A DNA stretch of 32,000 nt from Candidatus Acidulodesulfobacterium ferriphilum (GTDB lineage Bacteria > SZUA-79 > Acidulodesulfobacterales > Acidulodesulfobacteraceae). This document shows positions 1-32,000 of this stretch, in pieces. The position numbers and the translations under genes are program-made. The notes under the pieces were generated by a model, which was given only the letters and a program-made list of their open reading frames with translations, was not told the origin of the DNA and made no database searches. Within the stretch, counting starts at the first letter, position 1. Each line of letters begins with the position of its first letter. The stretch is taken from the NCBI GenBank assembly GCA_004195035.1, contig SGBD01000001.1, forward strand, positions 384,368 to 416,367, read 5' to 3'.

Positions 1-53
1 GAAGCAAATATATCCCCTGAAAGTTCTCCTGCGATAATAAGTACTTTTGCCAA
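1..53 (-). CDS. lpxB: Lipid-A-disaccharide synthase LpxB, N-terminal ~17 codons only (gene runs off the left edge)
   Basis: The reverse complement of 1-53 reads TTG-AKVLIIAGELSGDIFAS, which fits the conserved LpxB N-terminus (I-x-AGE-x-SGD). It lies directly downstream of lpxI. The start is uncertain (TTG at 53 or ATT at 71; in-frame stop at 75-77). Confidence 0.45.
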   Translation of the reverse strand, partial: MAKVLIIAGELSGDIFA

Positions 54-85
54 TTTTCGTCGGGCTTTAATAGTTTAACATAAAT

Positions 86-889
86 TTACATTACATATAT
101 GGAAATGGATGATTCGTTCGCCTTTTTAATAAACTCTTCTTTGTTTAGAACAATAGTGTTGGCTTCGAATGCTAAACAAGTAGCATTAACCGACATAAGT
201 GCATCTATCGTATTGCCGCCGACGGCAGGAACATCAAATCTTAAATCCTGGTTCGGCTTGTTGACTTTTACGACGACAGCCCCGCCGCTTGCAAGTTTTC
301 CTCCTCTTATAATTGCTTCATCCGTTCCCTCTATCGCTTCTAATGCCATAACTGATTTATCCTTTATAACGGCGGTCTGTCCAATATCGGCGGCGGCAAT
401 CAATCTTGCGGCATTCAATCCAAAGCCGATATCGTCCATTTCTTTTTTAGTGGGAACCCGTTTAGAAGCAACGCCCTTTGGCAGGAAAATAGAGGTTATA
501 TACTTAGTTTGCGGAACTACGGTTATGCCTTCTTTTTCAAAGAAATTGCAAATTGCGTTCAAGATAGTATCATCCCTTTTATCTTTAAGCGATAAAAAAA
601 GCGTGATAGCCTTTAAATCCGGTTTGACCTTTTTAAACATAAGGGTTTTTTTTACCTTGCCTGCCATAATTACATCTCTAACCCCAACGGAATTAAAAAA
701 TTTTACCAATTTTCCGAGCTGGCCGACGCTTATATAAACAATCGAATCCGTATGCTCCGCCAAACCCTTGTCGGCTTCTTCCTCTATCGCGCACACATGC
801 ACGGAATACCCTTTGGATTTTAGTTCATTTATGTATATTAAAGGAAACTCTCCGTAACCGGCAATTATTCCAATATTTTTATCTTCCAT
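86..889 (-). CDS. lpxI: UDP-2,3-diacylglucosamine hydrolase LpxI (DUF1009 family)
   Basis: 267-aa ORF. It has IGIIAG-G-FP at the N-terminus and DIGQTAV...EAIEGTD...VK..KP.QD.R.D.P.VG motifs typical of LpxI. It sits between lpxA and lpxB. Confidence 0.8.
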   Translation of the reverse strand: MEDKNIGIIAGYGEFPLIYINELKSKGYSVHVCAIEEEADKGLAEHTDSIVYISVGQLGKLVKFFNSVGVRDVIMAGKVKKTLMFKKVKPDLKAITLFLSLKDKRDDTILNAICNFFEKEGITVVPQTKYITSIFLPKGVASKRVPTKKEMDDIGFGLNAARLIAAADIGQTAVIKDKSVMALEAIEGTDEAIIRGGKLASGGAVVVKVNKPNQDLRFDVPAVGGNTIDALMSVNATCLAFEANTIVLNKEEFIKKANESSISIYVM

Positions 890-898
890 AAATAAAAG

Positions 899-1669
899 TT
901 ACCTTGTTATGCCCCTTTTGGATTTTTCGATAAAATTAGTAAACTTTTCTATTTTATCCGAACCGTTTAACTCCAGTTTTATTTTTTCTAATGCGGCTTT
1001 GGTGGTAACTTTTGATTTATATATAATTTTAAAGGCATTTTTTATTTTATCTATTTCTTCTTTTGAAAAACCCCTCCTTTCCAAGCCTATTCTATTTATC
1101 CCGTATATCCTTGCCCTGTCTCCAGATGCAATAAGATACGGCGGAATATCCTGAACAACCATCGAACCGCCGGCAACTAAAGCCGATTCGCCGACTCTGA
1201 CAAACTGATGAACGGCGCAAATACCTCCCAATATGGCATAATCGTGAATCTCGATATGGCCCGCTAATGTCGCATTATTTGCGAGAATTACATGATTACC
1301 GATAATACAATCATGCGCCACATGAACATGCATCATAAACAGGTTAGAATCGCCGACCGCGGTAATACCGTTTCCCGTTACGGTTCCGGTATTAAATGTC
1401 GCATATTCCCTTATGATGTTATTATTGCCTATGATAAGTTTTGTATCTTCCCCTCTGTATTTAAGGTCCTGCGGAATTGAACCTATAGAAGCAAATTGAA
1501 ATATTTTATTGTTATCCCCTATCGTGGTATTTCCTTCTATAACGACATGGGAAGCGATTTTATTATTCTTGCCGATTTTTACGCCGTCTTTGATAACGGT
1601 ATATGGCCCTACATCCGTTGAGTCGTCTATTCTGGCGCCTTCATAAATAATTGCGGTTTTATCTATCAT
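899..1669 (-). CDS. lpxA: Acyl-ACP--UDP-N-acetylglucosamine O-acyltransferase LpxA
   Basis: 256-aa ORF with left-handed beta-helix hexapeptide repeats, followed by a C-terminal helical domain (GLERRGFS..EI..IK.AF). Its position after fabZ is the canonical order. Confidence 0.9.
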   Translation of the reverse strand: MIDKTAIIYEGARIDDSTDVGPYTVIKDGVKIGKNNKIASHVVIEGNTTIGDNNKIFQFASIGSIPQDLKYRGEDTKLIIGNNNIIREYATFNTGTVTGNGITAVGDSNLFMMHVHVAHDCIIGNHVILANNATLAGHIEIHDYAILGGICAVHQFVRVGESALVAGGSMVVQDIPPYLIASGDRARIYGINRIGLERRGFSKEEIDKIKNAFKIIYKSKVTTKAALEKIKLELNGSDKIEKFTNFIEKSKRGITR

Positions 1670-1696
1670 AAACCCTTTTATCCTTAAATATATTTT

Positions 1697-2164
1697 TTAT
1701 GGTTTTACAAAAGAAGCCATAAGGTCTGCCTCTGCGCATAATTTTCCGTCAACTAAGGCTTTCCCGTGAAACATCCATATAAACTGCTTTCTTTTAACAA
1801 GCTCGACATTCAATACTATAGTGCTTCCAGGGAAAATCGGTTTTCTAAATCTTGCCTTATCTATTCCCATAAAATAAGTGAGCATATTTTTTAGATCGTC
1901 GTCTTCTTCCGTTTTATATGCAAGAATTCCCCCTGCCTGAGCTAATGCCTCCAGAATAAGCACTCCTGGCATAACGGGATAGGACGGGAAGTGCCCCTGA
2001 AAAAACGGCTCATTAATTGTGGTATTTTTAATAGCGGTAATAGATTTTCCTTTTTCGAGCGCAATAACCTTATCCACCATAAGAAAAGGAAATCTATGCG
2101 GAAGAAGATTTAGTATCTCCTGAATACCTATTTCCGTTAAATTTGAAGACCCTTCATTAATCAT
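1697..2164 (-). CDS. fabZ: 3-hydroxyacyl-ACP dehydratase FabZ
   Basis: 155-aa ORF with LPHRFPFLMVD, FFQGHFP..PVMPGVL..EA.AQ hot-dog fold signature. Confidence 0.92.
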   Translation of the reverse strand: MINEGSSNLTEIGIQEILNLLPHRFPFLMVDKVIALEKGKSITAIKNTTINEPFFQGHFPSYPVMPGVLILEALAQAGGILAYKTEEDDDLKNMLTYFMGIDKARFRKPIFPGSTIVLNVELVKRKQFIWMFHGKALVDGKLCAEADLMASFVKP

Positions 2165-2167
2165 TTT

Positions 2168-3211
2168 TTAGTCCCTTGTCTTTTCGATATCTTTTATTCT
2201 TTTAAAAAGTTCGGGGAGTCTTTTGAATAGCACAACCGAACTGCGCCAATCTTTAATAGAAAAAGCCGGGGAACCGGATATGATGTCGTTATCCTTTATG
2301 TTATGCGCAACGCCCGACTGTGCCGCTATTATAACGCCGTTCCCTATCCTGATGTGCCCTGCAATACCCACCTGCCCGCCGATCGTCACATTATCTCCTA
2401 CCTCCGAACTGCCGGCAATTCCGGTTTGTGCGGCAATAACGCAATTGCTGCCGATTATTACATTATGAGCAATCTGGGACAGATTGTCTATCTTTGTTCC
2501 CCTGCCTATTTTAGTAAAATCGGCAACACCCCTATCGACGGTAACATTGGCGCCTAATTCGACATCGTCATCCAGAATAACATAACCTGAATGAATAATT
2601 TTCACATAGCCGTTTTTATCTCTGGCATACCCAAATCCGTCGCTTCCTATAACGGAACCTGAATGAATTATGCAGTTATTACCTATTTTAGAATTGTCGT
2701 AAACGGTAACATTCGGATAAATCTTGACGCTGTCCCCTATCTTAACATTTTTTCCGATAAAAACATTGCTCATTATATTGCAATCTTTACCTATAACCGA
2801 ACCGGCATCTACAAAAACGCCCGGGTATAATATAGAGTTTTCGCTTATTAACGCAGTTTTATCGACTCTGGCATATTGCAGAAAATCCTTAGAAACCGTT
2901 TTGTCTAAACTATTCTTCCCGCTAAATAACTGCGTTGCTTTTGCAAAGGCTAAATAAGGATTTTTTGAGTCGAGTATAAGGAATTTAATTCCCGAAGGAA
3001 GTTCCCGTTTTAAAGACTCGTAATCCATAATTACCGCACAAGCCTTTGTTTCGCTAAGATATTTAAGATATTTTAAATTTGAAATAAACGAAATCTCATC
3101 GCTTTTCGCTCCCTGCAAAGAGCCTGCTCCCGAAATAAAAATATCTGCCGGAAGTTTGCCTATGCTGTGTAAAGATAACTTTGAAACAATGTCGTTAAGC
3201 GGTATGGCCAT
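2168..3211 (-). CDS. lpxD: UDP-3-O-acylglucosamine N-acyltransferase LpxD
   Basis: 347-aa ORF with an N-terminal uridine-binding region, a long hexapeptide-repeat beta-helix and a C-terminal helix. It follows the lpxD-fabZ-lpxA order. Confidence 0.9.
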   Translation of the reverse strand: MAIPLNDIVSKLSLHSIGKLPADIFISGAGSLQGAKSDEISFISNLKYLKYLSETKACAVIMDYESLKRELPSGIKFLILDSKNPYLAFAKATQLFSGKNSLDKTVSKDFLQYARVDKTALISENSILYPGVFVDAGSVIGKDCNIMSNVFIGKNVKIGDSVKIYPNVTVYDNSKIGNNCIIHSGSVIGSDGFGYARDKNGYVKIIHSGYVILDDDVELGANVTVDRGVADFTKIGRGTKIDNLSQIAHNVIIGSNCVIAAQTGIAGSSEVGDNVTIGGQVGIAGHIRIGNGVIIAAQSGVAHNIKDNDIISGSPAFSIKDWRSSVVLFKRLPELFKRIKDIEKTRD

Positions 3212-3260
3212 AAAAAATAAAAATTAAAATACGATTTATATTATATGATATTACAATATC

Positions 3261-3794
3261 TTATTTTGAGTTCATCTGCGTTAAAACTTCATTTGTAATA
3301 TCAATCCCCTGAGCCCTGTAAACTACGCTTGGTCTGTCGATAACAAGCTGGTAGCCGTTTTTCTTTGCAATTGCGGTTATAATAGCAGTGGCTTTATCTA
3401 CTATTCCTTTTAAAAGCGTATATCTTTTTTCTGCCATAGCACCCTGAACATGCTTCTCCTCGGCTCTAAACTTTGAAATATCCGTTTCAAACTCCTTTGT
3501 CTTATGCGCCTTTTCGCTGGCCGACATTATAGAGCCGTTCTGCTTCAAATCATTTTGAATCGCGGCTATTTTTTTTCTCATCGTTAACAATCTGGCGGTA
3601 TATGTGGAATACAAAGCCTTTAGCTCCGCATTAGCTTTTTTGCCCTGATTTGACATCGAAATAATATTTTGCATATTAACTACGGCAATGGAGGAACCCG
3701 CCGCCCATACATTTTTTGAATTTGAATAAGTTAATGCCATGGCGAATAAAGTTAAAATTACCGCAAGACTTAAATTAAAAATTAATCTTTTCAT
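3261..3794 (-). CDS. skp: Periplasmic chaperone Skp/OmpH
   Basis: 177-aa ORF with a signal peptide (..TYSNSKNVWA), a coiled-coil-rich middle and a C-terminal ...YQLVIDR..VVY motif typical of OmpH. It lies immediately downstream of bamA. Confidence 0.8.
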   Translation of the reverse strand: MKRLIFNLSLAVILTLFAMALTYSNSKNVWAAGSSIAVVNMQNIISMSNQGKKANAELKALYSTYTARLLTMRKKIAAIQNDLKQNGSIMSASEKAHKTKEFETDISKFRAEEKHVQGAMAEKRYTLLKGIVDKATAIITAIAKKNGYQLVIDRPSVVYRAQGIDITNEVLTQMNSK

Positions 3795-3830
3795 ACAATC
3801 TCCTTGTTTTATTTTTTATTTTTTTTATTG

Positions 3831-6575
3831 CTAAATACCAGGAAAACTCTGACCCAGGCTAAACTGAATCCTCGTCGGATTATTCCCGTTTATCGGCGTT
3901 CCAAGTATTTTGCCATAAGTAATAGTTATGGGTCCAAACGGGGAATACCAGTTAAAACCGATTCCCGCCGCCTGAACGAGGTCCAATGGAAATACCGGTT
4001 CGCTCTGCCCCCATGCATTACCCGCATTCCACCATAAAAATCCATAAAAGCCCATCTTTTTAAGAATGGGTACTGAATATTTTGCCTGAACCGTAAACAT
4101 CTTTGTTCCGCCGATAAGCAAGCCGTTTTGCGAGGGACCGACGGAATCGTACATAAATCCTAAAAGCGGGTATGTATTCATTATACCGCCGACAAAAAAT
4201 CTCTGGTATATCGGCAATGCAACGGAAGACCTGGTTGAAGTTACATAACCTGCCTGCGCCCCCTGCATGAAAGATGTCCCCCACCATAACGGTATATAGT
4301 GGTTTGCCTGCGCTACAAATTTGATAAAATCGTCATTGCCGCCGATCGGGGGACCGGCAAAGCTGACCCTGAAACTGTCTAAATTGCCCGCGGTCGGAAC
4401 CATAGGATTATTTAATGTGTTATAAACGGTCGTTAAAGAAGCCTCGCTCGTTATCAATCTCCCCTGAGGCAAAATATTTAAAAGACCGGGAATTATAACC
4501 GATGTGTCTTCCTCTAAAAGGTACCTAAAATATTCCGTAAGCACATTTTTATAAAGCGGATAACCTAAAGTAATCGAACCGCCGACCGAACGATAGGCAA
4601 ATTCATAGTAAAGACCGTTAAAGGTGTCATATAAAGATAAATTAAACGATAAAGGTTTCGCAAAAATATAAGTAAGGTACGGCTGAAGAATATTAAAACT
4701 ATACGACTGATACGGCCCGCCAACCTGAGCATTTAAAGAGGCGGATATTCCCGTCCCAAATAAATTTGACTCGGAGATTGACGATATTGCCATAAAAGCC
4801 GTGGCAGAGCTATACCCGCCGCCAATCGTAAATTTACCCGTATTCTGTTCCTTAACATGCACTTTGACATCTAATATGCTTTCACCCGGAACCTTTTCGG
4901 TGGTGATGGCGACATGCTTAAAATACATCAAGTTTTTTAAATTTTGTCTCGATATTTTTATAAGCTTTGGGTTATATTCCTCGCCGGGGTAAAGAGCGAG
5001 CGCTCTAAGTATGACATAGCTGTAAGTAACATCATTTCCGGTTATCGTAATTTTGCCGAATTTTGCAATCTTACCCTTATGAACGATTAGTTTAATCAAA
5101 ACAGAATTTGTTTTTTGTCTGATTTTTATGGACGGCTCGACATTCGCAAAGGCATACCCTTTATTTGTGTAGAACTTGGTAATATTCAGTATCTCTTTTT
5201 CTATATATTGCCTGTTAAAAATATCCCCCACTTTTGTGATTATAAGTTTTTTAACGGAAATATATTCCCCCGAATCCTTTTTAACATTTTTTATTTCAAG
5301 GTCAACATTCGATATTCTATACTGCGGCCCTTGGACTATCTTTATGATAATTGTTACATACTTCTTATTTTTAGAGAAAATGAATACGGGTTTTCTGACC
5401 CTTACATTTATATAACCGTGATTATAGTAAAAACCTAATAATTTAATAATCTGGTTATTTAATTTTGCTTTCTTGAACTTTCCCGCACCCGTTATCCATG
5501 TCAGCAGATTAACCGTCTTTATGCCCATCACGGATTGAAGCTTTGCCGAAGGGAAAGAGCTGTTGCCTTCAAATTCAACTTTCTCAACCATTACGGGGGA
5601 ATTTTCGTTTATAAGAAAATGGATGCCGATATAATTGCCTTGAAAGGTTGTCTTTTTTACTTTTATCTTCGCATTATAATATCCCTCGGCCGAATATATA
5701 AATTTAAGAATTTTTAACGCCTTATCTAAGCCATAAGAGCTATAAGGCGAATTAACCTTCAGATTTATTACCTTCTTGATTTTCTTTACGCTTACGGAGG
5801 CGTTTCCCGAATATTTAATGTATTTAATGTACGGTCTTTCGGACACTATAAAAGTAACCGCCAGCCCTTCGGGTACGGCCCGGGCATTAACCATTATATT
5901 TTTAAAATACCCTGTTTTATAAAGGTCTTTAACGCTTTCGTTGATTTTTTTAATCGAATAATAACCCCCTTTTTTTATCTTAATCTTGCTTGCGATAAAT
6001 GAAGCGCCCGTCCTTATATTACCTTTTACCCTGATAGAATAAATCTTTTTTGAAACAGGCACATGCTTTTTGATTTTTTCCGCTTTTAAGCGGCTCAAAA
6101 TTAACGAGGACACCTTTTGGGATAAGGTATAAATGCTTTTTTCCAAAGACTTTTTACCGGCGCCCGAATATTTTACCGTTTTGGAGTTATAAATATCCGC
6201 GGCCTCTATCAGCATGGCATGAATTTCGTAATGAGATCCAAACCTTGCGATGCTGCCTGTTATAATATAATTTGAATGATATTTTATGCCAAGCCTTTTT
6301 ATTCCGGCAAGGTTCATCTTTGTATTAAAATTAAAATACGGCGGTTTTTTAAGGAGCGTGTATGCTAATACAAAGTATGGTTTTTTTGAATCCATATAGG
6401 TTTTAAAAACATCGGTAAACGATTTATCTATATTTTTTAATGCCGGAGTCCCCTTTTGATGGAAAAAACCGACAAACACATCCTTGTTGTTTAATAAGGC
6501 ATAAGCTTTTGTCGAATTTAAAAAAACAACAAAAGAAATGAAAAGTAAAAATAAAGACAATCTGAAAAATTTCAT
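3831..6575 (-). CDS. bamA: Outer membrane protein assembly factor BamA, with ~150-aa extra N-terminal domain
   Basis: 914-aa ORF with a signal peptide (..NSTKAYA), POTRA-like repeats starting near aa 178 (IYSIRVKGN...) and a C-terminal Omp85 barrel ending ...RIQFSLGQSFPGI. Confidence 0.9.
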   Translation of the reverse strand: MKFFRLSLFLLFISFVVFLNSTKAYALLNNKDVFVGFFHQKGTPALKNIDKSFTDVFKTYMDSKKPYFVLAYTLLKKPPYFNFNTKMNLAGIKRLGIKYHSNYIITGSIARFGSHYEIHAMLIEAADIYNSKTVKYSGAGKKSLEKSIYTLSQKVSSLILSRLKAEKIKKHVPVSKKIYSIRVKGNIRTGASFIASKIKIKKGGYYSIKKINESVKDLYKTGYFKNIMVNARAVPEGLAVTFIVSERPYIKYIKYSGNASVSVKKIKKVINLKVNSPYSSYGLDKALKILKFIYSAEGYYNAKIKVKKTTFQGNYIGIHFLINENSPVMVEKVEFEGNSSFPSAKLQSVMGIKTVNLLTWITGAGKFKKAKLNNQIIKLLGFYYNHGYINVRVRKPVFIFSKNKKYVTIIIKIVQGPQYRISNVDLEIKNVKKDSGEYISVKKLIITKVGDIFNRQYIEKEILNITKFYTNKGYAFANVEPSIKIRQKTNSVLIKLIVHKGKIAKFGKITITGNDVTYSYVILRALALYPGEEYNPKLIKISRQNLKNLMYFKHVAITTEKVPGESILDVKVHVKEQNTGKFTIGGGYSSATAFMAISSISESNLFGTGISASLNAQVGGPYQSYSFNILQPYLTYIFAKPLSFNLSLYDTFNGLYYEFAYRSVGGSITLGYPLYKNVLTEYFRYLLEEDTSVIIPGLLNILPQGRLITSEASLTTVYNTLNNPMVPTAGNLDSFRVSFAGPPIGGNDDFIKFVAQANHYIPLWWGTSFMQGAQAGYVTSTRSSVALPIYQRFFVGGIMNTYPLLGFMYDSVGPSQNGLLIGGTKMFTVQAKYSVPILKKMGFYGFLWWNAGNAWGQSEPVFPLDLVQAAGIGFNWYSPFGPITITYGKILGTPINGNNPTRIQFSLGQSFPGI

Positions 6576-6606
6576 TTTAATAACCTATCAAATAATAAAT
6601 TATATG

Positions 6607-7344
6607 TCAATTTATATGTTCTATGATACCGTTTACGATTTTAATTTTATGTCCCATCATATTTGAAAACTCTTCGTCATGAGTAACGACAATCAGCGTC
6701 TTATTATATTTTTTATTTAGATTTATAATTATCTCGTGTAGTTTTTCCGCATGTCTCGGGTCTAAATTACCCGTCGGTTCGTCCATTAAAACAACCTTTG
6801 GAGAGCCTATAAGAGCCCTTGCAATTGCCGCCCTCTGTTGTTCCCCTCCCGAAAGCGTATACGGCTTAAAATTCAGCCTGTGTTCAAGCCCCAGCTCGCA
6901 TAAATAATCGCGCGCAATTTTTAACGCCTTCGCTTTTGGTTCATTCCTTATATATAGCGGCATGGCAACATTTTCAATACAGCTGAATTCGTTTAAAAGA
7001 TAATGAAACTGAAAAACAAAACCTATATTTTCGTTGCGAAATTCGGAAAGTCTTTTATCCGTCAGCCCGTATATATCTGCATTTTCAAAATACCCGACAC
7101 TTCCCGAATCCGGTTTTAAAAGCGTCCCCATAATGTGAAGCAGAGTGCTTTTGCCTGTGCCCGATTCCCCTGTTATTGCAAATGTCTCGCCGGCTTTTAT
7201 TTCTAAATCGGCTGCGTCAAGAATGCTGACGGTTTCGTCCCCCGTTTTAAATATTTTGCTTACCTTCCTTAAGCATATTGCAGGTGAGGTTGGCTCCGCC
7301 GGTCCTGCGGACCGCTGATTTTCAATTCCATGATATTTATTCAT
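6607..7344 (-). CDS. lolD: Lipoprotein-releasing ABC transporter ATP-binding protein LolD
   Basis: 245-aa ORF with Walker A GESGTGKST, signature LSGGEQQR and Walker B VLMDEPTGNLD. It overlaps the upstream LolC/E-type permease gene by 8 nt. Confidence 0.85.
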   Translation of the reverse strand: MNKYHGIENQRSAGPAEPTSPAICLRKVSKIFKTGDETVSILDAADLEIKAGETFAITGESGTGKSTLLHIMGTLLKPDSGSVGYFENADIYGLTDKRLSEFRNENIGFVFQFHYLLNEFSCIENVAMPLYIRNEPKAKALKIARDYLCELGLEHRLNFKPYTLSGGEQQRAAIARALIGSPKVVLMDEPTGNLDPRHAEKLHEIIINLNKKYNKTLIVVTHDEEFSNMMGHKIKIVNGIIEHIN

Positions 7345-8581
7345 GTCTTACGCCCTCAGCAGGATCTATTTTGCTTGCTTTATAGGAAGGGTACAGCGTT
7401 GCTATAAAGCTTAAAAAAAGGGCGCTGGATCCGATAACTATAAACTCGCCCGGGGTCATTCTTACAGGCAGGGTTGTTATGTAATAAACAGAGGACGGCA
7501 GGCTTATTATATGATAAGTCTTTTCAAGGTAACCGATTAAAAAACCCGATATAAGCCCGAGCGAAGTTCCGACAAGACCTATTATGATGCCCTGGGCCAT
7601 AAAAATAATCATTATATCCCTCGAACTTGCACCTATAGATTTTAATATGGCTATGTCTTTGCGTTTTTCCATAACAACCATAATCAATGTAGAAATAATA
7701 TTAAATGCCGCCACTAATACAATTAAGGAAAGTATAATAAACATAGTAAGCTTTTCCAATCTTATGGCGGAAAATAGGTTTTTGTTAAGTTCCTCCCAGC
7801 TTAACGCATAAAAAGAGGATGACGGCTTTTTGTTTAATATTCTCTCTATCTTTTTTGCGTAGAGGTTTGCAAGCCCTATCTTATCAAGTTTAACCTCCAT
7901 TCCCGTTACGGTGCCGCGGGGTAATCCCAAAAACATCTGCGCATTTTTTATAGAGATAAAAGAAAATGTGGAGTCGTAATTGTACATGCCGCTGTTTATA
8001 ATTCCGCAAACGGTGAACCTTTCGGTTTTCGGCACAATACCAAACGGGGTCATCTGCCCTTCGGGAGACATTATAAGCACCTTATCCCCTACCGAAACCC
8101 CGAGGTTTTGCGCCAGAACCTTTCCAAGCACTATACCGTTGTACTTTTTGCCGTTAAGCCCGTTTAAACTCCCTTTAATTAAATACTTTTTTAGATTTGT
8201 TACCTTTTCCTCCGTTTTAATATCGATTCCTCTTAAGACGCTGCCTGTTGAGGTACCGGCGGAAGAAATCATAACATCCGTATAAATGAAAGGTGAAACG
8301 CTTTTAACCCCTTTTATGGCGGATATATCTTTCATCACGCCGTCATAATGATTAATGGAGCTGTTATAATTTAAAACAATAATTTGAGATTCGATTCCGA
8401 TAACTTTGTTTTCGAGCGCACGGTCGAAACCGCTCATTACCGATATAACTACAATCAAAGCCATCACGCCTATCGCTATGCCCGATATAGATATAAAACT
8501 CAGCAAAGATATAAAGGAGTTATTTTTCGGCTTTAAATAACGAAGAGCAATATTTGTATGAAAATTCATATCATCGGTCAT
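7337..8581 (-). CDS. lolC: Lipoprotein-releasing system permease, LolC/LolE family (single copy)
   Basis: 414-aa ORF with N-terminal NIALRYL... plus TM1, a large periplasmic MacB-like domain and a C-terminal FtsX domain with 3 TM segments. Confidence 0.85.
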   Translation of the reverse strand: MTDDMNFHTNIALRYLKPKNNSFISLLSFISISGIAIGVMALIVVISVMSGFDRALENKVIGIESQIIVLNYNSSINHYDGVMKDISAIKGVKSVSPFIYTDVMISSAGTSTGSVLRGIDIKTEEKVTNLKKYLIKGSLNGLNGKKYNGIVLGKVLAQNLGVSVGDKVLIMSPEGQMTPFGIVPKTERFTVCGIINSGMYNYDSTFSFISIKNAQMFLGLPRGTVTGMEVKLDKIGLANLYAKKIERILNKKPSSSFYALSWEELNKNLFSAIRLEKLTMFIILSLIVLVAAFNIISTLIMVVMEKRKDIAILKSIGASSRDIMIIFMAQGIIIGLVGTSLGLISGFLIGYLEKTYHIISLPSSVYYITTLPVRMTPGEFIVIGSSALFLSFIATLYPSYKASKIDPAEGVRHE

Positions 8582-8583
8582 TT

Positions 8584-10074
8584 TTACTTGTTAACGGGTT
8601 TAAGCAACGGAAATAATATAACATCTCTAATGGAATACGAATTCGTTAAAAGCATAACAATCCTGTCTATGCCTATACCGCAGCCGGCAGTGGGGGGAAG
8701 CCCCTGTTTCAGCGCCTCGATGTAGTCGTCGTCCATTTCCACAGGAAGTCCTTCTTTAATTTTTGCATCCACCTGCGACTTAAACCTTTCTTCCTGATCG
8801 AACGGGTCATTAAGCTCCGAAAAGGCATTTCCTATTTCCCTTCCTGCTATGAATAGCTCAAACCTGTCCGCAACCGAGGGATCTTCATCGTTCCTTCTCG
8901 CTAAAGGCGAGCTTTCGACGGGATAATCCGTCACAAAAGTAGGATTTATAAGTTTCGGCTCCACCGTTTCATCGAATAAAAGGGTTAATAGTTCGCCATA
9001 GCTGTCATTTCTGCTTATATTAGAAACATTTTTTGCCGTTAGGATGTCATAAATCTTTGAGGCGGAATCTACTTCTTCGGGCTTGAATCCCGCAATTTCG
9101 AAAAGGCTGTCCTTTAATTTTATTCTTTTAAAGGGGGGAGTAAAATCTAATTTTTCAGAGGCATAGTCGATTTGAAGATTCCCGCAAATATGTTTTGCGA
9201 GTTCGGAAAGCATCTCCTCGACAAAATTCATTAAATATTCGTGCGTCGCGTATGCCATATAAAATTCTAACATCGTAAATTCGGGGTTGTGTTTTACGGA
9301 AATGCCTTCGTTGCGAAAATTTCTCCCAATTTCGTACACCCTGTCAAAGCCGCCTACGACTAATCTTTTTAAATACAACTCTGGCGCTATTCGCATATAA
9401 AGTTCTAAATTAAGGGCGTTATGATGCGTTTTAAAAGGCCTTGCCGTTGCGCCACCCGGGTTAGTCTGCATAACCGGCGTTTCAACCTCTAAAAATTCGT
9501 TGGAATTTAAAAAGGAGCGTATAAAATTAATCGTCTGCGCCCTTTTTTTAAATATCTCGCGCGCCCCCTCGTTTGCTATTAAATCTATATATCTTTTTCT
9601 GAAACGGGCCTCGATGTCCTTAAGCCCGTGCCATTTTTCAGGCAAAGGCAAAATAGATTTAGTCAGGATGCCGATACGCTCTACTTTTATCGTCAGTTCA
9701 TTTGTTTTTGTCCTGAAAAGATGTCCCTCCACCCCGACAATATCTCCCGCATCGATAAATTCGGTAAAAAGCTCAAAATCACCATCTTTTACCGTACCTT
9801 TTTGGATATAACACTGTATCTCCCCTTCGCCGTCCCGAAGCCTGAAAAACGAAGCCTTGCCAAAATTTCTTATGATAAGAATTCTGCCGGCAGTTTTTAC
9901 GCCTGCCGTATTTTTTTCAAAAAACTCTCTGTCTTTTGAATTATATTCGCCTATAATCTCTTTAATATTTTCTTCTTTTATAAAATTATTATCAAAAGGG
10001 TTTATCCCTTTTTCTTTTAATTTTTTTAGCTTTTCAATGCGCCCTTTTTCGACAAGATTTAGCTCCTGTTCCAA
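8584..10074 (-). CDS. lysS: Lysine--tRNA ligase (class II)
   Basis: 496-aa ORF with an N-terminal OB anticodon-binding domain and class II motifs (..YEIGRNFRNEG.., ..GCGIGIDRIVMLLT..). Confidence 0.95.
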   Translation of the reverse strand: MEQELNLVEKGRIEKLKKLKEKGINPFDNNFIKEENIKEIIGEYNSKDREFFEKNTAGVKTAGRILIIRNFGKASFFRLRDGEGEIQCYIQKGTVKDGDFELFTEFIDAGDIVGVEGHLFRTKTNELTIKVERIGILTKSILPLPEKWHGLKDIEARFRKRYIDLIANEGAREIFKKRAQTINFIRSFLNSNEFLEVETPVMQTNPGGATARPFKTHHNALNLELYMRIAPELYLKRLVVGGFDRVYEIGRNFRNEGISVKHNPEFTMLEFYMAYATHEYLMNFVEEMLSELAKHICGNLQIDYASEKLDFTPPFKRIKLKDSLFEIAGFKPEEVDSASKIYDILTAKNVSNISRNDSYGELLTLLFDETVEPKLINPTFVTDYPVESSPLARRNDEDPSVADRFELFIAGREIGNAFSELNDPFDQEERFKSQVDAKIKEGLPVEMDDDYIEALKQGLPPTAGCGIGIDRIVMLLTNSYSIRDVILFPLLKPVNK

Positions 10075-10093
10075 ACTAAAGCCCTCCCTATTT

Positions 10094-11228
10094 TTATTCC
10101 TTTGCCTTTACTCCCAGCAAATATGCGCTTATAAATTCATCTATATCCCCGTCAAAAACACTCTGGTCGTCATAAACGGTTACCCCCGTTCTATGATCTT
10201 TTATTACACGGTTTGGATTGAGCGTGTAAGACCTTATCTGAGAACCCCATGATATATCTTTTTTGGTTTTTTGAAGCTTGCTTTCCTCTTCCTCTTTTTT
10301 CTTTTTATAATAATCGTATAGTCTTGCCCTTAACAGCTTATATGCAACATCCTTGTTTTTATGCTGGGACCTTTCATTTTGACATGCCACAACAATCCCG
10401 GTCGGAATATGAGTGATTCTGACGGCCGAATCGGTAGTGTTTACATGCTGTCCGCCAGCCCCGCTAGAACGATATGTATCTATCCTTAAATCTTTTTCAT
10501 CTATGACGATGTCGATATTATCGTCTATTTCAGGATAGACAAAAACAGAGGCAAAGGATGTATGCCTTCTTTTATTGGCATCAAAGGGGGAAATCCTGAC
10601 AAGCCTGTGAACCCCGATTTCAGCCTTAAGGTAGCCGTAAGCAAATTCACCGTACACAACAAATGTCACGCTTTTAACACCGGCTTCTTCGCCGGCGTTA
10701 TACTCCATTATAATGGTTTTAAATCTTTTTCGTTCCGCCCATCTTAAATACATTCTCAAAAGCATGTTTGCAAAATCCATAGACTCCGTTCCGCCGGAAC
10801 CTGCGTGAATTTCAACAATAGCGTTAAGCTTATCGTCTTTTCCCGAAAGAGTGAGATCTATTTCTAAACCAGAAATCTCTTTTTCAAGCGGCTTTAGGCT
10901 CTCCGCAAGGTCGGATAACATATTTTCATCGTTAGCCTCTAAAGACAGAGCATATAAATCCTTTATATGTTTAAATTCGCCATAGACCTTATAAAACGGC
11001 TTCAATCTATTTTCAATTGCCGACTTTTCCTTTAGCACCGATGTCGAAAAAGAAATATCGTTATAAAATCCCTCTTTTGCGGTTATCCCGTCTATTTCTT
11101 TAAGCCTGTCCTTTAGTCTGGCAACTTCAAAGCCTCCTCCCTATTTTTTCAAGTTTATCGTCAAGACCTTTTACCATTCTATCCAGAAGGCTTAAATTTA
11201 AAACATCGCTTACCTTTGAATCAGACAC
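10094..11228 (-). CDS. prfB: Peptide chain release factor 2, requires programmed +1 frameshift
   Basis: The tracked ORF (10094-11038) contains SPF and GGQ (SGAGGQHVNTTDSAVR). Its frame stays open upstream to 11128. A 34-codon frame-0 ORF (GTG 11228, preceded by AAGGGAG) ends at the in-frame TGA at 11129-11127, within GGGAGGAGG-CTT-TGA-A. Confidence 0.9.
11127..11141 (-). promoter_or_regulatory. prfB autoregulatory +1 frameshift site (internal SD-like GGGAGGAGG + CTT TGA)
   Basis: The minus strand reads GGGAGGAGGCTTTGA. Skipping the T after CTT joins the upstream reading to GAA GTT GCC ..., which is in frame with the RF2 body (11128-11038 = 90 nt). Confidence 0.85.
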
Positions 11229-11257
11229 TATATAATCTCCCTTAAATATTATAAAAT

Positions 11258-12832
11258 TTAAATCCGCCTTTTAAAAGATTTATTTAAAAAAAGGTATGAT
11301 ATTATTAAATATATTAAAGATAAAGAAAAAAGAGCAGTAACGATATAAGTAAATATATTACCATATAAAGCAAAAAAAGTCTTTTTATTAATTAATTTTA
11401 CATATCCTATCATAAATGTTCTTTTGAAAATGCCTGTTTCTTCCAGTATTTTACCGGTTGGAGATATTATTCCGCTAATTCCGGAGTTTCCAGCCCTTGC
11501 CACATACCTGTCGTTTTCTACTGCCGAAAAAACGGTCATAGACATATCCTGATACGGCGCGGATGTCTTTCCGTACCAGGCGTCGTCCGTAATACTGATT
11601 AAAAGATTAGCGCCGTCTTTTGAAAAATTTCTTACCAATGAGTTAAAATATGCTTCATAGCATATCATGGAACCCGCCTTAATCTTACCGTCTTTTAAAA
11701 TTCTAAATTTTTTACCCGCAGTGAAATTTCCGATTCCCGCTCCTTTTAAAATATGGGCTAAAAAAGGAAATTGATGCCTTAACGGAATATATTCGCCAAA
11801 CGGAACGAGATGATTTTTATCGTAATAAGAATATCTTCCCGATTTGTCAAACATATAATCTCTGTTATAATAGAGGTATTTTCCGTTTAAAAACCTGACG
11901 CCTATGGCTCCAAAAATTAAATTGATATTGCTTTTTTTTACAAAATCCATAATTTTGTTCCAATAGTACGGATAGAATGATATGATGTATGGAAGCGCCG
12001 TTTCAGGCCATACGACAATTTTGGGCTTGTATTTTAACGATTTTTTAGTTAAATTTAAATAAATTTTGGTAGTCCTTTTTTTTGTAATCCTCCATTTTTG
12101 AAACATCCCGATATTTCCTTGAATTAAAGCAACTTCCAGCGGCTTTTTGTTCTTTAACGATGCCCTTACGGAATAAATATTATAATAGCCGTACAATATA
12201 ACCGAAATAAAGATAAGTAAAACCAAAATCAGCTCAAAAAGCGCCTGTTTTTTTGATATTTCATTTTTAAAGAATATAAAGTGGAAAATGGAGTAATTTA
12301 TAAGAACTATGATGAAAGAAAGTCCAAACGCCCCCGTTATATTGGAAATTTGGATGAATGGAAGATTTAAATATTGGGAAAAACCCAAATTTTCCCACGG
12401 AAAACCTGTCAGCAGGTTTGATTTCAGAAACTCAAAAAAAACCCAGCATGACGGAATTAAAATAATGCTTAATCTTTTATAATTATTTAACAAAATTTTA
12501 CCGAACCCTGCAAATAAAGCGATGTACAGGCTTAAATAAGCGGAAAGAAGCAGAAGGGCAAAGACGGCTGTATAATATGGAAGGTTTCCAAAAACATGGA
12601 CGGTATATACTATCCAGTACATTATAAAAATATAGGAAACAAGTCCTGCTATAAAGCCGTAAAAAAACGAATCTTTGAAGCCTCTGGATTTCTTTATTAC
12701 ATATAAAAGAGGGATGAGGGCAAACCATGCAAGAAACTCAAGATTGAAATTCGGAAACAAAAAAGCTATAAGCAATCCCGATAAGGCGGATAAAGCGGCT
12801 CTCATTAAAAAGTCTCTGGAAATTTTCGGCAT
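11258..12832 (-). CDS. lnt: Apolipoprotein N-acyltransferase Lnt
   Basis: 524-aa ORF with a multi-TM N-terminal half and a C-terminal CN-hydrolase domain containing ..VVWPE.. and ..ICYEA.. (catalytic Glu/Cys context). Confidence 0.9.
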   Translation of the reverse strand: MPKISRDFLMRAALSALSGLLIAFLFPNFNLEFLAWFALIPLLYVIKKSRGFKDSFFYGFIAGLVSYIFIMYWIVYTVHVFGNLPYYTAVFALLLLSAYLSLYIALFAGFGKILLNNYKRLSIILIPSCWVFFEFLKSNLLTGFPWENLGFSQYLNLPFIQISNITGAFGLSFIIVLINYSIFHFIFFKNEISKKQALFELILVLLIFISVILYGYYNIYSVRASLKNKKPLEVALIQGNIGMFQKWRITKKRTTKIYLNLTKKSLKYKPKIVVWPETALPYIISFYPYYWNKIMDFVKKSNINLIFGAIGVRFLNGKYLYYNRDYMFDKSGRYSYYDKNHLVPFGEYIPLRHQFPFLAHILKGAGIGNFTAGKKFRILKDGKIKAGSMICYEAYFNSLVRNFSKDGANLLISITDDAWYGKTSAPYQDMSMTVFSAVENDRYVARAGNSGISGIISPTGKILEETGIFKRTFMIGYVKLINKKTFFALYGNIFTYIVTALFSLSLIYLIISYLFLNKSFKRRI

Positions 12833-12872
12833 TATAGAATTAAGGTCATTTATTTAAACTTCGTTTGAATTT

Positions 12873-13754
12873 CTAAAGAACCTTTTTCGATTCTTCCCAT
12901 AAGTCGTCAAGTTTTTGAGGACCGAGTTCGGAAAACGGAAGCAAAGCTTTCTTCTCCATATAACCGAATCTTTCTATAAATTTATTCGATGATTTATTTA
13001 AAGCATTGCAGGGATGAATATCCATAAATCTTCCTATATTAACAATCGAAAATATTATATCCCCGTATTCCTCTTTAATCTTGTTTAAAATATTTTCATC
13101 TTTCGGTTTATCTTTACTTTTATTTAATTCATTTAATTCATTTTTAAGTTCGGCAAGCTCTTCATAAATCTTATTAAAGGCATCGCCTAAATTGTCGAAA
13201 TCAAATCCTAATCTTTTAGCCTTTTCCTGTATCATATTAGCCCTGTGAAGAGCGGGCAAGCTTTCGGATACATACACGGAGGAGTTTTTTGTTTTTGAAG
13301 GGGCTCCGATGTTTTGTTGTTTTTCCATTTTCTCTTCAGCCTTAATTCTTTCCCAATTTTTAAGAATAACATCGTCTAAACACTCCCCCTCTTTTAATGA
13401 AAAAGAGGCATCAAAAACATGCGGATGCCTTCTGAGCAATTTTTTAATTATGGCATTTACGACATCGTCTAATGAAAATTCTTTCTTTTCTTCGTATATG
13501 TCGGATAAAAATATGACCTGGAGTAGCAAATCGCCCAACTCTTCCATTATCTCTATCTTTTCCCCCGAACTTATCGCATCTACGACTTCGTAGGCTTCTT
13601 CTATAACATAGGGCTTTAATGTCTCTTCGGTCTGTTTTCTATCCCATGGGCAACCCTCTTCCGACCGCAATTTCTTGACTATGTTTATTAGTCCCTGAAT
13701 CCCTGAATATTTTTCATAGTTTTCATAATTTTTCATATTCTTTTGACCAATCAT
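12873..13754 (-). CDS. mazG: Nucleoside triphosphate pyrophosphohydrolase MazG (tandem MazG domains)
   Basis: 293-aa ORF with CPWDRKQT...E.YE..DAI......EELGDLLLQV and a second EELAE...EE.GD..FS.VN domain. Confidence 0.85.
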   Translation of the reverse strand: MIGQKNMKNYENYEKYSGIQGLINIVKKLRSEEGCPWDRKQTEETLKPYVIEEAYEVVDAISSGEKIEIMEELGDLLLQVIFLSDIYEEKKEFSLDDVVNAIIKKLLRRHPHVFDASFSLKEGECLDDVILKNWERIKAEEKMEKQQNIGAPSKTKNSSVYVSESLPALHRANMIQEKAKRLGFDFDNLGDAFNKIYEELAELKNELNELNKSKDKPKDENILNKIKEEYGDIIFSIVNIGRFMDIHPCNALNKSSNKFIERFGYMEKKALLPFSELGPQKLDDLWEESKKVL

Positions 13755-13787
13755 AATATAGCCTCTTATTTTGAAAGAAAAGGGGAT

Positions 13788-14552
13788 TTAAAAATAAAAC
13801 AGTTTAAAAATTAGAGCGGTTATCAGGACGCCTATTAAACTGCCGACAAAAACCTCGAGCCTTGTATGAATACCGCTATTTATTCGGGAAAAGGCTATAA
13901 GCAAAGCCAGAACAAATGTAAGAAGCGAAACAACAGGGTTTAATGTTAAAAATGAAACCATCAGCCATATTGAAAAAGCAATAGCGGAGTGCCCGCTCGG
14001 CAGCCCGCCCCGAAGCGGCGTACCCTTATTAAACATTGCCTTTATTATGATTATAGCGACAAAAACAAGCGATATAACAACGATTGCGATGTCCGAACCC
14101 GGTGTCCTTATCATATTTACAATGTAGTATATCATATAATAAAGATATTTTGAAAATATTTCATAACCTACTATAAAAGCTCCAAAAGCCGACAAAAGAA
14201 CCGCCCCTGCCGCCAAATTTTTTACGGCAGCCATTTTTGGGGACTGTTCTTTAGAAATAAAGTCGGACAAATATTCTATGGAAGTGTTCACGGTTTCGGC
14301 AAATAAGACAAAAAATACGGAAATGAATATCAGGAGCAGGTCGATTTTGGGCAACCGTAAAAAAAGGGCAAGCAAAATTGCGCTTAAAGCAACTATAAAA
14401 TGAATCCGCATATTCCTTTCGGTCTTAGTTGCAAGTATTATTCCTTCTATTGCCGCATTTAACGATTCGGTCAATGTTTGCGGAGTATATTTTTTATCCC
14501 TATGCTTATAATCGTCTTTAATTTTAATATGGTTGCTTTCCATGATATTCAA
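13788..14552 (-). CDS. Fusion protein: DgkA-type lipid kinase (N) + PAP2 lipid phosphatase (C)
   Basis: Residues ~25-135 resemble prokaryotic diacylglycerol/undecaprenol kinase (..ERNMRIH.., ..AETVNTSIE.., ..K..AAGAVL..). Residues ~165-254 carry PAP2 motifs (K-x-R-G, PSGH, SRINSGIHT..E). Confidence 0.7.
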   Translation of the reverse strand: MNIMESNHIKIKDDYKHRDKKYTPQTLTESLNAAIEGIILATKTERNMRIHFIVALSAILLALFLRLPKIDLLLIFISVFFVLFAETVNTSIEYLSDFISKEQSPKMAAVKNLAAGAVLLSAFGAFIVGYEIFSKYLYYMIYYIVNMIRTPGSDIAIVVISLVFVAIIIIKAMFNKGTPLRGGLPSGHSAIAFSIWLMVSFLTLNPVVSLLTFVLALLIAFSRINSGIHTRLEVFVGSLIGVLITALIFKLFYF

Positions 14553-15079
14553 ATCTTATCGAATAATAGTTTTTGCATATCCTTCATTTCTTTATCGTAA
14601 GTTTCATCGTTAATATCTAAAATATGCTCTTCGTCATGAACATATCCAAAAAGATGTAAAATTCCGTGAATTATCAAAAGGGCTAATTCTTTGTTGAATC
14701 CGTTAATCTTGCAGGGATTTATGCCCCTGCTATTGTTACATGTAATCCATTTTTCTTTCTCCCAAAAATCCTTGTATTTTAAATAGTTTTTCCGGGCAAC
14801 GGACGGAGCTATATAAATTTCTCCTATATGAAAAATATCCCCCTCATACTCTTTGATTTCAAAGGATAAAACATCGGTCGCGGCATCTTTATGCAGGTAA
14901 GCTTTATTTAGTTTCCGTATATAGGCAGGGGAGCAAAAAATTATATCGATTTCGTAAGAACCGCAAAAAAGATTTAGGATAGCGCTATGAACGATATAAC
15001 GGACTAACCTTTGATTTATTCCCTGCTTCCTTTGGAGATTCGTTATATTTACTATCTTCTTTGGCTTCCGTTTCTTCAT
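14549..15079 (-). CDS. ybeY: rRNA maturation endoribonuclease YbeY
   Basis: 176-aa ORF with ATDVLSF and the HGILHLFGYVH zinc-binding His triad. The ORF start at 15079 overlaps the upstream gene by 95 nt, so the exact start is uncertain. Confidence 0.85.
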   Translation of the reverse strand: MKKRKPKKIVNITNLQRKQGINQRLVRYIVHSAILNLFCGSYEIDIIFCSPAYIRKLNKAYLHKDAATDVLSFEIKEYEGDIFHIGEIYIAPSVARKNYLKYKDFWEKEKWITCNNSRGINPCKINGFNKELALLIIHGILHLFGYVHDEEHILDINDETYDKEMKDMQKLLFDKI

Positions 15080-17300
15080 ATTCTAGTGACCTGCCCGTAT
15101 AAGGAATTCTTTGGTGAAAAACGCTGTTCAACACTTTAACGAATGCCGACCCTATAATATGCAGGTCTTTTAATGTCAACTCGCACTCATCGAGTTGTCC
15201 GTCGCTATAAATTCTATTCACCGTCTTTCTAACCATTAATTCTAACCGGGATGGAGAAATATTAACCATTGTCCTTGAAATAGCCTCGACGGAATCGGCT
15301 AACATTATTATACCGGCTTCCTTGGTTTGGGGCTTTTTCCCGTTGTATCTGAATGTGTCTTTGGAAAGACCCTCGTCTTTATTCTCCTTAGAAGCCTTCT
15401 CGTAAAATGCTCCAATCATGGATGTTCCATGATGTTCGCTAATTATATTTTCGACCCTGGTTCCCAATCTATATTTTTTTGAAAGCTCCTGCCCCTCTTT
15501 AACATGGGAGGCTATTATCAAACTGCTCATCGTCGGGGCAAGTTTATCGTGCGGGTTTTCTCGATTAGATATATTTTCGATATAATAATTTGGTTTTATG
15601 ATCTTTCCTATGTCGTGATACAGGCTCGCGACTCTTGTCAGCAAGGGGTTTGCGCCGATGGCAAATGCGGCTGATTCCGCCAGTGTGGCAACCATTATCG
15701 AATGCTGATAGGTGCCGGGAGCCGCAATGGATAATTGTTTTAACAAAGGGTGATTGGTATTTGAAAGCTCAAGCAGTTTAAAATCCGTCGTATATCCAAA
15801 AATCCTTTCAAGTAAAGGTATCAGCCCGATTACCATTATGGATGAAATAACGCCCGATAAAAACGCAAAGACAATGCTGTAAATGTTCTGGATATTGATC
15901 AGGTTAAGCCTCATTAAAGCGAATGCGATAACTATGCAGACATTTAAAACGCCGGTTATAACCCCCGCTTTCACTATTCTGCCCCATGAAGAAAAGTCAA
16001 AAACCTCATAGGATGCGATTAAGCTCCCGCCAAATGTGTAAATCATAAAAAAGATGGAGTTTTTGAAAATTATCGATGTTAAAATCGAAAAAAGGGCTAT
16101 ATAAACAACCGAAACCTCCGAATTCAACACTATTCTAATCAGCATGGGACCGAAGGCAAAGGGTATTAAATAATAAATATCGTTACGATTAATAAACGGA
16201 AAATATAAAGTCAGGGCATTCGCGAAAATAATCCCCGCTTTAATTATCAAAATAGATGTTATTAAAATCGTAATGATAAAAAGAATATTCTTGAAATCAA
16301 GCGATAATCTGAACTTCCTGATATATCTATAAGGAAAAATATAGGAAAGAGACAAAAGAATTACGACAACAAAAAATAGGCCGATCAGGGAGGGAATATT
16401 GTTTTCTAATTTAAATATCGATTCGTAGGTATTTAACTCGAGAGCCTTGGATTTAGTGATAAGCTTGCCCGCATTAATCAGAAGCATACCTTTATCCACA
16501 TGTATATAGATAAGCGGGGTTTTCTTTTTAATATCCTCGATTTTTTTTAGCGTAAGATATTTAGAATACACAATATCAGGCTTAATAACACGGTAAACCA
16601 ATTTATATATATCGTTCTGCATATAAGACGGCAAAAAGCTCAAATACTGCCTCGTATAATAATATGTAAAACCTTTAACCTTGTTTAGTGTGAAAAATAT
16701 CTGGGGATAGCCTATTATCCTTGAGCTGTTTGTTATAACATTTCTTATTTCTATCTTTTTATCATTCGAAGGCGGCTCTGACAAAACACCTTTTTTATAA
16801 ATATCGTCAACTATTTTTAAAATATAATTTTCGACATTTTTATTATAATTTAAAAAATAAAACTCGTTGAGGGTGGCTTTGTCTAATTTTATGCCAAGCT
16901 TCGAAGCGAATATATTCCCTGATACGGCTAAATTTCCATTATTTTGCGGATGAGCATGTTTATAAGATCTTGCAAAGGCAAAAGCCCTCCTTATCTTTCT
17001 CAGGAGCGTTACCTTGACTTCGGGGTAAAACAAGTAAACATCGGGGGTATTTTCAATTTTTTGTTTAAGCAGGTTGTTGGTCGCCTTTACATTAATATAC
17101 CTAAAACTTTTCTCGGCTATTATTGTCTTTTTTGCAATTTCACCCGCTTTGTACTTGTTCTTAATGAATTCCACGCCGTTGTAAAGCAAAAAGGTCAAAA
17201 ATATTGAGGATATTAAAAGTAATGCTAAAAGGGGATAATAACGGTTTCCTGCTTCTAAGGCGTTATTTTTTAGAAATTCGAGAAATTTCGTTCGTTTCAT
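14985..17300 (-). CDS. pgpH: Membrane 7TM receptor with cytoplasmic HD/HDIG phosphohydrolase domain (PgpH/YqfF-like)
   Basis: 771-aa ORF with an N-terminal TM segment, an extracytoplasmic region, a block of ~7 TM segments, then HS..VA.LAE.., SLYHDIGK and ..SEHHGT.. HD-domain motifs. It lies within the phoH-pgpH-ybeY conserved order. Confidence 0.8.
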   Translation of the reverse strand: MKRTKFLEFLKNNALEAGNRYYPLLALLLISSIFLTFLLYNGVEFIKNKYKAGEIAKKTIIAEKSFRYINVKATNNLLKQKIENTPDVYLFYPEVKVTLLRKIRRAFAFARSYKHAHPQNNGNLAVSGNIFASKLGIKLDKATLNEFYFLNYNKNVENYILKIVDDIYKKGVLSEPPSNDKKIEIRNVITNSSRIIGYPQIFFTLNKVKGFTYYYTRQYLSFLPSYMQNDIYKLVYRVIKPDIVYSKYLTLKKIEDIKKKTPLIYIHVDKGMLLINAGKLITKSKALELNTYESIFKLENNIPSLIGLFFVVVILLSLSYIFPYRYIRKFRLSLDFKNILFIITILITSILIIKAGIIFANALTLYFPFINRNDIYYLIPFAFGPMLIRIVLNSEVSVVYIALFSILTSIIFKNSIFFMIYTFGGSLIASYEVFDFSSWGRIVKAGVITGVLNVCIVIAFALMRLNLINIQNIYSIVFAFLSGVISSIMVIGLIPLLERIFGYTTDFKLLELSNTNHPLLKQLSIAAPGTYQHSIMVATLAESAAFAIGANPLLTRVASLYHDIGKIIKPNYYIENISNRENPHDKLAPTMSSLIIASHVKEGQELSKKYRLGTRVENIISEHHGTSMIGAFYEKASKENKDEGLSKDTFRYNGKKPQTKEAGIIMLADSVEAISRTMVNISPSRLELMVRKTVNRIYSDGQLDECELTLKDLHIIGSAFVKVLNSVFHQRIPYTGRSLEYEETEAKEDSKYNESPKEAGNKSKVSPLYRS

Positions 17301-18357
17301 AGGCTTTTATTATATTTTGAACAAGTTTATGCCTTAGCACATCAGTCCCGTTAAAATGTACTACTTCGATCCCTGAGGTATTGTTTAAAATCTTGCTTGC
17401 GGTTAAGAGACCTGATTCTTTATCTAAAGGAAGATCGGTTTGCGTTATATCGCCGTTTACGACAATTTTTGAACCTGAACCGATTCTTGTAAGCATCATC
17501 TTCATCTGTTCGTTTGTGGCATTTTGCGCTTCATCCAATATTATAAAAGAGTTATTGAGGGTTCTGCCCCTCATAAACGCGATCGGCGCAACCTCTATAA
17601 CATCCGTTTCGATAAGTTTCATTACTTTATCAAACTCGAGCATCTCGTATAGAGCGTCATATAAAGGTCTTAAGTAAGGATTGATTTTTTGTGAAATGTC
17701 TCCGGGTAAAAACCCCAATTTTTCACCGGCTTCTACGGCGGGGCGCGTTAATATTATTCTGTCAAACAGCTTTTTTTGAAATAACGACACTGCACAAGCC
17801 ATAGCAAGATAAGTTTTTCCAGTCCCTGCAGGCCCGACCCCGATAACTATATCGTTTTTATAAATGGCGTCCACATATTTTTTTTGATTTATCGTTCGGG
17901 GAGCTACAATCTTTTTTCTCGGGGTTATTAAGACGGAATTATAAAAATTGGCGCCGATATTTTGACCGGGGCTTTCAGTTTTCATCTTTGCCAGTCTTAT
18001 TAAATCGTTATCCGTAACAACTTTATTTGTTTTATATAAATCTATGAGGTCATATATAAATTCGCCGCAAATTCTCACATTTTCCTTACTGCCCTTAACC
18101 AACAAAACATTGCCCCTGACCGATATATCGACGGCAAATTCAGCCCCGATAATATCTAAGATATGCGAGGATGGGCTGGAAAACTTATTGAAAAGGTCAA
18201 TGTCTTCCAACTCGATCTTTTCAATACGGGCGGAAACATTTTCTTTCGGCTCGCACTCCTTTACCATAACCGCCTGCGCCGTTTTCCGCTCCGCAGCTGC
18301 TGCCTTCCGTATTTTATCGATGTTTCTCAAATTATGTTTTTGACGACCTCTCGGCAC
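17263..18357 (-). CDS. phoH: PhoH-like ATPase (YbeZ family)
   Basis: 364-aa ORF with Walker A GPAGTGKTYLA, Walker B ..FIILDEAQN.. and the GD.TQ.DLP motif. The annotated GTG start at 18357 has no SD, so the true start may be internal. Confidence 0.85.
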   Translation of the reverse strand: MPRGRQKHNLRNIDKIRKAAAAERKTAQAVMVKECEPKENVSARIEKIELEDIDLFNKFSSPSSHILDIIGAEFAVDISVRGNVLLVKGSKENVRICGEFIYDLIDLYKTNKVVTDNDLIRLAKMKTESPGQNIGANFYNSVLITPRKKIVAPRTINQKKYVDAIYKNDIVIGVGPAGTGKTYLAMACAVSLFQKKLFDRIILTRPAVEAGEKLGFLPGDISQKINPYLRPLYDALYEMLEFDKVMKLIETDVIEVAPIAFMRGRTLNNSFIILDEAQNATNEQMKMMLTRIGSGSKIVVNGDITQTDLPLDKESGLLTASKILNNTSGIEVVHFNGTDVLRHKLVQNIIKAYETNEISRISKK

Positions 18358-18370
18358 TTATAAATTTATA

Positions 18371-18399
18371 TTTATAGTTAATTATAACATTATAGTCAA
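18371..18399 (-). promoter_or_regulatory. Candidate sigma70-type promoter upstream of phoH
   Basis: The minus strand reads TTGACT (18399-18394), a 17-nt spacer, then TATAAA (18376-18371). A second TTGACT lies at 18407-18402. The AT-rich context makes chance matches likely. Confidence 0.3.
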
Positions 18400-18422
18400 A
18401 AAAGTCAAAATCGCAAGATTTA

Positions 18423-18444
18423 AAATATGGCGTCTGCCATATTT
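18423..18444 (-). terminator. Possible terminator hairpin downstream of the 347-aa island gene
   Basis: A 9-bp stem AAATATGGC/GCCATATTT with a 4-nt loop lies 12 nt after the stop at 18456. The T-tract is mostly inside the stem and weak beyond it. Confidence 0.3.
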
Positions 18445-18455
18445 AAGCCTGAAAT

Positions 18456-19499
18456 CTAATGCACTTCCAGAATATTTCCTTTGTATCCAAATTTTTCAAG
18501 CAGCATTCTACTATTGTTAATACAACCGGCGGTACTAAAATGCGTTTCAATAAATAATCCGTTAGATAATTTTTTTGGCGCTCTAAAATTATCCTTATAC
18601 CTATGTTTAGGTTCTGTATTAATCAGATTTCTTTTGCGGCCCGTTGGTATCGGACACTCCTTCCTAGTCAATTTACCTTTCTTAATAAGCCATTCCGCAG
18701 TATTAGTCAATATTTCCAGAGATTTTCTTACCTCAAAATAATTACCATTAATTTTAATGCTCTTTGGATTTATGTTTTCTTCAACCTGAGTATTGGTATG
18801 TTCTGGCTCAATTTCCTCGGCGGATAAAATTCCTTCTTTAATCCTCTCTCTTAAAAAATCTTCAATCATCATAGTTTCGAATTTAAAATCCGGATACCCT
18901 TCAATTATTATTTTACTAAAAACAGGGGTTAATCCTTTTATTATTTCTTCCGGTTCCTCAATCAACGATTTCCAGACCTCATCAAGTATCTTAAGTTTAT
19001 TTATAAGATTTTCGATATTTTCAATGCTCTCTTTGCTGATAGTATTTAGTTTTCTTATAACGGCAGTTAATCCATCGCTTTCCATATCCGTTTTCCATAC
19101 TATTCGCTCTGATACGGTTGTTCCTTCTTCAAATGATCTAAATAGTATCCAAATTACCCCGTTGGTTAAAACGCTATATTTCATCCCTTCAGAAAAACAG
19201 TATCTCGCTAATTGTTTTAGCGGTGATATATCAGATTTTTCTTCAATATCTGTAGATAAATTCTTGGCTTCAATAAAAATCACTTTTTTATCGTTTTTAA
19301 TAAGAACATAATCGGGTATGCCTTTGCCTTCATCAATTGAAATATTTGGTTGAACATCTTCGGGATTTTCAGTATCCCAACCTAAACTTCTTAAGAGCGG
19401 ATTTATTACTTGTTCTCTCACAGCCATTTCGTTTTGTTCATAAAGAGAACGGTGTTTCTTAATTTTTTCGAGTATATTTTCTACGGTTCCTTTAAGCAT
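18456..19499 (-). CDS. HsdR_N-type PD-(D/E)xK nuclease-domain protein with uncharacterised C-terminal half
   Basis: 347-aa ORF with a strong SD (AGGAGGTAAACTCA-ATG). The N-terminus reads ..VINPLLRSLGW...IPDYVL....VIFIEAKN...QLARY...VLTNGVIWILF, the pattern of the type I restriction R-subunit N-terminal nuclease fold. I cannot assign residues ~130-347. Confidence 0.6.
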   Translation of the reverse strand: MLKGTVENILEKIKKHRSLYEQNEMAVREQVINPLLRSLGWDTENPEDVQPNISIDEGKGIPDYVLIKNDKKVIFIEAKNLSTDIEEKSDISPLKQLARYCFSEGMKYSVLTNGVIWILFRSFEEGTTVSERIVWKTDMESDGLTAVIRKLNTISKESIENIENLINKLKILDEVWKSLIEEPEEIIKGLTPVFSKIIIEGYPDFKFETMMIEDFLRERIKEGILSAEEIEPEHTNTQVEENINPKSIKINGNYFEVRKSLEILTNTAEWLIKKGKLTRKECPIPTGRKRNLINTEPKHRYKDNFRAPKKLSNGLFIETHFSTAGCINNSRMLLEKFGYKGNILEVH

Positions 19500-19696
19500 T
19501 GAGTTTACCTCCTAATTATTTATTTTTACACAAAAAATTATGACAAGTTCTCATCTATCCGAGCATTTTTAATTTTATTAGACCTTGCCTACATCCAAGT
19601 GACGATCAGTATTTGAAGTAAAAGTTGGATAAAATTTCCCCGATATATTTAAATACAGACATTTTTATTTCCAAAGTTTTTTATAATTTAAACGCT

Positions 19697-20650
19697 TCAA
19701 AAAAGCAAATGTTCATCACAGTCTGAAGAATATGCACATAAATCGGATAGACACCATGGTTTTGTCATGTTTCTCCATAATTTTTTGCTATTATTAAAAA
19801 TCTTTAAGAGTGAGCCCTTTCCATTCCATTCTGAAAGGCTATATCTTGCAATATCGCAAGGGAACACTTCTTTATTGGGGGATAAAACTAACGTAGTGAA
19901 ACCGGCAAGGCAATCAATATGTGAATCTCTTGCTTGAAAATTTGTAATTGTTGGGTTTTTATCATTAAAATTTGAAACAGCTATAGATTTAGATATTGCA
20001 ATATCTTTTATTTGCGGAATGATTTCAGCGGAAAATATATCTCTTTCGATAGCACTCAGTTCTATTTCTGGATGACCCATAACATTCATTAAATGAAATC
20101 GGCTGGTAAATTTACTAAAAAAATCTATAGCCTCAGAAATGTCTAAAAAATTATATTTATTTATAACTATTCCTATAGAAGGGGATAATTCTTTATTGCC
20201 AGCTTCTTCAACTAAATTCATAAAACCTCTATAAGTTTCATTATATAATTGTCTGGTTTTATTATGGATATCCGGCGTATGACCGTCAAAACTGATTTGA
20301 ATAAAAGGTATTATTTCAAGTTCAAATAACGATTTTGCAATTTCTTTGCCGATAAATGTGCCATTTGAAACTATTGATATTCCAAGTTTAGCTGATTTGA
20401 TTATTTCAATAAATTTCAATATATCTTTATGAATAAACGGTTCTCCGCCGCTTAAATTTATATCAAATATTCCAATCTCGTTGGCTTCCTCGACAATTAA
20501 CGAGAAATCTTCAAGGCTAATATCGCAATTTTCTCTTTTATTATAGCCAAATCTATCATAACAGTACTTACAATTTAAATTGCACCTATCGGTTATTTCA
20601 ATAACCAAAAGCAACGGAGATCGCAAATCTAAATTATTTTGTTTGTTCAT
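19697..20650 (-). CDS. Radical SAM enzyme with Cys-rich SPASM/twitch-like C-terminus (predicted peptide/protein-modifying)
   Basis: It contains CNLNCKYCY (CxxxCxxC) 22 aa after Met39 of the tracked ORF, SGGEP (SAM-binding GGE motif), and a C-terminal C-x17-C ... C-x4-C-x5-C cluster. I prefer the ATG at 20650 over the ORF-track start at 20764, which has no SD and overlaps the upstream ORF by 131 nt. Confidence 0.8.
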   Translation of the reverse strand: MNKQNNLDLRSPLLLVIEITDRCNLNCKYCYDRFGYNKRENCDISLEDFSLIVEEANEIGIFDINLSGGEPFIHKDILKFIEIIKSAKLGISIVSNGTFIGKEIAKSLFELEIIPFIQISFDGHTPDIHNKTRQLYNETYRGFMNLVEEAGNKELSPSIGIVINKYNFLDISEAIDFFSKFTSRFHLMNVMGHPEIELSAIERDIFSAEIIPQIKDIAISKSIAVSNFNDKNPTITNFQARDSHIDCLAGFTTLVLSPNKEVFPCDIARYSLSEWNGKGSLLKIFNNSKKLWRNMTKPWCLSDLCAYSSDCDEHLLF

Positions 20651-20873
20651 GACTGATAAACTCGTTAAAAGCTTCTTCGTCCATTTTCCATATAATCCCT
20701 TCCTTATCCTGAACAGTATAATTATTTTCTCCCTCTTTTCTCCATCTATATTGACTTGAAACATAAGGGGATATTCTGCTGCCCCATTGATAATTCCAGT
20801 GCCCGCTCCATTTTTGTATTGAAGATTTTGGCTCCATGGTGTAAATGGAATCTAAAAAAACTTCTTTTTTCAT
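20634..20873 (-). CDS. Small Trp/Tyr-rich, Cys-free protein (79 aa); candidate radical-SAM substrate/precursor or partner
   Basis: An SD (GGGAGA) lies 6 nt before the ATG. An 80-codon open frame in very AT-rich DNA is unlikely by chance. Its stop overlaps the radical-SAM ATG by 17 nt. It has 5 Trp and 5 Tyr, including W22-x3-W26-x3-W30. Confidence 0.55.
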   Translation of the reverse strand: MKKEVFLDSIYTMEPKSSIQKWSGHWNYQWGSRISPYVSSQYRWRKEGENNYTVQDKEGIIWKMDEEAFNEFISHEQTK

Positions 20874-21072
20874 ATTGAATCTCCCATATTAAACTGAATT
20901 AAAATTTTACACAGCATAAAAAGCTCGCACCATCAAGGCTTTATATAATAATATATAATCTAATTATAAAATATTCAAGTTAAGTTAAATTTTATTTAAT
21001 TTGGCAATATATAAATTCATAATACTTGTGAGTTTAAATTTAATACGGTATATAAAAATTTAAATATATTGC

Positions 21073-23367
21073 TCAATATTTCTTTTCAAGGAGAGATGGT
21101 TCACCAAGAATTACCTTATTAACATTTTCCTCATTTGATTTAATTTCATATTTTGCAATTATAGCATCTATTATTAAACCCAATCCCAATCCTATAATTA
21201 TTCCAAAAAATGATTTAAATTCAGGGATTAAATTAAGCAAATCAATAAAAATACCAATTATCAAAAAAGCAATTCCAAGCAACATCATTAAAGATTCAAT
21301 AAAAGATATATTTGATATTATATTTTCTATAATTACATTTGAATATAAAATTGGATGACGAAGATTACACAAATGTGCGCGTATTATTTTACAATAGGAA
21401 AGATAATTATAAGCCTTAATTCTATAGTTAAAAGCCTCGGCTGTAATGTTTTTATCCATATTTTTTTTAGGTCTTGCATTTACAACTTTTGTGAAATCAT
21501 TGATAGACTCTTTATATAGCTCCAACTCATAATTTGCCAATCCCCTAAGCCTGTAAGCTTCAGTATTTTTATCATTTATTCTAATAGCTTCGGTAAAAAA
21601 ATTGATAGCTTCAGGGTAGCTTTCCAAATTAAGGTAGGCTCTCCCTTTGTCAATATAAATCTCGTCATAATAATCGTATTTTTGATAATCATCCTGATTT
21701 ATTTCTATTTTTATGGCTTCTTCCCAATCATTCTTAGCTTTTTGGATGTTATCGTAGTTAGCCAATGCTCTGTAATTATAGGCCTTTATAGATTTTGGAT
21801 CTATTTTAATTGTGTTTGTAAAATCTTCGATAGCCTCTTTGTATTTTCTTAAAAAAAGGTAAGATCTTCCTCTAAGGAAGTAAGCATTATCACATTCTTG
21901 AAATAATTTTATAGCTTTTGTGCAATCCTTAATGGTTGCACTATAATCATTTAAATTAAAATGATTTATTCCTCTGTCGGCATAAGCATAGCTTAATTCT
22001 TTTGCATCTTTTTCTTTTGTTATTACTATTTTGAGATCTTTAATAGCTTTTTGATATTTACCCATTCTAAAATAAACAGAGGCTCTAAATGAGTAAAACT
22101 CATTATTATTTGAATTTGTTTTTATTGCTTTTGTGTGGTCATGTACGGCTTTTCGATATTTGCGTAAATTATAATAGGTCGTTCCTCTATTTTTATAGTA
22201 CTCAGCATTCTTAGAATTAATTCTTATTGCTTCAGAAAAATCACTTATAGCCTCTTTGTTTTTTTCGCCTGAATCAAGATATGATAACCCCCTATTATTA
22301 AAGAATTCAGCATTTTTATTGTCTAGTTCTATAGCCTTTGTAAAATCGGAGATAGCCTTGTTATAATTGTCGGGATTATCGGGACCTAAAGAAGCAAAAG
22401 CTGCGCCACGATAATTATAAGCATCTGCAAACTCTTTTTTAATCTCTATAGCCTCTGTAAAATCGTCAATGGCTTTATTAATAATATTTCCATATTCTTC
22501 ATTATTTTTTAAATTGCGCAAATAAAAATAAGCTAATCCCCTGTTATTGTAAGCTTCTGCATTTTTGTCATCTAATTTTATAGCCTCTGTAAAATCGTCA
22601 ATAGCATTATTTATAGTATCTTCATATTTTCTATCATTACCTTTTTGTTGTTCGCTATAATCAAAATATGTTAGTCCCCTGTTATTGTAGGTTTTGGAAT
22701 TTCTATCATTTAATTTTATAGCTTCTGTGAAATCGTCGAAAGCCTTCTGAAATTTTTTTAAATCTCGAAAAGTTGAACCTCTATTATTATACGCATCAGT
22801 ATATTCTTTATTTATTTCTATGGCTTTTGTAAAGTCGTCAATGGCTTTATCATATTCTTTTAAAGAGCCATAGGACATTCCTCTAAAATTATAAACCTCT
22901 GCGTCATCATGTTTTGATTCTAAATCTAATTTTATAACTTCTGTGAAATCGCTAATGGCCTCCTCATATTTTTTTAGTTCGTAATAAATTCGTCCTCTTC
23001 GCATATAAGCACATCTTGGATAATTAGGAAACTCTCCTGTATTAGTCAATTTTAGTTCAATTATATAATCTTTAATGGTTTTAATATATTTTTCTTTTAA
23101 GAAAGGATAATAACGGCTTTTTATTTGAAAATTAATATTAATATAATCAGGGTTAAGTTCTGTAGCTTTTATGTAATCATTGATAGCTTTATGGTAATGC
23201 CCTAAAGCAGCAAAAGTCATACCTCTAAAATTGTATGCTTCCGCATTTTTATCGTTTATTCTTAAAACTTTCGAAAAACTTTCTTTAGCTTTTTTATAAA
23301 ATCTTAAATAAAAAAGAATAATGCCAATATAATAATTTGTTTTTATTATTAATTGCGATTTGTTCAT
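21073..23367 (-). CDS. Large TPR-repeat protein with two C-terminal transmembrane helices
   Basis: 764-aa ORF with more than 12 recognisable TPR units (recurrent A..D(F/Y)..AI...P/D.NAEAY.NRG). The C-terminus carries SLMMLLGIAFLIIGIFIDLL and FFGIIIGLGLGLIIDAIIA hydrophobic helices. Confidence 0.85.
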   Translation of the reverse strand: MNKSQLIIKTNYYIGIILFYLRFYKKAKESFSKVLRINDKNAEAYNFRGMTFAALGHYHKAINDYIKATELNPDYININFQIKSRYYPFLKEKYIKTIKDYIIELKLTNTGEFPNYPRCAYMRRGRIYYELKKYEEAISDFTEVIKLDLESKHDDAEVYNFRGMSYGSLKEYDKAIDDFTKAIEINKEYTDAYNNRGSTFRDLKKFQKAFDDFTEAIKLNDRNSKTYNNRGLTYFDYSEQQKGNDRKYEDTINNAIDDFTEAIKLDDKNAEAYNNRGLAYFYLRNLKNNEEYGNIINKAIDDFTEAIEIKKEFADAYNYRGAAFASLGPDNPDNYNKAISDFTKAIELDNKNAEFFNNRGLSYLDSGEKNKEAISDFSEAIRINSKNAEYYKNRGTTYYNLRKYRKAVHDHTKAIKTNSNNNEFYSFRASVYFRMGKYQKAIKDLKIVITKEKDAKELSYAYADRGINHFNLNDYSATIKDCTKAIKLFQECDNAYFLRGRSYLFLRKYKEAIEDFTNTIKIDPKSIKAYNYRALANYDNIQKAKNDWEEAIKIEINQDDYQKYDYYDEIYIDKGRAYLNLESYPEAINFFTEAIRINDKNTEAYRLRGLANYELELYKESINDFTKVVNARPKKNMDKNITAEAFNYRIKAYNYLSYCKIIRAHLCNLRHPILYSNVIIENIISNISFIESLMMLLGIAFLIIGIFIDLLNLIPEFKSFFGIIIGLGLGLIIDAIIAKYEIKSNEENVNKVILGEPSLLEKKY
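22447..22602. repeat. Intragenic direct repeat inside the TPR gene (24-bp exact copies 132 bp apart)
   Basis: TATAGCCTCTGTAAAATCGTCAAT occurs at 22447-22470 and 22579-22602, a 44-codon period that encodes AIDDFTEAI. Diverged copies occur near 22718 and 22822. Confidence 0.8.
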
Positions 23368-23439
23368 ATCCTAAAATCCAATAAATACATATTATTTAAA
23401 TTCCATACTGGCATATTTTTTGTTTTGTATAACAAAAAT

Positions 23440-24234
23440 CTATATAATCACGTTAGCTTTTCCATAAAGCAAAGGAAGCGCGTTCTGCCTCATCCTAAAT
23501 TTCGTTCCATGATTGTGTCCGGTGCGGGCATCGAAATCTACCAATATTTTTCCGTCTTCGATTGCTTTTAAAAAGCCCGCGAAATTAAACTTCTGCAACA
23601 TCATAACTTTTGAATATTTATAAAACTCTTTAGCTTTCTCCTTTTTAACTTCCGCCTGAACATAAAAACAATTTAAAAGTTTTGTTCCCGCTTTATGTTC
23701 TAAATCATCAAAACCCCAATATGGTTGCGGATCTAATTCCCCAAGCCCTATATTCTCCTTAACCGTCTTAAGCCAATCGGCATGCCTTATATCAACGGCT
23801 TTGGCATCGAAGGAAATTAAAACCTTTCTTTCCTTCCTGTCTATAACGACCATGAAGCCCCTATCGCTCCTTGATAATCCATGGATAGTCTGCCTGAAAC
23901 TCATTTCGTTTTCAGGATAATGTTTGCCTGCCTCTTTATGCGGCCAGCCGTATCTTTGCAAAAAGACTTGCGGTACGAAACGAATAGCTCTTGGGGAAGG
24001 CTCCGTATGGAATAAGGTGGTAAGAGACGTGGAGTTAATGCGTTGCGATTTAAGTTCCCACTCGGCTGCATTTGGAATCGGTAAATTATTCTCTTTAATA
24101 CCAAGCAAGTCTTCCAAGGTATTCCCGATTCCGCCGTGGTTTCCTTTGCGGGCGTTTGGAATCCAGCCTATTGCATAAATTTCTTTTAATTTATCTATTA
24201 AAGTTTGTTTTGTATATATTACAGGTTTTTTCAT
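23440..24234 (-). CDS. Type II restriction endonuclease, MvaI/BcnI (MutH-like) family
   Basis: 264-aa ORF whose ATG overlaps the methylase stop (ATGA). The layout ...GN.LE.LLG..ENN...P(N)AAEWELKS...LTTLFH... and C-terminal ..ILVDFDART..HNHGTKFR.. matches my recollection of BcnI/MvaI. The family assignment is from memory and not from a search. Confidence 0.6.
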   Translation of the reverse strand: MKKPVIYTKQTLIDKLKEIYAIGWIPNARKGNHGGIGNTLEDLLGIKENNLPIPNAAEWELKSQRINSTSLTTLFHTEPSPRAIRFVPQVFLQRYGWPHKEAGKHYPENEMSFRQTIHGLSRSDRGFMVVIDRKERKVLISFDAKAVDIRHADWLKTVKENIGLGELDPQPYWGFDDLEHKAGTKLLNCFYVQAEVKKEKAKEFYKYSKVMMLQKFNFAGFLKAIEDGKILVDFDARTGHNHGTKFRMRQNALPLLYGKANVII

Positions 24235-25007
24235 ACCATAGAAAAGAGCTTGCCTTGGGATAAATGTTTTTTAATCCGTTCTTCCGCCATGCCGCAATAT
24301 TCAGGGGATATTTCAATTCCTATATAATCCCTGTTAAAATTAATCGCTGAAATAGCGGTCGTTCCGGAACCCATAAACGGGTCTAAAACAATTTTGGCAT
24401 CGGTCGAGGATATAATCCTGTCAATAAGACTGATGGGAAATGCGGCGGGGTGGTCGTTTTTCATCTCTTGCGTAAATTCCCACACATCGCCGTATCTATT
24501 GGCTTTTTCTATAAGTTTGAATTTTGGTTTTGCAATAAGGTAGATAACTTCGTAGGTAGGTAAAAAATAGCCGGGGTTAAAATTCAGCCCCCCTTTTCTT
24601 TTCCATATAATAATTTGTCTTACGGGAAAACCCGAAACTATGTCCTGCCTATCCTGCAGGATTCCGGCTTGAACGCGCCATTTATGGTTGTAGAAAATAG
24701 CCCCCGAATCTGGAATTATCCTGAACATTTCTTTAAGGCAATCCCTTTGCCATTTTACATATTTATCATGAGGCATACAATCATTGTGGTGGGAATAGCC
24801 TTTCTGAAGGGCGGCATTTGCCCATTTCCCGCCGCGGCCGTCTTTCATGCCGTTTCCGGTAGAATTTTTTAAATTATACGGCGGCGAGGTAATAACTAAA
24901 TCAACGGAACCGCCGGGGATTTGCTTCATAATATTTACGGCATCTCCGCAAACTATTTGATTTGTAAAGTCTTCAGGAAAACGAAGTTCAGCAGAACTTA
25001 ATTTCAT
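24231..25007 (-). CDS. DNA methyltransferase, N4-cytosine/N6-adenine family (beta-class; SPPY motif suggests m4C)
   Basis: 258-aa ORF with motif IV VITSPPYN near the N-terminus and motif I VLDPFMGSGTT near the C-terminus (PF01555-like order). Confidence 0.85.
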   Translation of the reverse strand: MKLSSAELRFPEDFTNQIVCGDAVNIMKQIPGGSVDLVITSPPYNLKNSTGNGMKDGRGGKWANAALQKGYSHHNDCMPHDKYVKWQRDCLKEMFRIIPDSGAIFYNHKWRVQAGILQDRQDIVSGFPVRQIIIWKRKGGLNFNPGYFLPTYEVIYLIAKPKFKLIEKANRYGDVWEFTQEMKNDHPAAFPISLIDRIISSTDAKIVLDPFMGSGTTAISAINFNRDYIGIEISPEYCGMAEERIKKHLSQGKLFSMV

Positions 25008-25082
25008 AACTTTAATAGTTTTATCGCCTATTTATTGTTTTTATATTATTATAAGCATCGCCGGTTTTTATTTTATAAATTT

Positions 25083-25112
25083 ATCATAATACTTCTTATA
25101 ATGACCGGTCAA
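25083..25112 (-). promoter_or_regulatory. Candidate promoter for the methylase-endonuclease operon
   Basis: The minus strand reads TTGACC (25112-25107), an 18-nt spacer, then TATGAT (25088-25083), about 75 nt upstream of the methylase ATG. Confidence 0.25.
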
Positions 25113-25192
25113 GAAAATTCATCACCTTGCATTTATTTTATAAACCTTAGCGCTTTTTTATTTTACCCTATATTTTTTAGTTTTCTAATACT

Positions 25193-26746
25193 TTAATATT
25201 TTCTCATTAAAACATCCCGCATAACACGCAGCGAATCGTTTTTGAATATAAATGAAGCAAAAAGGTAAGATGCTATTCCTATGACGAGAGAAACGACTAC
25301 AATCATTAAAGAACGATAGTTTAACCTGTTTAAAATAATTATTATAAGCTCGACAAAAACTCCCATAACGATGCTTGCCGCTATTGTCCTTATGAAGGAC
25401 TTAAAAAAACCGCTTCCCAGTCCTATCCTTTTTTTTGAATAAAGCCTTCTCAAAAGGAATAAGTAATTAAAAATCAAAGAAATGCTCGAGGCCAAAGCCA
25501 ATCCGTCAACCCCCATTATTTGCATAAGTATTACGGCAAGGATTATGTTAATTATCAAAGAATATACGGCTGCGTTAACGGGGGTCTTAGTATCCTTCAT
25601 CGAATAAAAAACCGGAACCACGGTCTTTAGCAATGCCGATGCCCATAGACCTATAATAAAAAAAAGGAGGACGGATGCCGTTTTTTGCGCATCTATCAAA
25701 TTAAAAATCCCATGCATATAGATTAATCTTACAAGATGATTTCTTAATAAGATTAACCCTATACTTGAAGGTATTATTATGAAAAACATAAGGGATGCGG
25801 AGAAGTTAAACGCATTATCCACCTCTTTTATATCGCCCCTTGCAAAAGAAGCGGAAAGCGCCGGAAAAATTGCCGTTTGCATGGCTATGGCAAATACCCC
25901 GAGCGGAAATTGGTAGAGCCTGTCCCCGTAGTAAAGATATGATATGCTCCCGGACGGCAAAAACGATGCAAGAAGGGTATCGAACAGCAGATTAAGCTGT
26001 ATTACAGCCATTCCGAGAAGCGAAGGGGTAAGTAATTTAAAAACGGTCTTTACATCGCTATTTTTAAAATTAAATCTAAATCCCAGCTTGATTTTTTTTC
26101 GTTTAATATAGTAAACCTGAGATAAAATCTGCAAAATGCCGCCGATAATAACCCCGATAGCAAGCGCATATATGCCTTCGTGAAAAAACGGCCTTAAAAA
26201 GATAGCGGAAATTATAAATAAAATATTTAATATTATGGGATATATTGCACCCGGGGCATAAGAATTATGGACATTTAAAACCCCCGCAAAAAAAGCGGTA
26301 AGCCCTATTAAAAATATGTAAGGAAACATCATTCTGGTAAGAAATACGGTAAGATGAAGTTCAAAGGGCTTATTTAGAAAACCCGGGGCGGTTATAGCGA
26401 CAAATATAAAAGAAAACAAAACGCCCAGACATGAGAGAAATAAAAGAATAAAAAAAAGAATTGTGAAAACGGTCATCAAGAGGTCAGAGGATTCCTCCGC
26501 CCGCTTTTTAACTAAGCTCTCTGAATAGACAGGGATAAAGGACGCCGAAAGCCCCCCTTCCCCAAAAAGTCTTCTAAAAAGATTCGGTATCCTGAACGCG
26601 ACAAAAAAGGCATCGGTAGCAACGCCGGCGCCAAAAAAATACGCAATACAAATATCCCTTAATAAACCTAAAATTCTGCTTATTAAAGTGAAAAACGAAA
26701 CTACCGATAAATTCCTGACTATCTCATGATTTTTGGATTGCGCCAT
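25193..26746 (-). CDS. murJ: Lipid II flippase MurJ (MviN)
   Basis: 517-aa ORF with ~14 TM segments and the N-terminal ..SRILGL.RD....YFFGAG...DAF.VAFRIPN..RRLF.EG motif. Confidence 0.9.
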   Translation of the reverse strand: MAQSKNHEIVRNLSVVSFFTLISRILGLLRDICIAYFFGAGVATDAFFVAFRIPNLFRRLFGEGGLSASFIPVYSESLVKKRAEESSDLLMTVFTILFFILLFLSCLGVLFSFIFVAITAPGFLNKPFELHLTVFLTRMMFPYIFLIGLTAFFAGVLNVHNSYAPGAIYPIILNILFIISAIFLRPFFHEGIYALAIGVIIGGILQILSQVYYIKRKKIKLGFRFNFKNSDVKTVFKLLTPSLLGMAVIQLNLLFDTLLASFLPSGSISYLYYGDRLYQFPLGVFAIAMQTAIFPALSASFARGDIKEVDNAFNFSASLMFFIIIPSSIGLILLRNHLVRLIYMHGIFNLIDAQKTASVLLFFIIGLWASALLKTVVPVFYSMKDTKTPVNAAVYSLIINIILAVILMQIMGVDGLALASSISLIFNYLFLLRRLYSKKRIGLGSGFFKSFIRTIAASIVMGVFVELIIIILNRLNYRSLMIVVVSLVIGIASYLFASFIFKNDSLRVMRDVLMRKY

Positions 26747-26755
26747 TAAATTTAA

Positions 26756-27799
26756 TCACAAATACTTTTGTATAAGTATTTCTGCTATCTGAATAGCGTT
26801 TAAGGCGGCCCCTTTTCTGACATTATCCGCAACAACCCATAAATTTAAGCCGTTCGGTATGGAAAAATCTCTCCTGATTCTTCCGACAAAAACATCGTCC
26901 AGCCCTGCAACATGCGTCTGGTAAGGGTATCTTTCGTCAGGGTCGTCGCTGAATATATTATCCACAATCTTTATACCCTTTGTTTCGGACAACATAGCCT
27001 TAATATCTTTAATATCGAAAGGTTTCTCGGTTTCGATATTAATCGATTCGCCGTGACAGAAGAATACGGGTACGCGGACGGTCGTCGCCGTTATGCCGAT
27101 CCCCTTGTCATGCATTATTTTATGCGTTTCTTTTACCATCTTAATTTCTTCTTTGGTATAACCGTCTTCACTAAAAACATCTATTTGAGGTATGCAATTA
27201 AATGCGATTTGAACGGGAAACTTCTCTGGAAATATATCGCCTTTTGCGTTTATAATCCCTGTGGTTTGGTAAAAAAGCTCATCCATTGCTTTTTTCCCTG
27301 CCCCCGAGGTTGATTGATAAGTTGAAACGACAACCCTTTTTATCTTATATTTATCGTGAATCGGTTTCAGCGGAACAACCATTTGAATAGTGGAGCAATT
27401 GGGATTTGCTATTATATTCTTTTTGCCGTAATGCCGTATATCGTCGGGATTAACCTCTGGAACAACTAAAGGAATATCGTCGTCCATTCTAAAATATGAA
27501 GTGTTATCGATTACGATAGCGCCTTCTTTTGCGGCAAGCGGAGAATATTTTGAACTGGCAGATGCTCCAGGACTTGACAGAACAATATCTATTTTCTTTT
27601 TTTTAAAAGAATCTTCATTTAATGCTTCGACGATATAATCCTCGCCTTTAAACTTTACGGCCTCTCCCATAGAATTTTCGGAAGCAAACAGGTAAAGTTC
27701 CATAACGGGAAAATTTCTCTGTTCCAATATCTCTAAAAATTCTCTCCCGACCAATCCCGTAGCGCCGACAATGCCGACATTATATTTATCTTTTTTCAT
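26756..27799 (-). CDS. asd: Aspartate-semialdehyde dehydrogenase
   Basis: 347-aa ORF with VGIVGATGLVG (NADP-binding site) and NPNCSTI (active-site Cys). Confidence 0.92.
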   Translation of the reverse strand: MKKDKYNVGIVGATGLVGREFLEILEQRNFPVMELYLFASENSMGEAVKFKGEDYIVEALNEDSFKKKKIDIVLSSPGASASSKYSPLAAKEGAIVIDNTSYFRMDDDIPLVVPEVNPDDIRHYGKKNIIANPNCSTIQMVVPLKPIHDKYKIKRVVVSTYQSTSGAGKKAMDELFYQTTGIINAKGDIFPEKFPVQIAFNCIPQIDVFSEDGYTKEEIKMVKETHKIMHDKGIGITATTVRVPVFFCHGESINIETEKPFDIKDIKAMLSETKGIKIVDNIFSDDPDERYPYQTHVAGLDDVFVGRIRRDFSIPNGLNLWVVADNVRKGAALNAIQIAEILIQKYL

Positions 27800-27824
27800 A
27801 AAACTCCTTTGTAAGAATCAGGGC

Positions 27825-28919
27825 CTACGCCCGGGCTTTAACATCTTTTAATTCTGAAATAACCGCTTTGCCCATTTCTTTTGTGCCGATAAGTTTTGTT
27901 CCTGCGGAATTAGAATAAATATCAAGGGTTCTATATCCTTTTTTAATAACCCTTTCTACGGCTTTTTCTATCGCCGCAGCCAAATTATCCATATCAAAGC
28001 TATAACGGAGCATCATTGCAACGGACAAAATTGCCGCCAGCGGGTTTGCCTTGTTTTGTCCTGCGATATCGGGAGCGCTGCCGTGAATCGGCTCATACAT
28101 CCCCTTTCTGCCGTTCAAACTGGCCGACGGCAGCATGCCGATTGAACCTGCCACCATCGATGATTCGTCGCTCAATATATCCCCAAACATATTTGTGGTA
28201 ACAATAACATCGAACGATTTTGGCTGCCTTATGAGCTGCATCGAACAGTTGTCCACATACATATTGCTTAACCCGACATCGGGATAATCCTTTGAAACGG
28301 CTGCCACAACTTGCCTCCACAGTTCGGTGGACTCCAGAACATTAGCCTTATCGACCGATAAAACCCTTTTCCTTCTTTTGCGGGCAATTTCAAATGCGAT
28401 TTTTGCAATCCTTTTTATCTCATTCGTTGTATAAACTAAAGTATTGACGCCCTTTTTTTGACCGTCTTCCATATCAAAAACCCCTCTAGGCTGTCCAAAA
28501 TAAATCCCGCCGGTTAACTCCCTGACTATCATCATATCGGTTCCGCTTACAATTTCTTTTTTTAAGGGAGAAGCATCTATAAGTTCGTCATAAATTTTTG
28601 CGGGTCTGAGATTTGCATAAAGCCCGAGTTCGTATCTCAGTGTTAAAAGGGCTTTTTCTGGCCTAAGGGCAATCGGCAAAGATTCCCATTTTGGTCCGCC
28701 GACCGCTCCAAAAATAACGGCATCCGATTCTTTGGCAAGTTTAAGGGCTCTTTCGGTTATAGGATTTTTATATTCGTCATAAGACGCCCCGCCGACAAGG
28801 CCTTCTTCTATTTCATAAGCCGCTCCATTTTCGTCCAGAACAAATTTTAAAACATTTACAGCCTCCGAGGAAACCTCCGTGCCGATGCCGTCGCCTGCAA
28901 AAAGCGCCAATTTCATCAT
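27825..28919 (-). CDS. leuB: 3-isopropylmalate dehydrogenase
   Basis: 364-aa ORF with ..GDGIG.EV.., ..NLRP.., ..[10 protein letters not shown]....[10 protein letters not shown]. Confidence 0.93.
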
Positions 28920-29420
28920 TTATTTAAGTCCTCCTTCCTTAACCCTTTTTCTCGCATATTCCATTAATCCCCCCGCATTAACAAGCTCGGACATAAACTT
29001 AGGAATGGGCTTTGCATTTATAACGCTATTTTTAGTTAAATTTTTAATCTCGCCGTTATCGGTGTTTACCTCGAGCATATCCCCATTATTTATATCATCG
29101 GTATTTGCTTCTAAAATAAACAGGCCGATATTAAAGGAATTTCTATAAAAAATCCTGGCAAAGCTCTTTGCTATAACGACCGGGACGCCACTGACTTTAA
29201 TAGCCCTTGGGGCATGTTCTCTTGAGGAGCCGCATCCAAAATTATTTCCCGCAACAATAAAATCGCCTTTCGAAATATTGGAGGAAAATGCGGGGTCAGC
29301 ATCTTCCATACAGTGTTTTTTTAAATTCTCATCGCTTGAATCATTTAAGTATCTTGCCGGAATTATAGCGTCCGTGTCTATATTATCCCCGAACTTAAAA
29401 ACTTTTCCCTTAAAGATCAT
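28920..29420 (-). CDS. leuD: 3-isopropylmalate dehydratase small subunit (short, ~166-aa type)
   Basis: 166-aa ORF with ..GDNIDTD.IIPA.., ..NFGCGSSREHAP.. and a strong SD (AAGGAGAGG). Confidence 0.9.
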   Translation of the reverse strand: MIFKGKVFKFGDNIDTDAIIPARYLNDSSDENLKKHCMEDADPAFSSNISKGDFIVAGNNFGCGSSREHAPRAIKVSGVPVVIAKSFARIFYRNSFNIGLFILEANTDDINNGDMLEVNTDNGEIKNLTKNSVINAKPIPKFMSELVNAGGLMEYARKRVKEGGLK

Positions 29421-29469
29421 AACCTCTCCTTTATAAATGTTAAAACCTTTAACTAAATTACTCCATATT

Positions 29470-29562
29470 TTCTGGATTCCTGCCTTCGCAGGAATGACAT
29501 ATAGAGAAGTTTACCGTCTTATCTTAAAGGATGTCCCAACCCGCTTCGGCAGGAATCCAGAA
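29470..29562. repeat. Palindromic REP/MITE-like element in the leuC-leuD spacer
   Basis: There are perfect 15-bp terminal inverted repeats, TTCTGGATTCCTGCC (29470-29484) and GGCAGGAATCCAGAA (29548-29562). The left end is itself a hairpin (ATTCCTGC-cttc-GCAGGAAT, 29476-29495). The right end is a degenerate inverted copy of the same ~30-nt unit. Confidence 0.75.
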
Positions 29563-29576
29563 TTACTTATTTAGGA

Positions 29577-30851
29577 TTAAACAACCTCTTCAGGGCTTGC
29601 TATCTTGCCGAGTATTGCCGATGCGGCGCACACCGCAGGGTTTGCAAGATAAACCTCGCTTGTTACATCTCCCATTCTTCCCTTAAAATTCCTGTTAGTG
29701 GAAGAAATTGCCCTTTCACCGTCGGCTAAAATCCCCATATATCCGCCAAGGCATGGCCCGCAGGTGGGGGTACTTACGACACCCCCCGCATCCATAAATA
29801 TATCTATTAAGCCCTCTTTTTCTGCCGTCCTGTAAACCTCAACCGTTGCGGGAATAACGATTAATCTGGTGTATTTTGCAATCTTTTTCCCCTTTAAAAT
29901 TTGAGCGGCTATTCTTAAATCCTCGATTCTTCCATTTGTGCAAGAACCGATAACGGACTGGTCTATTTTAATATTTTTAGCGGATGCTTCGCTTATATCG
30001 ACGCTGTTTTCGGGAAGATGGGGCAACGCAACCTGCGGATTTATCGTTTCGGTATTAAAATTTAAAACCTTAGCATATTTTGCCCCTTCATCGCTTTTAT
30101 AAAATGTGTAATCTCTATTTGCTCTTCCTTTTACATATTCTTCGGTAATTTCATCAGGTTCGAAAATTCCGCTTTTAGCTCCTGCTTCTATCGCCATATT
30201 AGATATAGTAAACCTGTCTGCCATACCGAGATGTTTAAATGTGTTTCCCGAAAATTCAAGCGCCATATAATTTGCCCCTTCGACGCCTATCTGCCCGATT
30301 AAATACAGCACCAGATCCTTGCCTGAAACCCATTTTTTGGGTTTTCCCGTAAAAACCACCTTTATCGACTCGGGAACTTTTAACCACAGTTCGCCAAAGG
30401 CAAAGGCGTATGCCAGATCGGTCGAACCTACGCCCGTGGCAAAAGCGCCCAACGCCCCGTAAGTGCAGGTATGGGAATCTGCCCCGATTACAAGGTCTCC
30501 GGGTAAAACAATCCCTTTTTCCGGCAAAAGAGCATGTTCGACCCCTGCTTCGCCGCATTCAAAATAGTATTTAATATCGTAGGTTTTCGCAAATTCCCTG
30601 AGCATTTTTGCCTGTTTTGCGCTCAGGATGTCCTTATTGGGGACAAAGTGGTCAGGAACCAGAGCTATCTTCTGCCTGTCAAAAACTCCGTTTATTCCAA
30701 TAGTTTCAAATTCCTTTATTGCGATAGGCGCCGTAATATCGTTGCCGAGGGCAATATCGACCCTTGCATTGACGATATCGCCGGGCTTAACTTCGCCTAA
30801 ATCCGTATGGTTTAATATTATTTTTTCGGTAATGGTAAGAGGTCTTCCCAT
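29577..30851 (-). CDS. leuC: 3-isopropylmalate dehydratase large subunit (~420-aa type)
   Basis: 424-aa ORF of the aconitase family with GADSHT, ..GSCTNGR.. and ..TCGPC.. Fe-S ligand motifs. Confidence 0.92.
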
Positions 30852-30984
30852 CCTGATGTTACCCCCGTTATAAAATTTTTATAAAGCTAATTTCAATTTT
30901 GTGGAATTATGTACGGCTAATATATAATATAAAACCTATTAAGAAATGGGTCAAATGAATAATATTGATAATAAAGATGAGGTT

Positions 30985-32000
30985 TTACTCATAAATTTCC
31001 GATTCTACCGATTTTTTTAAATTACTGTTATGTATATACAGTTTGTTTATCGCATTTACATAAGCCTTCGCGCTGGCGACCACAATATCGGTATGAGCGC
31101 TTCTTCCCGTTATATTGGTCCCGTTTTCCTCTATGGTAATAGAAACATCCCCTTGAGCTTCGGTAGTTCCTCTAATGGATTTAACCTCGTACCCTATAAC
31201 CCTGGCTTTGGAGTTAACAATTTTTTCGATAGCGTTAATAGCGGCATCGACAGGACCATTGCCGCAGGAAGAGTCATGCTTCAATTCTCCGTTTACCATA
31301 ACCTTGACCATAGAAAGGGGCGTAACCGTATCGCCGCAAACGACATTCACATATTTAAGTTCATACTTTTCGAATGAATGGGATTTTGCGATAAGCGAAT
31401 CGATATCCTCGTCGTAGATTTCTTTTTTTCTATCCGACAGCGCTTTAAATTTAACAAAGGCATCCTCTATCTCTTTATCGTTTAATAAATATCCTAAGGA
31501 TTCTAATTTTTCTTTAAAAGCATGCTTTCCCGAATGCTTGCCCAGAACTAAATCGTTCGACTGCCTGCCCACTCTTTCGGGAGTCATTATCTCGTATGTC
31601 GTCTTTTCTTTTAATACGCCGTCCTGATGAATACCCGCCTCGTGGGCAAAAGCGTTTTTCCCGACGATAGCCTTATTCGGTTGAACAGATATACCCGTTA
31701 TATGAGTTAAAAGCTGAGAAGAGCGGTATATCTCCGCAGTGTTTATATTGGTGGCGGCATTATAAATATCCTTCCTGACATCAAGCGCCATGACTATTTC
31801 TTCCAATGCGGCATTGCCCGCGCGCTCCCCTATGCCGTTTATCGTACATTCTACCTGACCCACTCCCGCCTGAATCGCGGCAAGGGAATTTGCAACGCCG
31901 AGACCGAGATCGTTATGGCAGTGAACGCTTAATATAATATTTTTTATGCCCTTAACCCTTTCCCGTATATTTTTTATAAAATCATAGAATTCGAAAGGGG
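30985..32000 (-). CDS. leuA: 2-isopropylmalate synthase, C-terminal ~338 codons (5' end beyond the window)
   Basis: The frame is open to the window edge. The reverse complement of 31864-32000 reads ..PFEFYDFIKNIRERVKGIKNIILSVHCHNDLGLGVANSLAAIQAGV, continuing into GQVECTINGIGERAGNA. The 'M' at 31863 in the ORF track is an internal GTG (Val). Confidence 0.9.
   Translation of the reverse strand, partial: PFEFYDFIKNIRERVKGIKNIILSVHCHNDLGLGVANSLAAIQAGVGQVECTINGIGERAGNAALEEIVMALDVRKDIYNAATNINTAEIYRSSQLLTHITGISVQPNKAIVGKNAFAHEAGIHQDGVLKEKTTYEIMTPERVGRQSNDLVLGKHSGKHAFKEKLESLGYLLNDKEIEDAFVKFKALSDRKKEIYDEDIDSLIAKSHSFEKYELKYVNVVCGDTVTPLSMVKVMVNGELKHDSSCGNGPVDAAINAIEKIVNSKARVIGYEVKSIRGTTEAQGDVSITIEENGTNITGRSAHTDIVVASAKAYVNAINKLYIHNSNLKKSVESEIYE

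Follow-up and report, generated by a model that had tools for sequence, protein, structure and literature searches.

Two genes on the minus strand of the analysed window (a 32,000-nucleotide stretch of DNA from Candidatus Acidulodesulfobacterium ferriphilum), located at 19697-20873, encode a radical-SAM enzyme and a small protein of 79 aa. We propose with moderate confidence that they constitute a self-contained mobile module, in which a self-docking precursor is cross-linked in an aromatic motif by its partner radical-SAM enzyme. We infer an enzyme-substrate relationship between the two proteins and a docking role for the C-terminal domain of the smaller one; the bond type and the role of the product are speculative.

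Layout, selection and spread of the gene pair

The small gene (20634..20873, minus strand), identified by its ORF and translation, codes for the putative self-docking substrate. Direct reading of the sequence showed a Shine-Dalgarno-like GGGAGA at 20880..20885 (minus strand), 6 nt before its ATG, and a TAA at 20636-20634, which lies inside the radical-SAM gene (19697..20650, minus strand; ATG at 20650). The two genes share 17 nt (20634..20650, minus strand), an arrangement suggestive of translational coupling. Both the 79-aa ORF with GGGAGA-N6-ATG (GGGAGA at 20885-20880, ORF from 20873 to 20634) and its end 17 nt inside the radical-SAM gene had been described in the initial annotation, and the coordinates bear them out. 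In other loci with both genes on the same strand, the small gene and the enzyme gene overlap or are separated by a gap of at most about 115 nt.

The small ORF showed a dN/dS of 0.06-0.19, with synonymous sites saturated, which favours the initial annotation of the 79-aa frame, and it is a genuine gene under strong purifying selection. A hidden alternative precursor or RNA element was ruled out, since the flanking intergenic DNA held no other plausible small ORF and an Rfam scan of 18000-24500 returned zero matches. Terminator-like sites were not found at the locus, and promoter-like sites were without enrichment.

The small-protein family is rare: 1.84 billion representative proteins contain about 27 of its clusters (50% identity); related small-protein clusters numbered 55, and a metagenome scan added only 10 further loci, most of them short. 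The pair was not found in complete E. coli genomes. A phage origin was considered and rejected: the GenBank phage collection gave no match, and the radical-SAM relatives present in IMG/VR were all distant, with identity of at most 39% across some 95 aa.

More than 15 genomic contexts, unrelated to one another, contain the pair. Starting from enzyme homologues at 33-82% identity, the small gene was adjacent in all distinct contexts checked, and reverse look-ups from the small proteins found the enzyme every time. The co-occurrence implied by the initial annotation, enzyme homologues adjoining a homologous small ORF, held in every intact locus examined, the enzymes all coming from one radical-SAM clade, and in being conserved next to a modifying enzyme the small gene resembles the precursor gene of a RiPP cassette. 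The two proteins co-diverge, their pairwise identities being correlated (r = 0.88, 14 loci). On ColE1-type plasmids of Klebsiella and E. marmotae the two genes stay adjacent though divergently transcribed, indicating that the linkage survives rearrangement. The pairing far exceeds chance, and the pair is a rare, horizontally mobile two-gene unit.

Aromatic core and C-terminal unit of the small protein

By direct reading, the small protein contains 5 Trp, 5 Tyr and no Cys, with W22, W26 and W30 at i, i+4 and i+8 and eight aromatics within residues 22-52, exactly as first described. The absence of Cys holds for the window protein and not for its family: in close homologues the linker does contain Cys, and in the 109-aa subfamily the position of W22 is taken by an invariant Cys. 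The argument against thioethers drawn earlier from the absence of Cys is consequently limited to the window protein. Pfam, NCBIfam and PADLOC scans assigned the small protein to no family, and a match to DUF7369 (E=0.045) was regarded as chance.

Two conserved stretches precede the C-terminal part. The alignment showed an N-terminal segment, FLDSIYTMEP (residues 6-15; 20829..20858, minus strand), which may be a leader-like strand; its family consensus is (L)DSVYTxEP, S9, Y11, E14 and P15 are invariant or nearly so, and AlphaFold2 placed a strand at residues 4-7. The proposed modification site is the aromatic core that follows, W22-x3-H25-W26-N27-Y28-Q29-W30-x2-R33 (20775..20810, minus strand; alignment and AlphaFold2). 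Among 56 sequences H25, W26 and W30 were invariant, and N27, Y28 and R33 were at least 90% conserved. AlphaFold2 gave pLDDT values below 50 at residues 12-27 and 31-38, and the core H-W-N-Y-x-W-x-x-R is predicted to be disordered. Because it is invariant and yet predicted disordered, the core looks substrate-like. No description of an HWNYxW-type motif was found in open-access papers and bioRxiv.

The core is near-invariant in most members, with the exception of three variant-core proteins and one tandem-core protein. The latter (P0186) carries two tandem aromatic cores between conserved flanks, and the flanks are also kept where the core has changed to WSKWxGKW (L022 and P0201) or AWPFKWHGR (P0207). 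Such duplicated and variant cores with conserved flanks suggest substrate-like behaviour of the small protein. Coleofasciculus-type enzymes (P0024 and the L022 enzyme) are the sole ones in which the conserved RFHLMNVM strand is altered to R(F/L)NLMAVQ, and in L022 this altered-strand enzyme is paired with a WSKW-type core, a covariation of enzyme and core.

A variable linker separates the core from a C-terminal beta-beta-beta-alpha unit (residues 43-79; 20637..20747, minus strand), which AlphaFold2 and the alignment present as truncated PqqD/RRE-like. The model has strands at 43-48, 51-55 and 61-65 and a helix at 66-78, with pLDDT of 70-82. The unit aligns with the 109-aa forms, with R45, E47 and G59 conserved. 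Of 16 long forms, 13 matched the MftB model (best E 0.0034), nine the lasso PqqD chaperone (best E 2.1e-4) and two Pfam PqqD PF05402 (E 0.05), all below the curated cut-offs, and recurrent family matches were confined to MftB and the lasso PqqD chaperone. The window protein itself had zero matches to PF05402 or to NCBIfam PqqD-family models. It also falls short of the PqqD/RRE fold, being modelled as beta-beta-beta-alpha only, so that helices 2 and 3 are missing; the long forms have, by alignment, enough sequence for three helices. The C-terminal unit is homologous to the fuller PqqD/RRE-like domain of the 109-aa relatives; its assignment as an RRE is weak. These results fit the earlier suggestion that the small protein is partly folded and not a classic leader-core peptide, and the "acidic helical tail" noted then is the end of the beta-beta-beta-alpha unit. 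Other searches contributed little: Foldseek with the low-confidence small-protein model (pLDDT 61.6) gave zero matches, an hhalign comparison of the long-form profile with two single PqqD-containing proteins yielded nothing useful, and matches from a PDB profile search with the long forms, such as myosin light chain, were rejected as spurious.

Near-invariance is unusual for RiPP cores, and such a motif would be equally in keeping with catalysis or binding. As an alternative, the small protein could be an accessory subunit of the PqqD kind, its HWNYxW loop contributing to the active site or having a regulatory function, with the enzyme acting on a substrate elsewhere, be it an unlinked peptide, a nucleotide or another metabolite. 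The near-invariant core, which one would sooner expect in a functional site than in a RiPP precursor, speaks for this, as do the resemblance of the long forms to the discrete chaperones MftB and lasso PqqD and the top fold neighbour of the enzyme, BlsE, a twitch enzyme acting on a nucleoside sugar. We nevertheless consider an accessory subunit unlikely. The best-conserved part is the N-terminal motif and not the chaperone-like domain, and helices 2 and 3, on which a working RRE depends, have been lost from most family members. Moreover, the motif is predicted disordered, its duplicated and variant forms keep their flanks, and no other conserved small ORF accompanies the pair, whose contexts are wholly different between loci.

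The radical-SAM enzyme and its nearest known systems

The GenBank-annotated ORF of 355 aa (RZD15077.1) is too long; homologues confirm a start that gives 317 aa (MNKQNN...). The CxxxCxxC and GGE motifs reported initially were confirmed: the radical-SAM [4Fe-4S] ligands C23-x3-C27-x2-C30 (20561..20584, minus strand) and SGGEPF (residues 67-72), including G68, G69, E70 and P71, are invariant in 24 homologues. The enzyme scored 73.3 bits against PF04055 (cut-off 29.5), placing it among the radical-SAM proteins, and 36.9 bits against Fer4_12 (cut-off 22). Within the family it belongs to a distinct clade running from P0006 to P0033.

A C-terminal auxiliary-cluster region, C247-(L)AG...x17...P-C265-D followed by W-C300 (19751..19912, minus strand), was defined from the alignment with codons checked. 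Of the Cys cluster claimed initially, the C-x17-C pair (C247/C265) and C300 stood, these three being the only C-terminal Cys invariant family-wide; C305 and C311, from the C-x4-C-x5-C part, are lineage-specific and occur only in the nearest relatives. The window enzyme had no PF13186 SPASM match and lacks the seven-Cys SPASM set, although some distant members (P0011, P0030-33, L125 and L128) do score with PF13186. In the AlphaFold2 model (mean pLDDT 82.6), strands 253-256 and 261-263 form a C247-C265 beta hairpin, followed by helix 280-293 and then C300. This order of Cys, hairpin, Cys and a further Cys, together with Foldseek matches to BlsE and SkfB, corresponds to a twitch domain. Since only three auxiliary Cys are conserved, the enzyme is twitch-like rather than full SPASM, with a putative auxiliary Fe-S cluster at a three-Cys site.

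The view that the enzyme lies outside the known families was upheld by its NCBIfam scores. All 25 families listed fell far below cut-off, the best being WgkB (92.5 against 650), a tungsten cofactor maturase (89.2 against 380) and ScmE (88.6 against 400); the WgkB match covered only the N-terminal radical-SAM half. The named peptide maturases considered included WgkB, ScmE/F, PqqE, MftC, StsB, PapB, AlbA, SkfB and NirJ/Ahb, among others. Sequence-profile search of the PDB gave SuiB, SkfB, CteB and BlsE as the best matches, with anSME weaker, and the nearest of these solved structures are SPASM/twitch enzymes that modify peptides. Foldseek ranked BlsE first, then SuiB, CteB, anSME and SkfB, with viperin and MoaA close behind, a ranking that does not separate peptide-modifying from small-molecule twitch enzymes.

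The presence of viperins in the fold matches, together with the defence-island setting of the gene, raised the alternative of a viperin-like, nucleotide-modifying antiviral radical-SAM enzyme next to an incidental small ORF. PADLOC pVip models scored 83.6 and 73.4 bits, and the NCBIfam prokaryotic viperin model (viperin_w_prok, NF038283) 67.5 bits. We judge this alternative very improbable. The pVip matches span only the generic radical-SAM core (residues 17-192), and the NCBIfam match covers residues 19-168 only and lies well short of its 180-bit cut-off. The family has an invariant three-Cys C-terminal site, and viperins are not known to have an auxiliary cluster. Furthermore, the small ORF is inherited strictly together with the enzyme, and purifying selection acts on it. 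In PADLOC-DB 2.0 the small protein matched nothing and the enzyme only pVip, and no defined system was recovered. Neither gene falls into a described family.

The profile matches of the enzyme begin at residue 122 of SuiB, 108 of SkfB and 99 of CteB, positions that in the published structures lie past their N-terminal RRE domains. The enzyme thus lacks a recognition domain and starts directly at the radical-SAM core.

In overall plan the pair resembles PqqA/PqqD/PqqE and MftA/MftB/MftC, in which a ribosomally made small peptide works together with a PqqD-type recognition/chaperone domain and a SPASM/twitch-group radical-SAM enzyme, and whose product acts within the cell instead of being an exported antibiotic. 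The NCBIfam and PDB matches of the enzyme include PqqE and MftC, with NCBIfam scores of 72.9 bits against a cut-off of 381 and 72.7 against 265, respectively. In contrast to those systems, peptide and PqqD-like domain are here joined in a single chain in which the core comes before the domain, the domain is trimmed to beta-beta-beta-alpha in most members, the enzyme has three auxiliary Cys in place of the full SPASM set, and no equivalents of PqqB/C/F or MftD/E/F accompany the pair.

SuiB (5v1q) was the best PDB match by sequence profile (E 5.7e-19, enzyme positions 5-261) and second by fold, at 17-19% identity to the window enzyme. The streptide systems StrA/StrB and SuiA/SuiB form a Lys-Trp C-C cross-link in a Cys-free peptide. 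Unlike the enzyme described here, SuiB carries an RRE at its N-terminus and a complete SPASM domain that houses two auxiliary clusters; SuiA-type precursors also differ from the small protein in being short leader-core peptides with a C-terminal core and an exporter/protease gene present. Darobactin/dynobactin, triceptide and WprB/WgkB enzymes cross-link Trp, Tyr or His in short motifs such as W-N-W-S-K or aromatic-x-x, and the core H-W-N-Y-x-W-x-x-R would offer several i/i+2 pairs of this kind. However, it is internal and not C-terminal as in those systems, and no dar-type transporter is present. Two of the closest matches, SkfB (6efn; sequence profile, E 2.5e-18) and BlsE (7vob; top in Foldseek, E 4.6e-13), are of similar size and likewise have one auxiliary-cluster domain following the barrel. 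SkfB has an N-terminal RRE and forms a Cys-to-Met thioether, and BlsE is a nucleoside-sugar decarboxylase; neither has a partner like the 79-aa protein.

In the mechanism that we propose, the substrate's own C-terminal domain would dock the small protein onto an enzyme lacking a recognition domain. The enzyme would then reductively cleave SAM, abstract a hydrogen atom in the aromatic core and, by means of its single three-Cys twitch-like auxiliary cluster, finish the oxidative joining of side chains of the invariant His, Trp and Tyr, with an expected mass change of -2 Da per link. A substrate that secures its own modification has a parallel in the borosins, described in one account (PMC8429565) as ribosomal substrates covalently fused to a domain serving this purpose. 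Borosin cores are fused to the catalytic methyltransferase, whereas the core of the small protein would be fused to a recognition domain, with catalysis left to a radical-SAM enzyme encoded separately. Neither a precursor-RRE fusion nor a radical-SAM defence pair was found described in open-access papers and bioRxiv.

If the proposal is true, the pair would represent a radical-SAM/peptide family not described before, whose invariant target is His-Trp-Asn-Tyr-x-Trp, and new cross-link chemistry would be likely. The recognition element would reside on the substrate itself, as opposed to the usual enzyme-borne element or separate chaperone, and would be trimmable to a bare beta-sheet, which bears on the evolution of RRE-dependent recognition. 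Genome mining directed at enzyme-borne or separate RREs and short C-terminal cores would overlook such systems.

Genomic settings and possible role of the product

In the window the locus forms an island of low GC content (27-30%; flanks 35-42%) between PhoH/7TM-HD and MurJ/Asd, and it adjoins an MvaI/BcnI restriction-modification pair and an HSDR_N protein. Next to the pair lies a gene for a 764-aa TPR protein (21073..23367, minus strand; TPR families) with a hydrophobic C-terminal stretch, probably a membrane segment. In L017/L018 and L115-L117 its orthologues immediately precede the pair, at 43-45% identity, which includes the C-terminal hydrophobic region, while the surrounding restriction systems differ (N6/N4 methylase and ResIII in L115). 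The TPR protein is a third gene tied to the pair in this lineage only and is absent from the others.

Elsewhere the neighbours are different. An NsnB/PDC-M55A/AriA-like ATPase (196 bits) is found in L012 and L032, and a conserved partner of 180-194 aa lies directly upstream of the pair in L012, L032 and L125. This partner, which stands upstream of the long forms, was considered as a PIN nuclease, an assignment that was dropped because it had only an hhDTN-like N-terminus and no support from Pfam, PADLOC or PDB profile search. A SIR2-like gene is directly upstream in L128, a reverse transcriptase is nearby in L010, WYL and a kinase in L019, and PIN/HTH modules in L034 and L022. The settings also include integrase elements and, in clinical Klebsiella, 4,773-bp ColRNAI plasmids of which the pair is the main cargo; on the Klebsiella plasmid NZ_CP067050.1 it occupies positions 2187-3438.

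No leader peptidase, ABC/MFS exporter or immunity gene was conserved in the contexts examined. The RiPP label of the initial annotation was not supported in this respect, as the usual protease and exporter are missing and none is conserved near the pair. This lack sets the module apart from typical RiPP clusters. Since no protease or exporter is conserved nearby, the modified small protein probably acts in intact form within the cell.

A conventional secreted RiPP, a bacteriocin or signal whose core is excised and exported by unlinked housekeeping proteases and transporters, would agree with the enzyme class (that of the streptide, sactipeptide and Skf maturases), with the variable and duplicated cores of relatives, and with a plasmid location like that of colicin/microcin plasmids. 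Apart from the missing peptidase, exporter and immunity genes, it is opposed by the internal position of the core between two conserved regions and by the alignment, in which neither a double-glycine nor any other cleavage motif is evident. We hold secretion to be quite unlikely. The defence islands, integrase elements and 4.8-kb Klebsiella plasmids, together with the lack of an exporter, point away from a classical secreted antibiotic. The defence-island and plasmid setting had escaped the initial annotation.

The same settings make it possible, though less than probable, that the pair serves in anti-phage defence or in plasmid/island addiction, with the modified small protein as an intracellular sensor, effector or toxin-antidote element and not a natural product for secretion; such a role is compatible with the enzyme-substrate mechanism. 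It is suggested by the low-GC island with its restriction systems, by the AriA-like ATPase, SIR2-like, reverse transcriptase, WYL and PIN/HTH neighbours, by the 4,773-bp plasmids carrying the pair as main cargo, and by the lack of a conserved exporter or protease. This is, however, guilt by association, and the sole PADLOC match is to the generic radical-SAM core of pVip. Bacteriocin genes are likewise carried on small plasmids and islands. In Aeromonas veronii, moreover, the pair sits stably between the formate-dehydrogenase operon and fdhD, and in L008 it lies among metabolic genes. A more specific form, a mobile immune/addiction module in which a cross-linked aromatic-loop protein with a cut-down RRE acts as the intact intracellular agent, seems doubtful. 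The modified protein would then possibly feed differing effectors, namely the TPR protein, the 180-194-aa protein with the AriA-like ATPase, or the SIR2-like protein. If an immune or addiction role is true, RiPP-type chemistry and a substrate-borne recognition domain would enter prokaryotic defence. A natural two-gene version of the module exists on ColE1-type plasmids in enterobacteria.

The gene pair in the window and its relatives

The small-protein gene (79 aa) lies on the minus strand from 20873 to 20634, with GGGAGA (20885-20880, minus strand) 6 bases ahead of its ATG. Its stop codon falls 17 nt within the radical-SAM gene (317 aa; 19697-20650, minus strand), whose ATG is at 20650. The GenBank frame of 355 aa (RZD15077.1, from the 'Candidatus Acidulodesulfobacterium ferriphilum' MAG; 19697-20764, minus strand) found no support: the homologues all begin at the position equivalent to MNKQNN. 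The RZD15077.1 start is 38 codons too early, and its frame overlaps the small gene. In an Aeromonas veronii assembly (GCA_052772305.1, L004), the small ORF was present, yet uncalled in the annotation.

The first search with the small protein returned only five close relatives. The enzyme clade (P0006-P0033) covered 33-100% identity, with a big score gap to generic SPASM proteins, and the contexts of 10 clade members each showed a same-strand ORF of 71-109 aa immediately upstream of the enzyme, carrying the same motif and frequently overlapping the enzyme start. A motif scan across all fetched loci confirmed the small ORF beside the enzyme, with two instructive exceptions: a locus where a transposase truncates the enzyme (L025), and a Coleofasciculus MAG locus (L022) whose upstream ORF has conserved flanks and an altered core. 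The former, from a Desulfofervidaceae MAG, is a decayed copy of the module (983-2833), in which a 417-aa transposase gene cuts the radical-SAM gene at about residue 150. When three small proteins on long contigs were looked up in reverse, the enzyme was directly downstream in all three. On five identical 4,773-bp ColRNAI Klebsiella plasmids and on a 7,680-bp Escherichia marmotae plasmid, the two genes were adjacent and divergently transcribed, so the pairing survives rearrangement.

Across 14 loci, the pairwise identities of the small proteins correlated with those of the enzymes (r=0.88), and dN/dS of the small ORF was 0.06-0.19 among the three closest loci, where synonymous sites are near saturation. 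The small-protein family is rare: a profile search gave 55 clusters at 90% identity, and running HMMER exhaustively against 1.84 billion representatives gave 33 matches, of which about 27 were genuine. Hosts were Acidulodesulfobacterium, Lentisphaeria/Victivallales, one cyanobacterium, Aeromonas, Desulfofervidaceae and enterobacterial plasmids; the pair was absent from the phage collections searched.

Anatomy of the enzyme and the small protein

Pfam found only Radical_SAM and Fer4_12 in the enzyme, and all NCBIfam models scored far under their cut-offs, the best being WgkB (92.5 bits vs 650). Solved structures were searched with the clade profile of the enzyme, and the matches included SuiB (E 5.7e-19; query profile 5-261, chain match from residue 122), SkfB (E 2.5e-18; chain from residue 108), CteB (E 5.5e-17; chain from residue 99), BlsE (E about 1e-16), viperins (E about 1e-14 to 1e-16), MoaA (E about 1e-15) and anSME (E about 3e-13; query profile 9-285). 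According to the published structures, the SuiB, SkfB and CteB matches begin past the N-terminal recognition domain of each. The 317-aa enzyme lacks such a domain. Foldseek with the AlphaFold2 model (mean pLDDT 82.6) gave the same neighbour set, with BlsE, SuiB, CteB, anSME and SkfB first and viperin and MoaA close behind.

The CxxxCxxC (C23/C27/C30) and GGE (G68-G69-E70) motifs reported in the initial annotation were invariant in 24 homologues. The C-terminal Cys cluster described there was borne out in part: C247, C265 and C300 were conserved, whereas C305 and C311 were restricted to the nearest relatives and lie in a tail with pLDDT <50. The three conserved auxiliary cysteines are arranged as Cys-hairpin-Cys followed by helix-Cys, and the enzyme is best described as twitch-like, not SPASM. 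PF13186 was scored by the more distant clade members, those partnered with the longer small proteins of 106-114 aa.

The earlier residue counts for the 79-aa protein (5 Trp, 5 Tyr, no Cys, with W22, W26 and W30) were all correct. In an alignment of 56 sequences, H25, W26, W30, R45 and G59 were invariant, and S9, E14, N27, Y28, R33 and E47 were at least 90% conserved. In the protein, a conserved segment on the N-terminal side, (L)DSVYTxEP, is followed by the core W/C-x3-H-W-N-Y-x-W-x-x-R, then by a variable linker and lastly by the block R-x-R-x-E...G...(I/V)W, which is again conserved. AlphaFold2 with the family alignment (mean pLDDT 61.6) placed strands at residues 4-7, 43-48, 51-55 and 61-65 and a helix at 66-78, with pLDDT 70-82 over residues 43-78. 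Values fell below 50 at residues 12-27 and 31-38, including most of the core, and these residues are therefore predicted to be disordered.

The long forms extend the C-terminus by two helical segments. Among 16 of them, 13 matched the mycofactocin chaperone MftB (best E 0.0034) and nine a lasso-peptide PqqD chaperone (best E 2.1e-4) in NCBIfam, while Pfam gave PqqD for two and a winged-helix family for five, all below curated cut-offs. The window protein itself had no match to a PqqD or chaperone family, and it aligned with the beta-sheet part of the long forms. From these matches and this alignment we treated the C-terminal half as a PqqD/RRE-like domain homologue, truncated in the window protein, in the sense of resemblance and not of demonstrated membership. 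In one further relative, P0200 (422 aa), residues 1-40 are those of an Aeromonas-type small protein as far as the core, and the remainder is unrelated; an artefact of assembly or a frameshift may explain it, or the fusion may be genuine.

The small protein as a candidate substrate

An enzyme without a recognition domain, beside a partner in which such a domain adjoins an invariant, disordered aromatic loop, suggested a self-docking substrate; the small protein would in effect be a natural PqqA-PqqD-like fusion. We lean towards reading the pair as enzyme and substrate. The less favoured alternative is that the small protein is an accessory subunit. The recognition-like domain, however, is the dispensable part: most members have lost helices 2 and 3, and Aeromonas-type proteins of 71 aa stop after the third strand, with the motif always retained. 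The core, moreover, occurs twice in tandem in one relative (P0186), reads WSKWxGKW with both flanks retained in the L022 ORF and in P0201, and reads AWPFKWHGR in P0207. The conserved RFHLMNVM strand of the enzyme is changed only in Coleofasciculus-type enzymes (P0024 and that of L022), and the L022 enzyme was found beside a WSKW-type core. The dispensable domain, the tandem and variant cores and the changed strand together favoured a substrate over an accessory subunit. The cyanobacterial-type L022 ORF lies at 4574-4873, and the P0186 cores read HW(N/M)(F/Y)QW. These natural variants (L022, P0201, P0207 and P0186) could act as ready-made specificity probes.

For such a substrate, one or more oxidative side-chain cross-links would form among H25, W26, Y28, W30 and possibly R33, a chemistry expected from the analogous cases of streptide, darobactin/dynobactin, triceptides and WprB. 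The exclusion of thioethers in the initial annotation is valid for the Cys-free window protein but fails for the long forms, where an invariant Cys takes the place of W22. As working analogies, PQQ and mycofactocin maturation, which use a peptide, a PqqD-type chaperone and a radical-SAM enzyme, and streptide-type aromatic cross-linking come closest. Membership tests placed the pair outside every named family, and neither the HWNYxW motif nor the pair architecture was found in the literature searched. The pair appears to represent an uncharacterised radical-SAM/peptide family, with the recognition element seemingly on the substrate.

Genomic settings and the island in the window

Elsewhere, the pair lay beside a type-III-like methylase and helicase at one locus, and beside reverse transcriptases, WYL and kinase genes, or PIN/HTH modules at others; in Aeromonas veronii it sat between a formate-dehydrogenase operon and fdhD. 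At L012 and L032 it neighboured an NsnB/PDC-M55A/AriA-like ATPase, and at L012, L032 and L125 a conserved 180-194-aa protein was directly upstream (L012 3634-5611, L032 4980-6925 and L125 434-1015, all with long forms). This protein, 35-50% identical between loci, has the N-terminus hh-D-T-N and no family match; at L012 and L032 its gene follows the AAA_15/DUF3696 ATPase, which matches NsnB, PDC-M55A, HEC-03B and AriA. ATPase, 180-194-aa gene and pair may form a four-gene unit. At L128 (6732-9267), a SIR2_2-like protein (415 aa) replaces the 180-194-aa protein 22 nt upstream of the small gene, a pattern reminiscent of the way defence systems swap effectors. Metallo-beta-lactamase-fold proteins (Apyc1-like or beta-CASP) were encoded one to three genes from the pair at three unrelated loci (L005 3840-4736; L032 8437-9357; L014 3887-5644).

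The head-to-head plasmid pairs (L118, NZ_CP067050.1, 2187-3438; L119, NZ_CP099348.1, 2452-3700; L120) are on tiny ColE1-type plasmids from clinical Klebsiella and E. marmotae. Also encoded on the 4.8-kb plasmid are an HTH_17 protein and a protein of 115 aa whose MGMT-like DNA-binding match is weak. Five near-identical 48-nt repeats at L118 3973-4276 (DDRLRTLATFDGKTLK x5), with ORFs on both strands, probably represent plasmid repeats (iterons, for example) and not a gene.

No conserved protease, exporter or immunity gene was found across the contexts examined. Together with the varied settings, this agrees with a mobile, autonomous module and a product that works within the cell. By association, one may reasonably guess at a role in defence or addiction.

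Over about 19000-23500 of the window, GC content was 27-30%, compared with 35-42% for the housekeeping genes on either side (PhoH, 7TM-HD, MurJ, Asd), consistent with a horizontally acquired island. Bounded by PhoH/7TM-HD and MurJ/Asd, the island also contains a complete type II restriction-modification pair (23440-25007, minus strand; GC about 40%, above the adjacent island), in which the gene for an MvaI/BcnI-family endonuclease (264 aa; PF15515, 233 bits) overlaps that for a 258-aa N4/N6 DNA methylase. The island further holds a gene for a stand-alone protein of 347 aa whose N-terminus is HSDR_N nuclease-like (18456-19499, minus strand). This protein matched type IIG restriction enzymes weakly, with neither a helicase nor a methylase partner close by, and may represent an orphan nuclease or a defence gene. 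Directly upstream of the pair, a TPR-protein gene (21073-23367, minus strand) encodes a hydrophobic C-terminal stretch, conserved among relatives and, judged by eye from sequence and alignments, a probable membrane segment. Both other loci of the lineage (L017 6020-7648; L115 5053-6588) also encode the TPR protein, at 43-45% identity, although the surrounding restriction systems differ; it is probably a third component in this lineage only.
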